Assembly: GCA_963755915.1 (NCBI GenBank)
Contig: CAVWLP010000002.1
Span: 1,984,001-2,048,000 of the forward strand
Length of the DNA stretch: 64,000 bases
Direction of reading: 5' to 3'
Origin: an uncultured Phycisphaerales bacterium
Lineage (GTDB): Bacteria > Planctomycetota > Phycisphaerae > Tepidisphaerales > Tepidisphaeraceae
Positions 1-64,000 of this stretch are shown here, in pieces. Every line of letters begins with the position of its first letter. Position 1 is the stretch's first letter. The position numbers and the translations under genes are program-made. The notes beneath the pieces were generated by a model, which saw only the letters and a list, made by a program, of their open reading frames with translations, searched no databases and was not told the DNA's origin.

Positions 1-214
1 CCGTCGTCAGCGGATACGTGACCTGGTCTTCCACGACGTTCGGCGCCTGGCCGGGATAGTCGGTGGTGACGATCACCTGCACGTCCGACAGATCGGGAAT
101 CGCGTCGAGGCTGATATGGATCGCGGACCAGATACCGGCGCCGACCAGCATGGCCGTCAGCAGCAGCACCATGAAGCAATTGCGAATTGAGATTTCGATG
201 ATTCGGGTAATCAT
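1..214 (-). CDS. cusA: CusA/CzcA-family heavy-metal RND efflux permease, N-terminal part only (runs off the window)
   Basis: Minus-strand translation from the ATG at 214 reads MITRIIEISIRNCFMVLLLTAMLVGAGIWSAIHISLDAIPDLSDVQVIVTTDYPGQAPNVVEDQVTYPLTT, the typical CusA N-terminus. Its start overlaps the stop of the upstream adaptor gene (ATGA). Confidence 0.93.
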   Translation of the reverse strand, partial: MITRIIEISIRNCFMVLLLTAMLVGAGIWSAIHISLDAIPDLSDVQVIVTTDYPGQAPNVVEDQVTYPLTT

Positions 215-1674
215 GGCTGCGCGCCGCCTTGAGGAATGGGATGCATCAGTTCCGTGCCGGGGGTTGGCATTGTGGTGGCGGTGTTGGAGCCGCGGAGCTT
301 TTCAATCGCTTCGGTCGTGCGGCTTTCAACGTCCATCAGGAACTGGCCGCTGGTGACCACCTGATCGCCTGGGGCGAGCCCCTCGACAATCTGCACTTTG
401 TCATCGTCTCCCAAGATCCCCATCCGCACATTGCGAGGCTGGAAATGTCCGGCGGATGCCGGGTCCATGACGAAAGCAATTTGCTGCGTACCCGTGTCGA
501 TGATCGCTTCGCGAGGCGACACCACCGCATCGCGAATCGGTCGCGTCACGATCTCGGCGGTTGCGTACATGCCGGGCTTTAGCTCATGGCCCGGATTGTC
601 CAGCACCGTGCGGATGATTTCCGTTCGCGCCATATGGTCGAGGTGCGGATAGATGAAGCTGACTTTGCCCGTGAATGTTTTTCCTGGCACGCCGTCCACC
701 GTGGCGCGGACTTCCTGTCCGACCTGGATCATCGAGAGCTGGTCTTCATACACTTGTGCGTTGAGCCACAGCTTTGAGTGGTCCTCAATGCGCATCACCT
801 TCATCCCCGCCTGCACGGCTGATCCTTCGACGACCATCTTGTCCACAATGTGGCCGCCGGCAGGGCTGCGAAATGGAACGGTCTGGGGCGGCTGATCCGC
901 GGCGGCAATGGCTTCAATATCCCTATCCGCAATATCCCAGAAACGAAGCTTCTGCTTCGCGGAATCCACCAGATTTCGCGCGTCATTCCGAACGGCATCA
1001 CCGGCATCGCTGCCCAAAGCCTTCAGGTTTTGCTCGGCCGCGATCAACTCCTGCTCGGCCAGTTGCAAATCGGGGCTATAAAGATCAAAAAGCACCTCGC
1101 CTTTGGCAACGCTCATTCCCTCCGTGTCCGCATAGAGCTTCTGGATAAAGCCGTTGATCTTAAGCGTGACATCGTGCATGCCCGGTTCGGGCACTTCCAA
1201 CATCCCCACCGCTCGCACCGTCACCGACAGCGGCCCGCGCACAACCGGCGCGGTCGTCACGCCCATGTTCTGCACCACGGCCGGATCGATCCGCACCGAC
1301 GGCCCGGCCGAAACATCGCCTTTGTAGACCGGAACCAGGTCCATCCCCATCGCGCTTTTGCCGGGATGATCGGAGATGCTCGACGGCCCAAGCATCGGGT
1401 CCCACCAGTAGGCGATTTTCTTTATGTCATTAGATGAAGTCTGATCGTCCAGGTTCAGCGGAACCAGTTTCATGTGACAGATTGGACAAAAGCCGGGGTG
1501 GTCCTGGATGACCTGTGGGTGCATGCCGCAGGTCCAGAGCTGTTTGGGTTGATCGCTGGAAGCGGCGGTAGCTGTTTCGACCGTTGGTGGCGACGATGAA
1601 TATTCGAGCTTTGCAACGACGAGTGCAGAGGCGATCAGCACGCCAATGCACGTAACGATGACGAGGATTTTCAT
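211..1674 (-). CDS. cusB: CusB-like RND periplasmic adaptor (membrane fusion protein) with two N-terminal heavy-metal-binding motifs
   Basis: N-terminal TM helix, motifs WTCGMHPQ...CPICHMKLVP and YWWDPM...PGKSAMGMDLVPVY, MFP core (LKPGMYA; GLAPGDQVVTSGQFLMD). Start taken at ATG 1674; the ORF is open to 1728. Confidence 0.9.
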   Translation of the reverse strand: MKILVIVTCIGVLIASALVVAKLEYSSSPPTVETATAASSDQPKQLWTCGMHPQVIQDHPGFCPICHMKLVPLNLDDQTSSNDIKKIAYWWDPMLGPSSISDHPGKSAMGMDLVPVYKGDVSAGPSVRIDPAVVQNMGVTTAPVVRGPLSVTVRAVGMLEVPEPGMHDVTLKINGFIQKLYADTEGMSVAKGEVLFDLYSPDLQLAEQELIAAEQNLKALGSDAGDAVRNDARNLVDSAKQKLRFWDIADRDIEAIAAADQPPQTVPFRSPAGGHIVDKMVVEGSAVQAGMKVMRIEDHSKLWLNAQVYEDQLSMIQVGQEVRATVDGVPGKTFTGKVSFIYPHLDHMARTEIIRTVLDNPGHELKPGMYATAEIVTRPIRDAVVSPREAIIDTGTQQIAFVMDPASAGHFQPRNVRMGILGDDDKVQIVEGLAPGDQVVTSGQFLMDVESRTTEAIEKLRGSNTATTMPTPGTELMHPIPQGGAQP

Positions 1675-1776
1675 AGAGACTCGCGCAACGAAGAGCCGAT
1701 CGAAAAATGAACGTGCAGCACCAATCACCGGGCGAGGTGAAACTCGCGGTGAATGGAAGTCAGGTTCCGGAGTGGA

Positions 1777-2196
1777 TCAAACGGTGAGCGCGCAGCCCAG
1801 GCTGAGAAGAGTGCGCGGAGGCGGGCCCTCTGTCTGCTTTGACGCACGAACCGAGGTCCTCGGCGCCGCAGCAAGGGTCAAAAAGCAGGGCAGATGCGAA
1901 ATGAACAGATGAAGCGGTGCGATTTGCGCCGAGGCGGTCGTTGTTACGACCACACCGGATCCGACCATCGGGCAATTCTGCGGCATCATCGGGCGTGGTT
2001 GCTGAGATTTATTCGAACCACACGGCATTTTGCCGGCGTTAATTCCGCAGCAACAGCAGCATTTGCAATGGGCCGCCGCGCACTCCGGGATGGATGCGCA
2101 TTCAATCGGCGAGCAGGCCGTTACTGGCGACCCGCCTGCCAGAAATATCCCGGCAATCAGACACGAAATAATCTGTTGGAATCTCAAGGCTACCAT
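1777..2196 (-). CDS. Small Cys-rich exported/leader protein upstream of the cus operon
   Basis: Hydrophobic N-terminus, CKCCCCC cluster, C-terminal GPPPRTLLSLGCALTV. The ATG at 2196 sits 4 nt after a -10 box. Confidence 0.6.
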   Translation of the reverse strand: MVALRFQQIISCLIAGIFLAGGSPVTACSPIECASIPECAAAHCKCCCCCGINAGKMPCGSNKSQQPRPMMPQNCPMVGSGVVVTTTASAQIAPLHLFISHLPCFLTLAAAPRTSVRASKQTEGPPPRTLLSLGCALTV

Positions 2197-2200
2197 GATC

Positions 2201-2229
2201 AAACTACGCCCCAAACGCCATATCGTCAA
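2201..2229 (-). promoter_or_regulatory. Sigma70-type promoter (TTGACG-17 nt-TAGTTT) for the Cys-rich gene/cus operon, probably leaderless
   Basis: Minus strand reads TTGACG atatggcgtttggggcg TAGTTT gatc ATG. An inverted repeat GCAAT-ata-ATTGC lies at 2245-2257. Confidence 0.55.
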
Positions 2230-2259
2230 GAAATCAAAGGCAATGCAATATAATTGCTT

Positions 2260-2386
2260 CCCCAACGAACGCCACATCACCCTCGCCTGGGGCCGCGATT
2301 ACGGCGACGTAAGCCCGGTCCGCGGCGTCGTGCTGGGCGGCGCGGGGCATCATATCGTGGTGTCGGTGGATATGGCGGCGGTTTAA
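2260..2386 (+). pseudogene. 3' remnant of a transglutaminase-family gene
   Basis: Translates PNERHITLAWGRDYGDVSPVRGVVLGGAGHHIVVSVDMAAV*, the characteristic C-terminus of bacterial transglutaminase-like proteins. No matching 5' part is present. Confidence 0.75.
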
Positions 2387-2410
2387 AAAGGATCGATCGC
2401 GCCCTCTTAT

Positions 2411-2554
2411 CCCCTCCCCTGGTATTCCGGGGGATTGGGGGCTGAGCGAAGCGAAGTCCCGACCTGTCGGGAGCAAGGGTGGGGGCGTCTGCCGCTCTAC
2501 TTTCCACTCTCTCGCACAGCGCGGGGTGGGGGCTCTCCTGCTCTACTTTCTACT
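2411..2554. repeat. REP-like palindromic element plus an imperfect direct repeat
   Basis: cccctcccctggtattccggggga...gggtggggg resembles the element at 42320-42361. Internal palindrome tcccgac-ct-gtcggga. The unit gggtgggggc...gctctactttc.act is repeated at 2477-2508 and 2524-2554. Confidence 0.5.
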
Positions 2555-2700
2555 GTTTACATACTCGGAGGAAACAAAGGGGTCAGGACCCTTAAACCAT
2601 AAAATTATTCACATGTAGCCCATCGGGAAACTTTAAGGTGTCAGGAGCCCCCCATAATCAATTGAAACTGGCCGTTTCTGGCACCAGCGAAAACCAACGC

Positions 2701-3507
2701 TCAATCCCCTCCCAACATCCGCACAATCATTCCCCGCCGTCCCCGCGTCCTCTCCATCTCGACCCGTCCCGCAAGCTCAAGAAGTCGCAACGCTCCGTTC
2801 GTCGCCAGCCGGCTCGCACCAATCCGACGTGAAATCTCCATCGCCCCGTCGACCTCGCCCCCTTCAGGCCATTCCGCCACAACCGACGTTGCAATATCCC
2901 CAAGTGTTGACCGACCAGCCAGCGCGGGGTTGTGCCGGGCGACCCAGAAGACAGGGCGAATCGCATCGTCCTTTATCCGCATCGTCTCGTCGGACAACCA
3001 CTGCCCCCACTTTTTTGAAAGCGCGCTTGCACTCTGCTCCGCCTGACGCCGCAGCACCGCCATGCCGTTCTCGGCATCAGAAAGGGGCCGGTCAACTTGC
3101 GATATCGACCCGCGGCACACGTCGATCGCGTATTTGAGGTTAATTCCCCCGGCCCACTCCAGCATCAGCCCAAGCACGGGCCGAGTTTCGACCTCCAGCT
3201 CATCATGCACCAGCCGCGCCAACCGGTGCCCGGCCACGTACGAACTGAACCGATGCAGCCAGCTCGCCGCCAGCAGGAACAGGCGCACGTTCCCAGGCGC
3301 GAGTCGAGCGGTATCCAACAACAACCGCTCAACGTCGGGCGTCTGCCTGGCCGCTGCGACGTTAAACATCACGCCCAGCCGCGCCCAAGCGGCGGCGACC
3401 TGCGCCTCCGTCGCGCTCCTCGTCTTCTTGGTGCTTGTCGTCATCGCAGTCATCGTCCACCTTACAATCTTCATCGTTAGCGCAATCGCCTGCGCTACTG
3501 CTCCCAT
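2701..3507 (-). CDS. Hypothetical protein with a probable C-terminal HTH; partner of the upstream nucleotidyltransferase
   Basis: 268-aa ORF overlapping the upstream stop. C-terminal GAMEISRRIGASRLATNGALRLLELAGRV resembles a winged helix. The true start may be slightly downstream. Confidence 0.65.
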   Translation of the reverse strand: MGAVAQAIALTMKIVRWTMTAMTTSTKKTRSATEAQVAAAWARLGVMFNVAAARQTPDVERLLLDTARLAPGNVRLFLLAASWLHRFSSYVAGHRLARLVHDELEVETRPVLGLMLEWAGGINLKYAIDVCRGSISQVDRPLSDAENGMAVLRRQAEQSASALSKKWGQWLSDETMRIKDDAIRPVFWVARHNPALAGRSTLGDIATSVVAEWPEGGEVDGAMEISRRIGASRLATNGALRLLELAGRVEMERTRGRRGMIVRMLGGD

Positions 3508-4019
3508 TCGTCGATTCGTTCCAGCGTTCGCAAGACTCGTCCGTCGTCGCCTATTGCCGCGATGTGTTCGCGCACGACTTTGCGTTCCTCAGGCGTCGGA
3601 GAAATATCAAGCAGATCCTCAATATCCTGAGGGCGGCCTGCATAGAACTTCATCGAGATCAGGTCGAGCCGACTGGCGGCATATACCGTCAATCTCCCGA
3701 AATGGCCCACCTCAACGCGTCGGTCCTTCCATGTCGGCAGCAACGTCTCCCGATAAAGGCCCGCATCGCCATTCAGCCAGTCGTTGGGAAGACCCATTTC
3801 CCGACCGACAAGGGAAGCCGCCTCATACAGTGCTTCGTCCTCCCGGCTGGGAACAATGTTGAGCACATCAACATCCGCCGTCGTCCGCTCAGGACGGAGG
3901 AGGTCGCTAAGCACCGCCGCTGCTCCTCCGACCACAAGCACCTCCATTTCCGGACCGTCGCCCAGCCGCCGGCCGGTAGCCTCTAGCGCCGCTCGGATTT
4001 GCTTGCCGCCCAGTCCCAT
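3495..4019 (-). CDS. DUF6036-like / AbiEii-like nucleotidyltransferase
   Basis: VLVVGGAA...RTTADVDV (GG plus DxD NTase motif), WLN, and LISMKFYAGRPQDIEDL (K...R..D..D) signatures. Confidence 0.8.
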   Translation of the reverse strand: MGLGGKQIRAALEATGRRLGDGPEMEVLVVGGAAAVLSDLLRPERTTADVDVLNIVPSREDEALYEAASLVGREMGLPNDWLNGDAGLYRETLLPTWKDRRVEVGHFGRLTVYAASRLDLISMKFYAGRPQDIEDLLDISPTPEERKVVREHIAAIGDDGRVLRTLERIDEWEQ

Positions 4020-4279
4020 TAGAAAAAGCTCCACATTTGTGTACTATATTACTATACGTATCGTCTATTAACAACGTCTCACTAAACATGCGATGCCGTG
4101 AAGCAAACCTCAAATCCCAAAGCCTCCCTCAAAGCAAATTCGCGACAAACGGGGCGCTTTTTCCCGCGCGAACCGCTTCTCGCCGGACAAATCACCCCCA
4201 ACCCCTTCACCCACCAGCACATACACCACGCCAATAAGCTAGCACTCACTAATCAAATTCAAAAAAGCGCTCCGTTTTG

Positions 4280-5771
4280 TTAATCCCGTTCGGCACGCAG
4301 GCTTCATCGGAGCATTCCAAAGCTGTGGAGGACGCGAAACAATTGAAGCTTAGATACTTTTACTTTCCCCTGCTGCACGCCGGCGTCCGCAAGAGCGCAG
4401 CATCAACCGCGAGGTCTCCGCGGCGACGGATTCCCCTTCAGTTTACTCCCAGTTTTTTCAAGGCCTCCGCTCTTGCCCTCAGCTTAATCCCGGTGTTATC
4501 CGGCTTGTTCAGGAATCGAAGCACGTCCTGTTCCTCGGCCAGCCCCAGCAGATACCAGCCGATCATGTTCCGCATCGCCTTGTTCGGCTTCCTGCCGCTG
4601 ATCAGCTGAATCAGCACGCAGACGATCAGCGCGCAGTGGATTTGGATGTCGATCCCCTCCTGGCGTTGGCTCAGCAGGTGACGCATGCCCAGCAGTTGCT
4701 TGAAGATCCGGAAGAACAACTCAACGGTGTAGCGGTACAGATAAATCAGGGCGATCAATTCCGCCGGCAGGTCCAGCAGGTTCGTGTACAGGATGATCAG
4801 GTCCGTCGGCTTGTTGCCGCTGCGCGTGCGGCGCGGATGGGGTTTCACCTGCACTTCCACCCGTCGCACCACCCTATCCGCCGCCGTCTCCAGGCCGTCG
4901 AGTTTCACCAGCGCGTCTCGCACCACGCCGCCGTCCAATGCTTCCTGTGAAAGCAATCGTTCTTCAAACAGCTCAAACACCGAGTTTTCCGCGGCCCGCA
5001 TCACAAAGGAGCTTTGCGCCGCGGCGATGTCCGCAAAGAGGCTCCGGTCGGCGTAGCCGCCGTCTCCTACATAGCACCGTCCTGCTTCCAGGCTGCGCCG
5101 CAGGACGTTGTTTTCACGGTTGGCCCCCGCGTTGCGAGCGCCAGTGCGGTCGAGGCGATGGACTTTGAACGTCTCCAGATCGAATTGAACGTGCAAACGC
5201 CAGCCATAGACCGCTTTCCCGTCCCGGGAGGTGTTGTAGTGCGCATCGATGCCGCAAGCGGATTTGGCCAGCCGACTCAGCGCCGTCAGCACCGTCCCGT
5301 CGACCAGCGTGATCGCCTGCCCAAAGTCCGCAAGACGCGGATCGGGCGCCTGGGGCAGTTCCCCCGCCAATTCCTCAATCAGCGGCGTCAAACGCCCCGG
5401 CTCGAACACCCGAACCGATTCAGAGAAACTGCCCACGGAAAAACGCTTAATTCCCAGCGCCTTGGCCACCTTGGGCAGTTCAGCAACCTCCTGAAGATCC
5501 CGCAGGGATTGGATCAGCGGATTCCAGGTGTAAAGCAAAACCAGCTTGCAATAATCGTCGAAGTGAAGCTGGCGGTTCCCGGCTCGATCCCGCTCACAGC
5601 CCACATCCCGCAGCGTGGGCAGCAGCGCGAAGACGCGCCGCAGATGTCCGAGGCACAGGATCTCTTTTTCCTTCAGTCTTGCCTGCACGTCCGGCAGCAT
5701 GCCATAAAAAGATCAAAGGCGCAATCTCAATATCTTGCTGCTTGCGCGAACCCCGTGCCGAACGGGATTAA
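4280..5771 (-). mobile_element. IS4-family insertion sequence, complete
   Basis: Perfect 18-bp terminal inverted repeats ttaatcccgttcggcacg (4280-4297) and cgtgccgaacgggattaa (5754-5771). Flanking direct repeat cgttttg (4273-4279 and 5772-5778). Internal DDE transposase. Confidence 0.92.
4438..5700 (-). CDS. IS4-family transposase
   Basis: Motifs LVDGT, YVGDGGY and YLYRYTVELFFRIFKQ (Y-x2-R-x3-E-x6-K signature). Confidence 0.93.
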   Translation of the reverse strand: MLPDVQARLKEKEILCLGHLRRVFALLPTLRDVGCERDRAGNRQLHFDDYCKLVLLYTWNPLIQSLRDLQEVAELPKVAKALGIKRFSVGSFSESVRVFEPGRLTPLIEELAGELPQAPDPRLADFGQAITLVDGTVLTALSRLAKSACGIDAHYNTSRDGKAVYGWRLHVQFDLETFKVHRLDRTGARNAGANRENNVLRRSLEAGRCYVGDGGYADRSLFADIAAAQSSFVMRAAENSVFELFEERLLSQEALDGGVVRDALVKLDGLETAADRVVRRVEVQVKPHPRRTRSGNKPTDLIILYTNLLDLPAELIALIYLYRYTVELFFRIFKQLLGMRHLLSQRQEGIDIQIHCALIVCVLIQLISGRKPNKAMRNMIGWYLLGLAEEQDVLRFLNKPDNTGIKLRARAEALKKLGVN

Positions 5772-5798
5772 CGTTTTGTTACGTTCTGTTCAGTCCGC

Positions 5799-7310
5799 TC
5801 AAACCCCATAAATCTCCCCCGCCCTGTGTCTCAAATGCTCCAGCAGCGGCCCAGCCGACAAACTTTCCCCCGTCACTCTGCGGACCAGCTCCCCCGCCGA
5901 ATACCTCCGCCCATGCACATGAATATTCTTCCTCAGCCACCCCAGCAGCGGCTCGAACTCGCCGCTGGCGAATTGGCCATCCACATCCCCCAAATCCTTT
6001 CGTGCCTGCGCGAAGAATTGGGCAGCATAAAGATTCCCGAGCGTGTACGTCGGAAAATACCCAATCCCCCCGCAAGACCAGTGAACATCCTGCAGCACGC
6101 CCCGGGCGTCATCCGGCGGCGCCATGCCCAGATACTCCTTCATCTTCCCGTTCCAAGCCTCCGGCAGATCGCTCACGCCGACCTCGCCGGTCATCATCGC
6201 CTGCTCCAGCTCGAATCGCAGAAGGATGTGCAGGTTGTACGTCGTCTCGTCCGACTCGGTCCGGATGAAGCTCGGCCGGACGTCGTTGATCGCCTCGTAC
6301 CAGTCCTCCTCGCCGACCCCCGCCGTCGCGGTCGCGAACGCCGACTGAACCTTCGGCCAGAAAAATCGCCAGAACGCTCGGCTGCGGCCGACGAAATTTT
6401 CCCACAGCCGCGACTGGCTCTCATGGATTCCCAGCGAAACCGCCCGCCCGCACGGCAAGCCGAAATGCTCGGCCGGCAGGCCCTGCTCGTAGAGCCCGTG
6501 CCCGGTCTCATGCATCACGCCAAAGAAAGCGTCGCCGAAATATTTGGGATCGTACCGCGTCGTCAGCCGGACATCCCCCGGTCCGATGTCGGTGCAAAAC
6601 GGATGCACGGTGACATCAAGCCGCCCGGCCTGGAAATCAAAACCGACAAACGCCGCCGCCTCGCGGGCAAGCTTCTCCTGCGCGGCCGCCGGATAATCCC
6701 GCTCCAGAATTTCGGCTGCGGTGCGCCGCCCGCTTTCGGCGATCTTCCGGATCAGCTCGACCAGCGGCCCCCGCAGCTCCTCGAACACCCGGCGAAGCTC
6801 CGCGGTCGTGCAGCCCGGCTCGTAATCCTCCAGCAGCGCGTCGTAAATATGCTCGCGATACCCGAGACAGTTGGCCTCCTGCTTTTTCAGAACGAGGGTT
6901 TTTTCAAGCCAGGGAGCGAACGCCGCGAAATCGGATTTCCGCCTCGCCTCCGCCCAGGCGTGCTGGGCGAGAACTTCTAGCTTGGCCTGCTCCTCGACCA
7001 GTGAAGCCGGCAGCTTTCGTTTGCGATCGTACCCGCGCCGCGTTTCCCGGACATTGGTGGCGACATCGCTATCGGCCTGGCCCATGAGATCGGAATTCTC
7101 GACAGCGCCGAGCCAATCGCCGATCTTCGGCGCCGTCGCTCGCTCATGGATCATTCGCGCCAGCAGCGCCGACTGATTGCCGCGATGTTCCGCCCCCTTG
7201 GTTGGAAGCTGCGTCCGCTCGTCCCACCCGAGCAGCGCGGAGACCGATCCGAGCAACCCGATTTCCCGCAGCTCGACGATCAAGGCATCGTAAGATTGTT
7301 TGGCGTTCAT
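5799..7310 (-). CDS. Thermostable carboxypeptidase, peptidase family M32
   Basis: HPF, DVRLTTRY, HETGH (HExxH), HESQSRLWEN, IRTESDE, LQDVHW and GYFPTYTLG motifs. Confidence 0.95.
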   Translation of the reverse strand: MNAKQSYDALIVELREIGLLGSVSALLGWDERTQLPTKGAEHRGNQSALLARMIHERATAPKIGDWLGAVENSDLMGQADSDVATNVRETRRGYDRKRKLPASLVEEQAKLEVLAQHAWAEARRKSDFAAFAPWLEKTLVLKKQEANCLGYREHIYDALLEDYEPGCTTAELRRVFEELRGPLVELIRKIAESGRRTAAEILERDYPAAAQEKLAREAAAFVGFDFQAGRLDVTVHPFCTDIGPGDVRLTTRYDPKYFGDAFFGVMHETGHGLYEQGLPAEHFGLPCGRAVSLGIHESQSRLWENFVGRSRAFWRFFWPKVQSAFATATAGVGEEDWYEAINDVRPSFIRTESDETTYNLHILLRFELEQAMMTGEVGVSDLPEAWNGKMKEYLGMAPPDDARGVLQDVHWSCGGIGYFPTYTLGNLYAAQFFAQARKDLGDVDGQFASGEFEPLLGWLRKNIHVHGRRYSAGELVRRVTGESLSAGPLLEHLRHRAGEIYGV

Positions 7311-7516
7311 ATCACCGGATAGGATACGTTGCCGCGACTCGCGATGTTAGCGTTCGATTGAGGATCTGACGCAAAAAATGCTCGATTCGGGCCGGAAATT
7401 CGTTTTTCTTTTCGTCGATGCGCAAAACCCCGAAACGAATCGGCTCTACCCAGAAATCGCGCTGGCCAATTGGCGTCGCTTTTGATAGGCATTAGCACTT
7501 CCAGCCGCTTGAAAAA

Positions 7517-8887
7517 ATGGGAAGCTACAGCGCCAAAGTCGGGTCAACGCATTATTCATTCCGTGATTTGAAGGAGCTGATGGGCAAGGCCTCGCCGCTG
7601 CGGTCGGGGGATTGCCTGGCGAATGTGGCGGCGGGGAGTGAAAAAGAGCGCGTTGCCGCGCAGACGATGCTGGCGGATGTGCCACTGGCGCGGTTTCTTG
7701 AAGAGCCGCTGATTGATTATGACGCGGATGAAGTGACCCGCCTGATTCTGGATGGGCACGATCGGGCGGCGTTTGCGCCGGTTGCCGATCTGACCGTCGG
7801 GCAGTTCCGCGAATATCTTTTGAATTACGAAACAACCGGCGAAATGTTGGCGGCCCTGGCGGGGGGGCTGACGCCGGAGATGGTGGCGGCGGTTTCGAAA
7901 ATCTGCCGGAACCAGGACCTGATCCTCATCGCGGCAAAGTGCAAAGTGGTCACGAAGTTTCGCGATACGCTGGGCCTGCCGCGGAGGCTTTCGGTTCGTC
8001 TTCAGCCGAACCATCCGACCGATGATCTGAAGGGGATCGCGGCCGGCATTATCGACGGGCTGCTCTACGGCTGTGGGGACGCTGTGATTGGGATCAACCC
8101 GGCCACAGACAATGTCTCCACCACATGCGAACTATTGAAGATGACCGGGGATCTAATTGAGCGATATGAAATCCCGACCCAATCCTGCGTGCTGGCGCAT
8201 GTGACAACTTCACTGCGGGCCATCGAGCGCAGCGCGCCTCTGGATTTGGTTTTCCAGTCGATCGCGGGAACGGAGGCCGCGAACAAAAGCTTTGGGATCG
8301 ACCTGGCGATTCTCAAACAGGCGCACGAAGCGGCGCTCTCCCTGAAGCGCGGCACCGTGGGAAGCGACTGCATGTATTTCGAAACCGGGCAGGGGAGCTG
8401 TCTCTCCGCCGGTGCTCATCATGGCGTTGATCAGCAGACGCTGGAAGTGCGCGCCTACGCCGTGGCGAGGCAGTTTCAGCCCCTGCTGGTCAATACCGTT
8501 GTCGGTTTCATCGGTCCCGAATATCTCTACGACGGCAAGCAAATCGTGCGCGCGGGGCTGGAAGATCATTGCTGTGGGAAGCTGATGGGATTGCCGATGG
8601 GAGTTGATGTCTGCTACACCAACCACGCCGAGGCGGATCAGAATGATATGGACAACCTGTTGACGCTGCTGGGCGCGGCCGGCGTGAACTTTATCATGGG
8701 CGTACCTGGCGCCGATGACATCATGCTCAACTACCAGTCGACAAGCTTTCATGACGCCGGCTATTTGCGGGAGGTTTTGGGCCTGCGCCCGGCGCCGGAA
8801 TTTGAATCGTGGCTGCGGCGGATGAAGGTGATGGATTCATCGGCACGATTGCTGCCGATCGCGCGAAAACCGGCTGCTGGGAAATGA
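7517..8887 (+). CDS. eutB: Ethanolamine ammonia-lyase large subunit
   Basis: RLQPNHPTDD, GDAVIGINP, YFETGQGS, NTVVGFIGPEYL and DIMLNYQSTSFHD motifs. Confidence 0.97.
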   Translation: MGSYSAKVGSTHYSFRDLKELMGKASPLRSGDCLANVAAGSEKERVAAQTMLADVPLARFLEEPLIDYDADEVTRLILDGHDRAAFAPVADLTVGQFREYLLNYETTGEMLAALAGGLTPEMVAAVSKICRNQDLILIAAKCKVVTKFRDTLGLPRRLSVRLQPNHPTDDLKGIAAGIIDGLLYGCGDAVIGINPATDNVSTTCELLKMTGDLIERYEIPTQSCVLAHVTTSLRAIERSAPLDLVFQSIAGTEAANKSFGIDLAILKQAHEAALSLKRGTVGSDCMYFETGQGSCLSAGAHHGVDQQTLEVRAYAVARQFQPLLVNTVVGFIGPEYLYDGKQIVRAGLEDHCCGKLMGLPMGVDVCYTNHAEADQNDMDNLLTLLGAAGVNFIMGVPGADDIMLNYQSTSFHDAGYLREVLGLRPAPEFESWLRRMKVMDSSARLLPIARKPAAGK

Positions 8888-8896
8888 GGGAGGGTT

Positions 8897-9691
8897 GTGA
8901 TGAGCAGACCGACGGCACATCCCGATCCCTGGTCCGCGCTTGGCCGGCATACGGCCGTGCGCATTGCCCTGGGTCGGGCCGGCGGTTCGCTACCGACGGG
9001 GGAATTGCTCAGATTCGCTTACGATCATGCGGAGGCGCGCGACGCGGTGCATGCGCCGTTCGATCTGGGCCGGCTTGAGGCGGATTTGGCGAAGGTGGGG
9101 AGTCCGATTGTTCGGGTTGCTTCACGGGTGACGGATCGGCTGGTTTATCTTCAACGACCCGATCTGGGGAGCCAGTTGGATGAAGCGGGCACCGCGGAGC
9201 TTTCGCGCGTTGCCGCGTCGCATCCGGATGGATTCGATCTTGCGCTGATTGTCGCTGATGGTCTTTCCGCGACCGCCGGCCAAAGCCATGCGGCGGCGGT
9301 GGTAAGCGATTTGGTTGATCTTCTGCGGCAGGATCGCATTCGTCTTGCGCCGCTGATTTTGGCTCGATTCGCCCGGGTGGCGCTTGAGGATGAAATCGGA
9401 CATCTACTGCGCGCTCGTGCGAGCCTCATTCTCCTCGGGGAACGCCCGGGGCTTGGAACGGCTGACAGCCTGGGGGCGTACCTGGTTTTCGATCCCAAGC
9501 CCGGGCGAAGCAATGCCGATCGGAACTGCGTCTCCAACATCCGCCCCGGCGGGCTTCGTCCCGAATTCGCGGCGCACACCCTGCATTACCTGGTCGCCCA
9601 GTGCCTGCAGCGGCAAATCAGCGGTATCCATCTCAAGGATGAACGGGAAGGCAGGATGAAACAGATGACTCACCGTGCCGCCGAAGGCTGA
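8897..9691 (+). CDS. eutC: Ethanolamine ammonia-lyase small subunit
   Basis: RIALGRAG, HAEARDAVH, YLQRPDLG, ADGLSA, GERPGL and RNCVSNI motifs; directly follows eutB. Confidence 0.96.
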   Translation: MMSRPTAHPDPWSALGRHTAVRIALGRAGGSLPTGELLRFAYDHAEARDAVHAPFDLGRLEADLAKVGSPIVRVASRVTDRLVYLQRPDLGSQLDEAGTAELSRVAASHPDGFDLALIVADGLSATAGQSHAAAVVSDLVDLLRQDRIRLAPLILARFARVALEDEIGHLLRARASLILLGERPGLGTADSLGAYLVFDPKPGRSNADRNCVSNIRPGGLRPEFAAHTLHYLVAQCLQRQISGIHLKDEREGRMKQMTHRAAEG

Positions 9692-9884
9692 CGATTTGAA
9701 ATCTGCCGCCGAAACATTCGCATCCATAATCGCCAATCCGCCACCAAATCTCACCGCTCTTACCCCCTTTACCGCCATTCGGATGCAATGTCCGCCAGTC
9801 GCCCCACAGGGGCTGGCGCACAACCCCCTTCAAGCTGTTACAATCCAGGTAAGCGGCTGCCGCTAAATTTAACAGGAGCTTTTC

Positions 9885-10205
9885 ATGGGCGATCTTATAA
9901 GCAAGGCAATCCTTTCCGGGTTGGGGCTCGCCAGCCTCACCAAGGACGCAATCAAAAAAACGGCCGAAGACCTCGTCAGTCAATCCAAGCTTTCCGAGGC
10001 AGAGGGCCGGCGGCTCGTTCGCGACTTCCAGCGACGAACTTCCAAGGCTCATAAGGCCATCGAAACCAAAGTCGAAACCGCGATCCACAACGCCCTCGAG
10101 AGCCTCGACCCTGCCGCTCTCCAGGCGCGCGTGAAAAACCTCAAATCGGGCAAGCCCGCCACAAAACGCAAACGCTCAGGAGGCGCGAGCAAAACCGCCG
10201 ACTGA
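9885..10205 (+). CDS. Phasin-like (PhaF/PhaI-type) small protein
   Basis: KAILSGLGLASLTKDAIKKTAEDLVSQSKLSEAEGRRLV pattern, basic C-terminal tail, RBS caggag. Confidence 0.7.
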   Translation: MGDLISKAILSGLGLASLTKDAIKKTAEDLVSQSKLSEAEGRRLVRDFQRRTSKAHKAIETKVETAIHNALESLDPAALQARVKNLKSGKPATKRKRSGGASKTAD

Positions 10206-10219
10206 AACGAATAACCTCG

Positions 10220-11875
10220 ATGCAACTTCAATCCGTCACTCATATCCCAGGGGATGTCGCCCGCGCCTCGGAAGTCGTCCGCGTGCTCGTCAAGCACGGG
10301 CTGGCGGCCTGGCTTGAAGGCACCGAATGGGCCCCCGCCCGCCGCCTTCTCACCAGCCACACCGGCGAAATCCTCACCGACCAACCCTTCCCCGTCCGTC
10401 TGCGAATGGCCCTTTCCGACCTGGGCACCACCTTCATCAAGCTAGGCCAGGTTCTGGGGACACGTCCAGACCTTGTCGGTCTCGACATCGCCGCCGAGCT
10501 TGCCAAGCTTCAAAGTGGCACACCCGCCGACCCTCCCGAAGTTGTCGTCGCCACCGTCGAAAAAGAGCTGGGCCGGCCCATCGCCGAATGCTTCCTCGAA
10601 TTCGACCGCGAGGCGTTGGCCTCCGCCTCCGTCGGGCAGGTCCATCGCGCCAAGCTCCTTAGCGGCCGGCCCGTCGTCGTGAAAGTCCAGCACCCCGGCA
10701 TCGAAGGGACCATCCATCGCGATCTCAATATTCTCGGCAACCTCGCCTCGCTCGCCGAGCGCCAGCAGGACTTGAAACGCTATCAGCCCGCCGCCGTCGT
10801 TCGCGAGTTCAGCGAAACACTGATGCGCGAGCTCGATTTCCGCCGCGAGATGCGCAGCCTCCAGCAGTTCCGCCGAAACTTCGCGGATGATAAAACCGTC
10901 GTTTTCCCCAAGCCCTACCCCGAGCTGTGCAACGGGCGGGTGCTGACGATGCAGATGCTCAAGGGCATCAGCGTCGGCAACGCCAAGAAGCTGAAGAAAC
11001 GCAACATCGATCCCGAAGCCCTCGCCAAGCAGGGCGCCGGTGTTTTCGTGCAGATGATTTTCCGCGACGGCTTCTATCACGCCGACCCGCACCCGGGAAA
11101 CATCATCGTCATGACCCGGGGCCGCATCGGCATCCTCGACGCCGGCATGGTCGGGCGCATCGACGACGAGCTGCGCCAGCGGATCATCGAGATTCTTCTT
11201 GCCGCCGCCGACCGGGATGCGCCGCGGCTCGCCGATGTCATCGCTGAACTCACAAAAGCGCCCGCCGACCTCGATCGCGGCGGTCTCAGCGCCGATCTTA
11301 TGGAAGTCTTCGGCCAGTACGGCACCCAATCCGTCGGCCAATTCGACATCGGCGGCGCGCTCACCTCCGTCACCCGCATCATGCATGAATACAACCTCTT
11401 CATGCCCAGCCGGCTCTCGATGCTGATCAAGTGCCTGATCGTCCTGGAGGGAACCGCCAAGGGGATGAGCGCCAATTTCAACCTCGCCGACCTTCTTCAG
11501 CCCTTTCAGCGCCAGTTTGTGCTTCAGCAGCTTTCCCCCGAAGCGTGGATGCGCAAGCTCCGGCGTCTGCGGCGCGACTGGGAGGTGCTGGCCGAGACCA
11601 TCCCCCGCAGTTTCAACAAGCTCCTCGAGCAGCTTCAAACCGGAAACCTCGCCATTCGCATCAAGCACCGCCCGCTGGAGCGCTCGGCGAGCCGCCTGGT
11701 TTACGGATTGTGCACCAGCGCGTTTCTGCTCGCCTCGGCGATGCTGTGGGTGAACCATGTGCCGCCAACGATTCGCGGCGTTTCCATCCTCGGCGCTGCC
11801 GGCTATTTCGTCGCGGTCTTCCTGGGCTTTCGCATTCTTTGGTCCATCACGTGGGATCGGCGAAAAGACGATTGA
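10220..11875 (+). CDS. AarF/ABC1/UbiB-family atypical kinase
   Basis: LGTTFIKLGQ, ASASVGQVH, VVVKVQHPG, ELDF, FYHADPHPGN and LDAGMVG motifs; two C-terminal TM helices. Confidence 0.93.
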   Translation: MQLQSVTHIPGDVARASEVVRVLVKHGLAAWLEGTEWAPARRLLTSHTGEILTDQPFPVRLRMALSDLGTTFIKLGQVLGTRPDLVGLDIAAELAKLQSGTPADPPEVVVATVEKELGRPIAECFLEFDREALASASVGQVHRAKLLSGRPVVVKVQHPGIEGTIHRDLNILGNLASLAERQQDLKRYQPAAVVREFSETLMRELDFRREMRSLQQFRRNFADDKTVVFPKPYPELCNGRVLTMQMLKGISVGNAKKLKKRNIDPEALAKQGAGVFVQMIFRDGFYHADPHPGNIIVMTRGRIGILDAGMVGRIDDELRQRIIEILLAAADRDAPRLADVIAELTKAPADLDRGGLSADLMEVFGQYGTQSVGQFDIGGALTSVTRIMHEYNLFMPSRLSMLIKCLIVLEGTAKGMSANFNLADLLQPFQRQFVLQQLSPEAWMRKLRRLRRDWEVLAETIPRSFNKLLEQLQTGNLAIRIKHRPLERSASRLVYGLCTSAFLLASAMLWVNHVPPTIRGVSILGAAGYFVAVFLGFRILWSITWDRRKDD

Positions 11876-11900
11876 GTGGCGCTATAACCGCGGAAAAAAA

Positions 11901-11968
11901 GTAGCAGGGGGATTGCGGTACAAAAGGTAACACTCCGCAACAAGCTGGGCAGGATGGGTAAGATGGGC
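11901..11968 (+). repeat. Dispersed intergenic repeat, copy A
   Basis: The 36-nt core at 11914-11949 matches 44245-44280 at 32/36 positions; flanks are also similar. Confidence 0.75.
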
Positions 11969-12330
11969 AACCTTCCTTGTCGCGGGAGTGCAGCGTTCGC
12001 GGAGAAATACCATAAATATCTTGATGAGTAGATTTTCTGTGGTGAATCGATGTGATTGGCAGAGGATCGAGCCAATCTTGTCTTTCGGGACTTTTGCGCC
12101 TTCGCGTTTGGCTTGCAATATGGTCATTGGCGGTCACGGCAGGGATGCATCGGATACAATAATGTCAAATGGAGGCTTCAATGGTTGAAGAAACACGAAA
12201 ATCGATCCGGAAGTTTCAACCGGAGGAAGACCACCCGCACGTTGCGGATCGAGCCCACGTTGTGTCCCCGCGAGCCCCAGAAGTCCGAGGAAAACGGCCG
12301 GAAAAACAGCAGAAATCGATATAATGGGTT

Positions 12331-12389
12331 CACGTCACTCTTCGTTGTCCGCGTCACTTTTAGTCGTTCCGCGTCACTCTTAGTTGTCC
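12331..12389. repeat. Three imperfect 19-20-nt tandem repeats
   Basis: cacgtcactcttcgttgtc / cgcgtcacttttagtcgttc / cgcgtcactcttagttgtcc. Confidence 0.8.
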
Positions 12390-12411
12390 TGGTTATTTGG
12401 AATCAGAGATC

Positions 12412-13563
12412 ATGAGCCAAAACGAACCTGTAATCGGGAACGATCCATGTCCCTGCGGCAGCGGGCGCGGATATAAAGAGTGTTGTCGGCCTCGCGTCAC
12501 GGGAAACGTCGTCCCGTCTCCGGAAATTCTGATACGGCACCAACAACACATACTGGACGAACAGAACCGGGTTGCCCAATTCGGTCATGTTCGCCCGATC
12601 ATTCATGCGGATTGGAAGAGCAAAACATGGGTTGCGGTGGGCGACACACTGCACGCTTCGGATCAATGGAAGACGTTTCTCGATTTCTTGTGGGACCACA
12701 TTATTTTCGTATTGGGACCTGATTGGGGTCAGATGGAACTCCAAAAAGATCCCGCCGCGCGGCATCCGATTTTAGATTGGTACGTGCGGACCTGTAATTT
12801 GCAGGCTCAGGCAGGTCAATCAAAGGGCCCAAGCGGGATCTATGCGTTGAAGCCGAACGGTGTCGCCGCGGCCTATTTCAACCTAGCGTATGACTTATAC
12901 GTGCTTCGCCACCACCAATCGCTTTTGGATAGCGTGGTGCGCCGGTTGAAACGCCACGACCAGTTTCAAGGCGCTCGGTATGAGCTCTTTGTCACTGCTA
13001 CCTGCATTCGTGCCGGTTTCGATATCAAGCACGAGGACGAGTCGGACACAAGCCGTAAACATCCGGAATTTGGAGCAGCCCATCGCGCAAGCGGACAACA
13101 TCTGTGGGTCGAGGCTAAAAGTAAGCACAGGGCCGGCGTACTTGGTTATGCGGGTGAGCGTGAGGCTTCTGAGCCTCGCGCGAATGTGAAATGGCTATTG
13201 CAGGACGCCGCGGCCATAGCGCCAGAGGGTCCTTACGTGGTGTTTGTTGACGTCAATATTTCTCCATCGAAGGTATCCGTTTTTGACACAGTTTGGTGCA
13301 AAGCATGCTTGGATAGCTTTTGCGACTTGGCCGACGGCTCGGCCAGCCCAGCAGAACCGTTCAATATGGCGATCTTCACGAACCATCCGTATCATTACGG
13401 TGCCGACAGCGACGCTACTCCTGGCTTTAGCTATGTAGCTATTTTGCGCAACAACCCAAACACTCAATTGCGCATCCACAGGCCCTTATGGGCCTCATCG
13501 CCGCGGTTCAATCCTATGGCCAAATTCCACAGGCATTTCCTAGTGAATAGAATTCAGCATTGA
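12412..13563 (+). CDS. SEC-C motif protein with a possible C-terminal PD-(D/E)xK-like domain
   Basis: N-terminal GNDPCPCGSGRGYKECC; later YEL...AGF...KHPEF...LWVEAKSK. Visibly more AT-rich than its neighbours. Confidence 0.75.
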   Translation: MSQNEPVIGNDPCPCGSGRGYKECCRPRVTGNVVPSPEILIRHQQHILDEQNRVAQFGHVRPIIHADWKSKTWVAVGDTLHASDQWKTFLDFLWDHIIFVLGPDWGQMELQKDPAARHPILDWYVRTCNLQAQAGQSKGPSGIYALKPNGVAAAYFNLAYDLYVLRHHQSLLDSVVRRLKRHDQFQGARYELFVTATCIRAGFDIKHEDESDTSRKHPEFGAAHRASGQHLWVEAKSKHRAGVLGYAGEREASEPRANVKWLLQDAAAIAPEGPYVVFVDVNISPSKVSVFDTVWCKACLDSFCDLADGSASPAEPFNMAIFTNHPYHYGADSDATPGFSYVAILRNNPNTQLRIHRPLWASSPRFNPMAKFHRHFLVNRIQH

Positions 13564-13589
13564 AATGTAGCGAAATGAATAAAAGGTAC

Positions 13590-13626
13590 GTCCCATTTAT
13601 TCAATCCCGTCCCATTTATTCAATCC
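13590..13626. repeat. Tandem duplication gtcccatttattcaatcc x2
   Basis: Copies at 13590-13607 and 13609-13626, just downstream of the SEC-C gene. Confidence 0.8.
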
Positions 13627-13836
13627 GGCTCGATACAGAATAGAAACCGATCCCGTTTGTATCTCCGGACAGGATGGGAAGTGACCCCTCCTCTTTATGT
13701 CCCTCGTGGCGAGCCAAATAACGCGGATCGCCGGGGATTTCGGTATGGCAGCCGGTAATCCAGGCCCCTCGACTGTGAGATTTTTATGTCCGGTTGGGCT
13801 CCAGCAGCGGGCATAATGGAGGTGGAGATCGCGAGC

Positions 13837-15318
13837 ATGACCGATTTGGAGCTTTTGAAGCGTTACGTGGGGGGCGACCACGATGCGTTCGGGCAGCTCT
13901 TTCGCAGGCATGCGAATTGGGTTTACTCAGTCGCCAGCCGGCGGGTAAGCGATCCGTCACTGGCGGAGGACGTGACCCAGGCGACGTTTATCCTCTTGGT
14001 GCGCCAGGCCAGAACAATGGGGGATGGAGTGATTTTGCCGGCATGGCTGCTGAGAACGGTCATCTTCATGGTGGGACAAGCGATGAGGTCCGAGACTCGG
14101 CGAAAAGAACGCGAGAGGCGGGCGGCGATGATGCGAACAGATCAAAAAAAGCCAATGTCGGATTGGGAATGGAAGCTCGATGAATGCGTCCATGCCTGCG
14201 CCAAAAGGACCGGCAGGCGGTAGTGTTGCGGTTCTATGCAGAGAAATCCCTGGCCGAAGTCGGAATGGAGATGGGAACTTCGGAAGACGCCGCGCGAAAG
14301 AGAATTTCGCGGGCGATGGAAAGTCTCAAGCGAATGATGGAGTCAAAGGCGCAGGCGCGGGGATCGGTCTGGCCGTCATGACGGATTGCCTGGCCAATCG
14401 GTGGGTGCAGGCAGCACCGGCGCGATTGTTGGAAACGCGATGGGAGGCGGCAATGTCAACCGGCTCAAACGCTTGGTCAATCGTGAAGACGGCCAATCAT
14501 GCGGTGATCATGGGCAAAGTGAAACTGACGGCGGCGATCGTGTTGCTGGCAATTGTGCCAGCCGTGGTTTGGATAGGAGCGATCTTGCGCGGGCCGACGG
14601 CGTTGCGGGGACGCCGCGAACCGACGGCTCCACCGCGACCGCGCGAGCCGACAGCGCGGCGGGGACGGGGCGGGCGGGGCTGGAGTTTCACATTTTTGCC
14701 GACCGAGTCACCGCGACGCCGGCGCAGTTGGCGGCGATGGATGCGCGGCTCGTGCCCGGAGGCGCCGGTCCTGCCGTTCAGGCGGGGGATGCCATCGCCT
14801 GGTTCGAGGTGGAGCACCCGGAGCAATATGATCGTGCCGGCGAGCCGCCACAAACACGGCAATGGGGCGGCAAGCATTACCTCCCGTTGCTCGTGACAGC
14901 GGATGCGTCAATGAATTCCGCCGACAGGATATGGAGACTCCAGAATGTCCGCGAGCAGATCGAGCCCGAAGGGACGCGCTGCATCGTGTTCCAGTTTGAT
15001 AACTCTGGGGCGAAGTTGTTTGGTGATTTCACGACACGATGGTTGAATCTGGCCAAAAGACATACGGAAATACGAGACGCGCATGCCCGATTGGCTGTTG
15101 TGGTGGACGGTCGGATCATCAGCGTCCCAAACATCAACGCGGCCATCACGGGCGGGTCGGGAATCATCACAGGCGGAGGCAACGGTGGATTTAACGCAGA
15201 CGAGATTGCGCAGTTGCTTGGCGAAATGCGCGACGGTGGCACGACCGCTGAAGTCTCGCGCCTGGCACGACACAGCCGTAAGACGCGTTCCTCCGCGGGT
15301 ACGGCAGCAGTCCGTTAG
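13837..15318 (+). CDS. ECF sigma-70 factor with a TM helix and a C-terminal SecDF-P1-head-like domain (split by about 3 frameshifts)
   Basis: Sigma2 (DHDAFGQLFRRHANWVYS...AEDVTQATF...AWL) in the 13786 frame. Sigma4 (DRQAVVLRFYAEKSLAEVG...ARKRISRAMESL) in the 14184 frame. TM helix in the 14180 frame. LAVVVDGRIISVPNINAAITGGSGIITG in the 14386 frame. Confidence 0.8.
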
Positions 15319-15367
15319 GTTTGCCACTTCGCTATGTAAACGCGGACGCAAAAAAAGATCATGGGTC

Positions 15368-16918
15368 GAATGCCATTCGCTTAGCTCGTAACTCCGCGCC
15401 GGCACTGCATTTACTGGATTTGCGCAAGACGTAGCCTCCTGTCAGAATGGTGGTGTCTAGATCACCAACCAACAGGAGGCCACGGATGGCTATCATCGCT
15501 TCAACCCTCGCTCGAATCAAATCCGATCCGCTCAACTGCATCGGAGGCAAACAACGCGTCAACGAGCACTTTGCCCAGGCCGGTCACGTCTGGCGGCAAC
15601 GGTTGCTCGATCCGGCGACGACACTGACGCTGTTCATCCTCCAGGTACTGCACGGCAATACCGCCATCACTCACCTGCGGCAACTGAGTCGCATCACCGT
15701 GGCCGCGGCCAGTTATTGCCAGGCCCGGGCTCGCTTGCCGCTGGAGGCGCTGGCGCAACTGGTTGAGAATGTCTCTCGCAACGCCATTGTCTCCATTCAA
15801 TCGCAGGCGGAGGATGGCGCGAAACCCTCGCCGGGTCCGGCCTCCTGGCTGGGACGACGCGTGATCCTCTGTGACGGCACCTCCGTTACGACGCCGGACG
15901 CGGCGCCCCTGCAGCAGCGCTGGCCACAGCCCTCCACGCAGAAACCGGGATGCGGGCTTCCAATGATTAAGCTGCTGGGAATGCTGGACCTGGCCACCGG
16001 CATGATTCTGCATCTGACGATGATGTCCATGAATTGCCATGAGATGGGCCAACTCGTCGGACTGCACGCGGCGCTGCAGCCGCAAGACGTGCTACTGGCG
16101 GATCGGGGGTTCTGCTCGTTCGTTCACCTGGCTTTGCTCTCGGTTTTTCCGATGGATGCGGTGTTCCGGATGCATCAGAACATGATCGTGGATTTCACAA
16201 CCGGCCGGCGTCATGCCCCCCGGCGCGGCAAGAAAAGCAAACGCGGCAAGCCCAAGTCCAAATTCATCCGGAAGCTGGGCCAGGAAGATCAGATTGTCCA
16301 ATGGCTCAGGCCGCGGGTGGCTCCCAAATGGATCGGCGCATCGCTCTTCGCCGGCCTGGCCCCGACACTGCTGGTGCGGGAGCTTCGCTACCGCATTACC
16401 GTGCGCGGCCGGCGCACCCGTGTCGTGACCATCGCCACCACGTTGCTGGACCCGCTGCGATATCCCAAGCGACGCATCGCCGAACTCTATGGACTGCGCT
16501 GGGAGGTCGAGACCAACTTCCGCCATCTCAAGATCACGATGGGAATGCACCGGCTCAAGTGCAAAAGCGCCCAGGGCGTGCTCAAGGAACTCATGATCTT
16601 CGTGCTGGTCTACAACCTGGTCCGCGCGGCGATGGTGCTGGTGGCGCTTCGGCAACGCGCCAACGATCCCAATCGCATCAGCTTCATCGATGCGCTACGG
16701 TGGCTGCAGGAGAGAATCGATCACCTCTGTCTCACAGGTGTCCCCGAATTGCCCGGCGCCGGCCGTCGATCTGATCGTCAACCGACTGCGTGCGGAGCGT
16801 TGGTGTCCGCGCGTCACAAAGCGGCGGAAAAAGCAATGCGATCTGATGACCAAATCGCGGCGCGAGTACGCAGAACCGCCAATGGAGACACAACTTGCGG
16901 GCTAAGCGAATGGCATTC
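15368..16918 (+). mobile_element. IS4-family insertion sequence, complete
   Basis: Terminal IR gaatgccattcgcttagc is perfect over 18 bp (22/24 when extended). An 11-bp target duplication gatcatgggtc lies at 15357-15367 and 16919-16929. Confidence 0.95.
15486..16905 (+). CDS. IS4-family transposase (one frameshift near 16750)
   Basis: CDGTS, LADRGF and YGLRWEVETNFRHLK motifs. The C-terminus ...PRVTKRRKK...QLAG* is in the 16690 frame and its stop lies inside the right IR. RBS caggagg. Confidence 0.9.
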
Positions 16919-17212
16919 GATCATGGGTCCTTTTTGCGCCTCGGCTTTTCCGGACCTTCATGCCGATGTCCAATCACCGCTTCTGTCGCGTTTCGCGATT
17001 CGCCTGACGCAATCTCTTGCGCACATAAGTCCCATTTTTACCGGATAATGTCTACAACTATTCTCTTTGCCTGCCCTCAAATCCTGAGTTAAAATCGGGG
17101 ATATGGGGATGGGATGGCGGGATTTGAAAATGTTTCGCGGAATAATCGCAACGAAATTCTATAAATCTCCGCTTCGCGAAGTGTTAAATTTGTCCCAAGT
17201 GAAGATCGATTT

Positions 17213-20096
17213 GTGACGGTTTCGCGATTTCCGGCATACGGACCGCAGGAGGGTAATTTGTTTCCCACAGGGGCGATTCGCTCGCGCATCAAGCGCTCTC
17301 TATTGACGCTTTTCTCCATCGGCCTGCTGACAGTTGGCTGTGCCCAGCTCGCATCGGCGCAGCTCGTTTCATTCCCCGGCGCCGTCGGCTTCGGCGACAT
17401 CGCCACCGGCGGACGCGGCGGAAGCGTCTACGTCGTCACCAACCTCAACTCCTCCGGAACAGGATCCTTCGAAGCCGCCGTCAGCGAGCCAAACCGAATC
17501 GTTGTCTTCGACGTCGGCGGCTACATCAACCTCGACGGCGAAGTCGCCGTCGCCAACGATGTCACCATTGAAGGCCAGACCGCGCCGGGCCAGGGCATCG
17601 GGCTGATGGACGGCGAGATCTCGTTTTCCAGCGCCACCAACGACATCGTCAACGACATTCGCGTCCGCCAGGGAAATGGCAGCGGTACCGACAGCGGCAA
17701 AGCCGGCGTCGAAATGGACGGGGGCACCAACATCATTCTCAACCACGTCTCCGTGCAATTCGGTGAATTCGACAGTTTGGATCTCACCAACTCCACCAAC
17801 GTGACCGTGCAAAATTCGATCATCTCCGACGCCATCGGGCAGCAGTTCGGAATTCATGGTCAGAGCGACACCGGCATGACCTACGCATACAACGTCTTTG
17901 CCAACGATCACAATCGCAATCCAGACGTGGAAAACGACGGCTCGGCGCAGGTCATCGACAACATTGTTTACAACGTCCAGGCAGGCATGACCTCCGGCAA
18001 TACCGGCGGCACACGCATGGAGGACGTCGTCAACAACTATTTCATCACCGGGCCATCTACCACCAGCAACGGCGATGCGGGGTTTTATCAGGTGGACAGC
18101 GGCGATGAGATGTATGCCTCGGGGAACTTGGAGGACGACAACAAGAACGGCGTGCTCGACGGCTCATCGGTTTCCCCCGGCGGCGCGACAATCGAAAGCT
18201 CGCCGTGGTTCGCGTCGACAACAACGATGCCCTTATTCAGCGCCGCCGGCGCATTTACCTACGACACCACCTACGCCGGCGATTCCGTCAGTCGCGACCA
18301 ACTCGACTCCCTCGACATCAGCCAGGTGGAATCCTTGGGCACTACCGGAGGAACTTCCGCCAGCGGGGACCATCTCTACGGCTCCCCCGGCGATTCGGGC
18401 CTGGGCAACGGCGGCTACGGCACCATCACCGGCGGAACCGCCCCCACCAGCAGCGCCAACAACGGAATCCCCGACACCTGGGCCGAAACGCACGGCGTTC
18501 TCGCCTGGGCAGCCGCTAACAGCACCAACATTGCCAACGCCGCCTTCGCAACCGTCACCGACCCAATTGGCTACGACGAAGTCGAGGACTACGCCAACCA
18601 ACTCGCCAACCAGTTCCCGGCCATCACCTGGACATCCTCTTCCGGAAATTGGTCCACGACCGGCAACTGGAGTTCCAGCGCCGTCCCCGGCCTCTTCCAG
18701 CAGGCATTCATTCGCGGCAACGGAACGACCAACGGGGCGGTTACGATTACCACCTCCGGCAACACTGCCGAATATCTCTCCATCGGCGGCAACGGACCTG
18801 CCGCCGGCGAGCAGCTTCCCATTACCTCCGGCTCGCTCAATATCGAAGACACCATCCTTGTTGGTGATCAGAACAACGGCTCGCTGAACATCAACGGGGG
18901 AACGATCACCGCCCCCAACGTCGAGCTTGGCGATACGGTGTATAACGCGACGGGGACTTCCTCGACCACATACACCGGCACACTCAACCTCACCGCCGGC
19001 ATCCTGGCCCTCCAGCAGCTCGTTCTCGGCGCTGGAACGCCGGGCGACTGGAACACCGGCGGCGTTTGGGACTGGTCCGGTGGAACCCTCCAGGCGACTG
19101 GTCCGCTCAAGGTCAACGTCCCGGCAACCATCGGCCCCGGCGGCGCATTCGTAAACACCAGCGGATTCTCCGGAACCATCTCCTCCATCCTCAGCGGAAT
19201 CGGTGGGTTCACCAAAAACGGCGCAGGAACCCTCATCCTCAGCGCCGCCAACCAGTACAACGGGATGACCACCGTCAACGTCGGCGGCGTTCTCGATGTC
19301 ACCGGCAGCCTCTTCAACAACAGTTCTGCGTTTGTCGATATTGCCGCCGACTCCACCGGCGCCACCAAACTGATCCGCTCCACTCCTCTCAACCAGAGCT
19401 ACGACAACTTCGGCTCCTCCATCACCTCCGACCTTTTCAGCAATGCCAACATCCTCAGCGGATATAGCAAAACCAACAATCCCAGCGTCGGCAAAACCAT
19501 TACCATGTCCTGGTCTCAGCGAACCACTTCCGAGCAGCCCGACATCATCAGCGACATCTTCACCCTTAGCGGGATGGCCAACGCCGGAACCGCCGGCACC
19601 GGCCAGACCGACCCCTTTGCCCTGCAGATGAACTTCTCCACCAGCGAATTCGCTCTGACCGGCCCGGCGAGCGAAACCGGTGCAGCCGCGGCAGGCGGCG
19701 CTGGAGCTTGATTGGCTCGACCCCAACGGCGGCGGCAGCGGCATCTCTGGCTGGGTTAACGCCACCATCGGTGACTTCGGCGTTGGCCTTTCCGGCGATA
19801 TCTTTACCGACGTCCAATCCTCCTGGACTACTTTTGCCACCCTCCACGGCATCACCGATTCCAACCTTGGCAATTACCTCGGAAGCTGGGGTGTCGATAG
19901 CACCGACAACCAGGTCTGGGCCGTGCTCAATTACAATTCCTCCTCCTACGCCAGCTATTTCGGGATCGCCAGCGTTCCCGAGCCCTGCTCAATGGCCGCC
20001 CTGGCGGCGCTCCTCTCGGTTCTGGCCCTGCGCCGCATGCACCAAGGCACGCCCTGGCGCCGATTTCATAACGCCATCATCGCAACCGTCCGATAA
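17213..20096 (+). CDS. Exported PL1-like (pectate lyase-like) beta-helix protein with passenger-associated beta-strand repeats and a PEP-CTERM anchor (frameshift near 19700)
   Basis: Signal peptide, FPGAVGFG..ATGGRGGSVYVVTNLN, VTIEGQTAPG, HNRNP, NNGIPDTW, repeat GFTKNGAGTLILSAANQYNGMTTVN. The C-terminal VPEPCSMAALAALLSVLALRR is in the 19680 frame. Confidence 0.82.
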
Positions 20097-20282
20097 TCTT
20101 AAGGTTAGAACAACCCGACCAACCGATCTGCTCGCTGCGCTTTTTACTATTCCATTGCCCGATTCTCCAAAGCTTTACAATTGTAGTACCCCGAAAATTG
20201 GTCTATCTTTCGACTCGAACGAAGAAGCGTTTGACGCAATCGGCGAAATGGAGCGGAAGTACTACGAGAGGAGTGGATACGA

Positions 20283-21853
20283 ATGGGGTATGTGTGTTCC
20301 GTATCGGCGGTCCGTGACGTCATCAACTTCACTTTCCGGGGAATCAAACCAACAAGCATCGGAGCTGCGATCTTGATCGCGTTCTGCGCCGAGTCGCGCA
20401 GGCGCAAGACTACGTCGTCCCAACGCTGCCTACCATCGGCTCAACGGTCTACAACCTCACCCTTCCGGACGGCGGCGTGGGCGGCGCAAACTTCGACGGC
20501 GGGGCAATCCTCATCAGCGGTGTGTCGACCAGTAAAACCACCGCCTCCACCGACGCTGCCGACAACACCACCCTTATCAACGACGCCATCGCCTACGCCT
20601 CCGCCAACGGCGGCGGCACCATCGAACTGCCCGGCGTCAGCGGCGGCGTCACCTACCTCTCCAACGAAGTCCTCATGGGCAACAACGTCAATCTCGACGT
20701 CGCCACCAACGCAACCCTCCAGAACGAAGCCACCACCGACACTTTCATCAGCACCGCGCCCTCCGCCACCGGCAACATCCAAATCAGCGGCGGCGGAATC
20801 ATCAACAGCAACGCCACCAGCACCTCCAACAACAAAATGGTCGAGCTTGAGGGCCTCAACAACGTCGAAGTCAACAACGTCACCATTGAAAACGCCCCCA
20901 ACGAGCACCTCGTCACCGAGGCCGATTCAAACGTGACCATCAACAACGTCACCATCCAGGATTCTAAAGTTCAGGCCAACACCGATGGCATCGACTTCTC
21001 CGGCACCAACGTCCTCATCGAAAACTCCAGCATCGCCGACGGCGATGACGACATTGTCGCCAAGCCCGATACCACCGTCGTCAACGGCATCACCGCCTAC
21101 ACTGCCAACGTCATTATCCAAAACATCAACATCACCGCCGGCCACGGAATCTCCATCGGCGGGCAGACCAACGCCGGCCTCAACGGCATGTACGTCAACA
21201 ACGTCACCGAAACCGGCTCGGGTACCGGGTCGGACGAGGTCATCGAAAACGGAATCCACCTCAAGGCCGGCGACGGAACCACCACCGCCACCCAGAACGG
21301 CGGACTCGTTCAGAACGTCACGTTCAACAACATCACGATGACCGACGTCGATGACGCCATCGTCATTAACAGCTTCTATAACAACGGGTCGGACAATTTC
21401 CCCAGTAACAGCGACTATCCCGTCTCTCCCACCGACTCCACCGAACCCCTCTGGAAAAACATCACCCTCGAAAACATCACCGTCAACAGCGCCACCGGCA
21501 GCGCCGCGGAAATCTACGGCCTCGACAGCTCTCCGCCTAACACCGACGGGCTCAATTTCGAGAACATCGACGTTCTGGAAAACGACAGCCCTTGGAAAAT
21601 GTACTACGCCGACGGCGTTTATATGGACGGCGTCACCATCGACGGCGCCCAGATCCTCGACGCCGAGGGCGATTACAAAACCCCCGACGGCAAAACCACC
21701 GAATCCGATGAAACCAACGACACCTTCGTGACTGCCGCCAATGCCAGCCAGATCTACACGCCCCAGGTGGTCCCCGAACCGGGCTCGCTGGCGTTGATTT
21801 GCGCATCGGCCGCTGCGTGTCTGCTTCGCCCCCTCCGCCGCCGGATCGCGTGA
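20283..21853 (+). CDS. GH28-like (polygalacturonase-like) beta-helix protein with a PEP-CTERM anchor (frameshift near 20390)
   Basis: NTDGID, DGDDD, GHGISIG and GIHLK motifs; C-terminal VPEPGSLALICASAAACLLRPLRRR. The signal peptide is in the 20283 frame, and the mature frame is open upstream of 20477 (AQAQDYVVPTLP...). Confidence 0.82.
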
Positions 21854-21978
21854 TTATATTCTTACCCGCGGTCAGTAATTGCTATTGCAATTGCGATTAA
21901 GTAATTTTCCCGCCTTTGCTTCCGTCATAGAGTAAAGCCCGGTACGATTGCGCACCGGCCAATTACAGGAACAAGCTC

Positions 21979-23805
21979 ATGATGATGAAAAAACCGCGAT
22001 CCATCGTTCTCCTCGCTCTCGCCTGCGTCTTTGCCACTATTTCCAGTGCCTTCGCGCAGGTGATGCAGCAGGTTCCCTCCAGCGCCCTGGTCGTTTTAAA
22101 GGTCAACAATCTCGATGCGACGAACAAGAAGGTCGCCAATCTCGCCGCGCTTCTGGGCCTCCAGCAGATGCTGCCGGACGCCGCCGACCCTCTCTCCGCG
22201 CTTCTGAAGCACATCGGCGTCACCGACGGCGTCAACCGCGACGGCGACCTCGCCTTCGCCTTTATCGACCCCGACGCCTCTCAGGTCGATAAGCAGCAGT
22301 CGATGCTCCTGCTGATCCCCGTTTCCGACTACCAGAAATTTGTCGGCAACTTCCCCGACGCCAAGCCGGACGGCGATCTGACGCAGGTTCATTTCCAACA
22401 GTCCAGCGAAACGACCTACCTTGCCCACTGGGGCAACTATGTGGCTGCGAGCCCGGCTCGCGCCGTCGTCGCGACGGCACCGGCTGACATCATTCAGGTC
22501 GACGGCCTCGCGGCCAAGGAGCTCGACTCCAAGGACGTGATCGCCCTGGTCAACTTCAAGGCTCTCCGCAGCAAGATGCTTGCCGGGATCGAGCAAGGCC
22601 GCCAATCGGCCGCCCCGGCAATCGACCAGCTCATTCAGCAGATCGCCCACATGCAGAATTTCGACGCCACCAAATTCGCCCCCGTCGCCAAGGTGATCGC
22701 CAACCAGTGCCTCGACGTCGCCCAGAAATTCGCCCAGAGCGCCGATGACGCCTGCCTGAGTTTCAACCTCTCCGGCGACGGCGTCGCCACTACCCTCTCC
22801 TGCCAGTTTACGCCCGACAGCTCCGGCGCGCAGTTCTTCGCCAACATCAAGAATTCGCAGGATTCCTTCCTCACCGGCCTGGCCGGCGGCAAATACCTTT
22901 TCTTCGGCGGTGGGGCGGGTCCCACTCCCGAAGCCAACAAGGGCCTGACCGATTTTCTGACCCCCGTTCAGAATTCCATCAACGAACTCGGCCCCGATTA
23001 CTCTTCGCTCAACGATTGGATCATCGGCCTCGAAAAGCTCTCCGCCGCTTCCGGTGAATCCACCATGGGCCTTCTGTGCCCCAGCGCCCAGCCTGGCGCG
23101 GGGCCGCTCGTGCAGTTCGTCAACGTCCGCCAGGGCGACGCCAAGACCATGCTCGACGCCTTCCGCCAGATGGCCGACGACCAGCAGGCAGCGATGAAGG
23201 CTCTCGGTCTCGGCCAGGCCGCCAGCACCCAGACTTTCACCCGCGATTCCAAGACCGTCGATGGCGTCAGTTTCGACGAAATGAAAAGCCAGATCCCCCT
23301 CAACGGCAACAACCCCGGCCAGATGCAGGCCATGCAGCTCATCAGCATGATCTATGGCCCGCAGGGCCCCGACGCCTTCACCGGCGTGGTCAATGACCAG
23401 AACATGCTCACGGTGATGGGCCTCGACGACGCCGGCATCAGCGCCGCCATCGCCGCCGTCAAGGCCGGCGACGATCCGATGGCCAAGCTCCCCTCCGTTA
23501 AAGCCGTCTCCTCGCAGCTTCCCACCGATCGTTTCGCGGCGGTCTATATCCCCCTGGATCTGTGGGCCACCACCGGTTTCGGATATGCCAAGATGTTCGG
23601 CATCGACATGGGCGTCACCATGCCGGAAAACCTTCCGCCCCTTGGCATAACCCTCTCCACCGACGGCCCGGCGGTACGGGTGGACAGCTTCATGCCCTCG
23701 CAGCTCCTTCAGGCCATCGCCGCCGCGGGAATGCAGGTTTATCTCAAAACGCAGACTCCCCAGCAGCCCCCGCCAGGCGGTGGGCCGGCGCCGGGCGGGC
23801 TGTAA
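21979..23805 (+). CDS. Exported hypothetical protein (608 aa)
   Basis: Sec signal peptide (...SSAFAQ), strongly biased codon usage, followed by a terminator. Confidence 0.8.
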   Translation: MMMKKPRSIVLLALACVFATISSAFAQVMQQVPSSALVVLKVNNLDATNKKVANLAALLGLQQMLPDAADPLSALLKHIGVTDGVNRDGDLAFAFIDPDASQVDKQQSMLLLIPVSDYQKFVGNFPDAKPDGDLTQVHFQQSSETTYLAHWGNYVAASPARAVVATAPADIIQVDGLAAKELDSKDVIALVNFKALRSKMLAGIEQGRQSAAPAIDQLIQQIAHMQNFDATKFAPVAKVIANQCLDVAQKFAQSADDACLSFNLSGDGVATTLSCQFTPDSSGAQFFANIKNSQDSFLTGLAGGKYLFFGGGAGPTPEANKGLTDFLTPVQNSINELGPDYSSLNDWIIGLEKLSAASGESTMGLLCPSAQPGAGPLVQFVNVRQGDAKTMLDAFRQMADDQQAAMKALGLGQAASTQTFTRDSKTVDGVSFDEMKSQIPLNGNNPGQMQAMQLISMIYGPQGPDAFTGVVNDQNMLTVMGLDDAGISAAIAAVKAGDDPMAKLPSVKAVSSQLPTDRFAAVYIPLDLWATTGFGYAKMFGIDMGVTMPENLPPLGITLSTDGPAVRVDSFMPSQLLQAIAAAGMQVYLKTQTPQQPPPGGGPAPGGL

Positions 23806-23842
23806 ACGCTTCCTTTCCGGCAGCGCAAATTGAATTTGCATC

Positions 23843-23879
23843 AAAGCCCCAGGATTGCGATCCTGGGGCTTTCTTTTTT
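23843..23879 (+). terminator. Rho-independent terminator
   Basis: 13-bp stem aaagccccaggat / atcctggggcttt with a tgcg loop, followed by a T-tract. Confidence 0.85.
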
Positions 23880-24037
23880 CGTAAGTGTACAACCCCCACG
23901 AATGCTGATTGAGGGGGCCCTGGACATCCACGACACCATTCGCACCGCTCGGAAACCCGCTTCGCACACCCTGTAAACCCGCCGGCCCGGTTCAGCAAAA
24001 AATTTTCGAAAAATAATTCCGCGATTTTTCCAAAATA

Positions 24038-24063
24038 GGTCCAAAACGTACACCTTTTGGACC
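24038..24063. promoter_or_regulatory. Palindromic putative operator upstream of the S53 peptidase
   Basis: GGTCCAAAA-cgtacacc-TTTTGGACC: a perfect 9-bp inverted repeat in an AT-rich intergenic region. Confidence 0.45.
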
Positions 24064-24140
24064 CATATATAGCGGGGCGCTGTTTTCGCTATCGCGCAAG
24101 ACGCTGGTCCCCGTAATCCCCAATCACCCAGGAGCTTGCC

Positions 24141-25781
24141 ATGACGACGCAGCACCGGTCCGCGCAATTCGTGTCACCTCGCTTCGCACGCCCTCCTCGA
24201 AGGAAGCGCGCGCACGCCGCAGAGCGGCTCCCGCGCCGTCAGTCCGGTCAATCCGCATGCAATCATCGACCTCACGCTCAAGCTCCGCCGCCGGCGCCCG
24301 CTTCCCGAACTGACCACCCGTCCCGCTGCCCACATGACGCACGACCAGCTCGCCGCCGACTTTGGCGCCTCTGCCGCCGACCTGCAAACCGTCGCCGATT
24401 CACTTAAAAACCGCGGCCTGCAAATCACCGCGGCCAATCCGCTCACGCGCACCGTCCGAGTCTGCGGCCCCGCCGCCGCCGTCGAAAGGGTCTTCCTGGT
24501 CAAACTCTTCAACTACGTCCACGCCTCCGGCAATTACCGCGGCCGCGTCGGCCACATCCATGTTCCCGCCGAGCTTCACGGCATCGTCCAGGCTGTCTTC
24601 GGCCTCGACACGCGCCGGGTCGCCCGCCGCGCGCGACGCCCCGCGCAAAATTCGGCTCACCATCGCCGAGTCGCTTCATCCTGCTATCTCCCCGCCCAGC
24701 TCGCCGCCCACTACAACTTTCCTCCCGGCGACGGCGCCGGCCAGTGCGCCGCCATCCTCGAATTCGGCGGCGGATATTTCCCCAGCGACTTGCAGCAATT
24801 CTGCCAACTCGCGGGAATCTTGACGCCCGAAGTTACCCCCATCAGCGTCGACGGCTCCTCCACCTCCGCCCGCGACGGCGCTGAAGGCGAAGTCATGCTC
24901 GACATTGAAGTCGTCGCCGGCGTTTGCCCGAAATCTTCCATCGCCGTCTATTTCGCACAGTGGACGGAGCAAGGCTGGATCACCGCGCTCGACGCCGCCG
25001 TTCACGACGCCGCCAATTCCCCCGGCGTCATCTCCATCAGTTGGGGCGCGCCCGAAGACACTGACATCTGGACGCCACAAGCCATGAGCCAGATCAACGA
25101 AACGCTGATGGAAGCCGCGCATCTCGGCATCACCGTCTGCGTCGCCGCTGGCGACGATGGCTCCAGCGACGCCGACCCCGACGGCCGCGCCCACCTCGAC
25201 TTCCCCGCCTCCAGCCCTTACGTCCTTTCCATCGGCGGAACCACCATCACCCAGATCGCCCAGCTCCAGCCCGACATCGGCTGGTTCGAAGGCGACGGAC
25301 TGCGCGAAAACGACGGCGGCAGCGGCGGTGGGGGGGTCAGCGCCGTCTTCCCCCGTCCCCAGTGGCAATCCGCCGTCACCATCCCCTCCGTCAATCCCGG
25401 CGCAATAGCCGGCCGTGTGATTCCCGATCTTTCCGCCAACGCCGACTGGAACGCCTCCCCGTATCTTCTCGTCGTCGATGGCCAGCCCCAGCCCAACGGC
25501 GGCACCAGCGCCGCAACTCCACTCGTCGCCGCGCTGATTACTCTCATCAACGCCGGGCGGCGCCCGGCCAGCGCGTCGGCTATCTCACGCCGCTGCTCTA
25601 CCAATCCCAATTTGGTGACGGCCGAGTGCTCGGCATCGTCGCCTGCACCGATGTCGTCACCGGCAACAACAAAACCGCCTATGCCGGCGGATACTCCGCG
25701 CAGATAGGCTACGACGCCGACTCGGGATGGGGAACCCCAAACGGTGCCAGCCTCCTGGCCGCGCTCGAGCAAATCACCTGA
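24141..25781 (+). CDS. S53-family (sedolisin/kumamolisin-like) serine peptidase with prodomain (frameshifts near the 5' end and near 25560)
   Basis: EVMLDIE (E-x3-D), ISISWG, AAGDDG, PASSPYV, GGTSAATP (catalytic Ser). C-terminal GYDADSGWGTPNG is in the 25362 frame. RBS caggag. Confidence 0.9.
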
Positions 25782-25795
25782 CCCATCCCGTCGAA

Positions 25796-26186
25796 TTACC
25801 TCATTGGCTCGCTTGCACCCCTGGGATCGACGTCTCCTTGAACACAGAACTGGCCGGCAGCGCACCCGTTCCACGCAGAAAATCCAGCGCAAGCTTCATC
25901 AGAAATCGATCGGTGATCTCCTCCCCTTGAACGAATAATGCACCGAATCCATATAGTCCGCGTCAGGGACCGACCGGCTGTAGTCCAGCAGCGGAATCTG
26001 TCGCTGCGCATAGATCCGCCGCATCTCATCCGAAAACGCTTCCGCGGGCGCGCCTTCGGTCCAGCTTCCTCGCGGCAGCAATATGCCGATCACTTTCACA
26101 CCCCGCGCCTTCAGATCGTCCAGCAGCCCCTGCCAGCTCGGACGCAGTCTGTCCTTCATCGGGTGACGGAACATTCTCAGATTCAC
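25796..26186 (-). pseudogene. C-terminal fragment of an SGNH/DltD-like protein
   Basis: ...ARGVKVIGILLP...IPLLDYSRSVPDADYMDSVHYSFKG (DxxH motif); no N-terminal half. Confidence 0.5.
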
Positions 26187-26365
26187 CTTCGCATCGGCGC
26201 AAACCGGATCCCAAACCGCTTCTCAATCGCGATCATGAGATTGATCGTCATCATCGAATCCCACCCATCGATATCCGCCGCCGTCGTCTCCCGGGCCAGA
26301 GTGATTTCGTCATCGCCAAACACCCGGCAGAAAACCTCCTGAAGCTGTCCGAGAGTATCACTCAT
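26183..26365 (-). pseudogene. Acyl carrier protein, C-terminally truncated
   Basis: VFCRVFGDD...TTAADIDGWDSMMTINLMIAIEKRFGIRF (GWDS phosphopantetheine site). Stops before the usual last helix. Confidence 0.75.
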
Positions 26366-26510
26366 GCCGTTCGCTCCACGCGAATAAACGTCTCTGCCGG
26401 GTTAAAACCCGCCAAATCCACAGCCGGTAAAGCTTCTCGCCGCTTTCCAGCCCAAATTGCGCCCCGCCCCGCGATATAATGCCGACCATCGCCACCGACG
26501 AAACCTTCAA

Positions 26511-27548
26511 ATGCCCCGCGTAACCTGCTGGCTCGACCGCGACCACATCTTCTATCACACCGCCCGGTGGCTCTCCGGCTTCTGGCTCCTCCATCAATCC
26601 GGAGAAATCTCTCTCCGCTTCCTCATTCGCCCCAATCGCGCTCCCGCCGACGAACCGACCGATTCCATCCTCTCCTTCGAGATCGACTCCGCCGGCAAAA
26701 CCCGCCGCGTCGTCACCGATTTCCGCGACCGTTCCGACCTGTTTTCTCTGGACGCCCTCGGCAACTGTGACGTCTATTTCAAGCGCAGCTACTACGCCTC
26801 CGACCTCCCCTCTTCCCAGGCTCCCAAGATTCTCCCCCTCGGGCTCAACTTTACCTGCCGCGCCCCCGGCCTGACCACCGCCTTATGCCGTGCGCAAATC
26901 CCCCATCTCATCTCTTCGCCGCCGACGTTCTTCTCCTGGCTCCGCCGCCAATTCCGCTGTCTCTCCGTTGTCCCGCCCCAGCGCGCCCTCGAACGCGCTC
27001 CCACACAACCCGCTATCCCCGCGGTTATCTTCCAAACCCGCCTCTGGGAAGAATCCGACGTCGGCCCAACCGCCGCCGAAATCAATCAATCCCGCGTCTC
27101 CATCCTCCGCGCCCTCCGCGAATCCCTCGGCCCCCAATTCCATGGCGGACTCGTCCCCACGCCCCTCGCCAAACGAAATTTCCCCGACCTCCTCGCCCCT
27201 GCCGGCGGACAAAAATCCAAATACCTCAAAACCGCCCAATCCCGCCTCGTTGGCGTCTACACCGAAGGCCTCCACCATTCCACCGCCTGGAAACTCGGCG
27301 AATACATCGCCGCTTCCCAATGCATTGCCGCCGAAAAACCGCGCAACGCCCTCCCAAAAAAACTCATCGAAGGAACACATTACCTCCCTTTCTCCACCCC
27401 TGAAGAGTGCGTTGCCGCTTGCCGCCGACTGCTCAATGACGAATCCCTCGCACAATCGATGCGCCGGGAAAATCACACATATTACGTCGAAGAACTCGCC
27501 CCCGATGCCTGGGTGCGCAACCGCATCAAAGAAGCTCTCTCCGTCTAG
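26511..27548 (+). CDS. Glycosyltransferase-like protein (GT-B-type C-terminal domain)
   Basis: YFKRSY, GLHHSTAWKLGEYIA and EGTHYLPF...EC motifs typical of polysaccharide-cluster GT-like proteins. Confidence 0.65.
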   Translation: MPRVTCWLDRDHIFYHTARWLSGFWLLHQSGEISLRFLIRPNRAPADEPTDSILSFEIDSAGKTRRVVTDFRDRSDLFSLDALGNCDVYFKRSYYASDLPSSQAPKILPLGLNFTCRAPGLTTALCRAQIPHLISSPPTFFSWLRRQFRCLSVVPPQRALERAPTQPAIPAVIFQTRLWEESDVGPTAAEINQSRVSILRALRESLGPQFHGGLVPTPLAKRNFPDLLAPAGGQKSKYLKTAQSRLVGVYTEGLHHSTAWKLGEYIAASQCIAAEKPRNALPKKLIEGTHYLPFSTPEECVAACRRLLNDESLAQSMRRENHTYYVEELAPDAWVRNRIKEALSV

Positions 27549-27579
27549 CCGCAAATTTGCTCAACGCCCGCCCGCCCCG

Positions 27580-28206
27580 TTACCTCTCCTCCACAATCTC
27601 CCCCCGCGTCGATTCCACAATCGCCAGCAGCTCTTTCTGTTCTGTATTCGCAACCTGCATTTTATCCAGCGTCGCCTTCAAATCTCCCACGCTCGCGTCA
27701 AATTCATCGTTGCTAATATGCATGTCCGTATGCGCCGACTTGATCTCCTGTCCCTGGTATTGCGCCGGCCCTCCGCTCGCCAGCGCGAGAAACTGTGCGA
27801 AATGCAGCTTCAACGTCTTTACATTATCCTGATTCGCGTCCCACTGCATCGACCGATCGTGATGAATGCTCAGCCCGCCCTGCACCACGCCCTGACGCGT
27901 GAAATTCACCCGCGGATCCGCCAGCATTCGCGACACCCAGTCATCCGTTATCGCCTGCACCCCCTGCATCCCTCCCAGCCGGTCAAACAGCGACTTCTTC
28001 GTCCCCGACAGCGCCGATCCCGAATCCCCTCCACCCGTTAATTGCTGCGCCTGCGCCATCCGCTGATCCGCACGCTCGTCCGCCTCCTTGTTTCCCGAGG
28101 TATAGAAATTCTTGTTGGGCGTCTCATCGCTCCCGCACCCCCCGGCCAATTGCAACGCCGGCAGCAGCAGCAAGAACAGAACGCTTATCTTCATCACACC
28201 GCTCAT
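27580..28206 (-). CDS. Group I truncated (2/2) hemoglobin with a lipoprotein signal
   Basis: LFDRLGG, DPRVNF, LALASGGPAQYQG, AHTDMHISNDEFD motifs; lipobox LAGGC. Confidence 0.85.
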   Translation of the reverse strand: MSGVMKISVLFLLLLPALQLAGGCGSDETPNKNFYTSGNKEADERADQRMAQAQQLTGGGDSGSALSGTKKSLFDRLGGMQGVQAITDDWVSRMLADPRVNFTRQGVVQGGLSIHHDRSMQWDANQDNVKTLKLHFAQFLALASGGPAQYQGQEIKSAHTDMHISNDEFDASVGDLKATLDKMQVANTEQKELLAIVESTRGEIVEER

Positions 28207-29399
28207 GGCTGATCTCCGACAGAATCCGGTCCCGTGATCGACCCCGGCTCAAACTCCATCCCGTCATACGAGTTCGATCCGTCTTCCAGCCGCGGCAAAT
28301 ACGCTCGTATAAACGCATTCCTCAGCACGTTTCCCACCATCGCCAGAATATCCCCCTTCGGCTTGCTCAAATCCCCCGTAAACGGAACGTACGTTCCAAA
28401 TTGATTCCGCTGCTGGTTCTTAAACACGCCTGTCGTCACCCCCAGCAGCGCCTGCCAGAAAAATTGCAACGGATCCTTGTCCCCCTTCACGTCCTCCACC
28501 AGATCAAAAACCGTCAAATCCCGAAACAGCGGCTTCACATACCCCTGGATTTCCCCCGCATGCGCCTGCGCCTCCACCACCAAATCAAACCACCCGTGCT
28601 TAAAATCAAACCGCCCATAAGTCATCGTCAGCGCGTTCAGCGTCGTCACGTCCAGCCCGATCAGCCGTGCCGCCATCTCAAAATGCGGGTTGTACGAAAA
28701 CGGATCCAGCTTCATATTGAATTCAAACTCCGCCTGATCCATCGCCATTCCCTTCGCGTGAATCGTCGTCAGCAGCTCCGCCGTCCGGCCTCGGATATTC
28801 GTCAAATCGTCAACTGTCCCTTCAAGCTGGTCCAGATAGATATCCACCGGCGTAGCTCGCCGGTAACTGTGAAAATGAATCGACCCGTCATGCATCTCCA
28901 ACCGGTTCAGATCAAACGGAAATAGCGCCCGCAGCATCGCCAGCCACGGACCCCCAGCGCCCGTCTGCCCCTCCGAATCATCGGATGAGTCGACAAAATT
29001 CACCTCCGGCTCCTGCATCGTTACCTCCCCCACGATCTTTCCATCCAGCACCGCGTTCCACTGCACCGCCAACTCCAGCCGCTTGCACTTAAACAGCGGC
29101 TCCGGCACCTCGCCGTTGGTCTTGAAGATCCGCACGTCATCGATCGAATACGCCCCCCGCCAGAGATCCAAGGTCACATCCCCAATCCGCCCCTCATACA
29201 AAACGCTCTGGCTCAGCGTCTTGTTGACATACCACCTGACTGCCCAAGGCAGCATCGGCCTTATGCAAACAATCACCCCCACCATCCCCAGCCCCAAATA
29301 CAGAATCGCGCGAACCCACCTCCGTCGCTTGCGCGGAACACGCTTCTGATCGCTTCCCGCCGCGGCTTCCACCTCGCTTTTGTCAATCGACTTGAACAT
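28203..29399 (-). CDS. DUF748 / AsmA-like protein
   Basis: N-terminal TM, YEGRIGDVTLDLWRGAY, GYVKPLF and LRNAFIRA motifs; ATGA overlap with the globin gene. Confidence 0.75.
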   Translation of the reverse strand: MFKSIDKSEVEAAAGSDQKRVPRKRRRWVRAILYLGLGMVGVIVCIRPMLPWAVRWYVNKTLSQSVLYEGRIGDVTLDLWRGAYSIDDVRIFKTNGEVPEPLFKCKRLELAVQWNAVLDGKIVGEVTMQEPEVNFVDSSDDSEGQTGAGGPWLAMLRALFPFDLNRLEMHDGSIHFHSYRRATPVDIYLDQLEGTVDDLTNIRGRTAELLTTIHAKGMAMDQAEFEFNMKLDPFSYNPHFEMAARLIGLDVTTLNALTMTYGRFDFKHGWFDLVVEAQAHAGEIQGYVKPLFRDLTVFDLVEDVKGDKDPLQFFWQALLGVTTGVFKNQQRNQFGTYVPFTGDLSKPKGDILAMVGNVLRNAFIRAYLPRLEDGSNSYDGMEFEPGSITGPDSVGDQP

Positions 29400-29528
29400 G
29401 AGCAACGTCTTTGAAGCACCATATTGTTTCCGCTTCAAACCGGTCAACGCCCAATATTTCAGCCAAATTTCCGGTATCTGGTCATTGCCGACCCCATCCT
29501 ATAAAATCGCGCCCCAGCAAAGCCCCCG

Positions 29529-29615
29529 GGAGGAGTGGCAGAGTGGTCGAATGCGCCGGTCTTGAAAACCGGTGGGCCCGCAAGGGTCCCGTGAGTTCGA
29601 ATCTCACCTCCTCCG
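29529..29615 (+). tRNA. tRNA-Ser (anticodon UGA); CCA not encoded
   Basis: Acceptor stem GGAGGAG/CTCCTCC, D-arm, anticodon stem CCGGT-ctTGAaa-ACCGG, long variable arm gggcccgcaagggtccc, T-loop GTTCGAAT, discriminator G. Confidence 0.97.
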
Positions 29616-29709
29616 TTTTTTGGCCCCGCCAAAAAACAGAGTCCCGATCTATCGGGACGGTCTACTGCTCCACTGTTCTACTGCTCAAATTCGCGCACCA
29701 GGTCCTCCA

Positions 29710-30012
29710 TTGCAACAAATCCCCATCCGCCTGAGCCCCGATTGCGATCCCAGCCAAATCGCTGATTCCGTCGACCGCGCGATTACCGACCTCGGCCTAA
29801 CCACCACTCTGCGCACGACGCTCAAATCTTATCCCGGCTGCATCCACTGGCACGTCAAGCGCAACCGCGAACCCGGAACCCTCGAGATCACTTTATGGCC
29901 ACAGGAAAACCGCGCATGGTTCACCATCCAGTCCGGCCGGAAAGGCCCCTGGATTAAGCAGTGTCTCGATCCGCTTCAATCCGCAATCCGCCGCCGATCC
30001 CGCGGCGTCTAG
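29710..30012 (+). CDS. Hypothetical protein (~100 aa)
   Basis: Plausible globular sequence YPGCIHWHVK...GTLEITLWP...WFTIQSGRKGPWI; TTG start inferred. Confidence 0.55.
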   Translation: MQQIPIRLSPDCDPSQIADSVDRAITDLGLTTTLRTTLKSYPGCIHWHVKRNREPGTLEITLWPQENRAWFTIQSGRKGPWIKQCLDPLQSAIRRRSRGV

Positions 30013-30740
30013 ATCAAGCCACCGAGCATCCCCACTCCCCATATCACCGCCAAAACTCCAGCTCCCCTCACCACATACTTCGGCTCCGGCAACAATTTCT
30101 CCATCGCAATAAGAACGGTAATCATCCCAATCACCACCGGATTCATCATCCCCAGCGCCAGAAGAATCAGCGTGGGCCCAAAGCAGCTCGTGACGCAGCA
30201 CAACCCGCATTCAATCCCGCGCGTCCACGCAGATTTCGATTCTCCACACTTTTCGCCGCACCGGCAACGCGAAAGCGCCCTTGCCTTCCACGGCATAAAC
30301 TGCATCGCCCCCGCAATCACCAGCGTTAGACCCATTACATCCGGCACCGCCCGGCTCACCGATTCCCACCTCATCGCCGCCATCCCCAGGATCACGCCCG
30401 GCAAATAAACCGCCACTCCCGCTGCGCTCCACACAAAAAAATACCCCGCCGCAACCAGCCCCGTCGCTGCCCACGTCCCACGATGCCGCCGCAGCATCGG
30501 CACCGCCGACGGCAGCATCATCGCCACCATCATCGCCACCCACATCCCCATGAACATCGCCCCCGCGCCTGCCCAGCTCTGCCCCGGCATACGCATCCAC
30601 ATCATCGACATCGTCCAGCCCCCGCTCATCTCCATCCCCCCCGACATCGAGTGGCAAAAATAGAGGGTGATCCCCGCGCATACCGCGAAGACCGCAGTTA
30701 CCACCGCGTAAAGCCGAGAATCGCCCGTTTCATCCGCCAT
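30009..30740 (-). CDS. DUF2182-like predicted metal-binding integral membrane protein
   Basis: Met-rich N-terminus, WVAMMVAMMLPS, QFMPWKARALSRC, GLCCVTSC and EK motifs. Confidence 0.85.
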   Translation of the reverse strand: MADETGDSRLYAVVTAVFAVCAGITLYFCHSMSGGMEMSGGWTMSMMWMRMPGQSWAGAGAMFMGMWVAMMVAMMLPSAVPMLRRHRGTWAATGLVAAGYFFVWSAAGVAVYLPGVILGMAAMRWESVSRAVPDVMGLTLVIAGAMQFMPWKARALSRCRCGEKCGESKSAWTRGIECGLCCVTSCFGPTLILLALGMMNPVVIGMITVLIAMEKLLPEPKYVVRGAGVLAVIWGVGMLGGLI

Positions 30741-30816
30741 CAGATGCCGGCCCTTAAATACCCCCCGTCGCCATTCCCTTTGCAATCCTATAATATGTTT
30801 CAAGGAGCATCTAATT

Positions 30817-31887
30817 TTGCTGCTCAAGATCGCAGAAATTCCCTCCACCATCTTCACCCCGCTTGCCGCGGGCCCGGCCGATATCTCCTCGGTCAAGGTT
30901 CTCCGCATCAGCATTACCGACCGCTGCAACTATCGCTGCCTTTACTGCATGCCCGAAGAGGGCGTCCCCTGGCTGCCCCGATTTGAAATCCTCACCTTCG
31001 AGGAAATCGCCCAGGTTGTCCGCGCCGCCGTTCACGTTCACGGCATCCGCCGCTTCAAGCTCACCGGTGGCGAGCCTACCGTCCGCAACGGCCTGGTTGA
31101 TCTCGTCAAAATGCTCCGCCGGATCAACGGCGTCGAAGACCTCTCCCTCACCACCAACGGCCAGCTCCTCGCCAATCTGGCAGAGCCCCTCCGCTCCGCT
31201 GGTCTCGACAGAATCACCGTCAGCATCGACAGCCTCGATCCCAATCGCTTTAAAAAGATAACCCGCACCGGCGATCTCTCCGCCGTCCTCCGCGGCCTCG
31301 ACCGCGCCGAAGAAGTCGGCCTTTCCCCCATCAAAATCAATTGCGTCACCATGCGCGGCATCAACGACGCCGAACTCCCCGATTTCGCCCGCCTGACTCT
31401 CAACCGCCGCGTCACCGTCCGCTTCATCGAATACATGCCCCTCGGCGATTCGGCCATAGGTCCAGCCGCCGGCTGCGAGGGCCAGGAGCGCGGACGCGAC
31501 ACCCTCATCCCCGAATCCGAAACCCGCGAAATCATCGAGCGCGAATTGGGCCCGCTCGAACCCGTCGATCGCCGATCCGAACCCGGCGTAGGCCCCGCCA
31601 CCGTCTGGCGTCTCTCCCGCGGAAATCCCATCGGCCGCATCGGCTTTATCAGCGCCATGTCCGCCCCATTCTGCTCCACCTGCAACCGCCTCCGCCTCAC
31701 CGCCGACGGCCTTCTCCGCTCCTGCCTCTTCGACGGCGGCGAAGTCGATGTCAAATCCATTCTCCGCGATCCCGCCGTCGGGTCTCCCCTCGCCGCGCTG
31801 GGCGATGCCATGACCCGCTGCGTCCGCCTAAAGCCACAGGTCCATTCCTATCACGGTAACAAGCAGATGAGCCGCATCGGCGGATAG
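30817..31887 (+). CDS. moaA: GTP 3',8-cyclase (molybdenum cofactor biosynthesis)
   Basis: LRISITDRCNYRCLYC, LTGGEP, FCSTCNRLRLTADG...C and C-terminal MSRIGG. Confidence 0.96.
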   Translation: MLLKIAEIPSTIFTPLAAGPADISSVKVLRISITDRCNYRCLYCMPEEGVPWLPRFEILTFEEIAQVVRAAVHVHGIRRFKLTGGEPTVRNGLVDLVKMLRRINGVEDLSLTTNGQLLANLAEPLRSAGLDRITVSIDSLDPNRFKKITRTGDLSAVLRGLDRAEEVGLSPIKINCVTMRGINDAELPDFARLTLNRRVTVRFIEYMPLGDSAIGPAAGCEGQERGRDTLIPESETREIIERELGPLEPVDRRSEPGVGPATVWRLSRGNPIGRIGFISAMSAPFCSTCNRLRLTADGLLRSCLFDGGEVDVKSILRDPAVGSPLAALGDAMTRCVRLKPQVHSYHGNKQMSRIGG

Positions 31888-31901
31888 AATCCCTTCACTC
31901 G

Positions 31902-32831
31902 ATGCCCAAGCAACGCAACGATCTGATCGACCGCCTCCAGTATTTCGCCCTGCGCTTCGTCGCCATGGTCATGCACTGGTTTCCCGTCAATCTCAACCTC
32001 AACACCGCCCGGTTCTTCGGCGCCCTCTGGGATTATTTCGACAAAAAGCACCACCATCGCGCCATGGCCAACCTCGAGCGCTCCTTCCCCGCCATGACGG
32101 ATGACCAGCGCCATCGCCTTGCCCGCCAGAGTGTCCAGCACATGTTTATGCTCGCCGTCGAGGTCCTCCACACCACCCACCTCGTCCGCATCGACACCTG
32201 GCGAAAATTTGTCGACATCGACAACTTCCAACAAACTCTCAGCCTCCTCATGAACAACGAAAAAGGTCTCATCATGCTCACCGGCCACTACGGAAACTGG
32301 GAGATCCTCGGCTACGTCATGGCCACCCTCGGCTTCGAAAGCACCGCCGTCGCCCGTCCACTCGACAACAAATACGTCAGCGACTGGCTCCTTGGCGTCC
32401 GCGAACGACAGGGCCAGAAAATCGTCGGAAAAAAAGGCGCCACCACCGAAATCACCACCCTCCTCGCCGGTGGGGGGGTCGTCGGTTTCGTCGCCGACCA
32501 GAACGCTGGCTCCAAAGGCGTCTTCGTCGATTTCTTCGGCCGAAAAGCCAGCACCTACAAATCCATCGGCCTGCTCGCCATGCAATACGAGGTCCCCGTC
32601 ATCGTCGGCTATGCCCGGCGCTTAAACGACCGCTTCCATTTCCGCCTCGCCACCCAGGACATCATTTTCCCCGCCGACTGGAAAGACCAACCCGACCCCC
32701 TCCACTACATCACCCAGCGCTACACCAAAGCGATCGAAGATTTCGTCCGCGCCGACCCCAGCCAATACCTCTGGCTCCACCGCCGCTGGCGATCCCGCCC
32801 CAAAGGCGAAATGCCCTTGAAATACGATTAA
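31902..32831 (+). CDS. LpxL/HtrB-family lipid A (lysophospholipid) acyltransferase
   Basis: GHYGNWE, ADQ, VFVDFFG and PSQYLWLHRRW motifs. Confidence 0.9.
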   Translation: MPKQRNDLIDRLQYFALRFVAMVMHWFPVNLNLNTARFFGALWDYFDKKHHHRAMANLERSFPAMTDDQRHRLARQSVQHMFMLAVEVLHTTHLVRIDTWRKFVDIDNFQQTLSLLMNNEKGLIMLTGHYGNWEILGYVMATLGFESTAVARPLDNKYVSDWLLGVRERQGQKIVGKKGATTEITTLLAGGGVVGFVADQNAGSKGVFVDFFGRKASTYKSIGLLAMQYEVPVIVGYARRLNDRFHFRLATQDIIFPADWKDQPDPLHYITQRYTKAIEDFVRADPSQYLWLHRRWRSRPKGEMPLKYD

Positions 32832-32904
32832 ATCTCACGCAGAGGCGCAAGAGGCGCAGAGTAGAATAAGCCCTTCTCTCTGCGCCTTGCGCTCTGCGTG
32901 AGAT
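32832..32904. repeat. Long palindromic REP-like element between convergent genes
   Basis: Outer arms atctcacgcagag / ctctgcgtgagat, inner arms ggcgcagag / ctctgcgcc. Confidence 0.8.
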
Positions 32905-32906
32905 CT

Positions 32907-33968
32907 TCATTCTTTTTTTAGCAATAGCCCTCGATACTGCGGATAAACAATCCCCCACGTAAATCGCTCCTCCACGGTCTTCACTCCCCCCGCGACAAGT
33001 TTCTCCCTCAGCCCCGAATCCGTCAAAATCTTCGCGATCGCATCCGCCAGCGCCGGCGGATTGCGCCGGAACCAGCAGCCCGTTCATCCCATTCTCAATC
33101 ACATCCCGAATCCCCGGCACATTCGTCCCGATCACCGGCACGCCCGCCGCCATCGCTTCGATCAGCACCAGCCCAAACCCCTCCGCATCCGACGGCAGCA
33201 CCAGCACGTCAATGCTCGCCAAGGCTCCCACCGGCCCGGCGACCGCCCCATGCAAAATCACCCGGTTCTTCAAATCCAGCGATTCAATCGCCGCCGAAAT
33301 ATTCTTCCGCTCTTCCCCCTCCCCAAAAATATCCAAAATCACCGGCGGAAACAGCATCGACACCGCCGTCACCAAATCCGGCACACGCTTGATCGCATCC
33401 AGCCTCCCGATAAACCCCACGTGCGACTCCTCATCCTCTTCCGTCCCCGCCGCCTCCTCCGGCAAATCCACCGCGTTTGGAATCACCAGAATCTTCCGCC
33501 GATCCACCCCCGCAAAGTTCTCCGCCGCCTCCGCCGCCGAGGGCGACGGCACGACGATCACTTCCGCCGCTCCCTGAATCGCATTCTGCACCGCCCAGTG
33601 CCACGCCGGCTTCGCCTGCGTCGTCTGGATCGACTGAATAAATCGAACCCCCGGCATAAATCGCGCCGCCACTGCCGCCACCGCATTGGCATGAATCAGA
33701 AAACTGAAAACAGTGTCGATGCGTTTCTCGCGAATCAGCCCCAGCAGCCGAAAATAACCCGCGCATCCCACTTCCCCGCGGCCTCCAGCGCCGTTACCGA
33801 CACGCCATGCTCCTGCAATTGCTCTGCCACCGGTCCCCACCCATCCAGACAAGCGACCTCCACCTCAAAATCCTCATCCGCATTCAGCCGCAGCGCCAGC
33901 TCGCGCACGACGGTCGGCGTCCCGCCGATTTTCAGATCCGTGATGAGCAATAAAATTCGCGTCGCCAT
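32907..33968 (-). CDS. GT4-family glycosyltransferase (frameshifts near 33750 and 33060)
   Basis: LLITDLKIGGTP, IPNAVD, GRLDAIK and EGFGLVLIEAMAAGVPVI motifs. Confidence 0.88.
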
Positions 33969-34155
33969 TTCAAAAGGGGAGTTTACACGAATCCGTGCGG
34001 CGCGCCCCTTGCTTCATCTTCCACCCATCGAGCCGAAGCCATCGACCGCGACACCGTGTCGCTCGTGCTTTTGCTCGAAACGTCCACAGCGCCGCCGTGG
34101 GTGATTTCGCACGCACTTGTGTTTGGACAACTGCCGGATTAAACCACCCCCGCAG

Positions 34156-35754
34156 ATGTCCAACCCCGAAGACTTCTCCAGCCCCGTCACCCCGCGCCTC
34201 CTCTTAAAATTCCTATCTCGCGGCAACTTCCGCGCCCTCCTCCGCGAATTCCATTCCCCCCGCCCATCCGACTACCAGCGCTGGCGTCAACTCCACCCGC
34301 CCCCCAGAAAAAACCATCTCCATTCCGGCCCCAAATTCTCAATCATCTCCAGCGGCAGCCCGTCGCTCCAAAACCAACTCTACAAAAACTACGAACTCCT
34401 CCCCCCAACCAAATCCCGTCTAGATTCCGCCACCGGCCAATACCTCTGCTTCCTCGATGAAGGCGACCGCCTCGCCCCCCACGCGCTGCTCCGCCTCGCC
34501 GAGCAGATCACTGCCAACCCATCCATAGACATCCTCTACTCCGACGAAGACCGCATCACCTCCACAGGCGACCACCACACCCCCTTCTTCAAGCCCGATT
34601 GGTCCCCCGACTATTTTCTCGAATTCCCTTATATTGGCCGCCTCACCGCCTTTCGCACCAACCTGGTCCGCGACGCCGGCGGCCTCCGCCCCGATCTCCA
34701 ATCCGCCACCGAATTAGACCTCCTCCTCCGCCTCCTCCCCCGCAATCCGACAATTGCTCACATCCCCGACATCCTCTACCACCGCCAGGCTAAAAATCCC
34801 CTCGCCCCCTCCCCCGACGCCACCCAACGTCTGCTCGAAGAATTCGTAGAAGCGGCGTCCCCGCCGCTTCCCTCCTCAAGCGGCGAGGACGCCGCTTCTA
34901 CAACACCCGGACTCTCCCCCGAAACCCACCGCATCCGCTACACCATCACCGGCAATCCCCTCATCTCCATCGTCATCCCCAGCGCCTGCCGAACCATCAC
35001 AAAAAACGGCCGCCAAACCTGGTTCCTCCTCGAATGCATCTCCAGCATCCGCCGGCTCAGCACCTACAAAAATTTCGAGATCATCGCCCTCGACAACAAC
35101 GACATGCCCCCCGATCTCGCGGCCGCCCTCAAACCCTTCGACGTCCGCATCGTCCCATACACCGAACCCTTCAACCTCACCCGAAAAATCAATCTCGGCG
35201 TTTCCCACGCCCGCGGCCAGCACCTCCTTCTCCTCAATGACGACATCGAAGTCCTCACCCCCGATTGGATCGAATCGATGCTCGAATATTCACAGCAGCC
35301 CCACATCGGCGCTGTCGGCGCAAAACTCCTCTTCCCAAACAACACCCAGCAACACACCGGCGTGATTCTTCTCAACGGCAACCCCCGCCACCCCTTCTAC
35401 GGCCAGCCCGCCGACCACCCCGGATATTTCCACAGCTCCCAGGTCGTCAGAAACTGGTCCGCCGTCACCGGCGCCTGTATGATGACCCGCGCCGAAAACT
35501 ACCTGAAAGTCGCCGGCTTCTCCGAAGAATTCCCCCTCAACTACAACGACATCGACTATTGCCTCAAGCTCCTCGAACTCGGCAAGCGAATCGTCTGCAC
35601 CCCCTACGCGATCCTCCACCACTACGAATCCGTCAGCAAAACCGGCACCTACCGCGCCGAGTTCCAAGCCTTCCACCGCAAATGGCAAACCCGCTTCCCT
35701 CGCGACCCCTACTACAACCCAAATTTGACACGCCATTTCCGCGTCAAATTATAA
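34156..35754 (+). CDS. Two-domain GT2-family glycosyltransferase (O-antigen type)
   Basis: LYSDED...FFKPDWSPD, LLLLNDDIE, AVTGACMM and YNDIDYCL motifs. Confidence 0.9.
   Translation: MSNPEDFSSPVTPRLLLKFLSRGNFRALLREFHSPRPSDYQRWRQLHPPPRKNHLHSGPKFSIISSGSPSLQNQLYKNYELLPPTKSRLDSATGQYLCFLDEGDRLAPHALLRLAEQITANPSIDILYSDEDRITSTGDHHTPFFKPDWSPDYFLEFPYIGRLTAFRTNLVRDAGGLRPDLQSATELDLLLRLLPRNPTIAHIPDILYHRQAKNPLAPSPDATQRLLEEFVEAASPPLPSSSGEDAASTTPGLSPETHRIRYTITGNPLISIVIPSACRTITKNGRQTWFLLECISSIRRLSTYKNFEIIALDNNDMPPDLAAALKPFDVRIVPYTEPFNLTRKINLGVSHARGQHLLLLNDDIEVLTPDWIESMLEYSQQPHIGAVGAKLLFPNNTQQHTGVILLNGNPRHPFYGQPADHPGYFHSSQVVRNWSAVTGACMMTRAENYLKVAGFSEEFPLNYNDIDYCLKLLELGKRIVCTPYAILHHYESVSKTGTYRAEFQAFHRKWQTRFPRDPYYNPNLTRHFRVKL
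34846..34901. repeat. GTAG-type REP doublet (56-bp hairpin) inside the GT2 coding sequence
   Basis: gtagaagcggcgtccccgccgctt-ccctcctc-aagcggcgaggacgccgcttctac: 24-bp arms with one mismatch. Confidence 0.85.
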
Positions 35755-36620
35755 GAGCGTTGACAACCCCTCTCGCAAGCCATATTTCGGCCTGAACCCA
35801 ATCGACCGCAGCTTCCCCACATCCGCCGTCAAAACCTTTGGATTCTCCGCCGTCGCCCCAGCATCCTGGATCTCAAGCAATGATTCCCCACCTGTCAATT
35901 CCGCAATCGTTTTTCCAATCTCCCCCAGCGACTTCGCCTCCCCCGACGCCACATTCACAACTCCCGTCAGCTCCGATTCCAAAATCGCCACAAACGCCCC
36001 CGCCACATCCTCAACGTGCATGAAGTCCCTCATGTGCCCCCTAAATTTCACCGCCGCGCACTCCCTATTCTGTAGCGGATTCAAGATCGATGGCACAAAC
36101 CTCCGCGGATCTTCCCCCGGCCCATAGGTAAAAAAAATTCTCCCCCACGCCACGGAAACATTTCCCTCTTTCGCCACCGCTTCCACATTCACGCGAGTCG
36201 AATTCTTGCAAACGCCATAAGGCGTCCCCGGCTTACTCGGCGTCTTCTCTTCAGTCAGATGCGAATACGACCAGTCATATTCCCGCACGTCCCCGCAAAC
36301 ACCGCCCGCCTCCCGCCTCCCGCCACAAAACTCTTAAACAGCTCTTCCGACGCCTTCTTCCACTCGACATTGGCCCGCGAATCCCAAAACTTGCCATGCT
36401 CCGCGTACCATGCCAGATGCACCAGATGCGTCGCCCTCACCCGCGCAGCCATCTCCCGCATTTTCCGCGTGTCCAGCAAATCCACTCGATGCGATATCAC
36501 CCCCGGCAGGGGGGCACTATGCAGATGCACCCCATGCACCTCATACCCCCTCCCCAAAAGCTGCGCCACCACCCGCCTCCCCAAAAACCCGCCAGACCCT
36601 GTCACCAATACGCGGTTCAC
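35749..36620 (-). CDS. NAD-dependent epimerase/dehydratase, probable NDP-4-keto-sugar reductase (frameshift near 36285)
   Basis: VLVTGSGGFLG, HLAW, YGVCK (YxxxK), RIFFTYGP and RDFMHVEDVA motifs. Confidence 0.85.
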
Positions 36621-36811
36621 TTGGAAATTCCCCCAGGCCCACCCGTCCAACACCCCAAGGCCGCACCGAACGTCACCAGGCCAGCCATATGCTCCCGCGG
36701 CGGAACCGCCCATGCATATACGAGCCCCCGAGTTCCGTTCGTCAAGCAAACCGTAACCGATAAAAGTCTTTTGCTTCTTATTCCGTCAATTGATGTCCGG
36801 CGCATTCCCAT

Positions 36812-37340
36812 TCAACCCCCATAATCCGGATACGTCCGATCCCTCTCCGAAATCACCGAAACCTTCTCAGGCCATTTGATGCCAAACGCCGAATCATCAT
36901 ACCTCACCCCGCGCCGTCTCCGCGGCATACCACTCAAACATATCGTAGAGCACCTCCGCCCCATCCGTCAGAGTCTGAAACCCATGCGCAAATCCCACCG
37001 GAATAAAAATCCCCCGATGACTCTCCGCCGAAAGTTCCACCCCAAACCACTTCCGATGCGTCCCCGATTCCTTCCGCAGATCAATGATCACATCATAAAT
37101 CGCCCCGCTCGTGCACCGCACCAGCTTCGGCTGCGCCATCGGCTCAACCTGAAAATGCATCCCCCGCAACGTCCCCTTCTTCGCATTAAAAGAAATATTC
37201 GACTGCACGATCCCCGTCGGCAACCCCAATTTCTCAAACTTCCCCCGGTCAAACGAATAGCAAAAGAACCCCCGCTCGTCCCGGAATTTCTCCGGCTCGA
37301 TTACAAACGCTCCCGCCAATTCCGTCGCTTCAAATTTCAT
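36812..37340 (-). CDS. rfbC: NDP-4-dehydro-6-deoxyglucose 3,5-epimerase, RfbC/RmlC family (frameshift near 36900)
   Basis: DERGFF, GTLRGMHFQ, KLVRC, DVIIDLR and GFAHGFQTL motifs. The C-terminus ...DDSAFGIKWP...SERD is in the shifted frame. Confidence 0.9.
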
Positions 37341-37349
37341 TCTTTTCCT

Positions 37350-38582
37350 TCAAAAATCACGCACCACTGGAATCGCCACCACAAATTTTCCACCCCATTC
37401 CCGGATAAACTCCATCTGCCACATAACCTCCACCCGAATATTCCACGGCAAAATCAGCAGATAATCCGGCTTCGTCTCCCTCACCTTCTCCGGCGCTTCT
37501 ATCGGAATATGACTCCCGGGCAGAAACTTCCCCTGCTTATACGGCGACTGATCCACCACATACTCAATCGAATCCCCCTTCACCCCGCAAAAATTCAGCA
37601 GCGTGTTCCCCTTCGCCGCCGCCCCATATCCCACGATCTTTTTATTCTCCGATTTCGCCTCACGCAGAAACCCCAAAAACTCCTCCCTGGTCTTCCTGAT
37701 CCGCTCGCCGAAATTCCGATACGTCGAGATCTCCCCCAACCCATGCCGCCTCTCCATCTCCAGCATCTCCCCCACGCGCCCCCCAATCTTAACCGCTGAT
37801 TCCGCATGCACCCCAAATATTCGGACCGACCCCCCATGCGTGGGCAACTCTTCCACATCAAAAAGCTTCATCCCATGCGCCCCAAACAGCCGCTGTGCGA
37901 ACGAAAAACTCAAATACGAAAAATGCTCGTGATAAATCGTATCAAACTGGTTCTCCTCGATCAGCCGCAGCAGATGCGGAAACTCCATCGTAAAAATCCC
38001 GCTAGGCGACAGCAGAATCTTCATCCCCTCCACAAAATCGTTGATATCCGGCACATGCGCCAGCACATTATTCCCCAGCACCAGCGCCGGCTTCACCCCC
38101 TCCCCCTTCAATTTCCGCGCACACGCCTCCCCGAAAAATTCCACCCGCGTCGGAATTCCCCGCTCCTCCCGCGCCACCTTCGCCACATTTGCCGCCGGCT
38201 CAATCCCCAGCACGTCGGCGCCAATTCGCTTAAAATACTGAAGCAGATATCCATCATTGCTCGCGATCTCCACCACACTCGCCCCCGCCCCAATCCCAAA
38301 CCGCCGGCGCATCATCTCCACGTATTCTTCCGCATGTTTCAGCCAGCTCACCGAATACGCCGAGAAATAGGCGTAATCGCTAAAAATCTGCTCCGGCGTC
38401 TCAAACTCCTCAAGCTGCACCAGCTTGCACTCCCCGCAGACCCATGCATGCAGCGGATAAACCGCCTCCTTCTTCGATAACAGCTCTCTTGTCAGATAAG
38501 AATTGCTCGGCGGAGACATCCCCAAATCGGCAAACGTCACCGTTAATTCCGCTCCACAAAATCGGCACCGCGCAGATGGCAT
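37350..38582 (-). CDS. NDP-hexose C-methyltransferase (Zn-binding, SAM-dependent)
   Basis: CRFCG...CGEC, EIASNDG, NNVLAHVPD, FDTIYHEH, HGGS, YGAAAKGNT and LILPWN motifs. Confidence 0.92.
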   Translation of the reverse strand: MPSARCRFCGAELTVTFADLGMSPPSNSYLTRELLSKKEAVYPLHAWVCGECKLVQLEEFETPEQIFSDYAYFSAYSVSWLKHAEEYVEMMRRRFGIGAGASVVEIASNDGYLLQYFKRIGADVLGIEPAANVAKVAREERGIPTRVEFFGEACARKLKGEGVKPALVLGNNVLAHVPDINDFVEGMKILLSPSGIFTMEFPHLLRLIEENQFDTIYHEHFSYLSFSFAQRLFGAHGMKLFDVEELPTHGGSVRIFGVHAESAVKIGGRVGEMLEMERRHGLGEISTYRNFGERIRKTREEFLGFLREAKSENKKIVGYGAAAKGNTLLNFCGVKGDSIEYVVDQSPYKQGKFLPGSHIPIEAPEKVRETKPDYLLILPWNIRVEVMWQMEFIREWGGKFVVAIPVVRDF

Positions 38583-38587
38583 CACAC

Positions 38588-39661
38588 TCACCCGCCATCC
38601 GACGCGTCGATAAACCCCTCGATCTGCTCCGCCGAAATCCGCCGCACATCCTCCCCGCGCACCCACGCCTTATACCACTGCGCCGTCAATTTCAGCCCCG
38701 CCGCCAGGTTCGTCCGCGGCCGCCACCCCAGCCGCTCGATTGCCTTGCCCGCGTCCAGCTTCAAACACTCCGTCTCATGCGGCTGCCGGGCCGGCGACCG
38801 CGCCCACGCCGCCCCATCCCCCCAGTGCCTCACCATCTCATCCACGATCCACTTCACAGCCACCGCATCCGCGTCCGGTGGCCCAAAATTCCAAGCCTCC
38901 GCAAACGAAATCCCCTCCTCCACCAATCTCCGCGCCAATCTCAAATATCCCTCCAGCGGATCCAGCACAAACTGCCACGGCCTCACCGAATCCGGATTCC
39001 GAATCACCGCCTCCTTTCCCGCCACGAACGCCCTCACCAAATCCGGCACCAGCCGATCCTTCGCCCAATCCCCGCCCCCGAGCACGTTCCCCGCCCGCGC
39101 CGAAGCGATTGCCGTCGTGCTCCCCCCGAAAAACGAAGCCCGATACGCCGCCACCGCCAATTCCGCGCAGGCCTTCGAGCTCGAATACGGATCGTGCCCC
39201 CCCAGCGGTTCATTCTCCCGATATCCCCGCGGCGATTCATGATTCTCGTAACACTTATCCGTCGTCACCACCACCACCGCCCGAATCCCCTCTCCCACCT
39301 GCCTGACGGCCTCCAGCAGATTCACCGTCCCCATCAAATTCGTCGCATACGTCCCCACCGGATCGTGATAGCTCTCCCTCACCAGCGGCTGCGCCGCCAG
39401 GTGCATCACCACCTGCGCTTCCGATTGCCTTAGCACCTCCGTCAGCCCCGCCAAATCCCTCACATCCCCAATATGCGACGCGGCCAATTCATGCACCCTG
39501 GCCAAATCAAACAGATTCGGCTCCGTGGGCGGCTTCAGCGAATATCCATAAACCCGCGCCCCCAGCCGCTCCAGCAGCACGCACAGCCACGCACCCTTAA
39601 ACCCGGTGTGCCCGGTCACGAAAACCCGCCGATCGCGCCACCAGTTCGATTGCCCCGTCAT
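38588..39661 (-). CDS. rfbG: CDP-glucose 4,6-dehydratase
   Basis: [41 protein letters not shown] and RPWQ motifs. Confidence 0.96.
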
Positions 39662-40431
39662 TTCCAAACCCTCCAGGGCGCTTCGCCGCGGTTCCACAAA
39701 TCTTCCAGATAATTCTTGTCGCGCAGCGTATCCATCGGATGCCAGAAATCCCCATGCTGATACGCCGCCAACTGCCCCTCCCGCGTCAATTTCTGCAGCG
39801 GCTGCCTCTCCCAAACTGTTCCCGCCCCCTCGATATAATCCATCACCTTCGGCGACAGCACAAAAAAGCCCCCATTGATCCAAGCCCCATCCCCGTGCGG
39901 CTTCTCCACAAATTTCCCCACCAGTTCACCCGCCAGCTCCACGCTCCCAAACCTCCCCGGCGGCTGCACCGCCGTCAATGTCGCCAGCTTCCCTTGCGAT
40001 TCATGAAATTCCAACAGCTTCCTGATATCGATATTCCCCACCCCATCCCCATACGTAAAGCAAAACGCCTTCTCCTTCTCCACAAACTCCCGCACCTGCT
40101 TGAGCCTCCCGCCCGTCTGCGTCTGCTCCCCCGTATCCACCAGCGTCACCTTCCAGGGCTCCGCATGACGATGGTGCACTTCCATCCGATTCGCCGAAAT
40201 ATCAAACGTCACATCGGATGTATGCAAAAAATAATTCGCGAAATATTCTTTGATGATATACCCCTTATACCCCAGGCAAATCACAAACTCATTCACGCCG
40301 TAGGCGCTATAAAGCTTCATGATATGCCACAGAATCGGCTTCCCCCCGATCTCCACCATCGGCTTTGGTTTGACGGCGGTCTCCTCCGAAATCCTCGACC
40401 CCACACCGCCGGCCAGAATCACCGCTTTCAT
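39658..40431 (-). CDS. rfbF: Glucose-1-phosphate cytidylyltransferase
   Basis: [37 protein letters not shown] and [11 protein letters not shown] motifs. Confidence 0.97.
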
Positions 40432-40472
40432 CCCACGTTTTCATACCACATTTCCCCCCCCAAGGCGATAAA

Positions 40473-41443
40473 ATGCCGCCGCCCGTGCCCCGGCCCCCAG
40501 ACCTCTCCATCCTCATCGTCAACTGGAACGGCGGAGACATGCTCCGCAACCTCCTCGCCTCCATCGAAAAAACCCGCGGTAACCTCGCCGTAGAAACAAT
40601 CGTAGTCGACAACGCCTCCACAGACTCCTCCCTCAACGCCGCGGCTGACTTTCCCAACACCACCCTCCTCCGCAACCCCCAAAACCAGGGTTTCGCCCGC
40701 GGCAACAACCAGGCCGCCCGCGCCGCCAACGCCGAATTCCTCCTCCTCCTCAACAACGACACCCTCGTCCGCGAAAACGCCCTGCAGTTCCTCACCCAAT
40801 TCCTCCGCGACCACCCCCAGGTCGTCGCCGTCGGTCCCAAGCTCATCGGCGCCGACGGCAAACCCCAGCGCTCCGGCCGAAACCTCCCCATCTTCCCCGC
40901 GCTACTGAATTCGATCACCCTATTAAAATGGACCGGCCTCTTCGCCCCCGCCTACCGCCGCTACCGACGCCAGGGCTTCGACCCCGAAAATCCGCCCGCG
41001 CCCCCCAACTCGCCGCAGCCGCCCTGATGATCCGGAGAAACACCTTCGAAAAAATCGCCGGCTTCGACGAAGGCTTCGCTTTCGGCGTCGAAGACGTAGA
41101 CCTCTGCCTCCGCCTCCACGAATTTGGCGAAATCCATTACCTCTCCGAAGCCCAGATCGACCACCTCGGCCGCGTCACCTCTCGCGCCAACCGCCCCTTC
41201 GTCTACCGCTCCTACGAATGCGGCTGGGCCAGATACCTCAACAAACACCACGGCTACTCTGCCGCTCTTCTCTACAAATTCCTGGTAACGATAGACATGC
41301 CCCCGCGCCTGCTCATCCTCGCGATTCAATCCGCCATCCACTCCCTCACCGGCAAACCGGAAAAAGCCCAGCGCTCCGCCGACCTCTTCAAAGCCGCCCT
41401 CTCTTTCGCGCTTACCGGCCTCCCCACCTTCTGGACGAGCTGA
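40473..41443 (+). CDS. GT2-family glycosyltransferase (frameshift near 40990)
   Basis: SILIVNWN, VVDNASTD, GFARGNN and LLLNND, then GFDE...EDVDLCLR in the second frame. Confidence 0.88.
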
Positions 41444-41490
41444 ATCAACAATTTCCCGAAACGCCCACGGCGCCGCCGTGGGGGGAATTC

Positions 41491-42298
41491 CTAACCCACA
41501 CCAAACATCTCCCCAATCCTCCCCCCCACATCCCCGCTCCTCATCAGTTCCTCCCCAATCAGCACCGCCGCCACCCCCGCATCCTTCAGCTTCCGGATAT
41601 CCTCCCTCGACCGAATCCCGCTCTCGCTCACCAGCACGCGCCGGTCTTCCACCAGCTCGCACATCCGCAGCGTCGTCCCCAAATCCGTCTTGAACGTCCG
41701 CAAATCCCGATTATTGATCCCCAGCAAACTATAGCTCCGGTGCGGAAACCCAATCACCCGGTCCCTCACCCGCATCAGATTGTCCAGATCATGCACCTCA
41801 ATCAGACACGTCATATTCAATTCCGTCGCCAGGATCTGAAGATCAATCAGAACACTCGTCTCCAGGCACTCCGCGATGAGCAGCACCGCATCCGCCCCCG
41901 CCACCCGCGACTCATAAACCTGGTACGGATCGACCACAAAATCCTTTCGCAGCACCGGCAACCCCACCGCTCCCCTCACCGCGCAGATCATCCAGCTTCC
42001 CCTGAAAATATTTCTCATCCGTCAAAACGCTCAGCGCGTCCGCCCCTCCCGCCTCATACTGTTTCGCGATAGCCACCGGATCAAAATCCGCCCGAATCAC
42101 CCCCGCGCTCGGCGAAGCCTTCTTCACCTCCGCGATCAGATTCAGCGCCTTTTTCCCCGGCGTAGTCACCGCCTGAAAAAAATTCCGCGGCCGCTCCAAA
42201 TCCCGTACTTTCCCCTTCAGCTCCTCCAGCGAAACCCGCCCCTTCGCCGCCGCGATCTCCTGCCGCTTGGTATCGATGATTTGATCGAGGATACTCAT
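41491..42298 (-). CDS. trpC: Indole-3-glycerol phosphate synthase (frameshift near 41985)
   Basis: [37 protein letters not shown] and LIGE motifs. Confidence 0.95.
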
Positions 42299-42319
42299 TT
42301 TGCCTTTTCACCCTTTGTC

Positions 42320-42361
42320 TCCCGCCCCCGGTACGCCGGGGGGAGGGCAGGGGAGGGGGTC
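42320..42361. repeat. REP-like element
   Basis: tcccgcccccggtacgccggggggagggcaggggagggggtc; same family as the element at ~2411. Confidence 0.55.
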
Positions 42362-42413
42362 TTCTTCGTGGGCTTTGGACTGCCCCGGCCGAACTCTAAA
42401 TCGGATCGCCTGA

Positions 42414-43238
42414 ATGTCAAACCCCCTCCTTATTCCCCTCTGGTCCGCCGCCTCAATCCTCATTGCCGCCGCCCTCGGCGTCTTCAAACGCTCCTCCATC
42501 CTTGGCCCCCGTCGCCTCGACGCCGATGAATCTCCTCAAATCCTTCTCGTCTCCATCGGCTTCGCCCTCTCCGCCTGGGCCCTGACCGTCCTGCTCCTCG
42601 GCCAGGCCCATCAACTGGTCCTCAAACATCAGAAGCTCCCACCAACGAACAATCTTTCCGACTCCGAAACCGTCGTCTATAGCGCCGGGATGGACGTCGC
42701 CGTCTTCTGCGCCAGTCTCTTTGCCTCCCGCGCCACCCGCCGCGACGCGCTCGGCCGCCTCGGCCTTTCGCCCCGTCGATTCCCCTTCGGCATCCTCTCC
42801 GGCGCCTTCTTCCTCCTGCTCATTCTCTCCCTCATGCTCTGGCTCAACGAGCTGACCGAATGGGCCCTCGACCGCCTCGGCAAATCCCCGCCGCCCCACG
42901 AGCTTCTGGAAATCCTCACCTCCAATCCCCCTCCCTGGCTGCGCTTCGCTGACATCCTCGCCGCCGGACTCTTCGCCCCGCTGGCCGAAGAGCTCTTCTT
43001 CCGCGGGCTGCTGCAAACCTTCCTCCGCTACACCCTCAAACTCCCCTGGCTCGCGGTCATCCTCGCCTCCATCGCCTTTGCCCTTTTGCACCCATGGTGG
43101 ACCTGGCCGCAGATCTTTTTCCTGGGCCTCTGCCTCGGCTACGTCTACGAACGCACGGGCAACCTCTGGACCACCATCGCCATCCACTCCCTCTTCAACC
43201 TCACCTCCATCTGGGCTTTTACCCACCTGGGGTCCTGA
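42414..43238 (+). CDS. CPBP (CAAX/Abi) family intramembrane glutamic endopeptidase
   Basis: AEELFFRG, FALLH and HSLFN motifs; multiple TM helices. Confidence 0.92.
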   Translation: MSNPLLIPLWSAASILIAAALGVFKRSSILGPRRLDADESPQILLVSIGFALSAWALTVLLLGQAHQLVLKHQKLPPTNNLSDSETVVYSAGMDVAVFCASLFASRATRRDALGRLGLSPRRFPFGILSGAFFLLLILSLMLWLNELTEWALDRLGKSPPPHELLEILTSNPPPWLRFADILAAGLFAPLAEELFFRGLLQTFLRYTLKLPWLAVILASIAFALLHPWWTWPQIFFLGLCLGYVYERTGNLWTTIAIHSLFNLTSIWAFTHLGS

Positions 43239-43256
43239 TCTGATATAAATTATTCC

Positions 43257-44237
43257 ATGCCTCCCACCCCCAAACGCTTCCTCGTCACCGGCGGCGCGGG
43301 ATTTATCGGCTCACACCTGGCCGAGCTTCTCCTTTCCCGCGGCAATGCGATTACCATCCTCGACGACTTCTCCACAGGGCACCCCGAAAACCTCTTGAGC
43401 ATCAAAGCCAACCCGAACGTCCAAATCATCCACGACTCCGTCGAAAACGACCGTGCCGTCAACATCGCCATCTCTTCCTGCGACGCGGTCTTCCACCTCG
43501 CCGCCGCCGTGGGCGTGCAGCTCATCGTCGACCAGCCCGTCCGCACCATCCGCTCCATCATCCACGGCACGGAGGTCGTCCTCGAAGCCGCCCAGCGCTT
43601 CGGACGGCCTGTGCTCATCACCAGCTCCTCCGAAGTCTACGGCCGCGGCGCCCGCGTCCCTTTCGGCGAGGACGACGACGTCGTCGTGGGCCCCACTCGA
43701 TCTTCTCGATGGTGCTACGCATACAGCAAAGGCATCGACGAGTTCCTCGGCCTGGCGTATCACAAGGAGCACGGCCTGCCCGTCATCATCACCCGGCTGT
43801 TCAACACGGTGGGGCCGCGGCAGGTGGGGATGTATGGGATGGTGCTGCCTCGCTTTGTGTCGGCCGCCCTGAAAGGCGAAGCGCTACAGGTCTACGGCGA
43901 CGGCAAACAGACGCGCTGCTTCTGCCATGTCGCGGATATCACGGCTGCGCTGGCCTCCCTCATGGAAAAGCCGCAGGCCGTGGGCCAGGTCTTCAACCTC
44001 GGCAGCGACGATGAAATCCAGATCGGCGAGCTGGCCCGGCGAGTGATCGCGATCTGCAAGTCGTCCAGCAGAATCGAATTTATCAGCTACGCCCAGGCGT
44101 TTGGGCAGAGCTTTGACGACACGCAGAGACGCGTGCCGAAGCTCGAGAAGATCCGCTCGGTGATCGATTTCCGGCCGCGTTTCAGCGTGGAGCAGATCAT
44201 TGAATCCGTGAGGGATAGCCTGCAAAAAAATCGGTAG
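43257..44237 (+). CDS. NAD-dependent nucleotide-sugar epimerase/dehydratase
   Basis: TGGAGFIGSH, HLAAAVGV, SSSEVYG, YAYSK, RLFNTVGPRQ and DGKQTRCF motifs. Confidence 0.92.
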   Translation: MPPTPKRFLVTGGAGFIGSHLAELLLSRGNAITILDDFSTGHPENLLSIKANPNVQIIHDSVENDRAVNIAISSCDAVFHLAAAVGVQLIVDQPVRTIRSIIHGTEVVLEAAQRFGRPVLITSSSEVYGRGARVPFGEDDDVVVGPTRSSRWCYAYSKGIDEFLGLAYHKEHGLPVIITRLFNTVGPRQVGMYGMVLPRFVSAALKGEALQVYGDGKQTRCFCHVADITAALASLMEKPQAVGQVFNLGSDDEIQIGELARRVIAICKSSSRIEFISYAQAFGQSFDDTQRRVPKLEKIRSVIDFRPRFSVEQIIESVRDSLQKNR

Positions 44238-44299
44238 CGGGGAGTGCGGTACATAAGGTAACAGTCCAGAACAAGCTGGGGGATTTGGGCGAAATGGGC
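44234..44299 (+). repeat. Dispersed intergenic repeat, copy B
   Basis: Core 44245-44280 is 32/36 identical to 11914-11949. Confidence 0.75.
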
Positions 44300-44373
44300 G
44301 GGCGCTTTTTTGCGATTTGATTACTATCAAGTCCGCCCGGGACTTGTCGTTCCGGGGGTCCTCGGGCCGGCGG

Positions 44374-45396
44374 TCAAAATCCGCTTATCGTCACTTTGCC
44401 GATTGCTTTGCCGCTTTCGGACAATGCGTGCGCTTTCTTCAGGTTCTCGGCGCTGATGGGGCTGAAAGTCTGCGTCTGCGTGGAGCGCAGTTCACCTCGA
44501 TCGACGAGGCCTGAAACCCGGTTGAGCAATTGTCCCTGCTCGGCCATGTCCGCCGTTTTCCACATCGAGCGGGCGAACATGAATTCCCAGTGGAGCGACG
44601 CGGACTTTCGCTTGAGAGGCACCACATCCAGCGACTCCGGGTCGTCGATGAGGCCAAGCTTTCCCTGCGGAGCCAGGATCGCCACCAATTGCGGAAAGTT
44701 TCGAGCGGTCGCGGTGAGGCTGGCGATAAATTTCACCGGCGGCGCCGGCAATGCGTTGACCTGCTCAGCCAGCGGTTTGGTGTGATCGACCACGTGGTGG
44801 GCGCCCATTTCCAGCACCCATTGCACGGTCTGCGGCCGCGACGCGGTGGCAATGACGGTCAGGCCGGTAAGGTGCCGGGCAATTTGTACGAGGACGGAGC
44901 CGACGCCCCCCGGGGCGCCGCTGACCAGCAGCGACGCGCCACTCTCGCCCTCGCGCACGCCAAACCGATCGAACAGCAATTCCCAGGCGGTAATGCTCGT
45001 CAAGGGAAGAGCGGCCGCCTCGGCAAAGCCGATCGTTTTCGGCTTGCGTCCGACGAGGCGTTCGTCGACGGCCTGAAATTCCGCGTTTGAGCCGGGGCGG
45101 TCCAGTTCACCGGCGTAGTAGACTTCGTCTCCGACAGCAAACGCGCTGACGGCGTCGCCTTTGCCGACAACGACCCCCGCCGCATCCCAACCGAGGATGC
45201 GGGGTTTTCCGGACGTATCCGACGCCGAGCCCTGATGCCGCGCGCCCCGCACTTTCGTATCCACGGGGTTGACCGAAACGGCCTGCACCCTGACGAGTAA
45301 ATCCCGCGGCCCGGGCTGTGGCTGCGGCAGATCCAATTCCACCAGCGAGTCCGGCGCGTCGATCGGCAGAGGCCGGGTAAATGCGATCGCTTTCAT
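44374..45396 (-). CDS. Zinc-type alcohol dehydrogenase-like / quinone oxidoreductase (MDR family)
   Basis: SVNPVDTK, LGWDAAG, AAALPLTSITAWE, GAPGGVGS and HWEFMF motifs. Confidence 0.92.
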   Translation of the reverse strand: MKAIAFTRPLPIDAPDSLVELDLPQPQPGPRDLLVRVQAVSVNPVDTKVRGARHQGSASDTSGKPRILGWDAAGVVVGKGDAVSAFAVGDEVYYAGELDRPGSNAEFQAVDERLVGRKPKTIGFAEAAALPLTSITAWELLFDRFGVREGESGASLLVSGAPGGVGSVLVQIARHLTGLTVIATASRPQTVQWVLEMGAHHVVDHTKPLAEQVNALPAPPVKFIASLTATARNFPQLVAILAPQGKLGLIDDPESLDVVPLKRKSASLHWEFMFARSMWKTADMAEQGQLLNRVSGLVDRGELRSTQTQTFSPISAENLKKAHALSESGKAIGKVTISGF

Positions 45397-45521
45397 GGTT
45401 TCTCCTGCGCCAAGTGTACAGGTTAGAAACGGAAAGGGAAAAGACACTTTACATCGCCGGACTAAAGGATTGTGTCACATTCGTTGTCGCGGTTGCTTCC
45501 GCATAACGCCGTTCGGCCAAA

Positions 45522-45974
45522 TCATTTCCCCGGCGGAGGCAGCACCTCCAACTCATACTTCTTCGCAATCTCCAGCACTCGCGAAATCTCCTTCTGCTGC
45601 GTCGCCGACAGTGCGCCGATATCTTCAAAGAACCCCTCGAACCCCGCTGGCGTGATAACGCACATCAGCCGGCCCGGCGCCGTCCCAAGGTAGCGATAGG
45701 TATGAGCCACTCCTCTGGGCCCGAAAACCGTGTCCCCTTTTTTCGCGACGAATGTCTTTCCGCCGACCGTCCATTCGTACTCGCCTTCGATAATCTGAAA
45801 GGTCTCATCTTCGCGGTGGTGAACATGCGGCGGCGGGCCGCCGCCGGGCACATCGTGCGACTCAACCACACTCAAAATTCCGCCCGTCTCGCGACCGTGA
45901 ACGCGTATTACCATCGGAATTCCAAGAACCTGAAGTTTTTTGCCGCCGGCAGAAGGAATGTGAATCGGTTGCAT
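45522..45974 (-). CDS. Cupin-domain protein
   Basis: GPPPHVHHREDETF and PRGVAHTY cupin motifs. Confidence 0.9.
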   Translation of the reverse strand: MQPIHIPSAGGKKLQVLGIPMVIRVHGRETGGILSVVESHDVPGGGPPPHVHHREDETFQIIEGEYEWTVGGKTFVAKKGDTVFGPRGVAHTYRYLGTAPGRLMCVITPAGFEGFFEDIGALSATQQKEISRVLEIAKKYELEVLPPPGK

Positions 45975-46219
45975 GGTGGCCGTGCTTGTATCAGGCGGTG
46001 AAACGCCGGTAAAGGTCATCAGGCCCGAGCCGCCGAGGCGCGGTACAATGTCGACTGATGAAACGCATCCGCCGACAGGTTTTCAACGTGCTTGCGGCCA
46101 TTTCGCTGTTGCTCTTTGCGGGTCTTGTCGGCGATAGGGTTTATATCTTCAGACGCCCTGTCGCTTTGCCTCCGCCACCTCCTCCCACCATGACAACGAC
46201 CAATGTGAACGGTGTCTGA

Positions 46220-46489
46220 GTATTCAACTATCAAGAGACATCACTCGTCGCCGTTCGGCCATTCTTCCACGTATTGGGATGGCGCATTCAGGTGGGCATA
46301 GCATTCATTTCGACCATAGCGCTCCCCCTCTGCTGGATCGTGGTGCGATACCGTGAAGCGCGAGCCATTCGTAATCTTCCGGGCTCATGTCGAAACTGTG
46401 GCTACGATCTCCGTGCCACGCCGGATCGTTGCCCGGAGTGCGGCGCGGTCCCGCCGAAAAGAGAAAGTGATTTCGAACTGACCCGCTAG
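46220..46489 (+). pseudogene. 3' part of a membrane + Zn-ribbon (CGYDLRATPDRCPECG) family gene
   Basis: TM helix followed by CRNCGYDLRATPDRCPECG. An in-frame stop at 46217 cuts off the 5' part. Confidence 0.75.
46467..46489 (-). repeat. IS1-like terminal inverted repeat, degenerate copy 1
   Basis: gtgatttcgaactgacccgctag; 19/23 identical to 47950-47972. Confidence 0.6.
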
Positions 46490-46608
46490 GACGTCGCGAA
46501 ACGTGCACCCCTGCGGGGCCGGGGTTTTGAAGGAAGAGGGATTCCAAGGCCGGCAGGACCCTTAAAATTGTGGCTCGTATCCCCGGCGGTTCACTCGAGT
46601 CATCGAGA

Positions 46609-46637
46609 TTGACAAGTGACAATAATCACTTTACAGA
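46609..46637 (+). promoter_or_regulatory. higBA promoter with overlapping operator
   Basis: TTGACA-17 nt-TACAGA, with an inverted repeat AAGTGA-caataa-TCACTT in the spacer. Confidence 0.7.
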
Positions 46638-46646
46638 GTATCATGG

Positions 46647-46925
46647 ATGATCAGAAGCTTTAAGCATCGCGGTCTCAGGAAGCTGTTTGAGCGCGACGAG
46701 AAGCGGGGAATCCGGCAGGATTTGCTGGAAACTGTCGAGGACATTCTCACTCGCCTGGATGCCGCCACGGGACCGCAAGGCTTGAATCTTCCCGGCTATC
46801 GCCTGCATCCGCTCAAGGGCGATCTAAAAGGTTTCTGGTCGGTGACAGTTCGGGCGAACTGGCGGATCATTTTCCGATTCGAAGGAGAAGACGCCTTTGA
46901 CGTTGAATTGACGGACTATCATTGA
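46647..46925 (+). CDS. higB: HigB (RelE/ParE superfamily) toxin
   Basis: [10 protein letters not shown]...[31 protein letters not shown]...DYH. Confidence 0.95.
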
Positions 46926-46938
46926 AAGGAGAATCCCC

Positions 46939-47241
46939 ATGCCGATGAAAAACCCACCCCATCCGGGTCGAAGCATCCGAAACACCTGCCTTGAGCCTTT
47001 GGGGTTGTCCGTTACTGAGGGGGCCAAGGCGCTTGGGGTGACGCGGCAGGCGCTCAACAATGTCATCAATGGCAAGTCTGGAATCAGCCCGGAAATGGCC
47101 ATTCGACTCACCAAAGCGTTCGGCAGCACGGCGGAGACCTGGTTGCAAATGCAGCTTGCGTATGACCTGGCGCAGGCCAGGAAGCGTGAGGATAAAATTA
47201 AGGTACGCCGTCACCGGACGGATGAAGTTCGCGCCGCTTAG
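46939..47241 (+). CDS. higA: HigA HTH antitoxin
   Basis: [10 protein letters not shown]...[17 protein letters not shown]...ISPEMAIRL...[10 protein letters not shown]. Confidence 0.95.
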
Positions 47242-47306
47242 AAAATGTTTCATAAGCTCGCGCGGCCACTGCTCGCGGCTGGCGATATCACTCATGGGTC
47301 GCTTGA

Positions 47307-47363
47307 GCCGGCATGGCCGATTATGTTTGGGAGATTGAGGAATTGATCGGGCTTCTGGATTAA
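47307..47363 (+). pseudogene. Extreme C-terminal remnant of an IS1-like transposase
   Basis: Reads AGMADYVWEIEELIGLLD*, matching the recalled tail (TPAM.AG..DH.W...E...LL) of IS1-like DDE transposases. An in-frame stop lies just upstream. Confidence 0.65.
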
Positions 47364-47383
47364 CACCCTGTTGGAATGTCAGT

Positions 47384-47953
47384 GTGAAACGCCGCTTATT
47401 CAATGTGATGGCGGGACTGTCGCTGGTGCTTGCGTTCGTTGTATGCATTCAGTGGTATCGCGGCTACCAAGAACAGGATCAATTGTCGATCCGGCGTTAT
47501 GTCGGCGTGCGCGAACATCCGACCCAAGAGCAATTCGGTGTTGTTTGCTGCCAAGGGGCGTTCTGGCTCGAAGCAAGCTGGCAGCGGTCCGACACAATAA
47601 ACGCTGCGCCTTCATTGCTTCTGAATTGGCAGCAGCAGTTGGGCCTTGGCTGGCGCGTGCGCATCGGAACCTACTCCAACCCCTTCTATCCTTCGTTGTT
47701 TCGCACCGGCTGGATTCACAGATTTGGCTTTCACGCTTCCCACGACAACCGTGCCGTCGATGTCGTGATACCCATGTGGTTTTGTGCATGTTGCACACTC
47801 GCGTTGCCCATAGCGTGGATACTCTTTGCTCGAAGCCGTGTCCTTCGAGTGCATTACCCTGGTGCAAAGCCCTGCCCGCAGTGTGGGTATGATCTTCGCG
47901 CCACGCCCGATCGCTGTCCGGAGTGTGGAAAATCCGTCGAAAAAACTATTTGA
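47384..47953 (+). CDS. Two-TM membrane protein with a C-terminal Zn-ribbon (CGYDLRATPDRCPECG family)
   Basis: MKRRLFN..AGLSLVL...W.R.Y N-terminus, variable middle, IPMW TM helix, CPQCGYDLRATPDRCPECG. Confidence 0.88.
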   Translation: MKRRLFNVMAGLSLVLAFVVCIQWYRGYQEQDQLSIRRYVGVREHPTQEQFGVVCCQGAFWLEASWQRSDTINAAPSLLLNWQQQLGLGWRVRIGTYSNPFYPSLFRTGWIHRFGFHASHDNRAVDVVIPMWFCACCTLALPIAWILFARSRVLRVHYPGAKPCPQCGYDLRATPDRCPECGKSVEKTI

Positions 47954-47973
47954 TTTCAAACTGACCCACTACC
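47950..47973 (-). repeat. IS1-like terminal inverted repeat (GGTAGTGGGTCAGTTTGAAATC on the minus strand)
   Basis: ttgatttcaaactgacccactacc; the reverse complement begins GGTAGTG, fitting the IS1-family GGnnnTG end. Confidence 0.7.
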
Positions 47974-48305
47974 GAAATTTCGGGAGACATGACCAGTCGT
48001 TGGCCCCTAAGTCGGGGACCACGGTTCTTGGACGGCACGAAACGCGCACCGCAGCGTGGGTAGGCGATACGCTTTGGGGGGTTGCGGCTAAAACGGGGAG
48101 GGGGATGTATCGTCGTTGTGGTCGCCGATTTGGAACGCCTATGCGTGAGAGTCGCTTCGCAAGTTTTTCGGCTATTTTTAGAAACCCTCACTTTTTCCAC
48201 GCTCCCGACTTCGTTATACTACGCGAACTTACTCACGTCATTCATGGCCAAAGTTCCATTTAGGATTAATCAAGCGGGGCTGACACCAAAGTTCACGGAG
48301 GATAT

Positions 48306-48918
48306 GTGTTCAACCGCCTCGTCTCGTATGTGAGAAAAAAAATATACCTGCACCGGGCGCGCTGGACGGCCCGCCATCTGGCCCCATTCATCGGGCCCAA
48401 CGATCGCGTCCTGGACATCGGCGCCGGCGACTGCCGATTGGATGAGCTGCTTCAGCGAAGAATCGGCTGCGAAATCGTCCCGGTCGATGTCGAGGACTTC
48501 AACGAAACCAATCTGCCGATGACCCTGTTCGACGGCAAGCGGCTTCCCTTCGACGACAACAGCTTCGACGTTGTCCTGCTGATTTTCGTCCTGCATCATG
48601 CCCAGGACGTGAAGGCCTGCCTTGAGGAAGCGCAGAGTCGCCAGGGGAAGCGTCCTGGTTTTCGAGGACGTGACGACAAATCTCTGGGACCGATTCCTCT
48701 TCCGGATTTTTCATCGCTGGCTGGATTGGTGGGAAGGCATTTCCTATCCCTATCGCGAATGGTCGCAATCGCAGTGGACGGAACTGGCCGGCAGCCTCGA
48801 TCTGGGCGTGGCCGCGTGCGTTCCGCTGAGCAGCCAGCTCTGGAAATTTTCCTGCCGGCACGTGGCGTTTGAGTGGAGAAAGCTGAAAGGGGCGGGAGCG
48901 GTTCCATCGGCGGGCTGA
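48306..48918 (+). CDS. Class I SAM-dependent methyltransferase (frameshift near 48635)
   Basis: VLDIGAGD and LPFDDNSFDVV...VLHH, continuing RVARGSVLVFED in the second frame. Confidence 0.85.
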
Positions 48919-48958
48919 AGTGACTGTGTATCGTCTGCGTTTGCGAACACATCGGATT

Positions 48959-49093
48959 TTTAACCGCCAAGACGCCATCAATGCGAAGAAATGCGTTCAA
49001 ACCACGGATTTCACGGATGACGCGGATTTCAAATTCAATCCGTGAAATCCGTGTAATCCGTGGTTCTCTTTTTCTTCGCGCTTGGCGGTTAAA
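48959..49093. repeat. Nested palindromic (REP-like) elements
   Basis: Outer arms tttaaccgccaag / cttggcggttaaa (13 bp perfect). Inner arms of three 9-nt units: aaccacggatttcacggatgacgcggatt / aatccgtgaaatccgtgtaatccgtggtt. Confidence 0.85.
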
Positions 49094-49146
49094 GGCTTTC
49101 GGTCATCAGGTGAGGCTGACCGACTAAGGCGGTACAATTTGCGCCG

Positions 49147-49746
49147 ATGAAACGCTTCTGCCGATGGGTGTTTAATCTTTTGACCCTTCTGTCGCTGCTG
49201 CTTTGTCTGGCGATGGGGGCGGTTTGGATCCGGAGTTACTTCGCTTTTTCCCAACTTGTTGAAGGCCACCATTACAGGATGATTGACGAAAAAACATTGC
49301 GCTGTTCGATTTTCCAGCTCTATCTGTCGAAAGGGGCGTTTCAATACGGAAACGCCTGGTACGACTACAAGGATAAATTTCTCATCCAGGCGATGTTGCC
49401 GGCCGGGAAATCATCCTGGCAATTTTCCCACTCCAATGTCGGCGGAGTTTTGTATATCCCTCCGCCGAAGGGATCGATCGCTGGAGTTGCGATTTCATTT
49501 ACACTTCCCGTGCCGGCGAGGGGGCAAGTCGCACAGGTCGACGCGCGGCTGCCGTATTGGGTGTTGGTGATTGCCTTTGCATTTTTGCCATTCGTTTGGA
49601 TCGCGCGATTCGCTCGTCAAAGGGGGCGAGATCGGCTGAAAGCCGGAGGCTGCTGCGTCCGTTGCGGGTATGACCTACGCGCCACGGCCGACCGATGCCC
49701 GGAGTGCGGGAATATTCCGGCGAAAACGAAAGTAATTTCAGTCTAA
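49147..49746 (+). CDS. Two-TM membrane protein with a C-terminal Zn-ribbon (CGYDLRATPDRCPECG family)
   Basis: MKRFCRWVFNLLTLLSLLLC...WIRSY, variable middle, LPYW TM helix, CVRCGYDLRATADRCPECG. TACAAT lies just upstream of the ATG. Confidence 0.88.
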   Translation: MKRFCRWVFNLLTLLSLLLCLAMGAVWIRSYFAFSQLVEGHHYRMIDEKTLRCSIFQLYLSKGAFQYGNAWYDYKDKFLIQAMLPAGKSSWQFSHSNVGGVLYIPPPKGSIAGVAISFTLPVPARGQVAQVDARLPYWVLVIAFAFLPFVWIARFARQRGRDRLKAGGCCVRCGYDLRATADRCPECGNIPAKTKVISV

Positions 49747-49754
49747 CCCACTGC
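49732..49754 (-). repeat. IS1-like terminal inverted repeat, degenerate copy 3
   Basis: gtaatttcagtctaacccactgc; 17/23 identical to 47950-47972; supplies the gene's stop codon. Confidence 0.5.
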
Positions 49755-51039
49755 TCCGTTGGTAGGTCGATCCCACCGACGAGATCAAAAACCCCCCAAA
49801 CAGGATGAAAATCGCCCACAGCGGAAGAAGATAACGATCGGCAATGCTTGTCACGAGATAGGGCGCCACCGAAAGGAATCCCGCCAGCGCCAGCCAAAGT
49901 GCCTTGCTACCGCGCCTCCAGGCAAGGACCAATCCGCCGATACCGAGCACTGAGGTGAGCGCCGCCAATGCGACCTTGTCGATCATGATGCCGTCGCGCA
50001 CCACGCCCGTTAGAAACGGCGGAACTCCCCCGCGAAGAGGAAGCGGTTCGCCAATCAATGCGTAGAGCGCGCGCTTCGAACACAACCGAAAAAAGCCGAG
50101 CGGGTCGGATCGCACTCGCTGCACAAAGGCCACCCGGCATTCGCGGAAATATTCCATTTCACCGGCGCGGATCAGCAATTCCCTCTGTGCCGGATTGACG
50201 AACGGGTGCTGGGCCAGGGTGGCGTCATCGATCAATCCCGATGCGCCGTTTCGATTGCCGAGCCAGAGTTCAAATTCGGCTCCTCCGCGCACGTACATGA
50301 GCCGCCGAAACTCGATCGCGTTGCGCACGGTCCACGGCGCCAGCACCAGACAGAAGACGCCGACCGACAAAGCAGTCGCATTGAAGCGTCGAGAGATCGG
50401 CTGGATCCGGACGGTGCGCCAGAGGATCAGCGGGTACGCGAAAACATAGCCGGCATTGATCAAAGACAGCACCCCCAAGCCGGCGGCTATGGTGGCGACG
50501 GAAGCCGGCCGGGTCGAGCGCTGAACCGCGACCAGAATCCAGATGAAAAGCGCCAGCGCTGGATAGGCGTCCCAGTATTGTGACATATAATATAAAAATG
50601 TGGGATGAATGATGAGCAATCCCGCGGCGATCCATCCGGCCGCGGGAGAAAAACAAGCGGCTCCCAAAACCCGTATGCCCGCCACCACTGCGGCAAAACA
50701 GCCGGCGTTAAGGAGCATAAGCGAGGTCGTCGCGGCTGGCGTGCGGATGCCGGATGCGCGGTAGATAACTGCCATCAGCCAGGGATAAATCGGCGGGCTC
50801 CAGCTCGTGGGCGCGGGATGGTTGGAGGGATCCATTGGGCTGCCGAAACCTTCGCCCCGCGCCAAATGAATCGCGATATTATTTTCTTCGGCGAACGGAG
50901 GAAACCGCTGATAATCGCGGCCCACCTGCACACCGGCGCCCCAGCAACCGGCGATCAGAAAAACCCAAATGTCCCGAATTCCGAGCCGCGATTTGATGCG
51001 GCCGGGCGAATTTAGTGCTGGTGAATCCAGATCGCCCAT
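49738..51039 (-). CDS. GT-C fold (ArnT/GT39-like) membrane glycosyltransferase
   Basis: Multi-TM; PPIYPWL, PWTVRN, LWLGN and RYLLP motifs. Confidence 0.7.
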   Translation of the reverse strand: MGDLDSPALNSPGRIKSRLGIRDIWVFLIAGCWGAGVQVGRDYQRFPPFAEENNIAIHLARGEGFGSPMDPSNHPAPTSWSPPIYPWLMAVIYRASGIRTPAATTSLMLLNAGCFAAVVAGIRVLGAACFSPAAGWIAAGLLIIHPTFLYYMSQYWDAYPALALFIWILVAVQRSTRPASVATIAAGLGVLSLINAGYVFAYPLILWRTVRIQPISRRFNATALSVGVFCLVLAPWTVRNAIEFRRLMYVRGGAEFELWLGNRNGASGLIDDATLAQHPFVNPAQRELLIRAGEMEYFRECRVAFVQRVRSDPLGFFRLCSKRALYALIGEPLPLRGGVPPFLTGVVRDGIMIDKVALAALTSVLGIGGLVLAWRRGSKALWLALAGFLSVAPYLVTSIADRYLLPLWAIFILFGGFLISSVGSTYQRSSGLD

Positions 51040-51074
51040 TTTTGCTCACTGGCGGGCGATGTCAACCGTGGAAC

Positions 51075-51102
51075 TTGCCGCGGGGGTGAAATCTGTTATA
51101 TT
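51075..51102 (+). promoter_or_regulatory. Sigma70-type promoter with extended -10
   Basis: TTGCCG-16 nt-TATATT with TG upstream of the -10 box; GGAG RBS before 51133. Confidence 0.5.
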
Positions 51103-51132
51103 CACGCCCCCTAAATCCGATTTGGAGTTGCA

Positions 51133-51435
51133 ATGTCTCTAGACCTGAAAACCGGCTCTTCCGTCCGCGTCACCGTCTCCCGGGCCATCACCCGGGCGGC
51201 CGCCCGCAAAACCATCGAGCGCCTCTTCATGCGCGATAAAGCCGTCCGCCGGCCCATCGACGTCCGCAGCCGGAATTTCAAGGAACTCCCCAAGCGCCGC
51301 GGCGGATGCATCTGGACCAAGCGCCCCAACAAGGTTCATCCTTCGCTGGACAAAGGAACTTTCGCGACCGTGAAAGTAACCCCGCAGTCAATCCGCGACC
51401 TGAACAGCGTCGCGGAATTCGTCGAAGTGAAGTAA
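51133..51435 (+). CDS. Small basic protein, possibly a divergent uL30-like ribosomal protein
   Basis: 100 aa, Arg/Lys-rich, strongly biased codon usage, RBS. The N- and C-terminal segments resemble the uL30 pattern. Confidence 0.75.
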   Translation: MSLDLKTGSSVRVTVSRAITRAAARKTIERLFMRDKAVRRPIDVRSRNFKELPKRRGGCIWTKRPNKVHPSLDKGTFATVKVTPQSIRDLNSVAEFVEVK

Positions 51436-51454
51436 CCCAGGAATCCGCCCCGAT

Positions 51455-51483
51455 AAAAAAGCCACACGATGGACATCGTGTGG
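51455..51483 (-). terminator. Rho-independent terminator between convergent genes
   Basis: Stem ccacacgat / atcgtgtgg with an A6 tract on the left, i.e. a U-tract for minus-strand transcripts. Confidence 0.7.
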
Positions 51484-51539
51484 ACTGTTATCAAAGCTGT
51501 CGGGTGCTTGCACCCACAGAACCCCGACCCGAAAAAAAT

Positions 51540-51926
51540 CTAATTCGGCTTCCCCGCGATCATGTCCAGCAGCGCCTTCAAATTGAAGGGCTTGGGCAAA
51601 AACTGGACGGGTTGCCCGTGCAAAACGCTGGCCTCATATTCCCCGCTGATCGCGATGACCCGCGCCGGGCGATGGCTCTCCGGCAGCTTGGCGCAGTGCT
51701 GAAGCAGCTCAAACCCGTCCATGATGGGCATTCGCAGGTCCGTCAGCAAAACGTCGAAGTGCTGGGTAAGGAGATAATTCAGCCCTTCTTCGCCATCGCG
51801 TGCCGTTACCACTTCGGCTCCCGCCTGGCGAATCAGCTTGCCCATCGCGAGCCGCGTGGGCGTGTGGTCTTCGATGACGAGAATCCGCTGCCGTTTCCCG
51901 GCCGGTTCTGAACTTACGTCTGGCAT
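51540..51926 (-). CDS. Single-domain response regulator (CheY-like receiver)
   Basis: ILVIEDH, LLTDLRMPIMDG, ISG and KPF motifs. Confidence 0.92.
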   Translation of the reverse strand: MPDVSSEPAGKRQRILVIEDHTPTRLAMGKLIRQAGAEVVTARDGEEGLNYLLTQHFDVLLTDLRMPIMDGFELLQHCAKLPESHRPARVIAISGEYEASVLHGQPVQFLPKPFNLKALLDMIAGKPN

Positions 51927-52000
51927 CGCAGTCAACAGATTAACTCCACCCTCTGCGGGTATTCAATACCTCTAGGATATCGCAAATAAGGACTTGTAGT

Positions 52001-52690
52001 CTAGTCTCCTAATTCCCGCCAGCAACCATCCGTGCAAAGCACCTGGCAGGGCCGGAAATCCGCCTTATACCGCATCTTTCGGCAACCCTCCACCCAAAAC
52101 CCAAGGTAATAATGTTCCATTCCCAGCCCATTTGCATAGTCGATCTCACACAAGGCCCCAAACGTGCCCAGTCCACGCTCCCGCTCGGCCGGGTCAAAAT
52201 AGAAATAAACACTGCTGAGCGATTCCGGAGATAGATCGCAAACCCCGACGGCCAGCAGACGCCCCCCTTCATCGCGGTAACAAAACTCCACGGTCTTCAC
52301 GGGTGAGCGATAAAGAAAATGCTCGAACGCCGGCCGGTCGTCGGCTTCCGAAAGGCCATGCCACTGCGTCTGATAACGGCGGTAAAGCTGGTATTTCTCG
52401 TCCGTCGGCTGCGGCTTTCCGGAGGCAATCTTAAGATCCGAATTCCGACGCCGGCATCGCCGCTGCGATTTGCTGGCGCGAAACGTCCCCACCGGCACCC
52501 GCAGCGGCCGGCACTCCCGGCACCCGCGGCAGACCGGCTGATAGATCACCGCGCCGCTCCGCCGGAATCCCGCTTCCAGAAATCCCTGATAAATCTCCGG
52601 CGTCATCCGCTGCGCGTAAATCGCGCGAAAGGTCGCCTCCCGGCCCGGAAGATAGGGGCAGTCGTGCGGGGGAATTGTCGTCAGTTCCAC
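52001..52690 (-). CDS. Arginyltransferase-like (ATE/Bpt family) aminoacyl-tRNA-protein transferase
   Basis: CPYLPGR, GFRRSG..IYQPVC..C..C, LSSVYFYFDP, YYLGFWV...KMRYKA motifs. Confidence 0.92.
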   Translation of the reverse strand: MELTTIPPHDCPYLPGREATFRAIYAQRMTPEIYQGFLEAGFRRSGAVIYQPVCRGCRECRPLRVPVGTFRASKSQRRCRRRNSDLKIASGKPQPTDEKYQLYRRYQTQWHGLSEADDRPAFEHFLYRSPVKTVEFCYRDEGGRLLAVGVCDLSPESLSSVYFYFDPAERERGLGTFGALCEIDYANGLGMEHYYLGFWVEGCRKMRYKADFRPCQVLCTDGCWRELGD

Positions 52691-52764
52691 CCCGATCGGC
52701 GCGGGGGCGCCGGATAAATCGATGAGACCGCCTCAACCATTCTCAAAAGTATATCCCGCCGATT

Positions 52765-54300
52765 TCAATATGCCTGCGCGAATAACACCCGGCTGGTGGT
52801 CGGTTCGCCGGAAAAAATGCATTTCCCGCTCTGCCCGGCCTCGTCCGGCAGAATGCAGCGCACGGTGGCCTTGGTCTGCTCCTTGATCTTTGCCTCGGTC
52901 GCCCGGTCGGGCTTGAACCACGCCCGCACGAATCCGCCCTGCTCGGCGATTATCTTTTTCAGCTCGTCATAACTGCCGGCATCGCGGATGTTTTCGTCCC
53001 GGAATTTCCGCGCTTTCTCAAACATGATCGTCTGAATCTGCGACAGCCTCTCCTTTAGCCAGGCTGCGGAAATGTCTCCCAGTGCGACGGTCGTTTTTTC
53101 GCGGTCGAGCCGGCGCTTCACCACCATTACGCCCCCGGCGACATCGCGCGGGCCGATCTCGATGCGCAGGGGAACGCCGCGCTGTTCCCAGTGATATTGC
53201 TTGTCTCCAGGCCGCGCGTCCCGCCAGTCGACCAGGATCTTCTGCCCCTTCACCTTGTCGAAGAAGTAGCTGGAAATCCCATCGGCGGAAAGCCGCCCGG
53301 AAGCGGCCGCAAACTCTTCCGCCCCGGCCAGCGAGGTCACCACTTTTTCCGCGAATTCCGCGACCAGCTTGCGCTCCTCTTCGCTCTTGAAGATCGGGAC
53401 GATCGCGACCACCGTCGGCGCGGCGGCGGGGGGGATGACCAGCCCCTCGTCATCGCTGTGCATCATGATCATCGCACCGATAATCCGCGTGCTCATCCCC
53501 CAGCTTGTCGTAAAGGCAAACTGCGTTTTCTGATCCCGGCCCAAAAATTTGATGTCGAACGCCTTCGAGAAATTCTGCGCCATGAAATGGCTCGTGCCCG
53601 ACTGAAGGGCCTTCCCATCCTGCATCAGGGCCTCGATCGTGTAGGTCGATTCCGCGCCGGGGAATTTTTCCGCATCCGTCTTCTTCCCCTTCACTACCGG
53701 TATCGCCAGGAATTGCTCGGCAAAGTCTGCGTAAACATCCAGCATCCTCAGCGTTTCTTTCTGTGCCTCCTCGGCGGTTTCGTGCGCCGTGTGCCCCTCC
53801 TGCCACAAAAATTCCGCCGTCCGCAGGAACAGCCGCGTGCGCATCTCCCACCGCATCACGTTGCACCACTGGTTGATCAGCAGCGGCAGATCGCGATAGC
53901 TCTGCACCCACTGCGAGTACATATATCCGATCATCGTCTCGCTCGTCGGCCGGATGATCAGCGGCTCCTCGAGCTTCCCGCCCGGCTGAAGCCCCTTCTC
54001 CCCCTTCTCCAGCTTCGAATGCGTAACCACCGCGCATTCCATGGCAAACCCCTCCACGTGCTCCGCTTCCCTGGTGAGAAAACTCTGCGGAATCAGCAGC
54101 GGGAAATAGGCGTTCACGTGGCCCGTTTCCCGGAACCGCCGGTCGAGATCGCGCTGAATCGCCTCCCAGATGGCATATCCCTCCGGCCGGATCACCATCA
54201 TCCCGCGAACCGGGCTGTAATCCGCCATCTGGGCCGCTTTGATCACGTCGAGATACCACTGAGCGTAGTCTTCACTGCGAGGTTTGATGTTTTTGGCCAT
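52765..54300 (-). CDS. proS: Proline--tRNA ligase (archaeal/eukaryotic type)
   Basis: IRPTSET, QWCNVMRWE, FLRTAEFLWQEGH, LQSGTSH, SWGMSTR and C-terminal FAQAY. Confidence 0.97.
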   Translation of the reverse strand: MAKNIKPRSEDYAQWYLDVIKAAQMADYSPVRGMMVIRPEGYAIWEAIQRDLDRRFRETGHVNAYFPLLIPQSFLTREAEHVEGFAMECAVVTHSKLEKGEKGLQPGGKLEEPLIIRPTSETMIGYMYSQWVQSYRDLPLLINQWCNVMRWEMRTRLFLRTAEFLWQEGHTAHETAEEAQKETLRMLDVYADFAEQFLAIPVVKGKKTDAEKFPGAESTYTIEALMQDGKALQSGTSHFMAQNFSKAFDIKFLGRDQKTQFAFTTSWGMSTRIIGAMIMMHSDDEGLVIPPAAAPTVVAIVPIFKSEEERKLVAEFAEKVVTSLAGAEEFAAASGRLSADGISSYFFDKVKGQKILVDWRDARPGDKQYHWEQRGVPLRIEIGPRDVAGGVMVVKRRLDREKTTVALGDISAAWLKERLSQIQTIMFEKARKFRDENIRDAGSYDELKKIIAEQGGFVRAWFKPDRATEAKIKEQTKATVRCILPDEAGQSGKCIFSGEPTTSRVLFAQAY

Positions 54301-54339
54301 GTCGTTTGAGAATAGCGGTTTTGCAGGTCGGAGTGGAAT

Positions 54340-54639
54340 CTATCCCGCTTTGCGAGTCCGCTTGGGCAATGGCTCCTCGTCGCTGCCAAGGTTCCATTCG
54401 TCGGGAGTAAAGGCAAGGAGCATTCCGACCATGGATTTGGCTTTATCGCCGAATTCGGCTTCGAGTGCGTCCCAGATCATTACCTGGCGCTTGAGATCGC
54501 GTTTGCCCTTGAAGGTTGCGGAGATTACATCGCCGATAATCCAACTGCCGGATTTCTCCAGCACAAACTGGGGATCGCGCAGTTTGAGTCGGCGCTTCAA
54601 TACCTCCGTCAGCCGTTTGGTCGTCAGTTTTGTTGCCAT
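54340..54639 (-). CDS. Small BolA-like / degenerate MNT-like protein
   Basis: VISATFKGK....RQVMIWDAL...LLAFTPDEW pattern; overlaps the HEPN gene stop. Confidence 0.65.
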   Translation of the reverse strand: MATKLTTKRLTEVLKRRLKLRDPQFVLEKSGSWIIGDVISATFKGKRDLKRQVMIWDALEAEFGDKAKSMVGMLLAFTPDEWNLGSDEEPLPKRTRKAG

Positions 54640-55091
54640 ATTGCCTCACATCGTCGAACAATTGTCCAGCTCGCGTTGCAAAAATCGGCCGCGGCTTTTT
54701 TCATCGTGCGCCGCTTGCCGTCGATTTCTCTGAGATTGTACCAGATCGATTCGATTTTCGAGTCAGACAGAAAACGCATATTGTTATTCCAAAGTCTGGC
54801 GACGATCTGGACTCTTCCCGCAATCGCCTCCCGAAGCTCCGACCCTCGCAAAATGCGTACGTCTCTCACGAGTTGAAGCATTTCGCGCAAATCATGGCCG
54901 GTGTCGAGCGTCTTTTTTCCTGTCTTGTATTCGGGATCGCCATGCCAGATCACCGCTCGCAGCATTCCCTCGACGGCCCGGCCCGCAAGATAAATCGCGC
55001 CTCCAAAGCGCTGCTGGCTCAAGAGTGCCAACGCATCATTGAGTCGATCGTATGCGCCTCTCCGGTAATCTTCGCCGCCGATTCCCGCCAT
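54624..55091 (-). CDS. HEPN-domain protein
   Basis: A.DRLNDA.ALL...RFGGAIYLAGRAVE.MLRA, TGHDL and W...MRF helical-bundle pattern. Confidence 0.78.
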   Translation of the reverse strand: MAGIGGEDYRRGAYDRLNDALALLSQQRFGGAIYLAGRAVEGMLRAVIWHGDPEYKTGKKTLDTGHDLREMLQLVRDVRILRGSELREAIAGRVQIVARLWNNNMRFLSDSKIESIWYNLREIDGKRRTMKKAAADFCNASWTIVRRCEAIWQQN

Positions 55092-55100
55092 TGCCTCGCC

Positions 55101-56356
55101 TCAATGCGGCATCGGAAATGCCTTGCAGAATTCCGCAACCTCGGTGCGGATTTTGGCGAGGGCGGAGGCGTCGTCCTTCCCCAAAAGCGCCCGGTCGATG
55201 AATGAGGCCACCGCAATTAAATCGTTTTCCTTCAACCCGCGCGTTGTTACGGCCGGCGTGCCCAGCCGGATTCCGCTGGTCACCTTAGCCGGTCGCGTAT
55301 CGTTGGGAACCCCGTTGAAATTCGCGATGATTCCGGCTTTCTCCAATGCCAGGGCCGCATCGACTCCGGTAAGACTTTCGCTCCGGGCACGCAGATCCAC
55401 CAGCATCAGATGGTTGTCGGTGCCTCCGCTGACAATTCGATACCCATGCTTCTGAAGCGCGGCCGCCAGCGACTTCGCATTCTTCACGATCTGCTGCGCG
55501 TAAGTCTTAAACGCCGGCTGAAGATCCTCCCCAAACGCCACTGCCTTTGCCGCGATGATGTGCATCAGCGGCCCCCCCTGCATCCCGGGGAAAACCGCCT
55601 TGTCGATTTTCTGCGCAATCTCCGCATCGTTGGTCATGATCATCCCCCGCGCGGCCCACGGAGCGTCTTGTGCGTCGTCGTCGTCACGATCTGGGCATGC
55701 GGAAACGGCGATGGATGCACGCCCGCCGCCACCAATCCGGCGATGTGGGCGATGTCCGCCATCACTACGGCCCCGCATTCATCCGCAATCGCACGGAATT
55801 TCGCGAAGTCGATGATCCGCGAATAAGCCGAATACCCGCACAAAAGCAGCCTGGGCTTGTGCTCGAGGCAGACTTTCCGCACCGCGTCATAGTCGATGCA
55901 CTCAAAATCTTTGCGACTCGAATCGTAAACCAAAGGATAGTGAACCGGGTTAAACCATTTCCCGCTCATGTTCACCTTGCGCCCGTGAGAAAGGTGCCCG
56001 CCATCCGCCAGAACCAGGCTGGCAAACGTATCCCCTGGATTCATCATGGCCAGAAAAACCGAGCCATTCGCCTGCGCGCCGCTGTGCGGCTGCACGTTGG
56101 CAAACTGGCACCCGAAGAGTTTCTTGGCCCGCTCAATGGCGATCATTTCGATCTGATCGTAGTTGCCGCACCCCTGGTAATAACGGGCGTTGGGGTATCC
56201 CTCAGCATATTTGTTGGTCAGCACGCTGCCGGCCGCTTCCATCACGGCCTTGGAAACGTGGTTCTCGCTGGCGATCAGCTCCAGCGTCGATTCCTGCCGG
56301 GCGGCTTCCTTGCGGATCAATTCGGCAATCTGCGGGTCGGTTTCAACGAGGTTCAT
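55101..56356 (-). CDS. glyA: Serine hydroxymethyltransferase (frameshift near 55650)
   Basis: [44 protein letters not shown] and SGIRLGTPA motifs. Confidence 0.97.
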
Positions 56357-56478
56357 GGTCAAACGCCTTTCGTCGGAAAGCGACCAATTCTAGCGTTTCG
56401 CCGCCGATTTGACACGGCCCTTGCCGGCCACTCACAAATCGCTATAATTAGTGTCCACTTACTTATCGGGAGGCCTTG

Positions 56479-57024
56479 ATGACGCGATACCGGACGCTTT
56501 TTGCCCTCGCCCTTGTCGCCGCCGGCCTGCTTTTTTTCGCCGGCTGCTACAACACCCAATATCCCCTGGGGTCCGCCGACAAGGCCTCCATCGATCCGGC
56601 CTACGTCGGCGATTACGCCCTGACCGAAAACAACCAGAACGAAACCATCGTCATCCGAAACCTGGACAACCACTCCTACTACGTCGAATACGACGAACCC
56701 GGCAAAGCCCCCCTCCGCATGGTCGGTTATACGGCCGAAGTGAACGGCGACACCTTTGCCAACCTGCGTTCGCTCACCGATGACGGATCCATCGACAACA
56801 CTTACCTGATCATGCGAATCGCGTTGTCCCCCGATCGCGGCAGGCTCTCCGTCCGAAACCTCAAGGACGACTTTTTCAAGGGTAAGACGATCAATTCATC
56901 CGACGATCTTCAGCAAATCATCGCGGCCAACCTGGATAACGACCTGATGTACGACGGCGCCGCCACCGACGCGATGCGCGTAACGCCACCCGCGAATCCC
57001 ACCACCGCGGGGTCTCATTTCTAG
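56479..57024 (+). CDS. Hypothetical lipoprotein
   Basis: Lipobox FAGC after a hydrophobic stretch; GGAGG RBS. Confidence 0.75.
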   Translation: MTRYRTLFALALVAAGLLFFAGCYNTQYPLGSADKASIDPAYVGDYALTENNQNETIVIRNLDNHSYYVEYDEPGKAPLRMVGYTAEVNGDTFANLRSLTDDGSIDNTYLIMRIALSPDRGRLSVRNLKDDFFKGKTINSSDDLQQIIAANLDNDLMYDGAATDAMRVTPPANPTTAGSHF

Positions 57025-57120
57025 ACGGAACAACGATTCAACGACACAAGAACTGCTGTTTAGCCGCGACCCAAAGGGGAGCGCTTTTGCAGCACCTGAC
57101 GAATCGGGTTGTGTCATCCG

Positions 57121-58473
57121 TTATACGCGGTGCTTCAGCCGCAGAGAATTCTCCACCGGCGGACGCCCGATCGGGTAATACTGAAACCCCGTCTCGCGCA
57201 TCACATCCCGATGCAGGCAGTTGCGCCCGTCGAAAATGATCGGGCTGTTCATCGTCGCCGCGATCTTCCGGAACGGCAGCGTGGTGTACTGCGGCCAGTC
57301 GGTCAGCAGCGCCACCGCATCCGTCCCGCTGGCGCAGGCCACCGGATCCGGGCTCCACTCCACTTCATCCTTGAAGATCTGCTTCATGTTCTCCATCCCC
57401 TTGGGGTCCGTGGCTTTCACGTGTGCCCCCTTGTCCAGCAGATATCGGATCACGTCCAGCGCCGCGGATTCGCGGATATCGTCGGTATCGGCCTTGAACG
57501 CCAATCCCCACACCGCGATCGTCGATCCCGCTATCGGCCTCCCCAGCTTGGCCTCGATCTTGTCGACGAAGCGCTTCTTCTGATTCTTGTTGACCGTCTG
57601 GACTGCATTAACGAACAGGCTTTCATGCCCGGCGGTTCGGGAAATGTGCTCCATCGCCGCCACGTCCTTGGGGAAGCATGACCCGCCGTAGCCGCACCCC
57701 GCCCGCAGGAACGCGGGGCCGATGCGGGCGTCGGACCCGATCCCCTTGCGGATGTCTTCGATGTCCGCGCCGTAGTGTTCGCAGAGGATGGTCATCTCGT
57801 TCATGAACGAGATGCGCGCCGCCAGCATGCTGTTGGCCGCATATTTGGTCAGCTCTGCAGACTCCCAGTTCATCGTGAAGAAGTTTTCCTCGGGCTTCAC
57901 GAGCGGATCGTAAAGCCGCCGCATCTGGCGAAACGCCTCTGGCGAATCCCCGCCGATGACGATCCGGTCGGGCTTCAGGCAGTCCTGCACGGCTGTCCCT
58001 TCCTTCAGGAACTCAGGATTGGAGACCACCTGCACGTACGCCTTGGTCTGCTGCTTGAGGAAATTGTAGAGCTTGCGGTTGGTTCCCGCGGGGACGGTGG
58101 ATTTCACCACAATCGTCACCATGTATTCGTTCTTGGTTTCCGCCAGGGCGTCGCAGACTTCCTTGCCGGCCTGTTCCAGGTAGCTCATATCGACGGTCCC
58201 GTCCGGCTTGGACGGCGTGCCGACCGCAAGGAACACCACCTCCGCGTCCTTCACAGCCGCCTTCACGCTGTCCGTGAATTGGAGCTGCCCCGATGCGAAG
58301 TTCTCCTGCATCAGTTCCTGAAGGCCCGGCTCGAAGATCGGACAATGTCCATCCAGAAGCGTCTTCAGCTTCTTCTTGTCCTTTTCGACCCCGCGAACAT
58401 TATGACCGATGCTGGCCAGGCATGTGCCGGTGACCAGACCAACATATCCGCACCCGATAACTGTTACGTCCAT
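57121..58473 (-). CDS. ugd: UDP-glucose 6-dehydrogenase
   Basis: IGCGYVG, AVGTP, KSTVP, SNPEFLKEG, GYGGSCFPKD and AFKADTDDIRES motifs. Confidence 0.95.
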   Translation of the reverse strand: MDVTVIGCGYVGLVTGTCLASIGHNVRGVEKDKKKLKTLLDGHCPIFEPGLQELMQENFASGQLQFTDSVKAAVKDAEVVFLAVGTPSKPDGTVDMSYLEQAGKEVCDALAETKNEYMVTIVVKSTVPAGTNRKLYNFLKQQTKAYVQVVSNPEFLKEGTAVQDCLKPDRIVIGGDSPEAFRQMRRLYDPLVKPEENFFTMNWESAELTKYAANSMLAARISFMNEMTILCEHYGADIEDIRKGIGSDARIGPAFLRAGCGYGGSCFPKDVAAMEHISRTAGHESLFVNAVQTVNKNQKKRFVDKIEAKLGRPIAGSTIAVWGLAFKADTDDIRESAALDVIRYLLDKGAHVKATDPKGMENMKQIFKDEVEWSPDPVACASGTDAVALLTDWPQYTTLPFRKIAATMNSPIIFDGRNCLHRDVMRETGFQYYPIGRPPVENSLRLKHRV

Positions 58474-58659
58474 GGGAAACTACCTCATCTTATGAAGCGC
58501 TGGGGGCTGTGAAGCCTTGCTCAATTATAGACCGCTACACATTACACCACTTTGGCGTCGTGACGTTACAAGAAATCGGACAGATGGCAAAGCATCTTAT
58601 TTCCATTTCTATCGAATTTTGGCGCGACCATTTGTCGCAACGGCTTTTGGGACGGGGCG

Positions 58660-60012
58660 TTATGGGACGGGTTGATTTTCGTCGGCAGGATTTGGCTGAG
58701 CCTCTGGCTGGGGCGAGGCTTGCGCGACGGGCGGCTGAATCTCCAGCACATCGCGCGATTGCAGGCTGCTCGGGGCGGCAGGCGCCATCGCATCGGTGGA
58801 GCTCAATGATTTGGGCGTCACCACCCGTGGTTTCTCGTCAACCAGTCCCATTTTGTAGGCGGCAACGATCATCGAACCGAAGATCACCAGGTAAAACGCC
58901 ACCGCATAGCGAACCCGCATATAGGCGATCATGATCCCCAGCAGGCAGAATCCGAACGCCAGCGCGTAGCTGATCAGCACCGTTTGCCGGATTGTGAAAC
59001 CCCGCTCCACAAGCTGGTGGTGAAAATGGTGCCGATCGGCGCTGAAAAGCGGACGCTTGTTCACCCATCTGCGCACAAACGCCAGCGCCGTATCCATGAT
59101 CGGCAGGGCAAACATCACCAACGCCGAGAGCAGCCACTTGGAGTTCTCCCCTGCCAGAACAATGATCAGTGTGGCGCAGGAGTAACCCAGGAACATACTG
59201 CCGGTGTCGCCCATGAAAATGGAAGCGGGGTTGAAGTTGTAGGGGACAAAACCCAGGATCGCTCCCAGCAGGGACAGGGCCAGGACGATGCGGACCGGGT
59301 CCCAGTTGGAATCCAGTTCATCCACGGCAAGCCGCACCGCCAGAAACAAAAATCCGCTGGCGATCACCGCCGTCACGCCGCCGGCGAGCCCGTCGAGGCC
59401 GTCCAGTAGATTCGTGGCATTGCAGCACCCAACGACCAGGATCACCACGAACCCCGAGCTTGAAACGGCCGTCACCCAGTGCGGAATGGCGAAGCTCGCG
59501 CCCAGGGCATTTTGCATGCGAATGCTCAGCGGATCGATGAGCGGCCCCAGGCACGCCGTTCCCACCCCGCCCTGAAGCAAAATAATCGCCGCGAAGAGCT
59601 GGCCCACGATCTTGTCTCGAGGTTTGATGTGTTTCACGTCGTCGAGCAGCCCCAGGGCAACGATCAGCATCGCCCCGATCACGATGTTGAGCTTTACCTG
59701 CAGATTGGGCGATCCGATTTCGTCCGCCGGGAGGTGCAACTGGCTCATCGCCAGGCCGGCCAGCCAGCCGATGAAAACCGCCACGCCCCCGAGATATGCC
59801 ACCGGCGCCGAATGCAGTTTTCGCACCCGGTCCGGCTGATCGATGATGCCGTAGTAAATCGCGACCTGCCGCATGATCGGTGTGAAAATAAAACTGACAA
59901 TGAACGCGGCGTAAAAAACGTAGATGTGCGGCGAGAGGACCGTGTCCCAGCCTAGCGCCGGCGCCGTTGTCGCGGAGGGAATCGTCGTTGTAAGCTGCGC
60001 GAGGCTAAACAT
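58660..60012 (-). CDS. WecA/TagO-like undecaprenyl-phosphate GlcNAc-1-phosphate transferase (MraY family)
   Basis: LGLLDD, NATNLLDGLDGL, FNPASIFMGDTGS and ADRHHFHH motifs. Confidence 0.92.
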   Translation of the reverse strand: MFSLAQLTTTIPSATTAPALGWDTVLSPHIYVFYAAFIVSFIFTPIMRQVAIYYGIIDQPDRVRKLHSAPVAYLGGVAVFIGWLAGLAMSQLHLPADEIGSPNLQVKLNIVIGAMLIVALGLLDDVKHIKPRDKIVGQLFAAIILLQGGVGTACLGPLIDPLSIRMQNALGASFAIPHWVTAVSSSGFVVILVVGCCNATNLLDGLDGLAGGVTAVIASGFLFLAVRLAVDELDSNWDPVRIVLALSLLGAILGFVPYNFNPASIFMGDTGSMFLGYSCATLIIVLAGENSKWLLSALVMFALPIMDTALAFVRRWVNKRPLFSADRHHFHHQLVERGFTIRQTVLISYALAFGFCLLGIMIAYMRVRYAVAFYLVIFGSMIVAAYKMGLVDEKPRVVTPKSLSSTDAMAPAAPSSLQSRDVLEIQPPVAQASPQPEAQPNPADENQPVP

Positions 60013-60156
60013 TTGGTCGTTGCCGATCCTCCGATTTGCCCGCGTACATTATCGTCGGCAGGGGGGAGGAGGCAACACGGACGGACCAGGAGCAATATTT
60101 CGTCCCGTCCCAATAATCAATCGCGAAAATCACCGGGTCGGCAGGACGCCAAAATA

Positions 60157-60186
60157 ATGCCGGCCGCGGTTATCCGCGGCCGGCAT
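60157..60186 (-). terminator. 13-bp perfect hairpin; possible terminator/attenuator upstream of the wecA-like gene
   Basis: atgccggccgcgg-ttat-ccgcggccggcat, followed by tatttt on the minus strand. Confidence 0.55.
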
Positions 60187-60489
60187 CGCCAGAAAGTGGG
60201 AAGGGGAGCGTCGCGTCAGGCCCGGCAAACCGCCTGTTGGTGGGCGTTGTTTGCCGTTGCGTGTTGCCTGACAACCATCATGTACGATTCAATATTCCAG
60301 CGAGCAAATCCACGCCTCGTTTTTTTCGGTTCCAAATCCAATGGCCGATAATTGACGTGCACGGGGCGACGCAGTCCGCATAACACTTTCCAAATGAGAC
60401 ACCACGACTCAAAGCCATCCCCTCTCCCCGTGTAGCCGCCCCCGCTTGCGGGGCGCGTCTTTCGATCTCCACAAACCGTCTTCCCCACT

Positions 60490-61626
60490 TTACGTCTTCA
60501 CCCGCGACATCAGATAAACCGAAAGCGGCCCGAAAATGAAAATCGGCACCCACGCCATCAGCGCCGGCCAAAGGTTCAATAACTCAGGCGATGGCGGACT
60601 CGCCGCCATCTGATAAGTCACGAACACGCTCCCCAAACACGCCCCCGACAGAAGCAGGCATTTGAACGTCGCCGCCTTCAGCCGGCCCGGTTCGCGCGTC
60701 AGCACCGTCGAGATCGCCAGCAGCAGCAGAAAAACATTCAGCAGCCACTGTGCCACGCGCAAATGCTTGGCCCGAAGCAGGTCCAGCGTTCCATATCGAT
60801 TGAGGCTCAGGAGCTGATTGATCTTCGCCAGCGGCAAAAGCTGAATGTAATCCTTCCCCAGGTTCAGCGTGATTTCATCGGGCGTCATCGGGCTCGCATA
60901 CCACGCGATCGGCGTCGCCTGGGCCAGCGTCACCTGCTCCTGCGGCGGTGCGATCGGCACCGAAAAACCGTTCCTCAAATCCCAGCGTCTTTCCCGCCCG
61001 TCCCAAAACGCTTCATCCGCGTAAACGTGCAACGTCGGACGCAGATTCGCATCCCGCTCGATCACATCAAAATATTCAATGTGCGCGGGATTGCCCGGCG
61101 TGGGCGGCGCATACCGGGCCGCGTTAAATAGCCCCCCGTGCGGGTCCTCTGTCAGGTCCACCGGAAACATCTTCAGCGTCGAGCGGTGTACGTCGCCGTG
61201 GTCGCGCATCAGCTTGGGGATCATGTCGGGAATCACGACTTCCTGATCGAGCGGCAGGAGAATCACATTCAGCACCACCCCCGCGAGAATCACCGGCATC
61301 GCCACGCGGACCAGCGGCGTCCCCGCCGCCAGCAGCGCCGTCATCTCGTTAAATCGGCTCAGACGCATAATCGTGAACGCCGCCGCCACCACCGCGATCA
61401 TTCCCGAAAGCTGCACAAAGAAAAAAAACGCCTTGTAAAAATAAAAGTCCATGATGTCGCGCATGATCTTCCACTCCGACATCGGCTGCATCGTCGGCAA
61501 CTGCTGCGTCAGGTTCCCGAAGTTGAAGACCATATCCAGCGCGACGTACATCCCCACCAGCACCATCAGGCTGATCAGATAGTTCTTGACGAAAATGCCC
61601 AGCACATAGCGGTCGATGATCTTCAT
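60490..61626 (-). CDS. LptF/LptG-family LPS export permease (LptG-like)
   Basis: MKIIDRYVL, RFNEMTALLAAG, 3+3 TM layout, AWVPIFIF. Confidence 0.88.
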   Translation of the reverse strand: MKIIDRYVLGIFVKNYLISLMVLVGMYVALDMVFNFGNLTQQLPTMQPMSEWKIMRDIMDFYFYKAFFFFVQLSGMIAVVAAAFTIMRLSRFNEMTALLAAGTPLVRVAMPVILAGVVLNVILLPLDQEVVIPDMIPKLMRDHGDVHRSTLKMFPVDLTEDPHGGLFNAARYAPPTPGNPAHIEYFDVIERDANLRPTLHVYADEAFWDGRERRWDLRNGFSVPIAPPQEQVTLAQATPIAWYASPMTPDEITLNLGKDYIQLLPLAKINQLLSLNRYGTLDLLRAKHLRVAQWLLNVFLLLLAISTVLTREPGRLKAATFKCLLLSGACLGSVFVTYQMAASPPSPELLNLWPALMAWVPIFIFGPLSVYLMSRVKT

Positions 61627-63145
61627 TTGACTTGCGCGACTTCGATCAGGCTCCGGCGAATCAGCCGGGAATCCTTGTATTGAATGCAGTCCGTGAAATC
61701 GGAGTAGATATATCCCTCGCCGAAAACGTGCCACGTCGGCGGGGGATCAAAATTCTTGGGAAGACGGTGAACCAGAACCAGCCGATCGGGAGTCCTCGTC
61801 CACGGTGGCGAGATGAAATCAAACTCCGTCATCCGCGACGAATCCGGCAGAATGCGCACATCCGCATCCCCCGGCAGATAAAACGAAAGCTCCGAGGCGT
61901 ATTCATAATCCGTCGTCACGACCATGCAATTCCGCCGCAAGGGTTCCACCTGCTGCTGGGCCAGCTCGCGCCAGCCGTAGAGATTGTCCCACTGCGGGCT
62001 GCCGGCGCTTGGAGAGACTCTCCAGACAATCTGGGCGCGTGCATGACAACGGTAAAGATCGCCGCCGTGGTGACCGCAGCCCCTGCCCACACAAATCGCC
62101 CCGGCCCCGGTTTCTCCCCGAGATATCTTGCGAAAAGCATGACCGCCGGAAAGTAGGCGAACATCGGCCAGTTTCCTTCCGGCCGATGCCGGATCGCCGT
62201 CACCGCGAAGAAAACCAGCGGCGTAATGGCCGCGAAGAGCAGCACGCGGACCCCCATCGGATTATCTTTTCGCCGCCAGTAAATCATGATCGCCGCGATG
62301 CACAGCACGAAGAGCACGGGCGTGCAAACCAGAAGCTGACTTCCCGCGTATTCGAGCAGATTTTTCCAAACCGGCGACGCCAGCGCCACCGTGCCGTGGT
62401 GAAGCTGAAACCGAAACGAAACCCAATCGCGCTGCCTGTTCCAGATGAGCACCGGCGAAAAGACCGCCACCGCCGCCGCGGCCGCGAGCCAAGGCCCCGG
62501 CGACAAAAACATCCGCCGGCCTTGGGCAGACGAAATCATCGCCAGCGCCACCGCCAGCCCCAGAAGCACGCTCGTATATTTCGAATCCAGCGCCAACCCC
62601 ATGAACGCGCCAAACAGCAGCCAGTGCCACATTCGCCCGCGCGGCTCCAGCGCCTTCATCGCCGCCACCATCGCCGCCGCCTGAAAAAAGCAGGCCGGAG
62701 CATCCGGCGTCATGATCGACCCCGTCACCGCCACCATCGGGCTAAGCAGCAGCGCCACCGGCACAAAAGCCAGTGCCCGCGCATCCGCGACAACCTGCCT
62801 GGAAGCCAGCGTCACAATCAACACCGTCCCCGCGGTAACGATCCCCGCCGGCCAGCGCACCCCCAGCTCCGTATTTCCCATCAGCGCGGTTCCGAGCCGA
62901 ATCAGATACGCCACCATCGGCGGATGATCGAGATAGCTCAACGCCAAATGCTGCGACCAGACCCAGTAATATGCCTCATCCGGCACGAGGTTCCAAAGCG
63001 AATCAAACGCCCACCGGCTCAGCAGCCAGACGAGGAAAAGCGCCGCCATCCCGCGCGGCGAAAACGCGATCCACGAACGCTGCTGTGGCGCCGTATTCAG
63101 CTCGATCGAGCTTGAGGGCGAACTTGCCGGCGTCGAAGCGCTCAT
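61623..63145 (-). CDS. GT39/ArnT-like membrane glycosyltransferase (frameshift near 62020)
   Basis: DEAYYWVWS...LSYLDHPPMVA, TPDAP, SKYT and PVLIWN...W.SF.FQ motifs. Confidence 0.88.
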
Positions 63146-64000
63146 CGTCTCTGCAGCCTGTAGGTGAGATAAATCGCCGCCAGCAGCACCGCGGCATTGC
63201 CACCCCAGATGAAAATCAGCGAGGTCGCAAGCGGATCCTTGAAATCCGCCCCGGTCGTATACGGAACGTGCGTCGCCGTCTGCTGTCCGCTCACGATCAG
63301 CGTCATGCACAGCAGCGCCGGCACAAAACTCGCCGCAAACGCGTCCAGAAAATTCCCGCTGCGAAATCGTACGCCTAGCGCACACCCCACCATCACCAGG
63401 CTCAAACAGCTCAGCGCATAGCTGGCCCGCCCGTGCAATTCGCTCCGGGCGGCGTTATTCGTGCGAATCTGCTCATAGTGCAGGCAAAACGCCCCGCTGA
63501 ACGGAACCCGCCACGTCCGGATGTCTTTGTTCAGCTCAGTTGCCGAATCCGCCGGGTCATTCACGAAATCCTTGAGCTGCTTCTCTCCGATCTCCAGAAC
63601 CTCCCGCGACATCGGCACCGAAAACGTTCGCGGAAAACTCCCGCGCGGCGTATCCAATCCATCCTGCGTCCGCAATTCCACGTTGAACAACTCCACGCTC
63701 ACGTTCATCCGCCGTGCCGGCGGACCCGTGATCGCCCGAATGTCGTCGTTCGGCTGCACCCGAATGTCGATCTCCCGCGCGTCCGCGAAAAGCGTCTGCT
63801 GCGACCCGTGCGTCTCCCGCATCCAAACTTTCCGCGCGTTATCCCCACTGCTGGATGTAATGTGCAGATCCGCCCCCGTCCAGTTGCACACCGCATCCTG
63901 TGCCCCGATCTCATATTCATCGCTGTCCGGAGAATCGCTGGCAAACTGGTAGCTGGAGGTTCCATCAGCCGTCCAGTGGTCCAGCCCCGCCGCCACCTCG
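63142..64000 (-). CDS. LptF/LptG-family permease, C-terminal part (LptF-like; start lies outside the window)
   Basis: ELHGRASYALSCLSLVMVGCALG followed by TM helices and IWGGN; ATGA overlap with the GT39 gene. Confidence 0.75.
   Translation of the reverse strand, partial: EVAAGLDHWTADGTSSYQFASDSPDSDEYEIGAQDAVCNWTGADLHITSSSGDNARKVWMRETHGSQQTLFADAREIDIRVQPNDDIRAITGPPARRMNVSVELFNVELRTQDGLDTPRGSFPRTFSVPMSREVLEIGEKQLKDFVNDPADSATELNKDIRTWRVPFSGAFCLHYEQIRTNNAARSELHGRASYALSCLSLVMVGCALGVRFRSGNFLDAFAASFVPALLCMTLIVSGQQTATHVPYTTGADFKDPLATSLIFIWGGNAAVLLAAIYLTYRLQRR

Follow-up and report, generated by a model that had tools for sequence, protein, structure and literature searches.

Probable fossil of the right-hand part of an IS1-family transporter IS with a zinc-ribbon passenger gene in a planctomycete genome

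Background

The window analysed here, a 64-kb stretch of DNA from an uncultured Phycisphaerales bacterium, contains three genes of one zinc-ribbon family: 47384-47953, 49147-49746 and a broken copy at 46058-46489. The first of these is preceded by a short frame and followed by a repeat. The question is whether these flanks and the gene between them are what is left of a single mobile element that carried the gene as a passenger. An initial annotation of the sequence had proposed that 47307-47973 is the right-hand part of a transporter IS (tIS) whose transposase has been deleted. IS-like elements with passenger genes inside their repeats are an established category under this name in the parts of the literature that treat them (PMC7986276; PMC9330008; 10.1101/2021.05.26.445724).

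The proposal is supported: tail, gene and right end are present in this order. We consider that 47307-47973 is the immobilised fossil of the right part of an IS1-family tIS, with a probability of roughly 0.8. The relevant features of the window are:

46032-46490, + strand: sister unit 1, a junction remnant with TACAAT at 46044-46049, a broken zinc-ribbon gene and a degenerate repeat
46647-46925, + strand: HigB-like toxin (PF05015, E 5.1e-17)
46939-47241, + strand: HTH_3 antitoxin (PF01381, E 1.5e-11)
47307-47363, + strand: IS1-family transposase remnant, last 18 codons AGMADYVWEIEELIGLLD plus TAA
47364-47383, + strand: 20-nt spacer separating the transposase stop codon from the passenger GTG
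47384-47953, + strand: intact 189-codon passenger gene starting with GTG (ORF; TGA at 47951-47953)
47954-47973, no strand given: IS right terminal inverted repeat, directly after the passenger TGA
49108-49755, + strand: sister unit 3, with about five tail codons, a TACAAT box, a zinc-ribbon gene and a decayed repeat

Results

The transposase tail

The frame at 47307-47360 reads AGMADYVWEIEELIGLLD and ends with TAA at 47361-47363, leaving 20 nt before the GTG start at 47384. It is closed upstream by an in-frame TGA (47304-47306), where the homology also ends. The initial annotation had described a stop-bounded frame 20 nt before the 47384 gene, and both its coordinates and its reading were reproduced, as was the statement that this tail is the longest in the three units of the window. 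Only 18 transposase codons are retained and the catalytic part is absent.

To identify the tail, a profile HMM was built from 12 full-length IS1-family transposases, with the window sequence excluded, and compared with the window translated in six frames, 2,027 stop-to-stop pieces in all. The piece 47307-47360 ranks first (E 0.033, 10.5 bits) and is matched over its whole length to profile positions 257-274 of 274, while the next-best piece has an E value of 12. This rank, together with the existence of full-length IS1-family proteins with a homologous tail, agrees with the earlier assignment of the peptide to the C-terminus of an IS1-like DDE transposase, and the motif given for that assignment is correct. 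Taken by itself, the peptide is weak evidence. Scanned against Pfam and NCBIfam with its stop read as X (20 and 34 aa), it returned no family, being too short for the filters. A word-based protein search with a 41-aa read-through gave one candidate and no match, and was successful only with a longer remnant from another locus, L031. A tblastn search with four transposases found nothing in the window at E<=0.1.

The L031 remnant frame (63 aa) used as a query retrieves 14 proteins, nine of which are named 'IS1 family transposase' by their sources. Full-length IS1-like transposases with this C-terminal peptide, for which a check had been suggested, were found: IS1-family proteins of 274-277 aa from Tepidisphaeraceae/Planctomycetota end ...TPAMAAGLSKTVWEIEDLLKLID, the distance from AG to the stop in those ending ...RVTPAMAAGLSKTVWEIEDLLKLID is 18 residues, as in the window, and the homologous C-terminus ...AGLSKTVWEIEDLLKLID* is likewise carried by full-length members of the family. 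Eight proteins were fetched. Six end ...TPAM(A/E)AGLSK(T/S)VWEIEDLLKLID, one ends ...KLI and one (P0164) ends ...VWEISDLLNILEADISN, with ..ADISN as its C-terminus; full-length transposases ending ..KLID* are P0151, P0156, P0158, P0159 and P0162. The stop at ..LID, found in six of the eight fetched planctomycete-type transposases, is the point at which the remnants stop and the cargo segment starts.

Four full-length transposases were compared with family models. The Pfam gathering score of PF03400 (DDE_Tnp_IS1; 24.1) is passed by two of them, P0164 and the transposase of the plasmid element L081 described below (33.7 and 32.3 bits). All four match NCBIfam NF033558 (transpos_IS1) best, with scores below its cut-off (53-65 versus 100 bits), which indicates that these proteins form a distant IS1 subgroup.

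The right terminal repeat

The right repeat (47954-47973) has the sequence TTTCAAACTGACCCACTACC. Read from the outside inwards (47973-47954) it is GGTAGTGGGTCAGTTTGAAA and begins with GGTAGTG. The ends of IS1-family elements are terminal inverted repeats of the form GGnnnTG (ISfinder); the window right end has this feature and is nearly identical to the ends of two plasmid elements, L081 and L083 (18/22 with the left repeat of L081). With a third, the Mesorhizobium element L082, the agreement is complete: ATTTCAAACTGACCCACTACC (47953-47973) matches both ends of L082 at 21/21 nt. Within the window, GATTTCAAACTGACCCACTACC occurs once at <=3 mismatches, with 0 expected. The inverted repeat had initially been placed at 47950-47973. 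Its identity with the ends of L082 indicates a real IS end; these limits are slightly generous and the conserved core is 47954-47973.

The repeat consensus, to which the window copy has no mismatch, was also searched at <=2 mismatches in 625 kb comprising the window and the 80 listed loci introduced below. There are nine matches and none in the reversed-sequence control. Seven of the nine are oriented as right ends and adjoin a family gene at its stop codon; the other two are in L048, 357 nt after a family gene, and in L079, as a solitary left-oriented end. No left-oriented repeat at <=4 mismatches occurs upstream of any tail in the window and the 80 listed loci, and left-repeat matches with six mismatches are at chance level (41 observed versus 36 in the control). 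The string GGTACAAT...TGAAAC was tried as a left repeat and rejected, the agreement being confined to GGTA and TGAAA with variable spacing. The window has neither a left repeat nor a target duplication for the 47307-47973 unit, so direct proof of a past insertion is out of reach.

Complete elements on plasmids

A tblastn search of P0151 against plasmids gave 18 records, seven of them with >=80% coverage, and three elements were examined:

L081, Acidiphilium multivorum plasmid NZ_CP041717.1, 767-3400 (2,634 bp): left end GGTAGTGTCTCAGTTTGAAA, duplication AAGCCGAG (8 bp)
L082, Mesorhizobium loti plasmid p_1 CP050295.1, 296-3665 (3,370 bp): left end GGTAGTGGGTCAGTTTGAAAT, duplication CGCTGGTG (8 bp)
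L083, Hoeflea sp. IMCC20628 plasmid NZ_CP011481.1, 55-4278 (4,224 bp): left end GGTAGTGTCTCAGTTTGAAAT, duplication GATGATTG (8 bp)

The limits of L081 (767-3400) are given by an empty site in the sister plasmid pACRY02 (L084), and its right end is ...TTTCAAACTGAGACATTACC. Both ends of L082 are GGTAGTGGGTCAGTTTGAAAT, which is the sequence shared over 21 nt with window positions 47973-47953. The initial annotation had asked whether the GGTAGTG repeat marks the limits of full-length copies. In these three plasmid relatives, with their 8-bp duplications and one empty site, it does.

The elements differ in what lies before the right repeat. In L081 it is the transposase frame that extends into the repeat, with ..KEEISN* as its end. 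In L082 the segment from the transposase to the right repeat contains a hydrophobic ORF of 77 codons, and in L083 this segment contains two ORFs (60 and 201 aa), the last of which ends ..LNSN* with its stop inside the repeat. Full-length copies with a passenger gene before the same repeat had been named as the support to be looked for. The L082 and L083 genes bear this out in its general form, but none with zinc-ribbon cargo was found among these elements and the 80 listed loci.

The passenger gene and its family

The passenger protein has a predicted layout of an N-terminal transmembrane helix, a beta-rich domain, a second helix and a C-terminal CxxCGYDLRATPDRCPECG zinc ribbon. In the family alignment a corresponding N-terminal helix (MKRRLFN..LSLLL) and a second helix enclose a variable middle, and CxxCGYDLRA....CPECG is invariant. 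A confident AlphaFold (AF2) model (pLDDT 89.6) places the first helix at residues 2-26, the beta-rich part at 31-130 and the second helix at 131-156, followed by the zinc ribbon. A PDB fold search with this model found no relative (best TM-score 0.18) and no Pfam or NCBIfam family scores above cut-off for the protein. The family is very large: a cut-off of E<=1e-3 gives 19,853 cluster representatives, and E<=1e-10 gives 1,060. The closest relatives are 91% (P0165) and 80% identical, and sources that name relatives almost all give 'hypothetical protein'. A tblastn search of the passenger against plasmids gave no match, and a literature search on planctomycete transmembrane zinc-ribbon paralogues found nothing on the family among the papers listed.

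Recurrence in other Phycisphaerae loci

When genome contigs were searched with the family alignment, at least 565 relatives (at least 614 stretches) were detected, of which 80 loci were kept. These listed loci are mostly from Phycisphaerae/Tepidisphaerales MAGs at about 30% identity, and the genome from which the window is taken is not among them. With the window peptide as a tblastn query, tail-like peptides are found in five of the 80: L002, L011 (three copies), L022, L031 and L050. Six of the seven copies sit 20-85 nt before a family gene, and the remaining one (L011, 3189-3242) precedes a different gene. The order tail, TACAAT box, zinc-ribbon gene and repeat is found in five listed loci. 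L022 and L031 share synteny and were treated as a single event; the remaining sites have unrelated neighbours, which gives four independent sites. The L011 and L031 tail copies differ at six of 18 codons, all synonymously, which indicates that the tails are of coding origin and were coding until recently. Tail homology ends on the left at different points in different units, always within 15-37 codons of the stop.

Several zinc-ribbon genes end, in the same frame, on codons supplied by the repeat: ..EMISN* in L050, ..ETISN* in L035 and ..EIISN* in L022, with the variants ..IISI* in L056, ..TISS* in L011 and ..KVISV* in the window 49147 gene. In the window and the 80 listed loci, a right repeat (<=4/18 mismatches) is present at nine of 111 family genes compared with 0 of 2,000 random windows, and it is associated with the tail (5/7 genes with a tail versus 4/104 without; Fisher p 1.9e-5). 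None of the repeat-bearing units in this set includes a transposase body. In the 80 listed loci, tblastn with the four transposases detects only tails of 22-37 aa and no full-length element with a zinc-ribbon passenger. A repeat-type C-terminus occurs in one of 150 family representatives. Because this figure and the nine repeats among 111 genes are so low, most members of the zinc-ribbon family are not IS cargo today.

The junction between tail and gene

In most units the tail stop is followed by GCGCGGTACAAT and then, 6-9 nt further on, by the start codon (ATG/GTG AAA CG.). In unit 2, which is the unit at 47307-47973, the homologue of the conserved GCGCGGTACAAT box within the spacer is a degenerate -10-like sequence, TGGAAT (47372-47377). 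At <=1 mismatch the box is found before nine of 111 family genes in the window and the 80 listed loci, and in seven of 2,000 random windows. The TACAAT box may be the -10 element of a near-leaderless cargo transcript; a sigma-70 consensus scan gave no promoter at the window units.

A DNA profile was built from seven tail-to-start junctions of other genomes and searched with nhmmer. It matches the window at three places only, each before a zinc-ribbon family gene:

47307-47391: junction of unit 2, E 2.9e-9
49108-49155: junction of unit 3, E 8.3e-6
46032-46065: junction of unit 1, E 4.3e-5

Since all three family genes are preceded by such a match, all three units can be regarded as fossils of the same kind. 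In unit 1 an in-frame TGA at 46217-46219 splits the gene into ORFs 46058-46219 and 46274-46489, and the right repeat is degenerate (46471-46490; 4/18 mismatches). Unit 3 has a tail remnant ..VRLTD with its TAA at 49125-49127, a TACAAT box at 49133-49138, an intact gene (49147-49746) ending ..KVISV* and a decayed repeat (49736-49755) with 5/20 mismatches to that of unit 2.

The HigB-like/HTH_3 pair (46647-47241) occupies the place where the transposase body and the left repeat of unit 2 would be expected, and is outside the IS remnant. There is no IS1-type transposase in the 64-kb window, whose two transposases (4438-5697 on the - strand and 15447-17045 on the + strand) are both DDE_Tnp_1. An Rfam scan gave only a sub-threshold match to a plant miRNA, at a hairpin at 48983-49079.

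Discussion

A model for the unit

In the intact element, a single-ORF DDE transposase of about 275 aa would recognise repeats of about 20 nt, GGTAGTG(G/T)(G/C)TCAGTTTGAAA, and move the whole segment between them, producing an 8-bp target duplication of the type seen in the relatives. Cargo would be located inside the repeats, one slot extending from the transposase stop to the right repeat, and the last ORF of the element would often end on repeat-encoded codons and stop (..ISN*). The window unit would have lost the left repeat and about 256 transposase codons, the HigBA module now being in their place. It would retain the 18 tail codons, the right repeat and, between them, the spacer of 20 nt and the cargo gene, whose 189 codons specify a membrane zinc-ribbon protein with two helices. 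With the left repeat and these codons gone, unit 2 should be unable to move by itself. The cargo may be transcribed from the -10-like TACAAT box, 6-9 nt before the start codon, and a short tail may have been kept in every fossil because the promoter region of the cargo is needed. The order tail, gene and repeat is a recurrent structure and agrees with that of complete elements.

Other explanations

That a spurious short frame lies beside a chance repeat has a negligible probability. The frame is indeed only 18 codons long and has no match in the family libraries, but the profile searches and the 21/21 identity of the repeat refute this explanation. We also regard as very unlikely that the zinc-ribbon gene is a resident that was never cargo, with tail and right repeat derived from separate IS1 insertions on either side. 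Many family genes are in plain tandem arrays, and 102 of the 111 in the window and the 80 listed loci have no repeat, which speaks for a resident gene. Such an origin, however, requires two insertions, and loss of the right repeat and the C-terminal extension of the first element, at no fewer than four independent sites. Moreover, zinc-ribbon genes enter the repeat in the same frame as the L081 transposase, and the complete relatives carry genes in the same slot. There is even less reason to suppose that the unit is a non-autonomous cassette, similar to a MITE or mobile insertion cassette (MIC), that can still be mobilised by a full-length IS1 copy elsewhere in the genome. Two weak left ends could be cited for it: a left-repeat-like string on the other strand at 47370-47389 (14/20) and, in L056, a left-oriented match with four mismatches (3826-3845) about 380 bp before the right repeat. 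The former is downstream of the tail and would exclude the tail from the element, while the latter has no target duplication in its flanks. As reported above, matches with six mismatches are no more frequent than chance and none at <=4 mismatches lies upstream of a tail; a MITE or mobile insertion cassette would have a left repeat there, and the left limits differ among loci. The 64-kb window, in addition, does not include an IS1-type transposase.

The length of the tails is a point against the deletion account: random deletion alone does not predict that all of them should be 15-37 codons long. The truncated units might instead have been made directly by the transposase, through one-ended or abortive copying at the right repeat, and not by later deletion. 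The seven locus tails and that of the window all fall in this range, a well-kept tail is always accompanied by a gene and mostly by a repeat, none of the repeat-bearing units in the 81 sequences has a transposase body, and several L011 units lie head to tail. We know of no such truncation mechanism for IS1-type DDE elements, and we consider it improbable here. The left limits vary by unit with no recognisable target duplications, tandem arrays can arise by unequal crossing-over (L011 2249-2290 and 2540-2580 resemble recombination joints), and promoter selection combined with a deletion bias accounts for the pattern with no need of a new mechanism. The 15-37-codon tails are most simply understood as the result of progressive deletion that stopped at a functional limit, right-end-anchored truncation by the transposase being a minority alternative. 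The reading of 47307-47973 as an immobilised right part of an IS1-family tIS is the one that we retain.

Implications for annotation

If this reading is correct, it explains the three conserved flanks of hypothetical genes in the window and provides a rule for annotation: a frame of 18-37 codons of the form ..VWEIE(E/D)L..L(I/L)D*, a TACAAT box, a gene and then ..CAAACTGACCCACTACC. The comparison with the plasmid elements also documents that IS1-family elements can be tIS, with cargo on either side of the transposase, and that the last ORF, whichever it is, takes its stop codon from the right repeat. The link between a mobile element and a large uncharacterised protein family of the Planctomycetota offers a handle on the spread of part of that family.

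A much broader idea, which we consider unlikely, is that IS1-type tIS constitute a vehicle that crosses phyla, with an exchangeable cargo slot, pick-up of zinc-ribbon genes, a promoter borne by the tail and growth of arrays. It is suggested by the presence of the same 21-nt end on a rhizobial plasmid and a planctomycete chromosome. The planctomycete cargo slot would then have repeatedly picked up, spread and fossilised zinc-ribbon members (from a family of 19,853 clusters), the short tail being kept for the cargo promoter and the fossil cassettes multiplying into tandem arrays through recombination between tails and repeats. Were this true, the element would be a main driver of the expansion of the zinc-ribbon family, possibly by right-end-anchored truncation carried out by the transposase.

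Comparison with known systems

In ISfinder, the IS1 family includes elements with a single-ORF DDE transposase, and its members generate target duplications of 8-9 bp. A subgroup with a long single ORF (the ISMhu11 group) is said to reach about 4.6 kb. Classical E. coli IS1 is 768 bp long, with two frames and no cargo; the present elements, in contrast, have a single-ORF transposase and carry cargo.

The closest of the complete elements is that of Mesorhizobium (L082). It resembles the window unit in both its repeats, identical over 21 nt, in the small hydrophobic ORF before the right repeat and in its transposase tail (..TPAMAAGVSDRLWEVADIVALVE...). It differs in being complete (3,370 bp), with extra upstream cargo including an HTH/IrrE-like protein, in having a downstream ORF unrelated to the zinc-ribbon family, in its alphaproteobacterial host and in a transposase about 20 residues longer than the planctomycete stop point. 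L081 and L083 share with the window the GGTAGTG... repeats, and both are elements with 8-bp duplications. Their cargo is different (a ClpP-like SDH protease in L081 and an XRE/IrrE-like protein in L083) and, unlike the window-type units, neither has a zinc-ribbon gene or a GCGCGGTACAAT box after the transposase stop.

In the part of the TnCentral preprint that deals with tIS (10.1101/2021.05.26.445724), the category was then restricted to the IS1595 and IS66 families. These tIS also carry passenger genes but have transposases of other families. A literature search on IS1-family insertion sequences with passenger genes found no description of an IS1 tIS. Set beside the three plasmid elements, the window unit is probably a further IS1-family tIS, with a new cargo.

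Putative cargo slot and repeat ends

At L011, one of the related loci, four zinc-ribbon genes and one unrelated 160-aa gene (3267-3749) are arrayed head-to-tail (1790-4530). The unrelated gene is set in the same framework as the zinc-ribbon genes: a transposase tail, then a TATAAT box, the gene itself and an end resembling the repeat (3838-3857). The arrangement suggests that the cargo slot is exchangeable. Two joints in this locus, at about 2249-2290 and 2540-2580, have the appearance of recombination between a repeat and a tail end.

Immediately beyond the right repeat, the DNA is in many cases an AT-rich near-palindrome. This is seen in the window (47972-47983, CCGAAATTTCGG) and in the flanks at five related loci: L011 (CAATTTTCGG), L056 (CAATATTCGG), L034, L022 and L035. 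These may be the trace of a target-site preference. A lone, left-oriented IS1-type end (GGTAGTCGTTCAGTTTGAAA) occurs at 1901-1920 of a further locus, L079, with one mismatch to the repeat consensus; no transposase homology was found behind it.

Neighbouring genes and sister units

The genes found upstream of tail remnants, together with the two transposase genes of the window, are as follows:

Window 46647-47241: HigB-like toxin/HTH_3 antitoxin pair, in the exact place expected for the lost transposase body, upstream of unit 2
L050 3472-3897: 141-aa ORF directly upstream of the tail remnant of this related locus
Window 4438-5697, - strand: DDE_Tnp_1 (IS4/IS5-type) transposase gene
Window 15447-17045, + strand: DDE_Tnp_1 (IS4/IS5-type) transposase gene

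No Pfam family matches the L050 ORF at E<=1e-4; judged from its sequence, it looks like an HTH-type antitoxin in its C-terminal part only. The two DDE_Tnp_1 genes have no kinship to the IS1 remnants.

In the first zinc-ribbon gene of the window (46058-46489, unit 1), one in-frame TGA (46217-46219) breaks the coding sequence, and the end of the gene is a frame-shifted reading of the repeat (..SDFELTR*). This gene is probably a pseudogene. Upstream of unit 3, a hairpin of CACGGATTTCACGGAT-type repeats (48983-49079) is similar to repeat hairpins located 3' of genes in locus L071; its sole Rfam match is a sub-threshold plant miRNA (24.8 bits vs 95).

Comparison with known families and elements

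The zinc-ribbon membrane family (the 47384-47953 gene and its relatives) is very large, with 19,853 clusters at 50% identity and a confidently predicted fold, yet neither Pfam nor NCBIfam contains a model for it and it lacks a relative in the PDB.

Three complete IS1-family transporter ISs are found on alphaproteobacterial plasmids, from Acidiphilium multivorum (L081, 767-3400), Mesorhizobium loti (L082, 296-3665) and Hoeflea sp. IMCC20628 (L083, 55-4278). The plasmid gene tables examined contain no mobile-element feature for them. These elements are 2.6-4.2 kb in size with 8-bp duplications, and among the genes they carry are those for a ClpP-like SDH protease (L081) and an XRE-HTH/IrrE-peptidase protein (L082 and L083).
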